Positions 1-64,000 of a DNA stretch of 64,000 nt are shown here, piece after piece. Within the stretch, counting starts at the first letter, position 1; each line of letters opens with the position of its first letter. The stretch is from the NCBI RefSeq assembly GCF_963921235.1, contig NC_086097.1, positions 49,230,001 through 49,294,000 of the forward strand, read 5' to 3'. The stretch is from Mobula hypostoma (taxonomy: Eukaryota). Position numbers and translations under genes: made by a program. The notes beneath the pieces are model-generated. The model made no database searches, was not told the DNA's origin, and was given only the letters and a program-made list of their open reading frames with translations.

Positions 1-19
1 ATTAGAATTGTGCTGAATC

Positions 20-430
20 ACACAGTCATAAGTTTAAAGCAAGTAGAGCAGGAGGCTAAGCATACAGCCTTGTGGTTCACATGTGAAGATTATGGAGGAG
101 ATGTTGTTGCCAATCCAAACTGACTGTGGTCGGCAAGTGATGAAATCAAAGATCCAGTTGCACAAGGTAGTGAGGCCTAGAGTCTGAAGTTTATTGATTA
201 GTTTTAAGGGGATGATAGAATTGTAGTCAATAAACAGCACCCTGATTATGCATCTTCGCAGTCCAAATGTTCCAGGATTAAGTGAAGAGCCAATAAAATG
301 GCATCTGCAGCAGATCTGTTGTGATGGTAGGCAAATTGGAGTGGCTTCTCAGGCAGGGCTTGATATGTTTCATCACCACCCTCTCAAAGCATTTCAACAC
401 TATGGACGTAAGTGTCACTGGATGATTTAA
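20..430 (-). mobile_element. Rex1/Babar-type LINE fragment (RT region), decayed
   Basis: ORF 34..240 [25 protein letters not shown]...RPQSV.IG...[10 protein letters not shown] is the Rex1/Babar RT motif series. Confidence 0.75.
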
Positions 431-635
431 CAATCCCAGAGATCACCAACGTACATTTCCACTGATTGATAGGATTCAGCAACAAGCCATTAATCCCAAA
501 TATAAATCCTTGTTTTTCATTGAAGATATCTGGGTAAGACTGAGTGGGAAAAGGTGGGAAGATTGATTGGAGGGTGATGCCAGCATACTTTTGAACATCT
601 TCTTTCATATAATGACAGTGACTTACAACCAGGTT

Positions 636-1000
636 AAATTGGCATTGGTGTTGATTTATTATTGTCACTTGTACTAAGATACAGTGAAAAGCTTGACTTG
701 CATACAATTTATGCAGATCAAATCATTACACAGTGCTTTGAGTTAGAATAAGATTATACTATAACAATGCAGAGTAAAATGTAAAAGCTGCCAAAAGTGC
801 AAGATGGTAACATGGTAACTATCGTGAAGCCAAGAGACCATTTTATTGTACAAAAGGTCTGTTCAAGAATCTGAAACAATGTGATAGAAGCTGTCTTTGA
901 GCCTGGTGGTCTGTATTTTCGGGCTTTTGTATCTTCTGCCGGATGGGAGAGGTGAGAAGAAAGAATGTCCAGGGTGGGTGGGGTACTTGTTTATGCAGGC
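636..1000 (-). mobile_element. Rex1/Babar-type LINE 3' end
   Basis: ORF 863..1048 contains HPGHSFFSPLPSGRRYKS..TTRLKDSFY (typical C-terminus); minus-strand AATAAA near 655. Confidence 0.65.
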
Positions 1001-1078
1001 ACTGCACACAAGGTTAGTGGGCAGGAAATGGTAAAGATATCTAGCCAAAAGAAATTAGAAAGACTTGTTCTCATAATA

Positions 1079-2944
1079 CATAGAAACATAGAAACATAGA
1101 AAATAGGTGCAGGAGTAGGCCATTCGGCCCTTCGAGCCTGCACCACCATTTATTATGGTCATGGCTGATCATCCAACTCAGAACCCCGCCCCAGCCTTCC
1201 CTCCATACCCCCTGACCCCTGTAGCCACAAGGGCCATATCTAACTCCCTCTTAAATATAGCCAATGAACTGGCCTCAACTGTTTCCTGTGGCAGAGAATT
1301 CCACAGATTCACCACTCTCTGTGTGAAGAAGTTTTTCCTAATCTCGGTCCTAAAAGGCTTCCCCTTTATCCTCAAACTGTGACCCCTTGTTCTGGACTTC
1401 CCCAACATCGGGAACAATCTTCCTGCATCTAGCCTGTCCAATCCCTTTAGGATTTTATACGTTTCAATCAGATCCCCCCTCAATCTTCTAAATTCCAACG
1501 AATACAAGCCCAGTTCATCCAGTCTTTCTTCATATGAAAGTCCTGCCATCCCAGGAATCAATCTGGTGAACCTTCTTTCTACTCCCTCTATGGCAAGGAT
1601 GTCTTTCCTCAGATTAGGGGACCAAAACTGCACACAATATTCCAGGTGTGGTCTCACCAAGGCCTTGTACAACTGCAGTAGTACCTCCCTGCTCCTGTAC
1701 TCGAATCCTCTCGCTATAAATGCCAGCATACCATTCGCCTTTTTCACCGCCTGCTGTACCTGCATGCCCACTTTCAATGACTGGTGTATAATGACACCCA
1801 GGTCTCGTTACACCTCCCCTTTTCCTAATCGGCCACCATTCAGATAATAATCTGTTTTCCTATTTTTGCTACCAAAGTGGATAACTTCACATTTATCCAC
1901 ATTAAATTGCATCTGCCATGAATTTGCCCACTCACCCAACCTATCCAAGTCACTCTGCATCCTCTTAGCATCCTCCTCACTGCTAACACTGCCACCCAGC
2001 TTCGTGTCATCCGCAAACTTGGAGGTGCTGCATTTAATTCCCTCATCCAAGTCATTAATATATATTGTAAACAACTGGGGTCCCAGCACTGAGCCTTGCG
2101 GTACCCCACTAGTCACCGCCTGCCATTCTGAAAAGGTCCCGTTTATTCCCACTCTTTCCTTCCTGTCTACTAACCAATTCTCCATCCACATCAATACCTT
2201 ACCCCAATACCGTGTGTTTTAAGTTTGCACACTAATCTCCTGTGTGGGACCTTGTCAAAAGCCTTTTGAAAATCCAAATATACCACATCCACTGGTTCTC
2301 CCCTATCCACTCTACTAGTTACATCGTCAAAAAATTCTATGAGATTCGTCAGACATGATTTTCCTTTCACAAATCCATGCTGACTTTGTCCGATGATTTC
2401 ACCACTTTCCAAATGTGCTGTTATCACATCTTTGATAACTGACTCCAGCAGTTTCCCAACCACCGACGTTAGGCTAACCGGTCTATAATTCCCCGGTTTC
2501 TCTCTCCCTCCTTTTTAAAAAAGTGGGGTTACATTAGCCACCCTCCAATCCTCAGGAACTAGTCCAGAATCTAACAAGTTTTGAAAAATTATCACTAATG
2601 CATCCACTATTTCTTGGGCTACTTCCTTAAGCACTCTAGGATGCAGACCATCTGGCACTGGGGATTTATCTGCCTTCAATCCCTTCAATTTACCTAACAC
2701 CACTTCCATACTAACATGTATTTCGCTCAGTTCCTCCATCTCACTGGACCCTCTGTCCCCTACTATTTCTGGAAGATTATTTATGTCCTCCTTAGTGAAG
2801 ACAGAACCAAAGTAATTATTCAATTGGTCTGCCATGTCCTTGCTCCCCATAATCAATTCACCTGTTTCTGTCTGTAGGGGACCTACATTTGTCTTTACCA
2901 GTCTTTTCCTTTTTACATATCTATAAAAGCTTTTACAGTCAGTC
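1079..2944 (-). mobile_element. CR1 LINE, 5'-truncated, relatively young (ORF2 RT and C-terminus broken by frameshifts and a stop)
   Basis: ORFs 2515..2946, 2191..2463, 1808..2194 and 1178..1777 give [70 protein letters not shown]; (CATAGAAA)n 3' tail at 1080-1104. Confidence 0.95.
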
Positions 2945-3045
2945 ATACTGAGGGTAAATATTCTGAAAATAAAATCAGTAAAATTGAGAAAAGATTAAAA
3001 TTGAGAAAAGTGCCCCAGACCGGAAATAGGGTAAAGAGACAGGGT

Positions 3046-3240
3046 CACAAACACAAGAGATTCCGCAGATGCTGAAAATCTGGAATTATACACACACACA
3101 CACACAATACTGGAGGAAATCAGCAGGTCAGGCAGCATCTATGGAAAGGAATAACAAGTTGACTTTTTTTGACAAGACCCTTCATCACTCTTCTTTATTC
3201 ATTTCCATAGATGCTGGCTGAACTGCTGACTTTGTGTCAG
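3046..3240. mobile_element. Penelope-derived short fold-back element, decayed
   Basis: Inverted arms cagcaggtcaggcagcatctatggaaa / tttccatagatgctggctgaactgctg match the 3' end of the PLE at 19730-20733; decayed hammerhead remnant (gacccttcatca) on the minus strand; internal (AC)n. Confidence 0.7.
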
Positions 3241-4369
3241 TAACTCTATATAGAGAGGGTTCGAACTTTACCAGTTTAAATGTTTTAATTAAAGCAGGAT
3301 GATATAACTCTGCTCAGTCTCCATTTTTCTTTCAGGAATTTTAAAGGGCCTTTTTTATTAAACTGAAGCTTAATATTTCATCAATAATTTAAAATTTATC
3401 CATTATAATACTTAATTTCACACATCAATATGCTCTCTTTGAAAATCTTGACTGAAAAAATGAACACTTAACATCTATTGCAACCTTGTCAATCTGCTCA
3501 CTTACAGGAGAGGCAAACAGTAAGGATTATAATGTATATGGAAGACAAGTTTACACTTACTGTAAACAGTAGGCTGAAATAACAACCAATAGGGTATACA
3601 TAATACTTATTAATCTTGTACAGATGAGATATTTGAAATTGTAAAAATATATTTGCCCTTACTTTCCTCTATACCTGATCAAAAAGCCTTATTTATGAGC
3701 TGCGTTATTGTTCTATTTTCTGATGTAAATTAGGGTCTCTACAGGGATTGGTTGATTTGCATCACTGGGCTGCACAATGCATACAACAGAGAAAAAAAAT
3801 CCAAACTGCATATTTTGCATTTCAAAGCGAAACAGTCCCTAAAACTGGGAACCAAAGATAGCATTTTACTGCATGGGCAGCATTTATTTCAGGTTAATCA
3901 ACCATAAACATGTAAATCAACAACAGATGTGCCTAATTATTAGTCAATTATCTGACTGACTATTTACATGGCATGAAACAGATAGAAAGTGCTTCAAGCT
4001 TTCTGTTACCTCATTGGCATTGGTATGGGTCTTGATTTTGATAAGAGAGCAGACCCTGCAAATGCCTGTGAGTAATTTCCATTAATATGAACTGGATGAT
4101 GTGTTCTTTCCAGTGATTTCTGCAATCTTCTTTCCAGCCACAAAACATACAAACCACATTGAAAATTTCAGAGATCCACTAAAAAGCAACAATATTCACG
4201 TGTAAGATAGTAAATGTTTTCAAAGTTATAAGTTAACTAATATTATTTGAAAATGTGTTTAAAATCATTAACATGGGTGTAAATTTTTGGTATTATTTGA
4301 GTTTTAATTTTAATTGTTTCTCTGTTCAGTTGATTTTTTTTTCTTTGTTTATTGTTCACTTTTTTCGAA

Positions 4370-5060
4370 TAAGGGCAACACTGTTGTGGCCTTTGTTCAT
4401 TGCTCATTCTGAATTGCTTTCAAAGGGCAGCTGAGACACCTCTTTGAATTGTTGCAGTACTTCCAACATACTCCCATAGTTCTGTAGGGTAGTGACTTTG
4501 TAAGAGGAGATGGTGAATAACTTAAAAAGGAAGTGCAGTGTGCAGTATTATAACATCCCTGCCAGCTATGCCCTTCTTGGTGGTGTAAGTCATGGATTTA
4601 GGAGATACTCTTGAAGTAGGTTAGACGGATAACCTCAATGTGCATCCTAGATTGTACACACTGTAGTTTTAATGTAGCAACTGTGAAGGAAATAGATGTT
4701 TAGAGTGCAGTGGGGTGACATTTAAGCATAATGTTTTGTCCTTTTTTTAAGCTTCATGTGTGTCATTGGAGAGCACTCATCTAGTTATGTGTTAAGTTTT
4801 CTAACATGCTCCTGATTTGTGCCTTGCAGATAATTGAAAGGTCTTAGGGTATCAGAAGGTGAGTCATTTGCCTCAGGATGCTCTGTCTCTCTCCTGATTT
4901 TTAAAACAACAGTCCATATTCCTGTTCTAGTTGAACTTCTGGCAATGGCGATCCCCAAAATGGTGGGGCATTTGAGAGTGGCAATGCCTTTTAATGCCAA
5001 AGGTAGATATTTAGATTCATTTGTGTTCAGATTGATAATTGTTTACCCTTGTGAATTGGT
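4370..5060 (-). mobile_element. Very old LINE 3' region (CR1/L2 group)
   Basis: Loosely colinear with 27110-28400 and with the reverse complement of 56160-56410; no intact ORF. Confidence 0.35.
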
Positions 5061-5231
5061 GAGTAGATACCAGTTGATTACACTGTCTATGACACCTTAA
5101 GATCTTAAGGCCATAAGATAGGACAGCTGAATTAGGTCCACTGAGTTTTGGCTGATTTATTATCACTCCCAACCCTATTATCCTGCCTTCTCCCCATAAC
5201 CCATGACCCCTTACTAATCAGGAACCTCTCA

Positions 5232-6474
5232 TCCACCTCCTGGCTACATTGGACCCTTTTCCAGTTCACTTGTCACTCAAATCAATCCACTAACAATGCA
5301 ATAGCCTCTGTCCTGTCCCTCCTGGAAAATGGGGTCTTGTATGCCAGACTGCTATTTATTGACTTCATTTCGGCATTCAACACCACCATACCCCAGAAAC
5401 TGGTGGAGAAGTTGTCCTTGCTGGGCCTCATCACCTCTCTCTGCAACTGGATACTGGACTTCTTAGTGGTAAGGCCACAGTCAGTCTGAATGGGCAGCAT
5501 CCTCTCTCGACCCATTATGCCGAGCACTGGTGCCCTCCAAGGCTGTGTACTCAGCCCACCGCTGACGCATGATGGAGTCACAGGATCCAGCTCAAACCAT
5601 GTCATCAAGTTTGCAGATGACACAACATTGGTTGGCTTTATAGAGAGGAAGTGGAGTGACTTGTGGAGAGTAACAACCTAAGCCTGAACATGGAGAAGAC
5701 AGAGGAAATCATTGTGGACCTCAGGAAGGTGCAGACAACCCATTCCCCTCTGCAAATACATGGCTCCTCCTTTGAGCTAAGTGCACCAAGTTCCTGGGAG
5801 TTTGCATCACAGAAGACCTCACCTGGTCACCTAATATCACCTCCCTGAATAAGGAGGCACAGCAGCGCCTCAACTTCCTAGGAGGATTGAGGTAATCAAG
5901 GCTCCCACTCCTCCATCTTAACTGAGTTTTACAGGAGTACCATTGCGAGTGTCTGACAAGATGCATCCCCATCTGGTATGGGAGCAGCTGAGCATCGGAC
6001 CGGAAGTCCCTACAAAGGGCTGTGAAAACAGCTGAGAGGATCATAGGGTCCACCTACCATCCACCAGGGACATTTATCAGGAGCACTGAATGCACAGGGC
6101 CCTTGGTATTATTAAGGATCCCACAGATCTGTCCAGAATCCTCTTTGACTTTCTCCATCAGGCAGGCGACTCCAATGCATTAAAACAAGAACAGTCAGGA
6201 TGAGAAATAGTTTCTTCCCCCAGGTCATTAAGCTTCTGAACTCCCTGCTGCATTGTATTCGAAGTGTCACTGGTTAAGCTGTTCCGTACCTAACAAATTG
6301 AAGTGCATTAATATTAAATATTGTAATTTGTGTGATTCATCTGTATTACATCCTTGTCTTCATAACTTATCGTGTTATGTGCTTTACACCCTGGTTTGGA
6401 GAAACATCTCATCTCTACATACATTATATATGTTATATACATGGTTAAATGACAATAAACTTAACTTCACTTGA
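5232..6474 (+). mobile_element. Rex1/Babar LINE, 5'-truncated, decayed, nested in CR1
   Basis: [52 protein letters not shown]; 3' aaatgacaataaac plus short-repeat tail. Confidence 0.85.
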
Positions 6475-7290
6475 ACTCTGCTTTAAATATACCCAGTGAC
6501 TTGGCTGCCACACCTGTCTGTGGTAATGAACTCCACAAATTCATCCCTCTCTGGCTAAAGAATTTCCTCCTCATCTCAGTTCCAAATGGACATCCCTCTA
6601 TTCTGAGGCATGGTATTTGGTCCTAGACTCCACCACTTTAGGAAACATCCTCCCCACATCCACTCTATCCAGATCTTTCGATATTCAATAAGTTTAAATG
6701 AAATCCCCTCTCATTCTTCTAAACTCCAGCAAGTACAGGCGCAGAGCCATCAAATGCTCCTCATATGTTAACCCTTTCACTCCTGGGATCATTCTTATGA
6801 AACTCCTCTGTATGCTTTTCAATGCCAGTACATCACTTAGATAAAGGACCCAAAATTGCTTACAATACTCAAAGTCTGGGCTGACCAATGCCTTATAAAG
6901 TCTTAGCATTACGATCTTGCTTTTATATTCTAGTCTTCTCAAAATGAATGTTAACTTTCTATTTGACTTATTGACCTAACCTACAAGTTAACCGTTAGGG
7001 AATCCTGTACAAGAGCTCCCAAGGCCCTTGGCACTTCTGATTTCTGTGGTTTCTCTCAATTTAGAAAATAGTCTATGCCTTCTTTCAAAGTGCATGACCA
7101 TACACTTGCCTATGCTATATTTCATCTGCCACTTCTTCGCCCCTTCTTCTAATCTGCCCAAGTACTTCTGAAGACTTCCTGCTTCCTCAGCACTGTCTGC
7201 CCCTCCACCTTTCTTCATATCGTCTGCAAACTTGGCCACAAAGTCATCAATTCCATCATTCAAATTGTTGACATATAACGTAAAAAGGAC

Positions 7291-10200
7291 AGGTTACACC
7301 TGAACCCAAAGGGTTCCAATATCCAAGTGGGCACATTCAATAGAGCTGTTAGGGAGGGTTTAAACTAATTTGGCAGGGGGATGGGAACCAAAGTGATAGG
7401 GATGAGAAAGGGAAAAACAGAAATAAATCAAAGATAGCGTGCAACAGAGATTATAGAAAGAATAGGCTGGAGATGAGGTTTAATCACAGCCAGTGGCATG
7501 AGTTACAGGGCAATAGAGGTGTGATGCAGTTAAAACAGAAAGCAACAAATACTGGACTGAAAGTGTTGTATTTGAATGCACGCTGCATAAGGAATAAAAT
7601 GGACGATCTTGAAATTCAGCTACAGATTGGCAAATATGATGCTGTGGCCCCATCTCTGAAACTTGGCTAAAGGATGGTTGCCATTGGGAGCTGAACATCC
7701 AAGGATATACTGTATATCGGAAAGATCGGTCAGTAGGCAGAGGGGGTGGTGTGGCTCTGTGTATAAGAAATAATATTAAATCATTGGAAAGAGATGGCAT
7801 AGGATTGGAAGATGTAGTGTCCCTATGGGTTGAGTTAATAAATGGCAAGGGTAAAAGAACCCTAATGGCAGTTGTATACAGGCCTCCAAACAGCAGCCGG
7901 GATGTGGATTACAAATTACAGCAGGAGTTAGAAAAGTCGTGTCAGAAAGGCAATGTCATGATAATCATTGGGGATTTTAACATGAAAATGGATTGGGAAA
8001 ACCAGGTCAGTACTGGACCTCAAGAGAGAGAATTTGTAGAATGTCTAAGGGACAGCTTTTTAGAAAATCTTGTTTTTGAGCCCACTAGGATATCAGCTGT
8101 GCTGGATTGGGTGTTGTGCAATGATCCGGAGGTGATAAGAGAGCTTAAGGTTAAGGAACCCTTAGGAAACAGTGATCACAATATGATCGAGTTCACATTG
8201 AAATTTGAGAGGGAAAAAATAAAATCCAATGTGTCGGTATTTCAGAGGAATAAAGGAAATTACAAAGGCATGAGAGGGAAACTGACCAAACTTGACTGGA
8301 AAGGGACATTTGCAGGAAAGACAGCAGAACAGTAATGGCTGGTGTTTCTGCAAAAAATGAGGGAAGTACAAGACAGATATATTCCAAGTAAGAAGAAATT
8401 TTCAATGGGAAGAAGGACACTACAATGGCTGACAAGTCAAAGCCAAAGTAAAAGCAAAAGAGAGGGCATACAAGGAAGCCAGAGCTTATGGGAAGATAGA
8501 GGATTGGGGAGCTTTTAAAAACTTACAGAAGGAAAACAAGAAGGTCATTCAGAAGGAAAAGATGAATTATAAGAGGAAGCTGGAGACTAATATCGAAGAT
8601 ACCAAAAGCTTTTTTAAAGTATATAAAGGATAAAAGAGAGTTGAGGGTAGATAGAGGACCAATATAAAATGACACTGGAGATATTGTAATGAGATATGCA
8701 GAGATGGCAGAGGAACTGAATGCATATTTTGCATTAGTCTTCACAGTGGAAGACGTCTGCAGTATATTGGACATTCAAGAGTGTCAGGGAAGTGAAGTTT
8801 GTGAGTGAAAATTACGACTGAGAAGGTGCTCAGGAAGCTTAATGGTCTGAGGGTGGATAAATCTCCTGGACCTGATGGAATGCACCCTCAGGCTCTGAAG
8901 GAGAGATTGCGGAGGCATTAACGATGATCTTTCAAGAATCGATAGATTCTAGCATTGTATCAGATGACTGGAAAATTGCAAATGTTACTCCACTGTTTAA
9001 GAAGGGTGGGAGGCAGCAGAAAGGAAACTATAGACCTGTTAGCCTGACATCAGTGGTTGGGAAGTTGTTGGAATCAATTGTTAGGGATGAGATTACAGAG
9101 TACCTGGAGACACATGACAAGTTAGGCCAAAGCCAGCATGGTTTCCTGAAAGGAAAATCCTGCCTGACAAACCTACTGCAATTCTTTGAGGAAATTACAA
9201 GCAGGGTATACAAAGGACATGCAGTTGACATGGTGTACTTGGATTTTCAGAAGGCCTTTGACAAGGTGCCACACATGAGGCTGCTTAGCAAGATAAGAGC
9301 TCATGGAATTACAGGGTAGTTACTGGTGTGGGTGGAGCACTGGCTGGTCGGCAGAAAACAGAGAGTGGGAATAAATGGATCCTATTCTGGCTGGATGCCG
9401 GTTACCAGTGGAATTCCACAGGGGTCGGTGGTGGGACCGCTGCTTCTTACAATGTATGTCAATTATTTGGACTACGGTATTAATGGATTGTGGCTAAATT
9501 TGCCAAAGATACAAAGATAGGTGGAGGAGCGGGTAGTGTTGAGGAAACAGAGAGCCTGCAGAGAGACTTAGATAGTTCAGGGGAATGGGCAAAGAAGTAG
9601 CAAATGAAATACAATGTTGGAAAGTGTATGGTTGTGCATTTTGGTGGAAGAAATAAACGGACAGACTATTATTTAGATGGGGAGAGAATTCAAAATACAG
9701 AGATGCAAAGGGACTTGGGAGTCCTTGTGCAAGATACCCTAAAGGTTAACCTCCAGGTTGAGTCAGTTGTGAAGAAGGCAAATGCAATGTTGGCATTCAT
9801 TTCTAGGGGTATAGAATATAAGAGCAGGGATATGATGTCTACAAGGCACTCGTGAGACCACACTTGGAGTATTGTGTGCAGTTCTGGGCTCTTTATTTTA
9901 GAAAGGATATACTGACATTAGAGAGGGTTCAGAGAAGATTCACGAGAATGATTCAAGGAATGAAAGGGTTACCGTATGAGGAACGTCTGGCAGCTGCTGG
10001 GCTGTATTCCCTGGAGTTCAGGAGGATCTCATAGAAACATTCAGAATGTTAAAAGGCCTGAACAGATTAGATGTGGCAAAGTTGTTTCCCATGGTTAAGG
10101 ATTCTAGGACAAGAGGGCATGACTTCAGGATTGAAGTGCGTCCTTTTAGAACAGAGATGTGGAGAAATTACTTTAGTCAGAGGGTGGTAAATCTGTGTAA

Positions 10201-10411
10201 CTTGTTGCCACGAGCGGCTGTGGAGGCCAAGTCATTGGGTGTATTTAAGGCAGAGATAGATAGGTTCTTGATTAGCCAGGGCATCAAAGTATATGAGGTG
10301 AAAGCAGGGGAGTGGGGATGACTGGAAGAATTAGATCAGCCCATGATTGAATGGCGGAGCAGACTCAATGGACCAAATGGCCTACTTCTGCTCCTATATC
10401 TAATGGTCTTA
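7291..10411 (+). mobile_element. CR1 LINE (end of ORF1, APE endonuclease-RT ORF2, 3' UTR), pseudogenised
   Basis: LKVLYLNAR, VVYRPPN, GDFN, LGNSDHNMIEF (APE); QHGFLKGKSCLTNL, YLDFQKAFDKV (RT); many stops and frameshifts. Confidence 0.95.
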
Positions 10412-10554
10412 TAAAAAGACATCCCAGAACCAACCACTGTGGAACATCTCTAGTCACCGGCAGCCAACCAGAACAAAGCCCCCTTTATTCTCACTCTTTG
10501 CCTCCTGCCAGTCAGCCAATCTTCAATTCATGGTACTATACTTCTTATAATATG

Positions 10555-11052
10555 GAAACATAGAAAACCTACAGCACAATACAGGCCCTTTGGCCCACAA
10601 TGCTGTGGCGGACAAGTACTTACTTTAGAAATTACTTAGGGTTACCCATAGCCCTCTATTCTTCTAAGCTTCATGTACCTATCCAGGAGTCTCTTAAAAG
10701 ACCCTATTGTATCCGCCTCCATTCTGTCGCTGACAGTGCATTCCACACACCCACCAATCACTGGTAAAAAAAACTTACCCCTGACATTTCCTCTGTACCT
10801 ACTTCCAAGCACCTTAAAATGTACCCTCTAGTGTTAGCCTTTTCAGCCCTGGGGAAAAAAGCCTCTGGCTATCCACACGATCAATGCCTCTCATCATCTT
10901 ATACACCTCTATCAGGTCACCTCTCATCCTCTGTCGCTCCAAGGAGGAAAGGCCGAGTTCACTCAACCTATTCTCATAAGGCATGCTGCCCAATCCAGGC
11001 AACATCCTTGTAAATCTCCTCTGCACCCTTTCTATGGCTTCCACATCCTTCT
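10555..11052 (-). mobile_element. CR1 LINE 3' end (second subfamily)
   Basis: ORF 10814..11044 [27 protein letters not shown]; aaacatagaaa tail. Confidence 0.85.
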
Positions 11053-11054
11053 AC

Positions 11055-11860
11055 AGTCTACATGTTATGTCACTTCTTTCTACGCATTTGATTTCATTTT
11101 TTTTTACCAACAGAGCCACCCCCCAGCCTCTGCCTACCTGCCTATCCTTTCGATTACATGTGGGTATCCTTGGATGGTAAGCCCCCAACTATGATCTTCT
11201 TTCAGCCACATCTCAGTGATGCCCACAGTGTCATACCATACCGGGTTGTAACTGTGCTACAAGATCATATACCTTATTTTGTATGCTTTGAGCATTGAAA
11301 TACAACACTTTCAATTCTATATTCATCATCCTTTTCAATTTTCCCCCATGTTACAGGAGGTTAAATTCTTATCCCTTTCTGAACTACACACTGCATCTAC
11401 TTGTATAGTAACTACCCCATCCTCTGCCCTATCACTCCGGTTCCCATGCCCCTACCAAATTAATTTTAAACCCTTCCCAACAGCTCAAGAAAACCTGCCC
11501 GCAAGGATATTGGTCCCCTTCAAGTTCAGATGTTACCCATCCTCTTTGTATATCTTTCCCGAAGTGATCCCAATGATCCACAGATCTAAAACCCTGCTGC
11601 TACGCCAAATCCTCAGCCACACATTCATCAGCCAAATCATTCTATTCTTGCACTCACTGGCACGTGGCACAGGCAGCTTTCCAGCTTTCTAGTACCTAAT
11701 CACCTATATTCTGTCTTCAGGATCTCATTCCTTTTTCTACCCTTGTCATTAGTAGAAATATATATCATGACTTCCAGCTGCATATCCTTCCCTTTAGAAA
11801 GCTGTGAACCTGATCTGAGACAGCCATGATCCTGGCGCCTGGGAGGCAATACACTCTCCT
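11055..11860 (-). mobile_element. CR1 fragment (ORF1 esterase end and start of APE domain), decayed
   Basis: Reverse complement resembles 14600-15420 (cctcccaggcgccaggatc; aatatccttgcgggcaggttt; GGGVAL-coding segment). Confidence 0.65.
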
Positions 11861-13622
11861 GGTACGCTCCCCGTTGTTCTACTTATGATTAAGTGTGCAC
11901 AACTGCGCAGTAATTAGCTGGATCATGTTTGTCCTGCTTATAGAGAGCACGTACCTAGATAGTTGTCCACATTGAGGGGTAGATGCCAATGGAACGGAAT
12001 ATATTGCTAATGGAATGATAATTATAGGGGAAATTTTATCATCTGAAGCTAGAGATTAGATTTTTAAAGAAACCATGGCCCTGGTTTTGTCTAAATGTAA
12101 CTTTGGCAGGAAAATAAATCCAACCCTTGCTTGCTAATCCAGAGTTATTAATGGCGGCTCACTCTAATCCTAAGGGGTCAATTAGCTTGATATCTGATTT
12201 ACTATAAAATGTTACTGTGTACACAGTGTTTGGGTTTGCAAACCAGGAGGTGCCAATTGGCTAGTGTATGAGAGTTGGCTGAACTGTTAAATGAGATATA
12301 GCCATTAAAGGATGTGACACCACATATCCCCAGAGTGTACATAGTCTGTAAATATGTTGCTACTTTCCAAACAATCTTTTTCCCAGTGTGTGAGGAGCAT
12401 TTGGACGATTTACATAAAGGCTGACTTCACTCAGATACCTTTTTTTTATATATTAGAATTAAATCCATCTGCCACAAGAAACTCGGCAGGCAGACGCTCT
12501 TGACCCATAAAGCACGGAGGATCTACGACTGTTGTGAAATCTGACAGTGCCTGATAAATGTCACATTCTGCACCAGCTGGGCCCCTTCACAAGCACCTGG
12601 TGATATGAAGGCTTGCACCTGGCTACCATTAGACACGTCCAGCTGTGTTCCTCTGGCAACTGCAATGACCTTATTACTTCTGAGTTATTCACAAAGCCAG
12701 TTCAGATATTACATCTGAGAACCCTCACTCAATACTGACTAGAACTTGTAACAGCCTTTTCAAAAAAAAACATAACACATATAATTTAGCTTTAATGTAA
12801 TTTATTCATTGGATGCTCACATGAATCAAACATGAAATAGTATTTATTTATGTGGAAAAAAGTTAGGAGAAAATCGTTTTACTACACAATAATTTTTTTT
12901 GTTTATCATTACATATGGCTTAATATCTGCCAATTCAGGGAGAATATTTGACATGTATAATAAAAGAAAATGTTTGGGACTAGAAGCTCATTCCATCCCA
13001 ACAAAACTGCACAGTAGCTGCAATATAGTGCACTCTGCTTCCAAATTCTTGGTGTACATCGTACTGTTGCTATTATATTACACGTGTAGAGCTGACAACA
13101 GGGGCTGAATTTTTATTCACTACTCTCCTGTGAAACCTGGCTAATAGCCCAGACTTTGGAACTCATGGCGAGTTAATGGCATTGACCTCGAAAACAAGTT
13201 GCTTGCAAAGACCTAATGATTTCAGTGGTGGGAAATTTGCATTTCCCTACTTTAATTGCACTCAGACATTAAAACTATGGGGAATTTCATGCACCCAGCA
13301 TCATCAAAATCATTGAGCAGCCAATCATATTCTTGAATTCCTACAAGCAGTAACCAAGGAATGGATTTTATAATTATATAATTTTAAAAATGGATCCATA
13401 TGACCGACGTAAAAGCTAAAAGAGCCAAGCTGCAGAACAAAATGTAAATTTGTGTAGTACATTAGAGTTTAGTGGAAATTGTTCAGCATTAGTTATGAGT
13501 CAATACGCCTTTAAAACTCACTGTCACCTCTCCCAACAAGATTTCTTCTACAATTTTTATAATAAGAATAGTGCCTGAAATGTTAGAGTTCCGGACAATT
13601 CAATGATTTCAATCATGTTTGT

Positions 13623-13834
13623 CAAACACAAGAAAATCTGCAGATGCTGGAAATCCAAAGCAACACACACAGAATGCTGGAGGAACTCAGCAGGTCAGGC
13701 GGCACCTACGGAAAAGAGTAAACAGTTGATGTTTCGGGACCTGATGAAGGGTCTTGGCTCAAAACGTTGACTGTACTCTGTCCTATAGATGCTGCTGGGC
13801 CTGCTGAGTTCCTCCAGCACTTTGTGTGTGTTGC
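13623..13834. mobile_element. Penelope-derived short fold-back element with decayed hammerhead at its centre
   Basis: Inverted arms gcaacacacacagaatgctggaggaactcagcagg / cctgctgagttcctccagcactttgtgtgtgttgc; cctgatgaagggtcttggctcaaaacgttgactg core; TSD-like caatcatgtttgt (13610) / caattatgtttct (13838). Confidence 0.85.
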
Positions 13835-13934
13835 CCCCAATTATGTTTCTTCTGTGAGAGTTTTAATGAGCTTCAGCATTATGTGGGACAGAAGCATTAG
13901 TGACTAGTAATTCCAGACGCTTGTTTAAAAAGAA

Positions 13935-16900
13935 AGCTTCACGGGCATTTGGCCTGTAAAAGTACAGGAGGGACAAGCATTGTTGGGAGTAGGCTAGTGG
14001 TGAGAGTAAAAGCGTCAGGCTTTGGCTCAGAGGAAGCGTTGGCTCTGGGTAGGCTTCTTTTAAGGTTTTCTTTTTGTTTTTCTCTTACTGTACCTGGTGT
14101 AGTAAATGGCTGTTGTGTGTTCTTCATGCCGGATGTTGGAGTCCTGGGAGACCCAGAGCCTCCCAGGGAACTACATCTGCGTGAAGTGCGTCTGGCTACA
14201 GCTCCCTGAAGACTGCATTAGGGATCTGGAGCAGCAGCTGGATGACCTTCGGCTCGTACGGGTGAGTGAGGAGATAACCGATCAGAGTTACAGGGAAGTA
14301 GTCACCCCGAAGTTGCAGGAGGTGAGTAGCTGGGTGACTATCAGGAGGAATGGAAACATAAATAGGCAGCTAGAGCAGAGCACACCAATGGCCATTCCCC
14401 TCAAAAATAAGTATACCGCTTTGGATACTTCTGTGGGGGATGACCTCCCAGGAGAATGCCATGGCGACCGGGTTACAGGCACTGAGCACGGGTCCGTGGT
14501 GCAGAAGGGAAAGAGAGCGAAGAAGGGTGTGGTAGTGACAGGGGACTCAAAGGTGAGGGGAACAGACAGGAGGTTCTGTGGATGTGAACGAGACATGCGG
14601 ATGGTATTTTGCCTCCCAGGTGCCAGGGTCAGGGATGTCTCAGATTGCATCCACAACATTTTGGAGAGGGAGGGAGAGCAGCCAGATGTCTTGGTACATA
14701 TTGGTACCAATGACATAGGAAGGAAAAGCAAAGACGTCCTGAAAAGAGAATTTACAGAGCTAGGTAGAAAGCTGAGAAGTAGGGCCTTCGGGGTAGTAAT
14801 TTTTGGATTGCTGTCTGTGCCACGAGCCAGTGAGGGTAGAAACAGGATGATATGGCAGATAAATGACTGGCTGAGAAGCTGGTGCAGGGGACAGGGCTTC
14901 AGGTGTTTGGATCACTGGGATCTCGTCTGGGGAGGTATGACCTGTTCAAAACTGACGGGTTACACCTGAACCCCAGGGGCAAGAAATTTTCTTGCAGGTA
15001 GATTTGTTAGAGCTGTTGGAGAGGGTTGAAACTAATTTGGCAGGGGTGTGGGAACCTGAGTGATGGGACTCTGGATATGACAGATGGTAAAATAGTAAAG
15101 ATAGTATGCAGTCAGACTGTCAGGAAGGGCAGGCAGGTGATGGGACATAGTTGCACCCAACAGGGTAAGTAACAGTACATTAGGGATGCAAAATCAAAAA
15201 GGGTAGCAAATACAGTACTCAAGGTGTTGTATCTCAATGTGCAGAATATAAGAAATAAGGTGGATGATATTGTCGCAATATTACAGATTGCCAAGTATGA
15301 TGTTGTGGCCATCACTAATTCGTGGCTGAAGGATGGTTATAGTTGGGAGCTGAATGTCCAAGGTTACACGTTGTATTGGAGTGATAGCAAGGTAGGCAGA
15401 GGGAGAGGTGTGGCTCTACTGGTAAAGAATGGCATCAAATCAGTAGAAAAATGTGACATAGGATCGAAAGGTGTTGAATCCTTGTGGGTTGAGTTAAGAA
15501 ATTGCAAGGGTAAAAGGACCCTGATGGCAGTTATATACAGGCCTCCCAACAGTGGCTGGGAGGTGGACCACAGATTGCAACAGGAAATAGAAAAATGTGT
15601 CGAAAGGACAATGTTATGATAGTCATGGGAGATTTTAACATGCAGGTTAATTGGGAAAATCAGGTTGGTAATGGATCTCAAGAGAATGAGTTTGTTGAAT
15701 GCCTACAAGATGGCTTTTTAGAGCAATTTGTCATTGAGCCTACTAGGATCAGCTATACTGGATTGGGTGTTATGTAATGAACTGGAGGTGATTAGGGAGC
15801 TTAAGGTAAAAGAACCCTAAGGCACCAGTGATCACAATATGATTGAGTTCAACTTGAAATTTGATACGGAGAAAGTAAAGTCTGATGTAGCAGTATTTCA
15901 GTGGAGTAAGGGAAATTACAGTGGTATGAGAGAGGAGTTGGCCAAAGTAAATTGAAAGGAGCTGCTGGAAGGGATGTCAGCACAGAAGCAATGGTAAGCA
16001 TTTCTGTGAAAAATGAGGAATTTCTATTCCAAAATTGAAGAAATACTCAAATAGCAAAATAGTATATCCGTGGCTGACAAGGGAAATCAAAGCTAATGTA
16101 GAAACAAAAGAGAGAGCATACAACAAATCAAAAATTAGTGGGAAGATAGAGGATTAGCAAGTTTTTAAGAACATACACAGAGCAACTAAAAGAATCATTA
16201 GAAGGAAAAAGAATGAAATATGAAAGCAATCTAACAAATAGTATCAAAATGGTTAGTAAAAGCTTTTTTAAGTATGTAAAAAATGAAAGAGAGATGAGAT
16301 TGGATATAAGACTGCTAGAAAATGAGGCAGGAGAGATAATATCGGGGGACAAGGAGATGGCAGGTGAACTAAGTGAGTATTTTGCATCAGTCTTCACTGT
16401 GGAGGACACTAGCAGTGTGCCAGATGTTGTAGTGTGTGAAGGAAGAGAAGTGGGTGCAGTTACTGTTACAAGGGAGAAAGTGCTCAAAAAGCTGAAAGAG
16501 CTAAAAGTACAGAAGTCACCCAGACCAGACGAACTGCACCCTAGGGTTCTGAAAGAGGTAGCGTTAGAGATTGTGGTGGCATTAGCAATGATCTTTCAAA
16601 AATCATTGGACTCTGGCATGATGCCAGAGGACTGGAAAACTGCAAATGTCACAAAGGAGGAAAGCAGCAGAAAGGAAATTATAGACCAGTTAGCCTGACC
16701 TCAGTGGTTGGGAAGATTTTAGAGTCAATTGCTAAGGACGAAGTGATGGAATACTTGGTGACACAAGGTAAGATAGGACAAAGTCAACATGGTTTCCTTC
16801 AGAGAAAATCCTGCCTGACGAATCGATTGGAATTCTTTGAGGAGATTACAAGTACGTTAGATAAAGGCGATGCAGTGGATGTTGTATATTTGGACTTTCA

Positions 16901-17020
16901 GAAGGCCTTTGACAAGATGCTACACATGAGGCTGCCTACCAAGTTAACGGCCCATGGTATTACAGGGAAGTGACTAAGATGGTTTGAGCATTGGCTGATA
17001 GGTAGGAGGCAGTGAGTGGG
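13935..17020 (+). mobile_element. CR1 LINE retaining 5' UTR, ORF1 and most of ORF2; 3' part lost
   Basis: ORF1 at 14106; APE motifs in 15224..15777; RT motifs in 16213..16973. Confidence 0.93.
14106..14969 (+). pseudogene. CR1 ORF1p (CxxC-CxxC zinc finger, coiled coil, SGNH/GDSL esterase), frameshifted near the C-terminus
   Basis: CSSC..CVKC, LEQQLDDLR, VVVTGDSKVRG, CLPGARV, VHIGTND; the DGLHLN block (gacgggttacacctgaac) lies in a shifted frame. Confidence 0.88.
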
Positions 17021-17719
17021 AAGCTTTTAGAAACCAACAGAAGGCAACTAAAAACCAATGAAGAGAGAAAAGATGAAATAAGAAGGAAAGTATATAAATA
17101 GAAAAGAGAGGTGAGAATGGATATCAGAGTGCTGCAAAAAGGAGGTAGTACTGGCGGACAAAGAAATAGCAGAGGAACAGGTGTTTTGCATCAATCTTCA
17201 CTATGGAAGACAATAACAGTATGCTAGAACTTTGAGAAGGGATAGGAGTGGGTATTATTGCTATTACTAAGGAGAAGATGCTTGGGAAGATGAAAGGTCT
17301 GAAGGTGAAGTTCTGGTGATTTATTACCGGGACAAGATTGACTACACCGAGGCTTCAGAATGATCTTTAGTACTGATTAGTAACGATTTTTCAAGAATCA
17401 CTAGATTCTGGAATGATTCCAGAGGATTGGAAAATCGCAAATGTCACCCCCTTTTTTAAGAAGAAAGGAAGGCAGAGGAAAGGAAATTACAGGCTAGTTA
17501 GCCTGACTTCAGTGGTTGTGAAGATGTTTGAGTCGGTGGTAAAGATGGCAAATGCAATGTTAGCATGCATTTTGAGAGGACTGGGATATAAGAGTGAGGA
17601 TAAAAGCCAGGACCAACAGGCTCCAGGACAACTTCTTCCACCAGGCCATCAGACTGATTAACTCACGCTGATTTGAGTGTACTTCTATGTTACATTGACT
17701 GTTCTACTCGTATTTATTA

Positions 17720-18762
17720 TCTATATAATACTAAAACTCTTATGCTCTGTCTGTCTGTTTGTCACCTCCAATTAGCGCAAAAGGTGCATTACAGCAGCAC
17801 TTTTTTTAGCTAAATCGAATTAAAATGCGCTAACTTACAGAATGCAGGCAAAGTTCAGGGTTATATATTCGTATAAAATTGCTCATTCACCAAAAAATCA
17901 ACAGGCTGGCTTTCACCTGAGAGCCGATCCACCATTATGGAAATCAGACAGCCCGACGCATGCGCACGGCCAGCCTCAGCAGCGACACCTACCAGAGCAA
18001 AAAGACAGGGCAGCTCTATTTCGAGGGGTCACATTCTGCTAATCACCATCAGCATGTATAGGATTGGGACAGATCTAACTGCCACCCATCAATAAGAGAT
18101 AATTAAAACCCTTTGCTGCAGTCAGAGGACAGTGGTGACTATATTACGTCCATTTAGCAGAGTGCCAACCACATCATCAAGAATAATCAGCATCCTTTGG
18201 CGTTAGTGCTTCGTATCTTCTATCCAGCATTAGGGTAAACAAAATGGTCAGCCTAATTATGCCGCGTGGAAAAGGAAGGGGGACATTACAGTCAAGAGAT
18301 GACGCCAAACGTCGTTGGGAAGCGGCAAGGAGAGGGAAAGAACAAGAATCAGATGAGGCCAGGGACTCCAGGGTCAAAGAGTCAGGACAAAAAAAGATGA
18401 CAGAAGAAGAGGTAGAGAAGGAGAGGCATGCACGTCTCCAGGATCAGAGACAAATAAACAGCAGAAGAGATGAAGAGACAGGGGATGAAAGGGCTTCACG
18501 TCTCCAGAATGACAACGAGAGGCACAAGAGTGACAGATAAACCAGAAATGATGCCATCAAAAGTGTCCTTTGTTAAATGAGGAGCAGCTATATTTGCTTT
18601 GCTATGCGTCGTTCTTCTTTAATAAACTGAGGTTTTCTACTTCAGTTTCCAAAGCAAAGCGATACCAATAGCATTCAGGAAAATTTAATGTTCATTCTGG
18701 TCACATCAGACTGCACTACCCTTCTCTGAAAGGGTGTCCCAACGGGTCACCCCGTTGTCTAG
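17720..18762 (+). mobile_element. Non-autonomous Helitron (1043 bp)
   Basis: 5' TCTATATAATACTAAAA followed by ctgtctgtctgtttgt; 3' hairpin CAACGGG-tcac-CCCGTTG (18740-18757) then CTAG; inserted between host A17719 and T18763 with no TSD. Confidence 0.9.
18244..18540 (+). pseudogene. Remnant N-terminus of a Helitron RepHel protein with STPR-like charged repeats
   Basis: MPRGKGRG.. then ESDEARDSRV / EVEKERHARL / ETGDERASRL at 21-22 aa spacing; no HUH or helicase motifs follow. Confidence 0.6.
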
Positions 18763-19519
18763 TAAATTACTATGATTGCACATTTGGACAGAGATGTAAC
18801 ATAAAGATTTTTACTCATGTATGTGAAGGATGTAAGAAATAAAGTCAATTCAATTCAATACACTGTAACATTTTCACTTTATAAGGTACTGGTCAGACCC
18901 TCAGACCCCTCTTGGAGAATTGTGAGCAGTTTGGGTTCGTTATCTAGGAATAGAAGAGCTGCATTGGAGAGGGTCCAGAGGAGTTTCAACAAGAATAATT
19001 CCAGTGATTCCAGGAATGAAAGGGTTAACATATGTGATGTATTTGATGGCTCTGGGCCTGTGCTCATTGACATTTAAAAGAATGGGGGTGGGGGGGGGTT
19101 ATCTCACTGAAAGCTATCAAATATTGAAAGGTCTGGATAGAGTGGATGTAGGGAGGATATTTCCTATAGTGGGTAAGTCTAGAACCAGAGGCACAACCTT
19201 ATTCTAGAGGGCTGTCTATTTAGAACTGAGATGAGGAGGACTTTCCTTAACTAGAATGCAGTGAATCTGTGGAATTCATTGTCACAGGCAGCTGTGGAGG
19301 CTAAGTCAATGAGTATTTTTAAAGTGGAGGTTGAAAGGTTCTTGATTAATCAGGACATTAAAAGGTTATGGGGAGAAGGCAAGAGAATAGGTTTGTGAGG
19401 TATAATAAATCAGCCGTGATGGAATGGTGAAGGAGACTAGATGGGTTGAATAGACTAATTCTACTCGATTGTCTTATGGTCTTAAATTTTGTTAACCATT
19501 TCTGAACCACTTCTACCCA

Positions 19520-19670
19520 TTGTGACCCTTCATCAGGATGGGGCTCTAAAGGGGCAGTGGGAAGGCTGATAAAGAAAGTCATTCCTGAAATATCAATTGC
19601 CTGACCTGCTGAGTGTTCTTAGAATTTTCTGTCTTCTTTTCCAGATTCCCAGAAACTGTAACTTCTGGTT
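19520..19670. mobile_element. Old Penelope-derived fold-back remnant
   Basis: gacccttcatcagga (minus-strand hammerhead remnant) and tgcctgacctgctgagtgttcttagaattttctg arm. Confidence 0.45.
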
Positions 19671-19729
19671 TTCATTTAGTAATAGAGTATTTGCTGGGAT
19701 CAACAGACTGATTAAACTTGACCAGCATA

Positions 19730-20733
19730 CCAACATATTATTCTCCGTAACTTCCGCCACCTCCAACGGGATCCCACCACTAAGCATATCTTTCCCTCCC
19801 CCCCTCTCTCTGCATTCCGCAGGGATCGCTCCCTACACAACTCCCTTGTCCATTCGTCCCCCCCATCCCTCCCCACTGATCTCCCTCCTGGCACTTATCC
19901 GTGTAAGCGGAACAAGTGCTACACATGCTCTTACACTTCCTCCCTTACCACCATTCAGGGCCCCAAACAGTCCTTCCAGGTGAGGCATCACTTCACCTGT
20001 GAGTCGACTGGGGTGATATACTGCGTCCGGTGCTCCCGATGTGGCCTTTTATATATTGGTGAGACCCGACGCAGACTGGGAGACCGCTTTGCTGAACATC
20101 TACGCTCTGTCCGCCAGAGAAAGCAGGATCTCCCAGTGGCCACACATTTTAATTCCACATCCCATTCCCATTCTGACATGTCTATCCACGGCCTCCTCTA
20201 CTGTAAAGATGAAGCCACACTCAGGTTGGAGGAACAACACCTTATATTCCGTATGGGTAGCCTCCAACCTGATGGCATGAACATTGACTTCTCTAACTTC
20301 CGCTAGGCCCCACCTCCCCCTCGTACCCCATCTGTTACTCTTTTTAATGCACACATTCTTTCTCTCACTCTCCTTTTTCTCCCTCTGTCCCTCTGAATAT
20401 ACCTCTTGCCCATCCTCTGGGTCACCCCCCCCCGTCTTTCTTCCCGGACCTCCTGTCCCATGATCCTCTCGTATCCCCTTCTGCCTATCACCTGTCCAGC
20501 TCTCGGCTCCATCCCTCCCCCTCCTGTCTTCTCCTATCATTTTGCATCTCCCCCTCCCCCTCCAGCTTTCAAATCCCTTACTCACTCTTCCTTCAGTTAG
20601 TCCTGACGAAGGGTCTCGGCCTGAAACGTCGACTGCGCTTCTTCCTATAGATGCTGCCTGGCCTGCTGCGTTCACCAGCAACTTTGATGTATGTTGCTTG
20701 AATTTCCAGCATCTGCAGAATTCCTGTTGTTTG
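19730..20733 (+). mobile_element. Penelope-like retroelement (PLE), 5'-truncated, young; GIY-YIG endonuclease end and 3' UTR
   Basis: CKRNKCYTC linker, FTCESTGVIYCVRCSRCGLLYIGETRRRLGDRFAEH, RLEEQHLI..QPDGMN; perfect 12-bp TSD ttgaccagcata at 19718-19729 and 20731-20742. Confidence 0.95.
20599..20634 (+). ncRNA. Minimal type I hammerhead ribozyme, intact core
   Basis: AGUC-CUGACGA-AGGGUCUCGGCCU-GAAA-CGUC-GACU: stem I AGUC/GACU, short stem II, palindromic ACGU in place of stem-loop III; predicted cleavage after C20630. Confidence 0.85.
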
Positions 20734-20829
20734 ACCAGCATAATTCTGGAATGAAATTTCTGGCTCCCGGCTCGTATTTTCTAATATGTCAAAACCAAAA
20801 ACATCCCTGTGGAATCTTGTTCAATAAAT

Positions 20830-21040
20830 TGTTAATCGGTTTATTATTATCACAAGTACCAAGATACAGCGAATAACTTTCATTTGTATGCCATCCAGAC
20901 AGATCATTCAATGCGTAAGAACATAATGGGAGTACAAAAAGGAAAAATATAATGCAGGTAAACAAGTACAGTGCAAGGACATGATCAGGTGGATCGTGAG
21001 GTCAAGAGTCATCTTTAGCAAATAAGTGTTCAAAAGTGTA
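20830..21040 (-). mobile_element. Rex1/Babar-type 3' UTR fragment
   Basis: tttattattatcacaagtaccaagatacag resembles 655-690 (tttattattgtcacttgtactaagatacag). Confidence 0.5.
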
Positions 21041-21093
21041 CAACTAGTGAAATATCTCAGCATTTGCCATATACAGTATAGAATCTGTATATA

Positions 21094-21173
21094 TTTATTA
21101 ATGATTTAAAGTTATTGTACTGATTGTACAATAAATTTTACAATCAGTACAATAACTTTAAATCATTAATAAA
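21094..21173. repeat. Perfect 35-bp AT-rich inverted repeat with 10-nt spacer
   Basis: tttattaatgatttaaagttattgtactgattgta (21094-21128) is the exact reverse complement of 21139-21173. Confidence 0.95.
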
Positions 21174-21259
21174 CATCTATATGAAAAGTGAGGTATTGGA
21201 AATGAAACTGAGAAACCTTGCAATAAGGATGAGTTGTAGAACAGAGGGACTGAGGAGTA

Positions 21260-22955
21260 TAATTACATGCTTCCCTGAAGGTGGTATCGCAGATAGACAG
21301 GATGGTGAAGAAGACATTTTGCTCGCTGGCCTTCATCAATGAAGTGTATAGCAGATGGGATATCATGATGCAGCTATACAAGCTGTTGGTAAGGTTTCTG
21401 TCACACTGCTATGGAGAAGATAACATTAAGCCGGAAGCAGTGCATTTGGAAATTTATGAGGATATTGCCGGGACTCTAGGAACTGAGTTAGGAAAGGGGT
21501 TGAGCAGGTTTGGAATTTTTTCATTGGAGCATAGGAAAATGAAGGGTGACCTTATGGAGATATTTAGAACAATGAGGGGCATAATAGAGTGTTTGCGAAT
21601 AGTCTTTTTTCTAAGATTGGGGAATCAAGATCTAGAGGGGAGAGATTTAAGATGAACCTGAGGGGTAAGTGTTTCACCCAGAGGGTGGTCAGTATGTGGC
21701 ATGAGCTCCCAGAGGAAGTGATTGAGACAGCGACATTAACAACGTTTAAAAGGTACTTGGACAGGTACGTGGTTAGGAAGGGTTTAGAGGGACACAAACA
21801 AGAAAAAATCTGCAGATGCTGGAAATCCAAATCAACACACGCAAAATGCTAGAGAAACTCAGCAGGTCAGGCAGCACCTACGGAAAAGAGTAAACAGTCA
21901 ACACTTTGGGGTGAGACCCTTCATCAGGACTGGGAAGAAAATTGAGAGGTCAGGGTAAGAAGGTAGGGGGAGGGGAGGAAGAAGTACAAAGTGGTAGGTG
22001 ATAGGTGAAACCAGGAGACAGGGAAGGGCAGAAGTAAAGAGCTGGAACATTGGTACTTATCCTTGCAAGTGGAACAAGCGCCACACCTGCACTAGCACGT
22101 CCTCACTCACTACCATTCAGGGCCCCAATCAGCCCTTCCAGGTGAGAGTGACATTTCATCTGTGAGTCTTTTGGGGTTATCTACTGTATCTGATGCTCCC
22201 AGTGTGACCTCTTGTATATCAGTGAAGGCCAACATAGACTGGGAGACTGCTTCACCAAGCACATATGCTCCATCCGCCAGAAAAAGTGGGATCTCCCGCT
22301 AGCCACCCATTTCAATTCTACTTCCCATTCGCATTCAAACATGTCAGTCCATGGTCATTTCTACTGCCATGATGAGGCCACACTTAGCTCAGAGGAGCAA
22401 CAGTTCATCTCCTATCTGGGTAGCCTCCAACCTGTTGGCATGAACATCAATTTCTCTAAATTCCAGTATTTGCCCCCATCTCACCATTCCCCATTCCTGT
22501 TTCCCTCTCTCACCTTATCTCCTTACCTGCCCAGCACCTCCCTCTGGTGTTCCTCCTCCCTCCCTTTCCTCCACGGTCTTCTATCCTCTCCTATCCCCCT
22601 TCTGCAGCCCTTTATCTCTTTCACCAATCATCCTTCTAGCTCTTTACATCACCCCCTTCCCCTCTCCTGGTTTCACCTATCACCTTGTACTTCTTGTCCC
22701 CTCCCCCCCACTTCTTATCCTGTCTTCCCTTTTTTCTTTCCAGTCCTGATGGAGGGCCGTGGTCCAGAACATCGACTGTGTACTATTTTCGAAAGATGCT
22801 GCCTGGGCTGCTGAGTTCCTTTGTGTGTGTTGCCAAGGTTTAGAGGGATATGGGCCAAATGCAGATAACTGGGTCTAGACTAGCTTGGATAGGAATCTTG
22901 TTTGCTATGGACCAGATGGACTGAAGACCCTGTTTCTGTTCCGTATGACTCTATA
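21260..22955 (+). mobile_element. CR1 3' end interrupted by a PLE
   Basis: ORFs 21281..21655 and 21589..21852 (FTQRVVSMWHELPEEV..FKRYLDRY); 3' UTR resumes at 22837 and ends tatgactctat. Confidence 0.8.
21793..22836. mobile_element. Penelope-like element with inverted structure (minus arm ~21793-22048, plus arm ~22050-22834), older subfamily
   Basis: Decayed GIY-YIG (YISEGQHRLGDCF..QPVGMN); decayed hammerheads near 21895-21932 (-) and 22741-22778 (+); TSD ggtttagaggga at 21781-21792 and 22837-22848. Confidence 0.88.
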
Positions 22956-24539
22956 GTTATTATTAATTTTTTCCCAATTATTTATTTCTAGCGAGTATGT
23001 ATACAAAAACTAAAATCCGCAACTTATTTTAAACCCACCATCTTTAAATTTGAAATCTTTTGCAAAACTGTGCTTCATATTTATGCCCACATCCTTGTTA
23101 CCTTGTTTCATGGTTGGTAATCAAATCAAACATTGTAACAGCATTATCTTTGAGTACATTTCCTGTAACTAAATACTTGCTAAGTTAATTTTGTACATGT
23201 TACTGTAAATATGATGGAGAATTAGTAAAGTAATCTTTCAATTTTGGCAGTGGAATTTGATTTTAATCCAGTTAAAGAGGATGTAAATCCTGTTTATAAA
23301 TTCAGGCCTGTACACAGAGCCTGGATGATCTGGTGTAAAACCACCTTGCTGCTCCTGACAAATCACATGCTTTATGGAGACAGTCGAACTCAATGTGCTG
23401 GAAGTCTAATTATATTTTGCAACAGTACTATTAAACTGGTGCATGAAGGAACACACCTATGTTTGGATAGAGGTCATAGAAGAGAGGAGATACTTCATGC
23501 AAGGTCTACTAAAAGTTGACTCATTTATATTAAATATACCAGAAAGGAGTTGTTGTGTAAATCCAGCTTTATTTGTAAACCCAACAAATATGTGAATAAA
23601 ATAGTTCTCTGTGATGCAAAGGTAAGAGTTCTGATTTTGATGGTTGGAATATTGGAAATTGGTAATAAAATATTTTTTACATTGGAACAGTGTAAATAAG
23701 ATCAGAAGGAATAGACTGAATATACTGCTTTGTCCTGTATACCACATTGACTCCCTGAAGCTGGATCTGAAGCTCTTCTGTTTAGTCATCAGTCAGTGCT
23801 GCTCATAGGTTTGAGACTGTTCTGTTTGGCACACTGTTAGAGCTTTCTGTCTAAAGAAAGGCTGACTATTGTGTTTGTTGAGAGTGCTTGCAAGATGCAA
23901 AGTCAGCAGAGGTGCAATCTCATCATATCACCATTTACTGTTCTTCAGGCTTTCTTTTAAAGTCTCCACATGGAAGGGTATGTTGCCCGCGCTGAACAAG
24001 GAATAATGAATCTATTTTCATATTAAATGCTTTTATAGAGGCCTTTTCAGTTATGGTCTTTTTTTAATTTTAGCTATGTGCAAATTTATGGAAGCTGTTT
24101 CTCAACAGTTTCAAGACTCTTGTGCTGGTGTAAGTAGGGTTGTAACTGTTCAGTGAGCAGAGCCATTGTCGTACAAACACTTCATGCAGCATCTATCCCC
24201 ATCAGTGACCACCAATCTGTGTATTTTGGAGTTGTGAATATCGCAGATATTAATTCAAGAAACAGTCTTGAGTTCTTAAGGTAAATTGTAAATTGCAAGC
24301 AGTAAATTGAAGTTAAAAGCACCCTTTTGTACTGTCTGTGGAGCATAGACTGTGATGTGGTTCATGGTCATGGTCACCAAACTGAAATACAAAGCAATGA
24401 AAGTTCCTCTATCCAGCACCTTGTTAGCAAATGTACAGTCGCTGGGTAGCAAGATTATTGAGGATTTGCTGTGTTCTTTATTTCATGGAGGATGGACTAG
24501 ATTGTTGATTTGGAGAAATCAAGTTCCTTAGAAGTTTGC

Positions 24540-25188
24540 AAAGATTCAATGTCGTCTAAAGCTTTGACAAATTTCTCTAGCTATGTCATAGAGAATATAT
24601 TGATTGGTTGCACCACAGCTTGATATGGATATACCAATGCCCTTGAATGGAAATCCTACAAAAAGTAGTGGGTCCACCACAGGAACAGTCCTCCCCTCCA
24701 TTGAGCACATCTACTTGGAGCATTGTCACAGGAAAGCAGCATCCATCATCAGAGATTCCTACCATCCAGATCTCTTCTTATTGCTGCCATAACAAAGTAC
24801 CAGAGCCCCAGGACTCTCACTACCAGGTTCAGGAACGGTTATTATCTTTCCACCATCAGGCTCTTGAACTCGAGGGGATAACCTTCACTCAACTTCACTT
24901 GCCCCTTCACTGAACTATTCCCAAAACCTACAGACTCACTTTCAAGGACTTTTCATCTTATGTTCTTAATATTTATTGATTATAGATTATTATTATTATT
25001 AATTTCTCTTTTGTATTTGCAGTTTGTTGTCTTTTGCACATTGGTTGTTTGTCTGTCCTATTGAGTATGGTCTTTTATTAATTCTGTTATGTTTCTTTGT
25101 ACTGAGTACGCCTGCAAGAAAATGAATCTCAGGGTTGTATATGGTGACATGTATGTACTTTGATAATAAACTTACTTTGAACTTTGAA
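24540..25188 (+). mobile_element. Rex1/Babar LINE 3' end
   Basis: TGTVLPSIEHIYLEHCHRKAASIIRDSYHP..LLP; aataaacttactttgaactttgaa tail. Confidence 0.8.
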
Positions 25189-26630
25189 ATTATGTCTTGT
25201 CTGTCACTCAGTTTTGAGTCACTATAAATAACAACTTCAAACCCATCTGATTAATGTAGTTTCATTCAAATCTGTCACATTCCTATCCATTCAAATCCCA
25301 GCAACACACCAACGGTATAAATTGTCATCCACTAATTACAGTAAAACTTCAATAATCTTCTATTCAGAAATCCCAAACTTTCAGTATCTGGCTCATTGCC
25401 TCCCAATTCATTTTAAACTCAGTGCCTCTATTTCCTGTGTTGCCTTTAAACTTGCAAGGTTCAATGGTAAAGATATTCCACACATCATTTGATTAAAGAA
25501 TGTGAACTAAAGTATGTTGTGGTTAATAAAATGCAACAGTCCAGCAAGTCTCCTAAACAGGCATCATGTGCCAGATTAATAGTTTTACAGCACTAGAAAA
25601 TATTTAAGAACAAGTGAGGATGTATCATTCAACAATTTTTTTTCCGTGACTGATGACATTCACTGCCTCTCTTGGCACTTCAAAGCCTAGACAAGGTAAT
25701 ACTTTAGTAAAATATGGAAAAAAGTGCTGACCCATATCTTAATGCTTCAGTAAAATATATTGTATCATAATACTAACAGGTAGTGCCACCACACCTCCAT
25801 CAGAACAAAAAGCATTTGAAACAAACAAGGCTGCTTAATGTGAACACAGAGAAGCCCATTCACTGCTTAATTAAGGAGGTGACTTGCAATCAGACAGCTG
25901 GCCAGAATGTTTACCATGACCAGAGGATGAGATGCACCCTTTTAAAATTTTAATGGACTGAGAACAAGCTGCACTGTTGGATTTGCAGAATATTCACACA
26001 TTACACATTTTGCCTGAAGATCTTTAAAGCTCAACTCAGTGAACCTTATTTTCAACACTAAATAATTTAGTTGATCTAAGGAGATTAAAAAACTAATAAA
26101 TAAGCCTGTTGTGGTAGCATGATTTGCAGCACCCCAGTTGCCTTGAAGGCTTAATTTCCAGATGTTATGTATACTGGATGAATATATTTTCTGTATAGTG
26201 TCGTATTAATACTCGTGGCTCTTGAACAAGTTCCCAGACAACATTTGGTATTCACCCTAATTGGTAAAAGCAATTTTGATTACTTACTGCAATGTAAGCA
26301 ATTAAAAGTAATCAACAAAAATCAACATAATTTCATGTTACATTGCACAAATTATTTACAATTAAAACTGCTTAGTTTCCCTGACAAGGTCTTCTTTCAG
26401 ATATCAGGATTGAAATTTGAATGATGTCTGTGTTCTTATGTGGATATGTTCTTATGATGAATGTGCACTGCAAGAGGATGAACATTAACTGAAGACTGGT
26501 TGAGAGTGGAACTCTGAATCTCCAAGCAATTTTAGGATAGGCCAATATGCCTATGCAAGCTCTTTACTAGATTAGTCCGTTACTGATCTTACTGACCTGC
26601 TTCATTCATTCTCTGCATATTCTATAATAT

Positions 26631-27101
26631 TGTCAGGATGCTGAAGCAGGGACCAAATCAGACCAAGTACTGTGCGCACTGTGATATTTCTTGAGTAGCA
26701 AATCAGAGAGGCAACAAAGTCGGTGTCAAATTTCAGGTGGAGATCAAAAGTTCCAGAGAAATCCAAAAACCAGAATTGGAAAGCAGGCAGAGTTCAGATA
26801 CGAATGCTGGAAAGGCTCAGGAAAACTCAACTGACATAATCTGGTAACAAACAGGCAAAAACACAGGACTAAAATACACTGAGCAATAAACAGAGAGGCA
26901 GATGACAGGTGGAGCACAATGAGACACAAGTGGCAGTAAAACAGGTAATAATGAGAAACAGGTGAGAGGTGGAGTACTCAGTAATACAGGGACCGGAGTA
27001 GAGCAGGAGCGGAGACAGGAGCACATGGCAATACACACCCACAGACTGACAACTAGGGGGTAAACACACAAAAAGACAGAGTTCAACTGGAGGTACTGAC
27101 A
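26631..27101. mobile_element. Solo LTR (471 bp) with 5-bp TSD
   Basis: TGTCAG...CTGACA termini; aatat at 26626-26630 and 27102-27106. Confidence 0.85.
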
Positions 27102-27109
27102 AATATATT

Positions 27110-28400
27110 TGTTTCAGGACGTGAGCATTTTCATCAAGGCTAGTATTATTTATTCATTCATTATTTGTAGTGTCGTATGACGTGGGCGAACATGATCTTG
27201 ACTATGACTGTTGTTGGCTAATTTTTCTACAGAAGTGGTTTGCCGTTGCCTTCTTCTAGGTATTGTCTTTACAAGACAAGTGACCCCAGCCATTGTCAAT
27301 ACTCATCGGAGATTATCTGCTTGGCGCCATTGGTTGCGTAAACAGGATTTGTGATGCTCATACAATCATCCACCACCTGCTCTCACGGCATCATATGACC
27401 CTGATCGGGAGGCTCAGCAGGTGCTACACCTTGCCCAAGGGTGACCTGCAGGCTAGCAGAGGGAAAGAGTGCCTTACACGTTCTTTGGTAGAGACGTATC
27501 TCCACCCAGCCATCCACTTAATCATCCTCAAAGGTGATGTTCAGCCACCACTTTACCCACGACTGTCATTCTGAGTAAATTCTATCTAGTAGTGTTGTGA
27601 GAATGATTTCTGGTATTTTGGACCAGCAGTGATGGTTAACATCTAAGTAAAAATGGTAAGGATCTTACAGATGGTAGTCCTTATGCATCTGCTAAACTCT
27701 TCCTTCTTAATTGTAGAGATCACATGTTTGAAAGGTTCTGTAAGAATAATTCAGCTGAGTAATTGCTGTGCATTTTGATGGAAGTTATAATCTGCTATCG
27801 CTCTGCACCAGCTGTGGTGGAACTGAAAGTTTGGGAGGAGAAAGGGATGCCAGGAATGTGAACAACTTCACCTTGGATGATTTTGAGCTTCTTGAGTGTT
27901 GCTGGAGCTGTGTTTGTTTAGGCAAGTGCCTTGTTGATGGCAGAAAGACTTGTGTCTGCAAATGTGAGTCATTCGTTTTGAGATATTCGCTTAGAGATAG
28001 CCCTTTTAGCCAAACATTTGCATGGCTGGTCTTGTTGAAATTCTTGTCAGTTGTGATTCCCAGGAGATGGTAATGCTGTTGAATATCAAGAAAAGATTGC
28101 TAGACACTCTTTTGATCAATACCCGGCAATGTTGTAGTGAAAATATTACCCATCATTTATCAGTATGTCTACGTTTTGTGCAGGCAAGGATGGGTTGTTT
28201 CATTTGCTGAGCATTTACAAATAAATTCAACATCAGGTAAACATCAGTTCAAACGTTATGATGACACCTTAAAGAAACTGCTGAAGGTAGTTATTCTTAT
28301 GGCAATGCCTGGAGAACCATCAACTATTACTATTCACTTTTTCAATGCCATTAGAATGCTTTTCCCTCTAATTCCCACTGCATCAATATACCATTATCAC
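27110..28400 (-). mobile_element. Very old LINE 3' region (same type as 4370-5060)
   Basis: Loose colinearity with 4370-5060; no ORF. Confidence 0.3.
27168..27515 (-). mobile_element. SINE-like element with RTE-type tail motif
   Basis: Minus strand reads ggtcacccttgggcaagg (CORE-like) and agaaggcaacggcaaaccacttct (RTE/Bov-B-type motif); interrupts an older LINE. Confidence 0.5.
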
Positions 28401-28491
28401 TGAAATCTGGTCTGAGACAGGAAAAATTTTGCCTGTAAATAATTTAGGTCTCCTATCTTACAAATAAGCTATCTCTTTTTGGAGATAAGCT

Positions 28492-29600
28492 AACTCCCAA
28501 ACCAGTGGTGAACACTGAAATTCTCAAAAGAGATTCAATGAAATGCTGTCCTAACAAGTGTCATGCATTGTGTATTTGTGAAGATATTGCAATGATTAGT
28601 AGTGTTAGTTTTGCTAAGGCTTTATGGAGCCATATTTACTGGAATACCACCTCGATGCCAAGATGAGTTCCTTTTACCCTACCAAAGAATACAGCTCTTT
28701 GCTCCATGACTGGACCAACTGTGGCATTATCAGCCAGAGAGTGATCCTGGGAAAACTCATTCAGCGCACCAGTGAGCAGGTTACCCCAAGCTAAGTGCTC
28801 CTTCATAGGTCTGGTCAACGATATTTTCATTTTTTTTTCAAGCAGATTGAGAGTAGACTGACTGGGTAATTAGCTGGTTTGATTTTGTGTATAGCTGAGA
28901 ATGACAAAGTCAAGAAAATACAGAGACGCTGGAGATCCAAAGCAACACACACAAAACTCAGCAGGTCAGACAGCATCCATGGAAAAGAGTAAACAGTCAA
29001 CATTTCAGGCTGAGACCCTTCTTCAAGACACAATGCCTAAACTTCCCCTTCTGTCTACACCACAATGGCACTTGCTTTTGTCTATCTGTATTGCTATGTT
29101 TCATTTTCACTTGTCATCCCAAGCCAGTACCAAAAATCCAGGATTGTTACTGCAATTGCTGCTGTTTCCTCCTGTAGTTGTTTGTGCTGTTCCCACTTCC
29201 TGCTAGGCCTGGGGTTGCTGGTGCAGATCCTGATGTTCCAATTACGACTGCTGCAGGTAGTCACCTTAGTCTTCATCCACAGATCCGGAGTAGCACATAG
29301 AAGCAGCATCCTTTCTAATCTAATTCATTTGAGATCAAAGTGCTAATCAGACAACCAAATCTTTACAGTGCTGTAAATTATATTCACGCAAATGGGCAAG
29401 GCATTCAGTAATCAGTAATCAGTACACTTGGCCCTTTTTCACCATATTTTTGCCATTCACCAAGTCCCAGGAAACTTAGAAATGATATTTGGACCAAATT
29501 TATAGTATAAAACCCACATTTTAAAAAAAACTCCTAAACCAGTGGTGAACACTGAAATTCTCCAAAGAGATTCAATGAAATGCTGTCCTAACAAGTGTCA
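28492..29600 (+). repeat. 72-bp dispersed direct repeat (28492-28563 and 29529-29600)
   Basis: aactcc(c/t)aaaccagtggtgaacactg...cctaacaagtgtca, 70/72 identical. Confidence 0.92.
28905..29028 (-). mobile_element. PLE 3' end remnant with decayed hammerhead
   Basis: gcaacacacacaaaactcagcaggtcag..cagtcaacatttcaggctgagacccttcttcaaga. Confidence 0.7.
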
Positions 29601-31415
29601 GGGTGCCAAGATTGGGAGATTGTAACTGCTTTTTCAATGCACTCTCGTTTTTACTATGTTTCCCTTTAGAAGCAGCTCAGAGGAACTTTCAGCCCCTTAT
29701 TTTTCCACCTTAACTTGCATTTTAGTATCACAGTTCTCAGACATGTTTTTTGGGTCTGAATTAATTAGCTTGTAAGTAAATTTATTAGAATTCCCAATTC
29801 TAAATAATTTGCGTACTTACATGTTTGAAAGCTTGCATCCACACTCAAATCTGATAAGGACCCTACATTGATATAATAATTTCATTTTTCATTTAATTTC
29901 TTGATGATATTTATTTAAATACAGCAATCTTGTATCCCACTTCAGCAACGATCACAAGTGCCTTAAATTAACTTAGCGATTTCATACTATTTCTACAAAT
30001 GTAGAACAAGTTCATAATTCAAGGACAAAAATGTCCAAAATACACTTCACTTACTTTTCTCTTTAGGAATTATGAATTCCTGCATCTTATATTTTACATA
30101 AATATAAATTCCTATATATTCTTAGAACAAAATGAATTCTCAAGCTTCTAGGCTTTTTGCAGGAAAGGCATTGATACTCTACCAGTTTGATCTAATTAAA
30201 TAGCCAAGGATATTACCTGTGAATGACACAAATAAACTGGGGTCAGAGAGGCAGCAAAAAAAGAGTTGGATTTTGAAATGGAAATTTCTACTTATCTGAC
30301 TTTCCATTAAAAAATCATGAATGTGAGTTCATCTTTATGAATCTGAGTGGCCAAATATCAGTTACTTGGGTTATGTTGACAGTATATTTGAAATTCTTCA
30401 TTAACATTTTGGTTTATGGTGCCTAGCAAAAATAGGATCATATGGAATTTCAATACAGAAAGTTTGTGCATCTTTTTAAGAATCAGCACAGAAACAGGAC
30501 ATTCAAACAGGAGCATAGTTTGTGCTGTAGGTTTTGTCAACGTGCACTGGTAATCTAATCCCCACTCCTTCCATTCCTTTATCATTATCTTAAATATTTC
30601 ATTGCCCCCTGTGTAGCCGAAGAAAACAGTTCTTTCACTGTGCTCTAATATACTCATCTGTAATCCTGAAGACCACTAACAGTTCATTTCATAAAGCCAA
30701 GCCTCGAGTCTTCTTAACAGTAACTCTGAACAACGTATTACAAAGTTGTTTCAATATCCCTCCTTCTAATACAGTGTCTAAATAAAGCTGGTCCTTTTCT
30801 TGCCAATTTGTGCTGTTATCAACAGCAGGGCAACTCCAATTCAATTAACAATCCTCTTTCTTAGACAGTCTGTCAGAACTGAGGATAGCCTGCCTCCACT
30901 CTGGTTCTGGGAGTTCTCAGGTGGCTATGGAGTCCCATGTGGAACCTTTAGGTGGACCCGGTCATTTTGGGAAAGGGTACCCCCATTCTATTATTTATGA
31001 TAGCTTTCTATTTGTTGGAGAATCAAGATACTATTGCAGAGGTGGCTTTTTCTATTTTAAGCGCTTGTGGGCCTGGGATTCCCACCTGTGGGTAAAATGA
31101 TATATTTTTTACTGCTCAAGAAGCTGTTGAACATATCCATGAAGTACTTCCTCTGTCCTCCCAATGACTTCTTGTTATGATGGAATTTGGAGTGCAGTTT
31201 CGTTTTGGACATGGAGTCAATGTGTTTAATCAACAGAGACAACAGGGCCAATAAGTCTTGATACCAGGGATGTTAACATTAGAAATGATGCTGGTATCTG
31301 ATAAACCATCCAGTGGATGTAGTATCGGGATGAATTTATGAGGGCACTCAAAGTTGAGAAAGATTCTTCACAATTTCTCCCATTTTTCAGGCAAAGGATT
31401 AGGATTGAAGGGCAA

Positions 31416-31683
31416 TATTTATTTAAAGATACTGCATAGAACAACCTTTCTGCTGTGTCCAACAAGCCATGTCACTCAACAGCCCACCTATTTAACACTA
31501 GCTGCAATGACAAATTAACCTACTAACTGATACATCTTTGGACTGAGGAAACTGGAGCACCAGAGGAAACCCATGCTATCACAGGGAGAACGTATAAACT
31601 CCTTACAGATGGCACCGGAAATGAACTCTGAACTCCAACACTCCGAGCTGTAATAGAGTCATGCTAACTGCTATGGTACCATG
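31416..31683 (-). mobile_element. V-SINE (HE1-like)
   Basis: Minus strand: tRNA-like head, gggtttcctctggtgctccagtttcctc..agtccaaagatgtatcagttagtaggttaatt V-domain, aaataaata tail. Confidence 0.75.
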
Positions 31684-32069
31684 GTTTAATATGAAGGTCC
31701 ATACTGCAAACTGCATTTTGCTTGAAGTTGATGTGTTGCCCAGTGTGTCTCTGAGTCAGACAGCAGTGAGATTCTATTATTTTCTGCAATTAAATTTGTT
31801 GTCTTTCTTGGACACTTGTTGATTCATTCACTGTGGTAGGTTAGAAAATGGGCCTTGATCTAAATAAGTGGTGATAATCATTGCATCTCTCATTCCCCAG
31901 AAAAGGAAATGAGTCAGTAGTTCATCTCTTTCAAGAGAGATACAACAACAGAAATCCTGTCAGCTCCAGGGATCCTGCTGTTTTACAATTGGCATGTTAC
32001 CCTTTCACCCTCTTGTCAGCCTGGGGTAGTGGTGAGACTTTGGCAGAGTAAGATGGAATTGAGGATGCT

Positions 32070-33208
32070 CATAGAACATAGAATAGTACAGCACAGTACA
32101 GGCCCTTTGGCCCACAATGTTGTGCCGACCCTCAAACCCTGCCTCCTATATAAGCCCCCACCTTAAATTCCTCCATATACCTGTCTAGTAGTCTCTTAAA
32201 CTTCACTAGTGTATCTGCCTCCACCACTGACTCAGGCAGTGCATTCCATGCACCAACCACTCTGAGTAAAAAACCTTCCTCTAATATCCCCCTTGAACTT
32301 CCCACCTCTTACCTTAAAGCCATGTCCTCTTGTATTGAGCAGTGGTGCCCTGGGGAAGAGGCGCTGACTATCCACTCTATCTATTCCTCTTATTATCTTG
32401 TACACCTCTATCATGTCTCCTCTCATCCTCCTTCTCTCCAAAGAGTAAAACCCTAGCTCCCTTAATCTCTGATCATAATCCATACTCTCTAAACCAGGCA
32501 GCATCCTGGTAAATCTCCTCTGCACCCTTTCCAATGCTTCCACATCCTTCCTATAGTGAGGCAACCAGAACTGGACACAGTACTCCAAGTGTGGCCTAAC
32601 CAGAGTTTTATAGAGCTGCATCATTACACCGCGACTCTTAAACTCTATCCCTCGACTTATGAAAGCTAACACCCCATAGGCTTTCTTAACTACCCTATCC
32701 ACCTGTGAGGCAACTTTCAGGGATCTGTGGACATGTACCCCGAGATCTCTCTGCTCCTCCACACTACCAAGTATCCTGCCATTTATTTTGTACTCTACCT
32801 TGTGTCCTTCCAAAGTGTACCACCTCACACTTCTCTGGGTTGAACTCCCATCTGCCACTTCTCAGCCCACTTCTGCATCTTATCAATGTCTCTCTGGAAT
32901 CTTTGACAATCCTCTACACTATCTACAACACCACCAACCTTTGTGTCGTCTGCAAACTTGCCAACCCACCCTTCTACCCCCACATCCAGGTCGTTAATAA
33001 AAATCACGAAAAGTAGAGGACCCAGAACAGATCCTTGTGGGACACCACTCGTCACAATCCTCCAATCTGAATGTACTCCCTCCACCATGACCCTCTGCCT
33101 TCTGCAGGCAAGCCAATTCTGAATCCACCTGGCCAAACTTCCCTGGATCCCATGCCTTCTGACCTTTTGAATAAGCCTACCATGTGGAACCTTGTCAAAT
33201 GCCTTACT
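32070..33208 (-). mobile_element. CR1 LINE, 5'-truncated, young
   Basis: [42 protein letters not shown]; catagaacatagaa tail. Confidence 0.95.
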
Positions 33209-33766
33209 ATAAAATAAAATCAGAGTTTTGGTTGAGAAAATCTTTGATGCCGTTTCAGCAGGTTCCAACTGGCTCTTTGCCTTTGAGATCTCTTTTCTTT
33301 ACTCTCAGTGGGTTGGGTTATTCACTAGATGGTGGTTATCAGATATTCTCTCGGTTTCTTGCGCTCATTCCACTACTATGTTATGTCTCAAGTCTTCTGT
33401 TGAACCTTTTAGGTGAGAAAAGAACTGTTTCTTTTCTCTTGAGATGTTCCAATCTTTATATTTGCATTTAGGATCTCTTGATCATTCTTATCAAACTAGT
33501 CCCTAAATTTTCTGTAGTGGAAGTAAAAAGCTGATTCTGATGGACCAGGGCAGTCCAGACACTCTGCTGCTCCTGTTAGATGGTTTTCTCTGAAAAATTG
33601 GCAGAGGAAAGCTCCTTTTGCAGGCTTCAACGCTGCTTTTCTTGTGACTAACCTGAATGCTCATGAGCCTACCTTAATCAAAAGATGCTGATGGAGGACT
33701 CTTCAATAGTGCTACTGATGTTACATGCTTACCAAAAAAATACTCACCAATGCTTTGTTTAGGGTG

Positions 33767-34328
33767 TGTCAGGGTGACTTGGCTCCGAAGCTCACAGCAG
33801 CCTCGGCCCTCGGATGGATGGACTAGAGCCAAATTCCAGAGGTGAAATGGAAGTGATTGTCTTTGACAGGATTAGGCTGCACTTAACGAAGGGTAGCATC
33901 AAATAAAGTTGCAATTGTTGTTGCATGAATGAAGCCGTCGGAGGAAAGTACTGGTGGATATGAAGCAGTTTCTTTATTTGACAAAACAAGATAGAGCAGG
34001 CATCATATGGAGGCACTTTTAGTCGAAAGGTCTCCCTCTGCCCAGCACTACACACATTTTATGGGCTAAAGATCAAAGAAAATTCAGGACAAGTCAAACA
34101 AATTCATATTTACAATCTTCCTACCATCACACCAAAAATAAGTGTTGCATCCATCGAATGGTAAGTTGATTGGATTTATGCAAATGCAGACAATCAGCTA
34201 AGTGCCTGTCGCTTGGTCTCTGAATCTATTCTTCAGAGCTGCATTAAAATCAAATCTACAATTCAGATGTGAAGACTGGTGGCCAACGTTATCTGCTAAA
34301 TGTGCTAAACCTAAACATCGCTCCAACA
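33767..34328 (-). mobile_element. Possible solo LTR
   Basis: TGT...ACA ends; minus-strand TATA-like cataaaa (~34060) followed by AATAAA (~33975); no TSD found. Confidence 0.35.
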
Positions 34329-34479
34329 GAAGTCACTATAACAGCAATCAAAAGAAGTCATGGTGAACATTCCCTCTGCTAGAGTCAATCTGTGACAAAG
34401 GTAGTTGTTGTACTTGTTGGAGAGCATTCACCTCTGGCACAGAGATTGCTGGGACAGTTTCACAAGGAAGTGACCCAGG

Positions 34480-36410
34480 AACCTAGGGAAAGTTACTGGA
34501 AGAGACAGGATTGATTTAATGATAGTCTGCATCAATCTGAATGTAGGAAATCAATCTCATGAATGTGATTGAACTTTTTGAAGAGATTATCAGGAGGGTT
34601 GATGAAGACAGGGCAGGAGAAATTTGCTACATGGACTTTTACAAGCTGGACTGGAAGGTTAGAACACATGGGATCCAGAGTGAAATAGCCAGTTGGGTAC
34701 AAAATCGGCTTGTTGCTTGTGGAGGGTTATTTTTCAGATTGTAGGCCTGTGAATAGTGTTGTGCCACAGGGGGTCACTGCTGGGTCTCTTGTTGTTTGTC
34801 ATACAATCTAATGAATTGGTTGAGAATGTAGGTGTCATAGTCATAGTCATAGTCATGCTTTATTGATCCCGGGGGAAAATGGTTTTCGTTGCAGTTGCAC
34901 CATAAATAATAAATAGTAATAAAACCATAAATAGTTAAATAGTAATATGTAAATTATGCCAGGAAATAAGTCCAGGACCAGCCTATTGGCACAGGGTGTC
35001 TGACCCTCCAAGGGAGGAGTTGTAAAGTTTGATGGCCACAGGCGGGAATGACTTCCTATGACGCTCTGTGTTGCATCTCAGTGGAATGAGTCTCTGGCTG
35101 AATGTACTCCTGTGCCCAACCAGTACATCATGTAGTGGATATGAGACATTGTCCAAGATGGCATGTAACTTGGACAGCATCCTCTTTTCAGACACCACCG
35201 TCAGAGAGTCCAGTTCCATCCCCACGACATCACTGGACTTACGAATGAGTTTGTTGATTCTGTTGGTGTCTGCTACCCTCAGCCTGCTGCCCCAGCACAC
35301 AACAGCAAACATGATAGCACTGGCCATCACAGACTCGTAGAACATCCTCAGCATCGTCCGGCATATGTTAAAGGACCTCAGTCTCCTCAGGAAATAGAGA
35401 CAGCTCTGATTCTTCTTGTAGACAGCCTCAGTGTTCTTTGACCAGTCCAGTTTATTGTCAATTCGTATCCCAGGTATTTGTAATCCTCCACCATGTCCAC
35501 ACTGACCCCTTGGATGGAAACAGGGGTCACCGGTACCTTAGCTCTCCTCAGGTCTACCACCAGCTCCTTAGTCTTTTTCACATTAAGCTGCAGATAATTC
35601 TGCTCACACCATGTGACAAAGTTTCCTACTGTAGCCCTGTACTCAGCCTCATCTCCCTTGCTGATGCATCCAACTATGGAAGAGTCATCAGAAAACTTCT
35701 GAAGATGACAAGACTCTGTGCAGTAGTTGAAGTCCGAGGTGTAAATGGTGAAGAGAAAAGGAGACAAGACAGTCCCCTGTGAAACCCTAGGACATAATAG
35801 TAAATGCACAGATGATCAAAAGTTACAGCTCAGAGTGAAGAAGTTGTCTAAGGTTACAAAAGGATATAGATCAACTGGGAAAGTGGGCAAGGGAATAGCA
35901 GATGAATTTTAATTTGAACATATGAGAAGTGTTAATTTTGGTAATGTAAATCAGGCCAGGACATACACAGTGAATGGGAGAACCCAGAGGAGTAGTGTTG
36001 AACAGAGAGACTATGGGGTACAAGAGCAGAGCTCCTGAAAGTAGTGCCATAGATAGACTGGGCAATAAAGAAGGCATATACATGTACCATGTTTACAGGA
36101 GTTGAGATATTGTCTTCCAGTGGTACAATACATTGGTTACACTGTACTCAGGTAGTAGGAAGGTTGTGATTAAGCTAGAGAAGAGGCAGAAAAGATTTAC
36201 AAGGATGCCAGCTGAACTGGAAAGCTCGAGTTATAAGCAGAGTTTGGATAGGCTGGGACTGCTTTCATTGGAGTAAGGCAGTCTGAGGGGTGGCCTTATA
36301 AATGTTTATAAAAATATAAGTGACATGGGTAGGGTAGTTGATCTTTTTACAAGGGTATGGGAATTTTAAACTAGAGGGCTTAGGGTTAAGGAGAGAGGGG
36401 AAAGTTTTCT
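34480..36410 (+). mobile_element. Old CR1 LINE interrupted by Rex1
   Basis: MNVIELFEEIIRRVDEDRA..YMDF..KVRTHGIQ; resumes at ~35790 (KCTDDQK, decayed KFADDTK). Confidence 0.7.
34834..35783 (-). mobile_element. Rex1 LINE, 5'-truncated, young
   Basis: QGTVLSPFLFTIYTSDF, QKFSDDS, LQLNVKKTKELVVD, MLRMFYESVMASAIMFAVVCWG; (CTATGA)n tail at 34834-34856. Confidence 0.92.
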
Positions 36411-38592
36411 ATTCATAAGTCTCTCATTTAATGAAGCCACAGATGTTCTCGCACATTTCTGAGTATTCCCAGCTGTTAATTTGAATTTGGAGAGATAAAT
36501 TATGTTCATAGTGCCTGCCAATGACCCTCTCTAACAAGAAAGAATTCAACCATTTCCCTTTGAGATTTGATGGCATTATCATCACCAAATCTGTTATCAA
36601 CTAGTCACATAATGTCTGTACCGGACAATAACATAGCCAGTAAGGCATACTTTAAATGTGATAATTGCTTAGTGGAAGTTTTGTCCAAAATCAGAATATT
36701 TTCATCTTTGTTAAATAAAGGAGTACCTTCACCTGCAATTCCAGTAGATGGTTCACCAGTCCTTGTTAGCCATGGGCAAATTAAATCCTTATCTTTTGTG
36801 ATCTATATGTGAATTTTAAATAAAGGCTTTCAATTTAAAAGTTATGGATTTTTAAATAGATAAATAAAGTTTTTAGTGACACTGACCTGCTGATTTATTA
36901 CTTTAATCTTTTCGGAACTAAATCTGTTTCATAATTCAACAGAAGAACTGCTAAAATATGGAAAGATTTAAGGTGAAATATGGTCAGCATTCAAACTATT
37001 GTTATTGACTAATCTGCAAGAACAATTATATTTTAAAATGTGTGCTTATTGCTAATCAGTGTAGATGTTAGAGAAATGTAATTTCCTATAAAATGTATTT
37101 ATTTTTCCACGTAATTTAATCATTTTGACTAAAGGTAATCATGAAGGTGGCAAGCAAATGACAAGAAACTAATCTTCTTTGCCTATCACATTTCTTGGCA
37201 ATTTAATCTTATTTCCCTGTTATTGGCTACCAAGGTTCAGGGTGTGAAAGCAATAATCTTTTTCTTAATCTCATTTTATTGGTTTGATTATTGTATTCCA
37301 GATATAAAGAGTTTTGTATTTAATTTCTCCGGAGTCCTTGTTATCTTGCATTAAGTCTCAAGCATGATTTTGTCCCACAGCGAGAGTATTAATTTATCCG
37401 AGATCATGTAATATTCAATAAGACCATAAGATATAGGAACAGAATTAGGCCATTTTGGCCCATCGAGTCTGCTCCGCCATTTCATCATGTCTGATGCAGT
37501 TTTCCTCTCAGCCCCATTATTCTGCCTTCTCCCCGTATCTCTTCTTGCCCTGACCAATCAAGAATCTAACAACTGTCGCCTTAAATATACATAAAGACTT
37601 GGCCTCCACAGCTGCCTGTGGCAAAGAATTTCGCAGAGTCACCACCCTCTGGCTAAAGAAATTCCAATCAATCACCATTCTCAAAAGACACCCCTGTATT
37701 TTGAGGCTGTGTCCTCTGGTCTTCGACTCTCCCACCAGAGGAAATATCCTCCCCACATCAACTCTATCAACACCTTTTACCATTCGATTGGTTTCAATGA
37801 GATCACCCCTCATTCTTCTGAATTCTAGTGAATACAGGCCCAGAGCCATCAAACACTCTGCATATGAGAAGCCATTCAATCCTGGAATCATTTTCCTGAA
37901 CTTCCTTTATACCCTCTCCAGTTTCAGCATATCCCTTCTAAAATCAGGGGCCCAAATGAGGCCTCACCAGTGCTTTATAAACTCTCAATATTACACTCTT
38001 GCTTTTATATACTAGTCCTTTTGAAATGAATGCTAACATTGTATTTGCTTTCCTCACCACAGACTCAACCTGCAAATTAACCTTTAAGGAATCCTGCACA
38101 AAGACTTCAAAGTTCCCTTGCACCTCAGTTTTTGTATTTTCTCTCCATTTAGAAAATAGTCTACTGTTTCATTTCTTCTACCAAAGTGCATGACCATACA
38201 CTTCCTGACACTGTTTTCAATATGCCATTTCTTTGCCCATTCTCCTAATCTGTCTAAGTCCTTCTGTGGCCTATCTACTTCCTCGAAACTACCTGCCCCT
38301 CCATCATATCATCTGCAAACTTTACAACAAAGCTATAAATTCTATCATCCAAATCATTGGCATATAATTTACTAAGAATCTGTCCAAACACAAAACCCTG
38401 TGGAAAACCACTAGTCATCGGTAGCCAACCAGAAAAGGCTCCTTTTGCCAATCAGCTAATACCCTATCCATGCTAGAATCTTTCCTGTAAAACCATGGGC
38501 TCGTAGCTTGTTAAGCAGCCTCATGTATGGCACCTTGTCAAAAGCCTTCTGAAAATCCAAGTACACAACGTCAACCAATTCTCCTCTGTCTA

Positions 38593-38817
38593 GCAACACA
38601 CACAAAATGCTGGTGGAACGCAGCAGGCCAGGCAGAATCTATAGTAAGAAGAAATTTCAGGATGAATTTGATCATTTATGATCACAAACCCCTGAGGGTT
38701 CTTTGACTTGAAGCTCTCTGTACTTCTTCCTATAGATGCTGCCTGGCCTGCTGCGTTCCACCAGCATTTTGTGCGAGTTGCTTGAATTTCCAGAACCTTC
38801 AGATTTCCTCGTGTTTG
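38593..38817. mobile_element. Penelope-derived fold-back element whose centre is replaced by a copy of host CR1 sequence
   Basis: Inverted arms; TSD-like ctcctctgtcta (38581) / ctcctttgtata (38818); spacer 38652-38719 matches 39865-39932. Confidence 0.88.
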
Positions 38818-40291
38818 CTCCTTTGTATATGCTGCTTGTTATTTCTTCAAAGAATTCCAACAGATTTGGTAGGCAAGATTGTCCCTTGATGAAACCATGC
38901 TGACTGTGGCCTGTTTGATCATGCGCCTCTAAGTACTCTGTGACCTCATCCTTAGTAATCGATTGTAATATCTTTCCAACTACTGAGGTCAGACGAACAA
39001 GCCTATAGTTTCCTTTCTTCTGTCTCTCTCCTTTCTTGAAGAGTGGAATGACATTTGCAATTATCCACCCTTTCGGAACCATTCCAAAACCTAATGATTC
39101 TTGAAAGATCATTACTAATGCCTCCATGATCTCTTCAACCATCTCTTTCAGAACTCTGGGGTGTACACCATCTGGTCCAGGTGACTTCAGACCTATCAGT
39201 TCCTCAAGAACTTCTACCTTCAGACCTATCAGTTTCTCAAGAACCTTCTCACCTTTTATGGTAACTTCACACACTTCATGCCCCCTGACACCTGGAACTT
39301 CCACCATACTGCTCATGTCTTTCACAGTGAAGACTGATGCAAAGTACTTGTTCAGTTCAGCTGCTATTTTGTTGTCCCCATTACTACCGCTCCAGCATCA
39401 TTTTCCAGCGGTCTGATATCCACTCTCACCTCTCTTTTACACTTTATGTATCTGTAGAAACTTTTGGTATCCTCTTTAATATTATTGGCTAGCTTACTTT
39501 TGTATTCCATCTTTACCTTCATAAAGACTTTTTTAGTTGCCTTCTGCTAGTTTTTAAAAGCTTCCTAGTTCTCAAGCTTCCCACTATCTTTTGCTCTATT
39601 ATACGCCCTCTCTTTGGCTTTTATGTTGGCTTTGACTTCTCTTGTTAGCCGTGGTCATGTCATCTTGCCTTTAGAATACTTCTTCTTCTTTGGGATGTAT
39701 ATATCCTTGTGCATTCAAATTGCTTCCAGAAATTCCAGCCTTTGCTGCTCTGACCTCATCCCTGCCAGTGTTCTTTTTTAATCAATTTTGGTCAACTTGT
39801 CTCTCATGACTCTACAATTCCCTTTACTCCACTGTAATACTAATACATCTGACTTTAACTTCTCAAATTTCAGGGTGAATTTGATCATTTACGATCACAT
39901 ACCCCTAAGGGTTCTTTGACTTGAAGCTCTCTAATTAATTCTGATTCATTGCACAACACCCAGTTCAGAATAGCTGATCTCCTAGTGGGTTCAATCACAA
40001 GCTCCTCTAAAAAGCCATGTTATAGGCACTCTAGAAAGTCCTCCTCCTGGAATTCACCACCAACCTGATTTTCCCAATCTACCTACATATTGAAGTTCCC
40101 CTTGACTATTGTAACATTACCCTTTTGGCATGCATTTTCTATCTCCCATTGTAATGTGTAAACAACATCCTTACTACTGTTTGGGGGTCTGAATACAATT
40201 CCCATCAAGGTCTTTTTACCCTTGCAGTTCCTTAGCTCAAGCCATGATGATTCAACACCTTCTGACCCTATATTACTTCTTTCTAATGATT

Positions 40292-41850
40292 CTGAAGGAT
40301 TCTGAAGGAGGTGGCTTTGGAGATTGTGGAAACATTGGAAATGATCTTTCAGGAATCAATAGACTCTGGCATGGCTCCGGAGGACTGGAAGGTCGCAAAT
40401 GTAGTTCCGCTACTTAAGAAAGGAAGGAGGCAGCAAAAAGAAAATTACAGACCTATTAGTCTGACATCGGTGGTTGGAAAGATATTGGAGTCAATCCTCA
40501 AGGACGAGGTTATGAAATACCTCGAGGTGCATGACAAGATAGGCCGAAGCCAGCATGGTTTCATGAAGGGAAGATCCTGCCTTACCAATTTATTGGAATT
40601 TTTTGAGGTAATCTCAAATAAGATTGACAAGGGAGAGGTTGTGGATGTTGTGTATTTGGATTTTCAAAAGGCCTTTGGTAAGGTGCCGCATATGAGGCTG
40701 CTTAATAAGATGGGAGCCCATGGAATTATAGGAAAGATATTGAAATGGGTGGAGCATTGGCTGATAGGCAGAAAACAAAGGGTGGGAATAAAGGGATCCT
40801 ATTCTGATTGGTTGCTGGTTACTAGTGGTGTTCCGCAGGGGTCGGTGTTGGGGCCACTTCTTTTTTACGATGTATATCGATGATTTGGATTATGGATTAA
40901 ATGGTTTTGTGGCCAAGTTTGCGGATGACACCAAGATAGGTGGAGGAGCAGGAAGTGTTGAAGAAACGGAAAGGTTGCAGAGAGACTTAGTCAGTTTAGG
41001 AGAGTGGGCAAAAAAATGGCAGATGAGATACAACGTTGACAAATGTACGGTTGTACATTTCGGAAGAAGAAATAATCGGGCAGATTATTATTTAGATGGG
41101 GAGAAAATTCAAAAATCGGAAGAGCAAAGGGACTTGGGGGTCCTCGTGCAGGATACCCTAAAGGTTAACCACCAAGTTGGATTGGCGGTAAGGAAAGCGA
41201 ATGCTATGTTGGCATTCATTTCAAGAGGAATAGTGTATAAGAGTAAGGAGGTGTTGATGAGGCTCTATGGAGCATTAGTGAGACCTCATTTGGAATACTG
41301 TGTGCAGTTTTGGGCCCCCTATCTTAGAAAGGATATACTGATGTTGGAGAGAGTTCAGAGAAGATTTACGAGGATGATTCCTGGAATGCAGGGGCTAACA
41401 TATGAGGAGCGTCTGTCGGCTCTTGGATTGTATTCATTAGAGTATAGAAGAATGAGAAGGGATCTCATAGAAACGTTTCGAATGTTGAAAGGGTTGGACA
41501 GAGTAGATGTGGAAAGGTTGTTTCCCTTGGTGGGTGAGTCCAGGACAAGAGGCCATAGTCTTAGAATTAGAGGGTACCCAGTTAAAACAGAGATGAGGAG
41601 AAATTTTTTTAGCCAGAGGGTCGTGGATTTGTGGAATTTGTTACCACATATGGCTGTGGAGGCTTGATCATTGAGAGTGCTTAAGGAGGAGATTGACAGA
41701 TATCTAATTAGTCAGGGTATCAAGGGGTATGGGGAAAAAGCCGGAAATTGGAACTAGATGGGTGAATAGTTTAGCTCATGGGGGAGCTGCAGAGCAGACT
41801 CGATGGGCCGAATGGCCTTCTTCTGCTCCTTTGTCTTGTGATCTTGTGAT
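40292..41850 (+). mobile_element. CR1 LINE, 5'-truncated, young, nested antisense in an older CR1
   Basis: ORFs 40311..40883 and 40825..41667 (one frameshift in a T-run); cttgtgatcttgtgat tail. Confidence 0.95.
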
Positions 41851-43823
41851 TTGATTTGCCACCCCCTCTGCTTTCCTGCCTGTTCTTTTGATACAATGTG
41901 TACCCTTGGACATTAAGCTCCCAGCTATAATCTTCTTTCAACCATGATTCAAGGATGCCTACAAATTCATACCTGCTAATCTGCAACTGTGCTGTAAGCT
42001 CATCTACCTTAGTGCATATACTGCACACATTCAAGTGTAACACCTTCAGTACTGTATTCACCCTTTTCAATTGTGTCTATATTCTATGTGCAACTCATCC
42101 TGTTGACTGCAATTTTTCCCTCGTGACAGCTCTTCCTCACTACACATTGCCTCTGTTTGTAAACCAGCTACCTCATCTTCAGCACTACGATCTGCCTTTC
42201 CTACAATACTTCCTGCATTGAAATATAGGCAGGTTAGGACGCTAGTCACACTATGCTCAACCTGTTGATCCCTAACTTTGTCTGAGGTCTTACCAACATC
42301 TGCCTCCGCAACCTGTCCATTAACTATACTGGCAGTCTGAATCCCATTCCCCTGCAACTCTAGTTTAAACCCCACTGTGCAGCATTAACAAACCTTCCCA
42401 CTAGGATATTAGTCCCCCTCCAGTTCAGGTGCACACCATTCCTTCTGTACAGGTCCCACCTTCCCTGGAACAGAGCCAAATGATCCAAAAGTTTTATGCC
42501 CTCCCTCCTACACCAACTTCATAGCCACAAATTAAACTGTATATTCTTCCTAGTTCTGTCCTCACGAGCATGTGGTACAGGTAGCAATCCTGAGATCACA
42601 ACCTTGGAGGTGCTGCCCTTTAACTGAACACCTAACTCTCTGAATGCCCTATGCAGGGCCTCTTCACTTATCTTACCCATGTTCTGGCTGTTCACCCTCC
42701 CACTTAATAATGCTGAGGACTCAGTCTGAGACATCCTGAACCCCAGCACCCAGGAAGCAACATACCATCTGGGAATCTTTTTCTTGCCCACAGAACCTCT
42801 TGTCCGTTCTCCTAACTAAACGGATCCCCAAGCAGTACAGCGTGCCTTTTCTTCTCCCTTCCTTTCTGAGTCACAGAGACAGACTCAGTATTAGAGACCC
42901 AATTCCTGTGACTTTCCTCTACTGTTCACACCCCCAACAGTATCCGAAGTGGTATACATGTTGTTGCGGGGGATACAAGGATACTCTGCACTGGCTCCTT
43001 AACCCCTTTCCTCTTCCTGACTGTCACCCAGGATCCTGTGTCCTACACCTTGGGTGTAACTACTCTCTATATGTCCTATCTGTCACTCCTTCAGCCTCCT
43101 GAATGATCCAGAGTTCATCCAGTTCCAGCTCCAACTCCTTAACGTGGTGTGTAAGAAATTGCAGCTGGATGCACTTCTCGCAGTTGTAGTTGTCAGGGAC
43201 ACTGAAGGTCTCCCTGCTTTCTCACGTCCCTCAGGAGGACCATTCAATTATCCTGCCTGGGATCTCTACTATCCTAACTGAGCAGGTATAAAGAAGGGAA
43301 TAGAAAAATGAATTTAACCTAGAGCATTTATTTTCTTTTGCTTTCTCTGACTGAAGCCTCTCTGTGCAGAAGCCTCAAAGACCTAAAGCTTGAAGATCAC
43401 CAGTCTGACTCTGTGCACTCAAATGACAGCCACTGTGACGATGGTCACTGTGTTTGTCCCAGTCATCCTTTAATTTGCTCTGGCTCAATATACCTACCAG
43501 AAGAGGGTTCTTCAAAACATCACATGAAAATGGTTCTGATAAGAATAGACAAATTTATTAAGCTCTTTTTGTTTCGATCGGTATAACTTCTAGCCTTAAA
43601 CAGTTATTTAAAATACAATCAAAAATAATCAGCATAAGATCTTTTTATTCCATGTGTTCAAACCCATTAAGGAATATTTTTCAGGTTAAGAAATAGCTGC
43701 AGTCTTACACCAATTTCTCAACAACAGGAATGGAATCAGCCACCCCCAGATCAGTCTTTGTTTTTAGCAATTATAATCAGCTGGCTTATTAAGAATCTTT
43801 AGAATGCCTAAGAAACTCTAGAT

Positions 43824-43902
43824 CAGGGGTTACCTACCTGTGGTTCACAGACCCGTCAGTTAATGATAGGGGTCCATGGCATAGAAAAGGTTGCGAACCC
43901 CA
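43824..43902. mobile_element. hAT (Charlie-like) MITE, ~79 bp, decayed
   Basis: caggggttacctacc...ggttgcgaacccc inverted ends; 8-bp TSD-like ctctagat / cactagat, the first matching the NTCTAGAN preference. Confidence 0.55.
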
Positions 43903-45619
43903 CACTAGATTATTCCTGACATCAGGCAGATCTCCAACAATATGTATTTGAAAATTTAAAAATCTTCAGAGATAAAAAGATGTATTTGATTTTGTATTAA
44001 ACATGGCATTTTCTAATGTCCTCTAGTTACTGAATATTAAAAAATCATTTTTTGTGGCATAATGACTGAATGAGACTGAATGAGACTAAAGACTGAATGA
44101 GTAATTCCCTACACTATAATTGTCTCAACATTATCAGTTTGAACTTTTCCTTTGAAATAATGGCTCAACTAATCATTTACAATCTAAAATTATTGTCTGC
44201 AAAAAGCTTCTTGCCCTAATCAGATCCTATCTCTAATCTCCCAATGATTTCTGTACTCTATTCCAGCCTTTTGCACGTCCCTAATTTTAATGGTTTCATA
44301 TCTGCAGCTCCTTTTCAGTTGTCTATATAATCTGAAATTCCCTTTAAATCTCTTCATATCCTTCACTTCATTGCACCTGAATACTAGTTTTTATCCTTGT
44401 TCTGACCATGAACTTGAATGGGTCAAGGACAGTGGAAGTGAACAAACCAGATGTCTTTGTTGTTGCCATGTCCTTGAAGAAATGGAGGTTGCCATTTTGT
44501 GAAGAATCTCTGTCAACTACATTTTGTGAACTGATTCTTGCTGTGGGATAACTTAATCAGATCAATTGAAGATGGACACAAGAAGTGTCTGCTGATTATC
44601 TGCTAAACTTGAGACCATTTTCAGATGAACTGTTTATTGTCTATAATAGCAGGTTTGCAGAAGTAATCTGCAAACCTGCCATTGTTTCTGGGTGTCCCAG
44701 TTTAACTGGTTTGAACCAGAGCCAGTTAGAAGAAAATGTCACTTAAGCCTTTAGCTACATCCAATGGAAACCTGACACAGGTCAGATAGATTACCTCCAG
44801 CCGTCGAAATTGAAATGCAACAATTGAACGAATAAGGAAAGAATATAAGAATGAGGGGCTTCAAATGCAAAGGTGCAAGAACTCTGGATTCTAACTATCA
44901 CACAGAGGAACTCCTGCCAGGGGCTGGAAGGAAAAGGATCAATCATTTGGCCAATGGGAGATTTTCTATTTCGGTGTTACAAATTGGAGAAGTGGTCTGA
45001 GGGAACAGTAGAATTCACGTTTTAAGTTGTTGGACTGGGGTCAACATAATTGCATTGGTGTTCGTGCTGAGACAATAAAGTGCGAGATTTGATTGACTAA
45101 GAGTTGTGCAGTGAGTTGCCTAACGTAGATCAGTTGATAATAGTCAACCCGAGTATCTCTTTCTGTGGTTCTGATTTAAAGTTTACTTGATTTTTTGCAT
45201 GTGAAGTGCATTGGGATGAATTTCTACACTAAAGTGTAATATAAATGCATTTTGTTTCTTCTCTTGTATTTTCACAGGAAAAGACAGTTGAAATGATAAG
45301 ATCAAATGTACAAGTGTGCCTGAGTAATGTGCAGCAAATTCAAGGACTTAAATTCATCAGAACTAAAATCACAGCAGGACCTAGGATCTGGCATAGATAT
45401 CTTCACGTTATGAAAGTGCTCAAATGCCTACATTGTGTAAAGTTCAACCTAGATTTGGACTTGAAAGCCAGAGCCAGTACAACAGAGTAAATTTAAAAAT
45501 TCATCATCTTGCAATAGACTATGCTGGGGCCATGTACTTCTTAAAACAGCTTTAAGAGAATATCATGCCCTAAACATAGCATAAGTAAAATCCACAATAT
45601 TTGAAAAGCCTTCCAATTT

Positions 45620-47670
45620 ATAGAAACATAGAAAATCTAGATTAGATTAGATTAGATTCTGAGGACACTCAGTCCTCATTTATTGTCACTTAGAAATGCA
45701 TGCATTAAAAAATGATACAATGTTCCTCACAAGAAACACAGGACAAACCAAGACTAAAACTGACAGAACCACATAATTACAACATACAGTTACAACAGTG
45801 CAAAGCAATACCGTAATTTGATAAAGAGCAGACCATGGGCACGGTAAAAAAAAGTCTCAAAGTCCCGATGGCCTCATCATCTCACGCAGATGGTAGAAGG
45901 GAGAACCCCTCCACGCCATGAACCTCCAAGCGCCGCAAACTTGTCGATACAGCACCATTGGAAGCACTCGACCGCAGCAGACGCTGAGTCCGTCTGAAAA
46001 CTTCGAGCCTCCGACCAGCCCTCTAACACCGAGCACCGAGCATCATCCTCTGCCGAGCGCTTCGACCCCGCCCCAGCCGCCGAGCAACAAGCAAAGCTGA
46101 GGATTCGGGGCCTTCCCCTCCAGAGATTTCGGATCACACAGTAGCAGCAGCAACGAAGCAGGCATTTCAGAAGTTTCACCAGATGTTCCTCCATGCTCTC
46201 ACGTCTGTCTCCATCAAATCAGGATTGTGCACGGCACCCTACTTGACAAATAACAGACAACACCACTGGAGTGTCCGCTGCGAGCTGCGTTGCGCCGCCA
46301 ACTTCTCCTCTCCTTTACAGTAATCTACAGCACATTACAGGCCCCTCGGCCCACAATATTGTGCCAACCATGTAACCTACTCTAGAAGCTGTCTAAAATT
46401 TCCCTAGCGTATAGCCCTCTATTTTTCTAAGCTCCATGTACCTATCTAAGAGTGTATTAAAAGACCCTATTCTATCCATTTCCACCACACCGCCAGCAGT
46501 GCATTCCATGCATCCAACACTCTCTGTGTGAAAAAACTTACCTCTGATACCCCCCTTGCACCTACTTCCAAGCACCTTAAAACTATGCCCCCTCACATTA
46601 GCCGTTTCAGCCCTGGGAAAAAGCCTCTGGCTATTCATATGATCAATGCCTCTCATCATCTTATACACCTCGATCAGGTCACCTCTCACCCTCTGTCACT
46701 CCAAGGAGAAAAGGCCAAATTTACTCAACCTATTCTCATAAGGCATGCTCTTCAATCCAGGCAACATCCTTGTAAATCTCCTCTGCACTCTCTCTATAGT
46801 ATCCACATCCTTCCTGTAATGAGGTGACCAGAACTGAACACAGTACTCCAAGTGGGGTTTAACTAAGCTGTAACATTACCTCACGACTCTTGAATTCAGT
46901 CCCATGATTGATGAATGCCAACACACCATACACCTTCTTAACAACGCTGTCAACCTGTGCAGCAGCTTTGGACATGGGCTCCAAGATCTTGCTGATCCTC
47001 CACACTGTCAAGACTCTTACCACTTATATTATATTTTGTCTTCAAATTTGACCTACCGAAATGAACCACTTCACACTTACCTGGTTTGAATTCCATCTGT
47101 CATTTCTCAGCCCAGTTCTGCATCCTATTGATGTCCCGCTGTAACCTCTGAGAACCCTCCAGACTATCTACAACACCTCCAACTTTTGTGTCATCAGCAA
47201 ACTTACTAACTTACTAACCCATCCTTCTACTTCTTCATCCAGGTCATTTATAAAAATCACAAAGAGGAGGGGTCCCAGAACAGATTCTTGCTGGTCACTG
47301 TCCACCATGCAGAATACGAACCATCCACAACCACCCTTTGCCTTATCTGGTCAAGCCAGTTCTGGATCCACAAAGCAAGGTCTCCTTGGATCCTATGCAT
47401 CATTACTTTCTGGATGAGCCTCTCATGGAGAACCTTATCAAATGTTTTACTGAATTCCATATACACTACATCCACTGCTCTACCTTCACCAATGTGCTTT
47501 GTTACATCCTCAAATAATTTACTCAGGTTCATAAGGCACGACCTGCCCTTGACAAAGCCATGCTGACTATCCCTAATCGGATTAGGTCTCTCCAAATGCT
47601 CATAAATCCTGTCTCTCAGGATTTTCACCAACAACTTGCCCACCACTGAAGTGAGACTCACTGGTTTATA
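45620..47670 (-). mobile_element. CR1 LINE, 5'-truncated, with an insertion just inside its 3' end
   Basis: ORFs 47257..47661 and 46393..46689; tagaaacatagaaaatcta|insert|atctacagcac. Confidence 0.9.
45638..46315 (-). mobile_element. ~680-bp non-autonomous retroelement, copy 1
   Basis: Reverse complement is colinear with 58996-59686; 3' hairpin gaggac-actca-gtcctc and (AATCT)n tail; aatcta on both flanks. Confidence 0.85.
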
Positions 47671-48104
47671 TCAACTTGTAAATTTATTGATAGTATATGA
47701 AACAGCTTATTTCTTCAGTTTTTAGGAAGTGGAGGTCATTGATAAAGCCTAGATTTTACTTGACTTGCCCTGACTTTGTCGATTATCATCACTGAGGCCT
47801 GACATGTTCTTTCTGTCCGAAACATCAGTGCAGGTGCTCATGATAGAACTGACAGTACCTCAGGAGAACTGGATTGAGAAGGCATTCGAGCATAAGAAAG
47901 GCAAATACCAGCAGCTGGTAGAGCAGTGCCAAAGACAGGAATGGTGGGTATGATGTGACCCTATAGAGGTGGGGTGTAGAGGGTTTTCTGGCTGCTCACT
48001 CTGCAGAACCTATTCTCTCCTTGGCATTATGGGGGCTGCAAAGAAAAGAGCCATCAGGACTGTCACAGGCTGCTGAGTGAACCTCCAGGTGGCTATGGAT
48101 CAAG

Positions 48105-51100
48105 GCAGATGAGCTCAGGTTATGGATCAACACCTGGATTTATGACATTGCACCCATTAGTGAGACTTGATTCCAGGAGGGGCAGGACTGGTAGCTCAAT
48201 ATTCTGGAATTCCATTGCTTTAGATGTGCCAAATGGGAGGGATTAAAGGAGGAGGAATGATGTTACGAGTCAGAAAATATTACAGCAGTGCTCTATTGGG
48301 ACATTCTGGAGAACTCGACTAGCGATGCATTATGGGTGGAACTGAAAAATAAGAACGGTATAACCACATCAATGCACAATATTACAGACCACCCTACAAC
48401 CCTAAGGATTTAGAGGAACAAATTTGTACAGAGATTACAGACGGTTGCAAGAAACATAAGGTTGTTATAGTAGGTGACTCTAACTTTCCACTTATTGCCT
48501 GGGAATCCCATACTTTTAAAGGAAGGACTAGATGGGATAGAGTTTGTCAAATATGTTCAGGGAAGTTTCCTTCATCAGTAACTAGAAGTCCCTATGAGAG
48601 ACCATGTAATATTGGATCTGCCATTAGGGAATGAGTCCAGGCAGGTGACAGAAATCTGAGTTGGGGAACACTTTGCTTCCAGTGACCACAATGCCATTTA
48701 TTTCAAAGTAAATATGCAAACAGATAGACCTGGTCCATGGGTTGAGATTCTAAATTGGAGAGAGGCCAGTTTTGATGGTATCAGAAATGATCTGGCATGT
48801 GTGGATTGGGACAGACTGTTTTCTGCAAAAGGTGTACTTGGAAAGTGAGAGGCCTTCAAAAATGAAATTTTGAGAGTACAAAGCTTGTATGTATCTGCCA
48901 GAATAAAAGGTAAAGATAACAAGTGTAGGGAACCTTGGTTTTCAAGAGATGTTGAGGTCCAGGTTAAGAGAAAGAAGGAAGTGCATAGCAGGTAGAGGCA
49001 AGGAGGAACAAATGATGTGCTTATGGTGTACAAGAAATGCAAGAGAATACTTAAGAAAGAAATCAAGGCTACTTCCATTTGGATAAGCTGTGAGGATCAT
49101 GTTTTTTGATATTTCAAGTGCCTTCAATACCATACAGTCCTCATTGCTGGGGGAAAAGCTCCTTTCAATGCAGATTGACACTTCTATCGTATCCTCGATA
49201 ATGGACTACCTGACTGGCAGACCACAGTATGTGCAGCTTCAGAGCTGTGTGTCAGACATGGCTATAAGCACTGGGGCCACACAGGACTGTATTGGCTCCC
49301 TTTCTGTTTACCCTGTACACCTTGGACTTCAGATACAACACTGAGTCATGTCATCTGCAGAAATTCTCTGATGACTCAGCAATAGTTGGGTGTATAAAGG
49401 GAGGACGGGAGGCTGAATACAGGGCCCTAATGGTGGGATTTGTCAAATGGTGTAAGCTGAAACATCTGCAGCTCAACATCAGTAAGACGAAGAAGATGGT
49501 GATGGACTTTAGGAAGATTACGCCTGCATAGCTCCCCGTTACTATTGATGGTGAGGACATGGATGTGGTGAGGACCTACAAGTACCTGGGGGTGCACCTG
49601 GATGACAGATTTGAGTGGAGCACCAACACAGAGGCTGTGTATGAAAAGGGCCAGAGATGGCTCTACTTCCTGAGGAGACGGAGGTCCTTTGAAGTGTGCA
49701 GGCCTCTCCTTCACATGTTCTACCAGTCTGTTGTCACAAGTACAATCTTTTATGTGGTGGTGTGCTAGGGCAAAGTCATCAACATGGGTGATGCCAACAG
49801 GCTTAATAAACTGATTAGAAATACTGGCTCTGTTATAGGAGTCAAACTGGACACACTGGAGGCTGTGGTAGAACAAAGGAAAATTCTGGCAATTCTGGAC
49901 AATATTTCTCATCCTCTGCATGCCACCTTGTTTGAACGGAGGAATGCCTTTTGTGATAGACTAAGGCAACTGCTATGCTCCAAAGAGCACTGTATGAGGT
50001 CATTCTTACCCTCGGCCATTAGGCTTTATAATGAGTCAGCCTATAGCCAGGGGGAAGATGACCCCCTCCTGTTAGCCTGTTTGTGGTAACTTATTTTTTT
50101 ATTCTTTCTACTTCTCTTCTAATATTTATATCTGTGCATTTGTAATGCTACTGTGGCATTGTAATTTCCTTTGGGATCAATAAAGTATCTGTCTAAAAAA
50201 ATGCATGAAGTTGCTCTAGCAGACAAGGTGAAGGAGAATCTATGGAATTCTACAGGTACGTTAAGAGCAAAAAGATTACAAAGGACTAAACTGGTCCTTT
50301 GGAAGACTAGAATGGCAATCCATGTGTGGAGCCAAAACTGATGGGGGGAAATCTTAAATGCATTCTTTGCATCTGTATTTACTTGAGAGACGGATAAGAG
50401 TCTATAGAAGTGAGGCAAAGTGACATCAACTTCATGGACCCTGTACAGATTACAGAGGAGGAGGTGTTTGCTACCTTGAGGCAAATCAGAGTGGATAAAT
50501 CCCCAGAACATGACAAGATATTCCCTTGAACCCTGCAGGAGGCAAGTTGAGAAATTGCCGGGGTCCTAGCAGAGATATTTAAAACAATCTTTGTGACAGG
50601 AGAAGTACCAGAAGATTGGAGGATAGCCAATGTTATTCCACTGTTTTAAAAAAGGCTTTAAGCAGAAACCAGGAAATTAGTTGATATCAGTTGTTGGAAA
50701 GTTATTGTAAAGTATTCTAAGGGACCAGTTATATAAGTATTCGGATTTGCTGATTAAGGATAGTCAGCATAGCTTCATGCATGGTAGACCATGTCTAATC
50801 AATCTTATAGAGTTTTTCAAGGCAGTTGCCAGGAAAGTGAATGAAAGCAACGATGTTGTCTACACAGACTTTAGCAAGGCATTTGACAAAGATCCGAATG
50901 GGAGCCTGGTCGAGAAGGTCCAGTCACTCGGCATTCAGGATGAGGTAGTAAACTGGATTACACTTTAGCTTTGTAGGAGAAGCCAGAGAGTGGTAGCAGG
51001 GAGTTGCCTGTCTGACAGGAGGCCTTTGACTAGTGGTGTACCAGAGGGATCGGTGTTGGGTTTTTTAATGTTTGTCATCTATATCAATGATCTGGATGAT

Positions 51101-51985
51101 AATGTGGTTAGCTGCATCAGCAAATTTGTGGATGACACCAAGATTGAGGGTGTAGTGGACAGTGAGGAAGGCTGCCATGGCTTACAGAGGGATTTGCATT
51201 AACTGGAAAAACGGGCTAAAAAATGGCCAGTGGAATTTAATGCAGACAACTGCAAGGTTTTGCATTTCGTTAGGACTAACCAGGGTAGTTCTAACAGTGA
51301 ATGGTAGTGCACTGAGGTGTGTGATAGAACAAAAGGATCTGGAATACAGGTACATAATTTGTTGAAAGTGGGGTCACAGATAGGTAGAGTTATAAAGAAA
51401 GCTTTTGGCTCATTTGCCTTCATAAATCAATGTATTGAGTACAGAAGATGGAATGTTATGTTAGGTTGTATTAGACATTGGTGAGGCTTAATTTGGAGCA
51501 TAGTATGTAGCCTCAGTCAACTCAGATGTAAATAAGGTTGAAATAATGCAACTAAAATTCATAAGGACGTTGCTGGGTCTGGAGGACCTGAATTATAAGG
51601 AAAGATTGAATAGATTAGGACTGTATCCATGAAAGATTGAAGGGAGATTTGATAGAGGTATACAAAATTATGAGGGATATAGATAGGGTAAATACAAGCA
51701 GGCTTTTTCCATTGAGGTTTGGAGGGACAACAACTAGAGGTCATGGCTTAAGGGTGAAAGGTGAGAAGCTTAAGGGGAACTTGAAGGGAACTTCTTCACT
51801 CAGAACGTTATGAGAGTGTGAAATGAGCTGCCAGCACAAGTGACGCATGTGAACTCGATTTCAATGCTTAAGAGAAGTTTGGGCAGGTTCGTGGATGGTA
51901 GGGGTATGGAGGTCTATGGGCCCAGTGCAGGTCGATGGGAGTAGGCAGTTTAAATGGTTTCTCTGCTGTACTTCTCTATGACTCT
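48105..51985 (+). mobile_element. CR1 LINE ORF2 (APE-RT), decayed, interrupted by Rex1
   Basis: VVIVGDSNFP, SDHNAI (APE); DSQHSFMHGRPCLINLIEFF, DFSKAFDK, KFVDDTK; tctatgactcta tail. Confidence 0.88.
49068..50193 (+). mobile_element. Rex1 LINE, 5'-truncated
   Basis: RIMFFDISSAFNTIQ, APFLFTLYT, QKFSDDS, YKYLGVHLD, RSFLPSAIRLYN; gggatcaataaagtatctgtct end. Confidence 0.9.
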
Positions 51986-52984
51986 AAGAGGTGTGACTCA
52001 TGGACCAATACTGCTGGAACACAAGACAGGGCCTGATCATCCCTAGCTAGGCCGCCTGAGAGAGGGTCTCTGATGTTGAAAGACCCAAAACACCTGATGA
52101 CCCCAGGTTACGTCACTGATGTTGTGTCCCAGTGCATCACAGGATGTGTCCCCGCATCGTAAGGTGCAATGCATAATCATAATTCAAATGAAACTACATT
52201 TTGTCAAGTGTTTATGAGAATGGTTTACTGAAAAACATTCACTACGGATTTAATAATGTTAAATGATAAAATGTAAATTTGTATAAAGTAAATAATTTTC
52301 ATTCATCCTAGTAAAGGATTAAAAGCTAGAACAGAGAGCAAACCTGGCATTCCAATGAGTATAAGATAAGCAAAATCATCCCATCATTTGTTTTCTAATT
52401 TTAATCCAAGCAGGTTATACCATACAGTCTGTACTGATTTTAACATAATGGTCACGTACTTGTGAAATGTTAAGTACATTATATCCGCATGCAAGTATTT
52501 TGTGACTAGTTCAAATTACTGTATACTCTTCCCTTAGCAAACAAACTGCATTCTGTGATAAACAGTGGCAGCAATAGATAGATAATAGCATTGTTCATCC
52601 TGGTAAGAATTGGAAAAAAACTCAATGCGGGTTTTATTTCAAGTGGTACGTATCTATATTACAAATCTTATGTTATCATTTATGAACAGATGATGGACTT
52701 GCTGGTACAGTCAGCATGGAGCAGAATTGCACGATCATATCACACAACTTGAAGGTGTTTGATATCCAATATAATTATCACTACAAGGTAAATTTCACTT
52801 TGCAGGTGTAATGGACACAGTGACACAATCTAGAAGCTTGTGTGCTAATGGAGAACTTCAACAATAATCTCTATACTATGGTAACTGTTGTGCACGGAAG
52901 TCCATAGGGATCAGCATTTTCTGAGATACTCAAACCTCCCCATTTGGCACCAACAATCATTCTACAATCAAAGTCACTTACATA

Positions 52985-54555
52985 TAACATTGAACACAAA
53001 ACAGTACAGTACAAGAACAGTCCATTTGGCCCACAATATTTAGCTGAACCAGCTAAAAAGCAAATCAAAAACACCCAAATACTAATCCTTCCTACTGTGA
53101 CGAGAATACACATAAAATTAAGATGTTTGCTGGCCTGGGTTAGCATCAGTGACATCAGCAAGTGGTCTGCCACCTGCCCTCAGGGGAAGGAGAGATAAGG
53201 AACGATGGAGCAGCGTCTGGAGATGTGTAATGAAGGGACGTGGGAGAGAGAGCTGTCTGGAGCGGCTCCCCCTTTGAACCCTGAACTGTTTGAAGTGATG
53301 GACAGGCGATACCCCAGCAGGGGGATAAAAAGGGACCGGTTTGCTAAGGCAGGACACACGCCACCCGAGGTAACGAGACCCTGGAAGCGGTACGCTTCTC
53401 ACGAGTCGGTGGGAAGTATCAGACAAAGGCCAGGGTGGAAAGGTACGATCAGCGGGAACCCGGTGTGTGTCCGCCCTTGCCTGGGTGCCGGGTTCACTGC
53501 AGAGGATCGACCGCATCTGGAGGAGGGGTCACAGTCGGTGACCTCAGGTGACATTACCAAGGACCCGCCCAAAAGTTGCTTGTGAGCCATATCGTCGGTC
53601 TGTGAGTGAAGCCATGTCTGAATGATCAGTTGTTCCTGTTCTCTGTCCCTCTCCCCCCCACGTTGTCCATCGCCATGGCAACGATTACTGCGAACTGAAC
53701 TACTAAACTGGACTGAACTTTGAGTCACTTTGAAATTTGGTCATTTACCCCTAGACAACGATAGAGCTTGATTGATGCTGTTATCTTAATTCTGTGCACA
53801 TGTGTGTTTATCATTGCTGAACTGTTGCATTTATTATCCTTTCGGTTACTGTGTTGCTTATTTCTTTAATAAAACTTTCTTAGTTCTAGTACTCTAGACT
53901 CCAACTGAGTGATCCATTTCTGCTGGTTTGGCAACCCAGTTACGGGGTACGTAACACTACCTACACCATATCCTTCCATCTTCCTTGCATCCACTTGCCT
54001 ATCCAAATGTCTCTTAAAAGCCTCTAGTGTATTTGCCTCTACCACCAAACCAGGCAGTGTATTCCAGGCATCCACCACTCTCTGAGTAAAAAACTTACCC
54101 CTCACATCCCCTTTGAACATAGCCCCTCTCAGCTTCAATGCATACCCGCTGGTATTAGACATTTCAACCCTGGGAAACAGATACTCTCTGTCCACTCTGT
54201 CTGTGCCTCTCATAATCTTATAAACCTCTCTCAGATCTCCCCTCAGCCTCCACCGCTCCAGAAAAAAACAACCCAAGTTTATGCTGCCTCTTGTGATAGC
54301 AGATGCCCTCTAAACCAGGCAGCATCCTGGTAAACCTCTTTTGCAGCTTCTCCAAAGCCTCAACATCCTTCCTACAGTGGGGCGACCACAACTGTATGCA
54401 ATACTCCAGATGTGGCTTAACCAGAGTTTTATAAAGTTGCAACATAACCTCTTGACTTTTGAACTTAATGCCTTAACTAATAAAAGTAAGCATTCCATAA
54501 GCCTTCTTAACCACCTTATTGACCTTACATAGATTACATTTATCGACCTTACATA
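52985..54555 (-). mobile_element. CR1 3' end interrupted by a solo LTR
   Basis: LYKTLVKPHLEYCIQLW, RLRGDLREVYKIM, FFTQRVVDAWNTLP. Confidence 0.88.
53096..53956 (+). mobile_element. Solo LTR (861 bp), Gypsy- or ERV-type, 4-bp TSD
   Basis: TGTGACG...CGTAACA termini; ctac TSD at 53092-53095 and 53957-53960; TATA-like ggataaaa ~53324, AATAAA ~53868. Confidence 0.9.
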
Positions 54556-54779
54556 GATTACATTTCTTCCCCATTCTGATGTTTGGTCTGAACAACAACT
54601 GAAGCTCTTGACCTTGTCTGCATGCTTTTATACATTTGATTTGCTGCCACATGATTGGCTGATTAGATATTTGCAAAAATGCACAGGTGGAATAAAGTGA
54701 TCACTGAGTGTATGGACACTGGTCTCAAATGCTTCTTCTCTGACACCACAGTCTGCCTTATTTTCCAAGAAAGACCAAG

Positions 54780-55515
54780 CTTTGGCCTCTTTGCTCCTCT
54801 GTGTGTTGCCTGAGGAAACTTTCCTGTACAGGCTGAACAACCTCCACCCTATCTGAGTGCTTGCTGGGACTTATCCCTGCAAGTGGCACAAGTGCATTCA
54901 GGGTCCCAAACAGTCTTTCCAGGTGAGGCAACATTTCACTTGTGAGGGCCATCTCCTGTATCTTCTACTGTATAGGTGAAACCCAATGTAAATTGGGAGA
55001 CCACTTTGCTGAGCACACTTATCAATCTGCCACAACTGGTGGGATTTCCCAGCGCCCACCCATTTTAATTCTATTCTGAAATGTCGGTCTATGGCCTCTC
55101 TACTACCATGCTGAAGCCACTCTCAGGTTGGAGGAGTAACATTCTGGCTCCCCTCTTATCCTGTCTCTTCCCCTCATCTGCCTATCACTTCCCTCTAGTG
55201 CCCCTCTTAGTCCATCTCCTCTGCTATCACATTCTTTCTTCTTCTTCAGCCCTTTCCCTTTCCCACCTATCAGCTCCCAGCTTCATCTGTCCTGCCCCAT
55301 CCACTCACACCTGGCTTCATCTATCACCTGTTAGCTCATACTCCTTCCCCTCACCACACCTTCTAATTCTGACTTCCCCATTCCTTTCCAGTCTTGATGA
55401 AGGGCTTTTGGCCCGAAACATTGATGGTTCATTGCACTCTGTAGTTTCTGCTGAGTTCCTTCAGTGTTTTGTGTGTGTTGTTCTGCATTTCCAGCATCTG
55501 CAGAATCGCTTGTGC
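54780..55515 (+). mobile_element. Old Penelope-like element 3' part
   Basis: cccaaacagtctttccaggtgaggcaaca, ataggtgaaacc (IGET); decayed hammerhead cagtcttgatgaagggcttttggcccgaaacattgat; tttccagcatctgcaga tail. Confidence 0.8.
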
Positions 55516-56486
55516 TTATTAATTTACAACGACCATTAAAGAGGTGACCCAATGAAATTTATACATTAATTTATCTATTTCTTAGTGGGAGGAAGGAAGT
55601 CTGTAAGCTAGTTACTGAGCCTTGGCAGTCTAGAGATTGTACATTGTGTAGCAGTTTCAATCTAATTTGCTAAATGATGAAGCTACAGCAATATTCCTTA
55701 ACACAGGAGCAAATTCAGGCATCTGCAGTTCTCTCAACCAAATGCATACAGTGTCCATTCTTTTTATTTGTTGTGTATACCTTTCCCAATTTGTCCATTA
55801 GCTAACTGCATCACCAGGTTATTGAATTTTAACATGTAAAATGTTTCAATCACAATAAAATCAAATCTTTAATTTTTGAACTGCAGTAAAAAAAGATAAC
55901 CTATATTTGTCCTTGGTAATAAATGCCTCTTCTGCTTTGATTAAATACCTCAGCCTGTATATCAAATCAATGCAGGAGCTATATATTGAGTCCTAAACAT
56001 TTGATAAGTGAAAGTTACGGCTTAAAATTTATCAAGTAATTAACTTAGTTTATGTTCTACTTAACACTTTCAAAAAGTATTTCCTTCACAATATAAAGAT
56101 TGTCTGCCGATCTATGCCCACAACAAATGAAATGCAGTGTGTAGCACCTACAAAACACACTGCAGTTCCTTGCCTAGGGTACTCTGAAGGCATTTTCCAA
56201 CCTTGAGCACTGAGGTCAAGTGTAGGAGATTCTAGAGAAAATCACAACCTGCAGGTTCTCCTTTCAATCATGCACCATCTGAGATAAATACATTGCTTAT
56301 TTTCTTGTTGGGTCTAATTCACAGAAATATGGAAGTGCCATCACCAGAAGGTGAGCAGCAGTTCAATACGTCACCTCCCCAGCATCTTACCAGTCCGGTT
56401 TGGACAATAAAAACCGCAGTATTTCTTATGCTATATTTAATGAACTAGGAATACAAGGTAAGAACAGAATTAACCACTGTGATAGA

Positions 56487-56588
56487 AGGAAATGCAGATG
56501 CTAGGTTCTGGAGCAAAAAAACAAACCACTGGAGGAACTCAGTGGGTCAGACAGCCTGTGTGGAGATAAAAGGGTAGATAACATTTTC
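56487..56588 (-). mobile_element. PLE 3' end remnant
   Basis: tgcagatgctagg..ctggaggaactcagtgggtcagacagc. Confidence 0.55.
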
Positions 56589-57456
56589 TCATCCAGGCAG
56601 TGTACGATGTGCTTCCAAGCCCATCAAACCTGCACACATGGGGCAAGGCAGAGTCATCTGCGTACCCACTGTGCTCCAAGAGAGGAACCCTGGAGCACAT
56701 CCTCAGCGGCTGTGCAAGGGCACTTGGTGAGGGACGGTACAGGTGGAGGTATGATCAGGTCCTGAAGACCATCGCTGAAGCCGTCAGCGCAGGAGTTGAG
56801 TGGGCGAAGCGGTCCCGACCCTCCAAGCAGACCATTGCCTTTGTCAGAGCTGGGGAGCAGCCAATACCTGCCAAAAGAATATCTGCAGGCATTCTGACCT
56901 CTGCAAGGGACTGGCAGCTGTTGGTGGACCTCGAAGGGCAGCTGAAGTTCCCCAACCATATCGCAGCCACCACCCTGCAACCAGACATTGTCCTAGTGTC
57001 TGAGTCGACTAAGCAAGTGGTGCTGCTGGAGCTGACAGTCCTATGGGAAGATAGCTTGGAACAGGCCTTTGAAAGGAAGCTCTCCAAGTACACAGGACTG
57101 GTCAGCAACTGTCAGCAGGCTGGATGGAGACAGAGGTGTCTCCCAGTAGAGGTTGGTTGTAGGGGATTCATAGCCCGTTCCTTAGCTAGAGCCTTCAGCA
57201 TTTTGGGCATCGAGGGAGAGAGGAAGAGGAGAGCCATCCGCAGTACCACCGATGTGGCAGAGAGGGCCTCAAGATGGCTGTGGCTCAAAAGAGGGGAGCC
57301 ATGGAGTCATAAGTAGCTAGCCATCTGGACACAAGCTGGGGTCTGATCAGCCCCGGCTGGGTCACCTGGAGGAGGTTGTATGATGTTGAAAGACCCGAAA
57401 CACCCGATGATTCCAGGAACATCACCAAAGATGGGTCCAGAAGCATCAGTAGATGT
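56586..57456 (+). mobile_element. HERO-clade non-LTR retrotransposon, 5'-truncated (zinc knuckle, restriction-like endonuclease, 3' UTR)
   Basis: ORF 56600..57316: YDVLPSPSNLHTWG, (C>Y)PLC..EHILSGC, RYRWR(H>Y)DQVL, (R>Q)PDIVL..LLELTV.WE, K..KY, PVEVGCRGF, ASRWLWLKR. Confidence 0.88.
57324..57456 (+). ncRNA. Structured cis-RNA in the HERO 3' UTR (kink-turn plus hammerhead-like core); second copy at 52014-52146
   Basis: Six helices plus a terminal hairpin can be drawn in both copies (some decayed), with two compensatory changes; function unproven. Confidence 0.55.
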
Positions 57457-58995
57457 ATGTACACAGTAGGTTCAAATGCTGCAGCAAATGTTGACAGTTT
57501 TAATAAACAACTTATATTAAGTGTCAATTCATTACAGTTTTTCTGTAATTCAGATCTAATGTAGATTTGTAAAAATGCTTTCAGTATGACACAATATCTT
57601 GATTTGGGTGATTAGGAAGTAACATTTATACTATATAGAGACAATAACCATCTCCAAAATTTAAAAATGCTAATCATATCTGCATTACATTTAGTTGTAT
57701 TATCATTACTAAATACCCTAACATAAATCACTTGGATGCTACCAAGCAGCCACAAAAATCGAATCAAAAACACTTTCACTTGCCTTTCATCCATCAGTTT
57801 TTGCAGTCTTAGGCCAGAGTTAACAAAATATTTTTTTTAACTCCATGTTAAATCCATTGCGCTCCAGCTATAAACTGTGATTAAACTGGATAATTCACTC
57901 CCACAAACGTTGGTGTAATTAACTCAGCAAATAATTGATCGCGAATTCTCAATCCACTGGGTCAAGCTCAGTGCAATTGGCTATCACATTAATTTTGGTT
58001 TATATAACAAAATTTAACTGAGTCAGTGAATGGAGCAGACTGACAGAGATGGGTCTTCAGGAATATCATAAAGAGGGAGAGAGGTAGGAGGCTGAATGCC
58101 AGGCTTAAGGATGGAGTGATAAAATAAGGGGATGTGCAAGAGGTCAGAGCTGCAGAGATCTGCAGGTTCTTCACACTGAGTGAATATGGGGGAGGGGGGC
58201 AAGTGGAGGTGGAAGAAGGATATGCCTTGCAGAGATGCAAAAACGTATGCAGATTTTCAGACAAGGGTTTGAGGTACAATATTTTGATACTTTCTGCATT
58301 TGATCAATCCTCCTATACTTATGATTATGATTCACCATAGTTATTATGAAAGGGACAACTATTCTGAATTCTCTTTGCATGTAATTCTGTACACATTTAC
58401 AGTATTATTTTATATCATAGAGCTTTGCCTGTGAAGCTTAATTTACAATTCAATTATGTCTGCAGGGAATAGTGATGCATTTTATATCTTATTTGAAATG
58501 GCCTGTATAAGGTTGTCTTGTTTTGCTTCAAAGATGAATTTAAATGTTAGCTATGGAATCCTTCTATCTATTTAGATGTATTAAAATAGCAATATTATGC
58601 TTGATGTTACACCTTATGTGGATCTAAGATTTGCACTGAAGCAGTTGCCAATTTACTTGCATTTCATCCTCAGCTAATCTTAAATCCAACTCGCTTGTGT
58701 AAGGCCTACAAAATTTATTGTGCTCTGATGTATACTTGAAAACTCATTTCTTTTAGTGCTTTCTGAGTCAAGCAAGTGGTGTATTTTATCAGTGGGTTAT
58801 CAGCTGCTCAGCCACATTAAGACAGCCTATGAGCAGATTTGAAGTATTGAACAGTAAGTGCACTTCTCTAAAAGCTACTTTCACTGTAACAAAATAGTTC
58901 CAAGCAAAACTGTTGTCATGATCAGAGAGTGCACAATGTTTTTAAAGGACCTTCAGTAATTAGGAAATTTATTTTCTGATTAGTCACAATTCAAA

Positions 58996-59686
58996 AAGGA
59001 GGGGAGGAGAAGATGGCAGCGTGACACAGTACGCGCGGCCGCTCCGAAATGATATTGTATTTGTAAGTAGGTACCGTGCACAATCCTGATTTGGTGGAGA
59101 CAGACGTGAGAAACACAGATGAACATCTGAAGAAACTTCTGAAATGCCCGCTTCGCTGCTGCTGTTGCTGTGCGATCGAGAATCTCCGGAGGGGAAGGCC
59201 CCAAATCCTCGGCTTTGCCTATTGCCTGTTGCTGGGGCCGGGGTCAAAGCGCTCGGCAGAGATGGTGCTCGGTGCTCGGTTCGGAGAGCTGGTTGGAGGC
59301 TTGAAGTTTTTGGACGGACTCAAGAGTCGGCTGTGATTGGGTGCTTCCAGGGTGCTGCATCGGCAAGTCTGTGGCGCTGGAAGCTCATGGCAGGGAGAGT
59401 TTTTCTTCCTTCTACCATCTGCATGAGATGATGGGACTTTCGAGAGACTTTGAGACATTTTTTTTACCGTGCCCATGGTCTGTTCTTAATCAAATTACGG
59501 TATTGCTTTGCACTGTTGTAACTATATGTTATAATTATGTGGTTTTTGTCAGTTTTAGTCTTGGTCTGTCTTGTGTTTCTGTGGTATCATATTGGAGGAA
59601 CATTGTATCATTTCTTAATGCATGCATTACTAAATGACAATAAAAGAGGACTGCGTGCCCTCATAATCTAAAATCTAAAATCTAAA
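58996..59686 (+). mobile_element. ~680-bp non-autonomous retroelement, copy 2
   Basis: 5' ggagaagatggcagcg; 3' aaatgacaataaaa-gaggactgcgtgccctc-(aatctaa)n. Confidence 0.85.
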
Positions 59687-59841
59687 AACTCAATTCCATT
59701 AGAGCAGCTGCAAGGCATAGCTTACTTGGATGAGGCACTTAAATATGTTTTTGTTGGAGTATTTTTGATACAATTGGTTTGGGATGCTTTGGAGTAAATA
59801 TCTTTTTCCAAAATTTTTTTTAACAACAAATGTAATAATCA

Positions 59842-60130
59842 GGGTGGCAGGGGAAAGTGGTGGTTAGCACAATGCTTTACAGTACAGGTGACCTGCATTC
59901 AATCCCTGCTGCTGCCTGTAAGGAATGTGTACTTTCTGCCTGTGACCACGAGGGTTTCCCCTGGGTGCTCCGGTTTCCTCCCACAGTCAAACGAGATACC
60001 GGTCGGTAGGTTAAATGGTCATTGTAAATTGTCCCGTGATTAGGCTAGGATTAAATTGGGGGATTACCAGGTGGCACGGCTGGAAGGGCTGGAAGGGCCT
60101 GTTTCACGTTATATCTCAATAAATAAATAA
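59842..60130 (+). mobile_element. V-SINE (HE1-like)
   Basis: A-box-like ggtggttagc, B-box-like gcattcaatccc, V-domain gggtgctccggtttcctcccacagtc..taggttaaatgg, (AATA)n tail. Confidence 0.85.
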
Positions 60131-61709
60131 GTTCATTGTAATGACCTAGAAAACAGTAGCAAACAATAATTGCAGTATGGGTCATTTTTAAAGCTTCACA
60201 ATTACTTCAATTCTATACAAGCAACCAATGCTACACATCTGCTTTCACACATACTGAGGTATACATAGAAATATTGTCGAAGGTGGACCTGTGCTTTTGC
60301 GTGTAAAGTGGAAGTAGTGTATCCCAATAGTCGATCTGCCCTAACATAGATGAAGGCTTAAATCCTATTAAAGAGCTCCTTTGAGAAATTAATACTAATT
60401 AGTTTTCAAAATAACTATCGTCCAAGGGTCAGAGTTTTGTTTTTGTTCTATAAAGAAGGAATATAAAAAGAATACTCTTCAGTCATCCCACAGTTTTGAC
60501 GGATATAATGAGCAAGTTAATGAATATTCAAACAACCTGTTTACCTACCCCCAAGGACAAATCAGTTAGTTCTTTCAATATTCCCAGCTCAGTAGTTTGC
60601 AAAGAAATACTGAATTCTAGTCTCCAAGTATATGCACCTAAAGCAATTTAATAAACTTTAGTCATTGTTGACAATTTGAATTTTACATGATGAAAGTGTA
60701 AACTCATTGTTCACTTCTGCAAGGACATTTTATAATGCTGCTAATCAGCTATCAAAAGAACTTGTTTGATGTTCCAGGCAGAAAACTGCCTAATTGTTCC
60801 AAGCATTTTATATTGGTGACATATTGTGAATATCACACTCTTCTGGAACCAGTTAAATTGTCAGTGAGTTCACATCCTAGATAAACAAGTCATTTAAAAG
60901 TCCCTTTTCATTGTTTGATTAGAGTTAACTAGAGGTGAACATTTCCATTTGAATGCATAAATAAAGAAAAATTTGAGAATTTACAAAAATGTTTGGTGAT
61001 GAATTTGGATTGTCTAACATAAACATGATCTGGTTTATCGCTTCTCTTTTCTCTGGGATTTTGTTACATTATTTTTCAAAGTTAAAAATAATTTTGCCAA
61101 TATTAGCAGTCATTAAATCAGCACCTCCTGACAGAACTTTTTAAGGACAAGTTGCATGTCTAGATCATTGCTTCAGGGAATCATTTTTTGTGTACTGCCC
61201 AATAAAGTAACTTATAACATTCACTTGATTAAATAATACATATTTATATAAGGGTATTTAAAGGGACACATTTCAAATGAAAAGAATATTATCTTTTCAA
61301 AATTAAAAGTGCACCACTGCCATTTCTAGTTAGAAAGCTGCTGAAAGTAATTTGTTTTCAGTATAAATTCCAATTCTCTTCCATAGATTGGAGTTTGGCG
61401 AGCTAAGTGTGCTATTTTTCTTTGTTTGAATTTTTTTCCTTCCTTGCTTTGGCCTCAAATGGAACCTAGAAATTTCCTTTGTAACTTAAACTTATTTCAT
61501 TTGAGTAGATGGAGAACTGGGTAGAAATACTGGGCTAGATAGTGCTGAAAAACCAAATCTCTACCTCTGAGGTTCCCAACCTTACCATTAACCAAGGGAT
61601 CTGTAGAACCCAAACAACAGGAATTCTGCAGATGCTGGAAATTCAAGCAACACACATCAAAGTTGCTGGTGAACGCAGCAGGCCAGGCAGCATCTGTAGG
61701 AAGAGGTGC

Positions 61710-61745
61710 AGTCGACGTTTCAGGCCGAGACCCTTCGTTAGGACT
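61710..61745 (-). ncRNA. Minimal hammerhead ribozyme with G5A core mutation (predicted inactive)
   Basis: Minus strand AGUC-CUAACGA-AGGGUCUCGGCCU-GAAA-CGUC-GACU; substitution at 61739. Confidence 0.75.
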
Positions 61746-63480
61746 AACTGAAGGAAGAGTGAGTAAGTGATTTGAAAGTTGGAGGGGGAGGGGGAGATCC
61801 AAAATAATAGGAGAAGACAGGAGGGGGAGGGATAGAGCCAAGAGCTGGACAGGTGATAGGCAAAAGGGGATACAAGAGGATCATGGGACAGAGGGAGAAA
61901 AAAGAGAGTGAGAGAAAGAATGTGTGCATAAAAATAAGTAACAGATGGAGTACGAGGGGGAGGTGGGGCCTTAGCGGAAGTTAGAGAAGTCGATGTTCAT
62001 GCCATCAGGTTGGAGGCTACCCAGACGGAATATAAGGTGTTGTCCCTCCAACCTGAGTGTGGCTTCATCTTTACAGTAGAGGAGGCCGTGGACAGACATG
62101 TCAGAATGGGAATGGGATGTGGAATTAAAATGTGTGGCCACTGGGGGATCCTCCTTTCTCTGGCAGACAGAGCGTAGATGTTCAGCAAAGCGGCCTCCCA
62201 GTCTGCGTCGGGGCTCGCCAATATATAAAAGGCTACATCGGGAGCACCGGACGCAGTATATCACCCCAGCCGACTCACAGGTGAAGTGTTGCCTCACCTG
62301 GAAGGACTGTTTGGGAAGGACTGTCTGACTCTCACAGCTATCTGGACTATTCCTCTTCTCACCCTGTCTCTTGCAAAAACGCCATCCCCTTCTCGCAATT
62401 CCTCCGTCTCTGCCGCATCTGCTCTCAGGAGGAGGCTTTTCATTCTAGGACGAGGGAGATGTCTTCCTTTTTTAAAGAAAGGGGCTTCCCTTCCTCCACT
62501 ATCAACTCTGCTCTTAAACGCATCTCCCCCATTTCATGTACATCTGCTCTCACTCCATCCTCCTGCCACCCCACTAGGAATAGGGTTCCCCTGGTCCTCA
62601 CCTACCACCCCACCAGCCTCCGGGTCCAACATATTATTCTCCGTAACTTCCGCCACCTCCAACGGGATCCCACCACTAAGCACATCTTTCCCTCCCCCCC
62701 TCTCTCTGCATTCCCTACGCAACTCCCTTGTCCATTCGTCCCCCCCATCCCTCCCCACTGATCTCCCTCCTGGCACTTATCCGTGTAAGCGGAACAAGTG
62801 CTACACATGCCCTTACACTTCCTCCCTTACCACCATTCAGGGCCCCAAACAGTCCTTCCAGGTGAGGCAACACTTCACCTGTGAGTCGACTGGGGTGATA
62901 TACTGCGTCCGGTGCTCCCGATGTGGCCTTTTATATATTGGCGAGACCCGACGCAGAATGGGAGACCGCTTTGCTGAACGTCTACGCTCTGTCCGCCAGA
63001 GAAAGCAGGATCTCCCAGTGGCCACACATTTTAATTCCACATCTCATTCCCACTCTGACATGTCTATCCACGGCCTCCTCTACTGTAGAGATGAAGCCAC
63101 ACTCAGGTTGGAGGAACAACACCTTATATTCCGTCTGGGTAGCCTCCAACCTGATGGCATGAACATTGACTTCTCTAACTTCCGCTAGGACCCACCTCCC
63201 CCTCGTACCCCAGCTGTTACTCCTTTTTATGCACACATTCTTTCTCTCACTCTCCTTTTTCTCCCTCTGTCCCTCTGAATATACCTCTTGCCCATCCTCT
63301 GGGTCACCCCCCCCCGTCTTTCTCCCTAGGCCTCCTGTCCCATGATCCTCTCGTATCCCCTTTTGCCTATCACCTGTCCAGCTCTCGGCTCTATCCCTCC
63401 CCCTCCTGTCTTCTCCTATCATTTTGCATCTCCCCCTCCCCCTCCAGCTTTCAAATCCCTTACTCACTCTTCCTTCAGTT

Positions 63481-63516
63481 AGTCCTGACGAAGGGTCTCG
63501 GCCTGAAACGTCGACT
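63481..63516 (+). ncRNA. Minimal type I hammerhead ribozyme, intact core
   Basis: Identical to 20599-20634; predicted cleavage after C63512. Confidence 0.85.
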
Positions 63517-63808
63517 GCGCCTCTTCCTATAGATGCTGCTTGGCCTGCTGCGTTCACCAGCAACTTTGATGTATGTTGCTAGAAGTGCATTCACAAGTTT
63601 TCATCCCACCTACACTATGTGTGAAACTTCTCCTCTGGACTTGTTATCCCAATGATTGGGCAATTCTCAGTTGTTCCTTACACATCTACAATCAAGGCAA
63701 GAATTGTTTTGAAAAAATGCACAGAAAGCAATCTCCCGTCAATAACACTGAAAGCACTATATTGCAGCAGAATCATATTGAAAGTCCACCTCTAAAATCA
63801 GGAGCAGA

Positions 63809-64000
63809 ACACAAACAAGAGAAAATCTGCAGATGCTGGAAATCCAAGCAACACACAGAAAATGCTGGAGGAACTCAGCAGGCCAGGCAGCATCAAAGTA
63901 CAGCTGACGTTTCGGCCCGAGACCTTTCTCAGTCCAAAACGTCGACTGTACTCTTTTTCCATAGATGCTGCCTGGCCTGCTGTGTTCCTCCAGCATTTTC
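63809..64000. mobile_element. Penelope-derived short fold-back element (runs off the window end)
   Basis: gaaaatgctggaggaactcagcaggccaggcagcatc / gatgctgcctggcctgctgtgttcctccagcattttc; inversion point inside hammerhead stem II. Confidence 0.85.

Follow-up and report, generated by a model that had tools for sequence, protein, structure and literature searches.

A Conserved Tail Structure of Hero LINEs Resembles a Junction-Interrupted Hammerhead Ribozyme and May Support Replication Through Circular RNA

The 3' tails of Hero-type LINEs almost certainly form a real and deeply conserved RNA fold, in which six covarying helices use each nucleotide once, as judged from comparison of related sequences. 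This Hero/Zebulon-type tail is probably a self-cleaving hammerhead ribozyme, with a cut predicted, by analogy, after H17. We put at roughly 0.55 the probability that the ribozyme is active and excises a unit-length RNA, which is then closed into a circle and copied for more than one turn, and give the same slightly favourable odds to the circle being the template of Hero insertion; both cleavage and circles are inferred.

The Host Element and Its Two Copies in the Window

The window is a 64,000-nt stretch of the Mobula hypostoma genome (NC_086097.1, 49,230,001 to 49,294,000; host genome 3.48 Gb) that holds two copies of the tail, both on the + strand. Copy 1 (~56580-57466) is the 5'-truncated 3' end of a member of a young LINE family with 1655 first-look candidate loci in the genome, 40 of which were scored, and its homology with other copies starts ~731 nt upstream of 57310. 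Copy 2 (51986..52157) is a short remnant of an older family with 2367 candidate loci and carries a decayed version of the same fold, with C52070 as H17. The window also contains a solo LTR-like element (53096-53956) with TG...CA ends and a 4-bp target duplication, CTAC.

The 5'-truncated ORF fragment of copy 1 (56580..57316, with the stop TAG read at 57314-16) translates into a CCHC knuckle and a restriction-like endonuclease of the PD-(D/E)XK type, both recognised by eye; its 244 aa gave no family match in Pfam. Full-length relatives of the protein have a reverse transcriptase (RT) domain, so that a single ORF combines RT, CCHC and restriction-like endonuclease, the arrangement of Hero clade LINEs (HEROFr, HEROTn, HERODr) and of Zebulon of Tetraodon. 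The genome contains 46 near-full-length matches with open frames of up to about 1170-1240 aa. Named protein relatives occur in teleosts, lancelets and a clam and in a ray, whose protein is the nearest (91% identity), and the search of viral contigs with the LINE protein returned no relative. A close full-length relative is 65% identical over 962 aa to Tetraodon BAC82599.1, which, judging by the order of accessions, we take to be HEROTn, with BAC82598.1 presumably HEROFr.

The cores of both window copies have decayed, as the first-pass annotation of this DNA had cautioned: copy 1 reads CCAAAGA, with lesions at U4 and G5, and copy 2 reads CUGAUGU at 52116-22, with lesions at G10.1, G16.2, G12 and A9. 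The ancestral core proposed there, CUGAUGA, is borne out for the copy 2 family, where the majority of 30 loci have GUC, GAAAC and CUGAUGA, but not for that of copy 1, where 28 of the 30 best-matching loci read CUGAAGA; the CUGANGA consensus is itself retained in this young family.

Layout of the Fold

All helix and motif positions originally assigned to the two copies hold on the sequence. In copy 1, the 5' strand of P1 (57324..57333) pairs with 57432-41 except for one A.G mismatch (57331/57434), and is followed by hairpin P2 with its variable loop (57334..57358; 57334-41/57351-58), which together with P1 makes up a predicted four-way junction at the A9/G10.1 step. The 5' strand of stem II (positions 10.1-10.5; 57359..57363) has its partner at 57392-96. 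Next comes the strand of the non-canonical kink-turn helix (57365..57373, with GA at 57372-73), the counterpart of the SGC 'I' helix (Eckert Fig. 1 legend), and then the 5' strand of stem III with the NUH triplet (57374..57380), where cleavage is predicted by analogy after A57380. The segment 57381..57391 consists of a stem I strand (57381-87, partner 57418-24) and a purine-rich linker to stem II.

On the return path, 57392..57405 holds the 3' strand of stem II, GAAA (G12-A15.1; 57397-400) and the 3' strand of stem III, as assigned by descriptor and covariation; stem III (57374-79/57400-05) has one U.C mismatch in this copy. The kink-turn follows at 57406..57417, with a 3-nt GAU bulge (57406-08), the GA at 57409-10 that completes the tandem GA/AG pairs, and the second strand of the helix 57365-70/57412-17. 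The stem I partner strand and the CUGANGA core occupy 57418..57431 (decayed CCAAAGA at 57425-31), and immediately 3' of A9 lies the 3' strand of P1 (57432..57441), placed by family alignment and covariation. The element finishes with a terminal hairpin (57443-47/57452-56) and a 3' end near 57466 (57443..57466) without poly(A), where the ends of the family align; a comparable terminal hairpin was predicted in many relatives, as seen by eye.

An alternative stem II, formed by GACCC with the downstream GGGUC at 57433-37, had been raised as a caveat and is excluded. U stands at 57434 in 29 of the 30 best copy 1 matches, so GGGUC arose by a mutation peculiar to the window copy, and the register is not conserved among the protein-selected loci; P1 and P2 therefore do lie between A9 and stem II. 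The folding energy of the window copy is unremarkable and uninformative (z -1.2), and nested folding of an intact copy recovers P1 and P2 and not the knot. Support for the predicted fold is comparative, not energetic.

Conservation in Relatives Selected by Protein

Relatives were chosen regardless of their RNA. An alignment of 47 endonuclease-region proteins led to metagenome loci, of which the best 80 of 411 confirmed (38-84% protein identity, on contigs without host assignment) formed the set. The descriptor combined the order site-GAAA-CUGANGA with the upstream stem II strand, at most 520 nt from the ORF end, and used as anchors the letters of the core together with a minimum of 3-4 pairs in stems I-III. 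It matched 55 of 80 loci, compared with 0/80 reverse complements and 0-2/80 in 30 rounds of shuffling; because the same features anchored the descriptor, counts for the core and stems I-III are partly circular. Two further loci have the motif beyond the search range, which brings to 57/80 those with CUGANGA, GAAA, NUH and A15.1-U16.1.

Inspection of the 25 misses by eye assigned them to these two, nine tails cut by contig ends, two 3'-broken elements, two deletions, four mutated cores, three intact cores with imperfect stems, and three with nothing. The core is broken in only 4 of ~66 complete tails, at a mean identity of 54%. Some loci (L113, L123, L097, L076) have long 3' UTRs in which the fold lies 460-770 nt past the ORF. 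The window gave no match at gathering score to any of 4227 Rfam families, and 10 loci searched against Rfam at E values up to 1 matched no ribozyme family, the only matches being weak ones of miRNA type in the flanks of one locus.

Covariation, Four-Way Junction and Kink-Turn

We parsed 57 sequences, comprising the 55 loci and one intact copy for each local family. With a score that penalised junction linkers, 45 of the 57 have zero linker at A9/P1, P1/P2 and P2/stem II, and 5 more do so if the first pair is U.U (50/57). From these parses, A9, P1, P2 and stem II are predicted to form a perfect four-way junction, and the insertion of P1/P2 that the first-pass annotation had listed as a difficulty is a conserved feature. 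Standard junction geometry would let stem II remain stacked on the G12.A9 pair, with P1 stacked on P2. The inserted junction could also disable the core.

For the covariation analysis, one row without P1 was dropped and the remaining 56 were reduced to 35 at an 85% identity cut (mean 54%). [quoted passage not shown] Pairs 1-4 of P1 form in 30-31 of 31 non-redundant sequences with 5-7 pair types, and the stem II positions are paired in 33-35 of 35; G10.1 is present in 35/35, with the 10.1-11.1 pair being G-C in 31 and G-U in 4. Since this alignment was anchored on pairing, we realigned the core blindly. A structure-blind MAFFT alignment that was made to begin at 10.1 ranks pairs of stems II and I, the two stems that cross, in all of the first 6 places among 2211 pairs, four of them being from stem II. 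Stems I and III, in a 29-row blind alignment, are 98% paired with 51 double changes, and their score exceeds 500/500 shuffles and every slid register. On a protein tree built from the endonuclease region (rows <170 aa left out), the six tested pairs underwent 8-16 Watson-Crick swaps each.

Positions on which the descriptor set no letter also show the hammerhead pattern. H17 is A in 8, C in 11 and U in 16 of the 35 non-redundant sequences and G in none; on the protein tree it switches between A, C and U 19 times without ever becoming G, which, assuming equal rates, has a chance of (2/3)^19, or ~0.0005. All four bases occur at N7, and G5, G8 and G12 are fixed. An H17 that is not G, a free N7 and fixed G5/G8/G12 are the catalytic hammerhead signature. 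In L076 and L077, members of one family, core U3 forms a wobble with G8, and no U3-A8 pair was found. The linker between stems I and II (window 57388-57391) ends in a conserved U/A-A-A/G pattern, with A two bases before stem II in 27/35 and U at 1.7 in 20/35. This pattern is similar to the contact between loop II and stem I in fast hammerheads.

The proposed kink-turn, which would bend the stem III extension round to meet stems I and II at their far ends, is supported. The pattern, a 3-nt bulge and tandem G.A/A.G pairs between two helices, occurs in 27 of 35 non-redundant sequences (43/56 in total) and so is frequent but not universal; among these 27 rows, 2n is G in 23, L3 is U in 17 and 3b.3n is A.G in 9. 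The arrangement of a 3-nt bulge followed by G.A/A.G pairs is that of the Kt-7, box C/D and U4 kink-turns, but unlike those, the predicted Hero kink-turn is embedded in the stem III extension of a hammerhead. The other 8/35 have different bulges in its place. L101, L107, L108, L117, L124-L126, L134 and L137 have no kink-turn, yet keep a bulge at the same site of the stem III extension. This retention of the bulge position suggests that the bend is more important than the kink-turn motif itself.

Relationship to Known Ribozymes

The strand order NUH, GAAA, CUGANGA was first thought to be both non-cyclic and new. It is non-cyclic, but it is that of the type SGC hammerheads, which have been described and shown to cleave (Eckert et al., 2023, PMC10085705). 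Type SGC (HRIMA-1 and variants, PMC10085705) has, like the Hero tail, the order site, GAAA, CUGANGA with a full core, a short linker between stems I and II, and a helix joining the other strands of these stems. The Hero fold differs in that this link is closed by a kink-turn and the chain is opened inside block C: the uninterrupted block C of type SGC is absent from Hero tails, and the direct connection (0-2 nt) of A9 to stem II found in hammerheads is replaced in 50/57 by P1 and P2. Known alignments are stated to contain no insertion of more than 1-2 nt between CUGAnGA and its stems (Eckert et al., PMC10085705), the core insertions given in the passages covered of Perreault 2011 are of 1-2 nt only, and a connectivity puzzle for SGC ribozymes is noted (Eckert et al., PMC10085705). 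By sequence comparison, then, the Hero fold is predicted to work like a type-SGC hammerhead, as a member of none of the six described permutations.

It is the P1/P2 four-way junction between A9 and stem II, the kink-turn in about 3/4 of sequences and the autonomous LINE setting that are new. A search of mainly the open literature found no description of a Hero/Zebulon ribozyme, tail structure or this junction; the text of the Eckert supplement, figures apart, makes no mention of Danio, vertebrate, kink or four-way, and two 2026 reviews, in their accessible parts, mention Hero only in passing.

Other retroelements provide partial parallels. The type I hammerheads of Penelope-like elements and metazoan retrozymes (PMC7229834, PMC6765202) also reside in retroelements that have tandem or partial-tandem copies and a proposed circular template. 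They are circularly permuted and often minimal or dimeric, and belong to GIY-YIG elements or non-coding repeats, unlike the Hero tail, whose host is an autonomous LINE with a restriction-like endonuclease. The HDV-like ribozymes of R2, L1Tc and RTE LINEs (PMC6765202) share with the putatively self-cleaving Hero tail an autonomous non-LTR retrotransposon host, but have another fold, lie at the 5' end and set the first base of the element, whereas the Hero fold belongs to the 3' tail, and its predicted cut site is read through in inserted copies.

Instead of being catalytic, the tail might be a docking structure for the LINE protein, perhaps with 15.5K/L7Ae at the kink-turn, and its hammerhead letters a look-alike or relic, given that P1 ties up the strand that follows CUGANGA. 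The contiguous stem II in the SGC register is not conserved (at least 4 pairs in only 9/55 loci), a P1/P2-like core insertion is without precedent, and genomic copies reach 86 nt beyond the predicted cut, all of which a docking structure would accommodate. We nevertheless regard docking alone as unlikely: the 5-bp stem II formed with the upstream strand, with G10.1 in 35/35, has the strongest covariation in the blind alignment, so no strand is claimed twice, and the pattern at H17, N7, G5, G8 and G12 is the catalytic signature, in a core that so few complete tails have lost.

Structure of the Inserted Copies

Inserted copies end ~86 nt past the predicted cut, after the terminal hairpin and without poly(A), and this extension implies that the template is something other than a cut linear RNA. 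We read the 5' flanks in the top 12 of the 46 near-full-length copies. Six of the 12 continue into their own 3' end, for 77, 137, 217, 353, 435 and 600 nt, and five of these six run through the predicted cut site. None of the 12 has its 5' end at that site, so that the genome offers no direct footprint of cleavage. Genome searches intended to widen this survey of 5' ends were saturated by full-span matches.

All 40 scored matches of two junction queries span the junction (at least 40 insertions). The 3'-to-5' junction is in one register in 18/18 read, the outer 3' ends are ragged by several bases, and 10 of 12 further junction loci have a 3' end ~3.64 kb downstream. Of 29 metagenome loci whose sequence extends 700 nt or more beyond A9, 13 have a further ORF start downstream. 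No obvious target-site duplications were seen by eye in 10 insertions.

We then compared the two ends of individual insertions. Private variants, meaning those absent elsewhere in the sample, are common to both ends in 5 cases among 4938 sites, where 0.25 would be expected (16 insertions), and the second insertion set alone has 3 against 0.15. At common non-CpG sites the ends agree in 52/56 (40.3 expected) and are discordant in 4/56; in L150 they differ at a subfamily site. Measured over all sites, the ends of an insertion are no closer to each other than to other copies, because post-insertion decay dominates, which left only the rare shared variants to tell. On one contig, L084 and L082, from two Hero families, lie head to tail, one unit apart and 70% identical, which may reflect a template switch, a targeted insertion or an assembly chimera.

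Tandems could also arise, independent of the RNA fold, if the endonuclease targeted the 5' end of an existing copy. The heterologous L084/L082 tandem and the discordance in L150 are what such targeting would produce, although the former may be a chimeric contig. We consider this explanation highly improbable, as private variants are common to both ends ~20-fold above expectation and Hero elements are reported not to be target-specific (PMC3636483).

A somewhat unlikely alternative keeps the ribozyme active but dispenses with the circle: uncut read-through RNA would be the template, or RT, having reached the 5' end, would jump to the 3' end of that RNA or of a sibling, and cleavage would serve 5'-end release, translation or turnover. 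Template jumping is known for R2. Copies keep an intact cut site at both ends, shared private variants establish one source locus and not one molecule, and natural SGC ribozymes are slow, at 0.007-0.19 per min (PMC10085705), all in agreement with this scheme. Against it, an internal junction fixed in 18/18 alongside ragged outer 3' ends fits a continuous template better than repeated jumps, and with an uncut tandem transcript only one end would inherit the private changes of the parent. If the template were a circle formed by two cuts and ligation, the fixed junction, the copies that read through the cut site and the self-renewing partial tandem would be explained.

At the start of the 5' UTR stands an array of short hairpins, four to five in number, whose loops resemble GAAAGA and whose linkers contain GAC; it can be recognised in distantly related families. 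The array is seen just past the junction in L143 (oriented), and after the tail in L068, L074, L075, L084, L087, L090, L096, L098, L114 and L121. It might serve to bind protein or, on a circle, to promote cap-independent translation.

Discussion

In the circular-template model, the fold would be a type-SGC knot that a kink-turn or some other bulge closes and whose chain opens again within the CUGANGA block, with the P1/P2 four-way junction at A9/G10.1. A partial-tandem source copy would be transcribed with a ribozyme at each end, and both would cut after NUH to yield a 3.64-kb monomer with a 5'-OH and a 2',3'-cyclic phosphate, which self-ligation or an RtcB-type ligase would close. The LINE protein would bind near the terminal hairpin, target-primed reverse transcription would be primed ~86 nt past the cut site, and copying round the circle, sometimes for more than one turn, would regenerate a two-ribozyme source copy. 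Precedents exist for single steps: retrozyme monomers circularise with RtcB in vitro (PMC7229834), and a circle formed by double cleavage and ligation was proposed for Penelope-like elements (PMC6765202).

Overall, we see an even chance that the full picture is correct, in which Hero LINEs replicate via a ribozyme-made, protein-coding circle of ~3.6 kb; the ribozyme would be a seventh hammerhead permutation with a junction-interrupted core and a kink-turn-closed knot, the hairpin array would direct cap-independent translation, and kink-turn proteins could switch cleavage. Partial tandem arrays of Zebulon were reportedly described by Bouneau in 2003, and the circle would be the first mechanism for such partial-tandem Hero/Zebulon insertions. 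If true, a hammerhead architecture exists outside the six permutations thought possible, and its knot would be a structural answer to the connectivity puzzle posed by Eckert et al. for SGC ribozymes. The A9/G10.1 step would accept a whole four-way junction and so offer a site for aptamer- or protein-controlled switches. Finally, circular RNA would enter the life cycle of a LINE from the R2 group, whose members are being mined for gene insertion tools.
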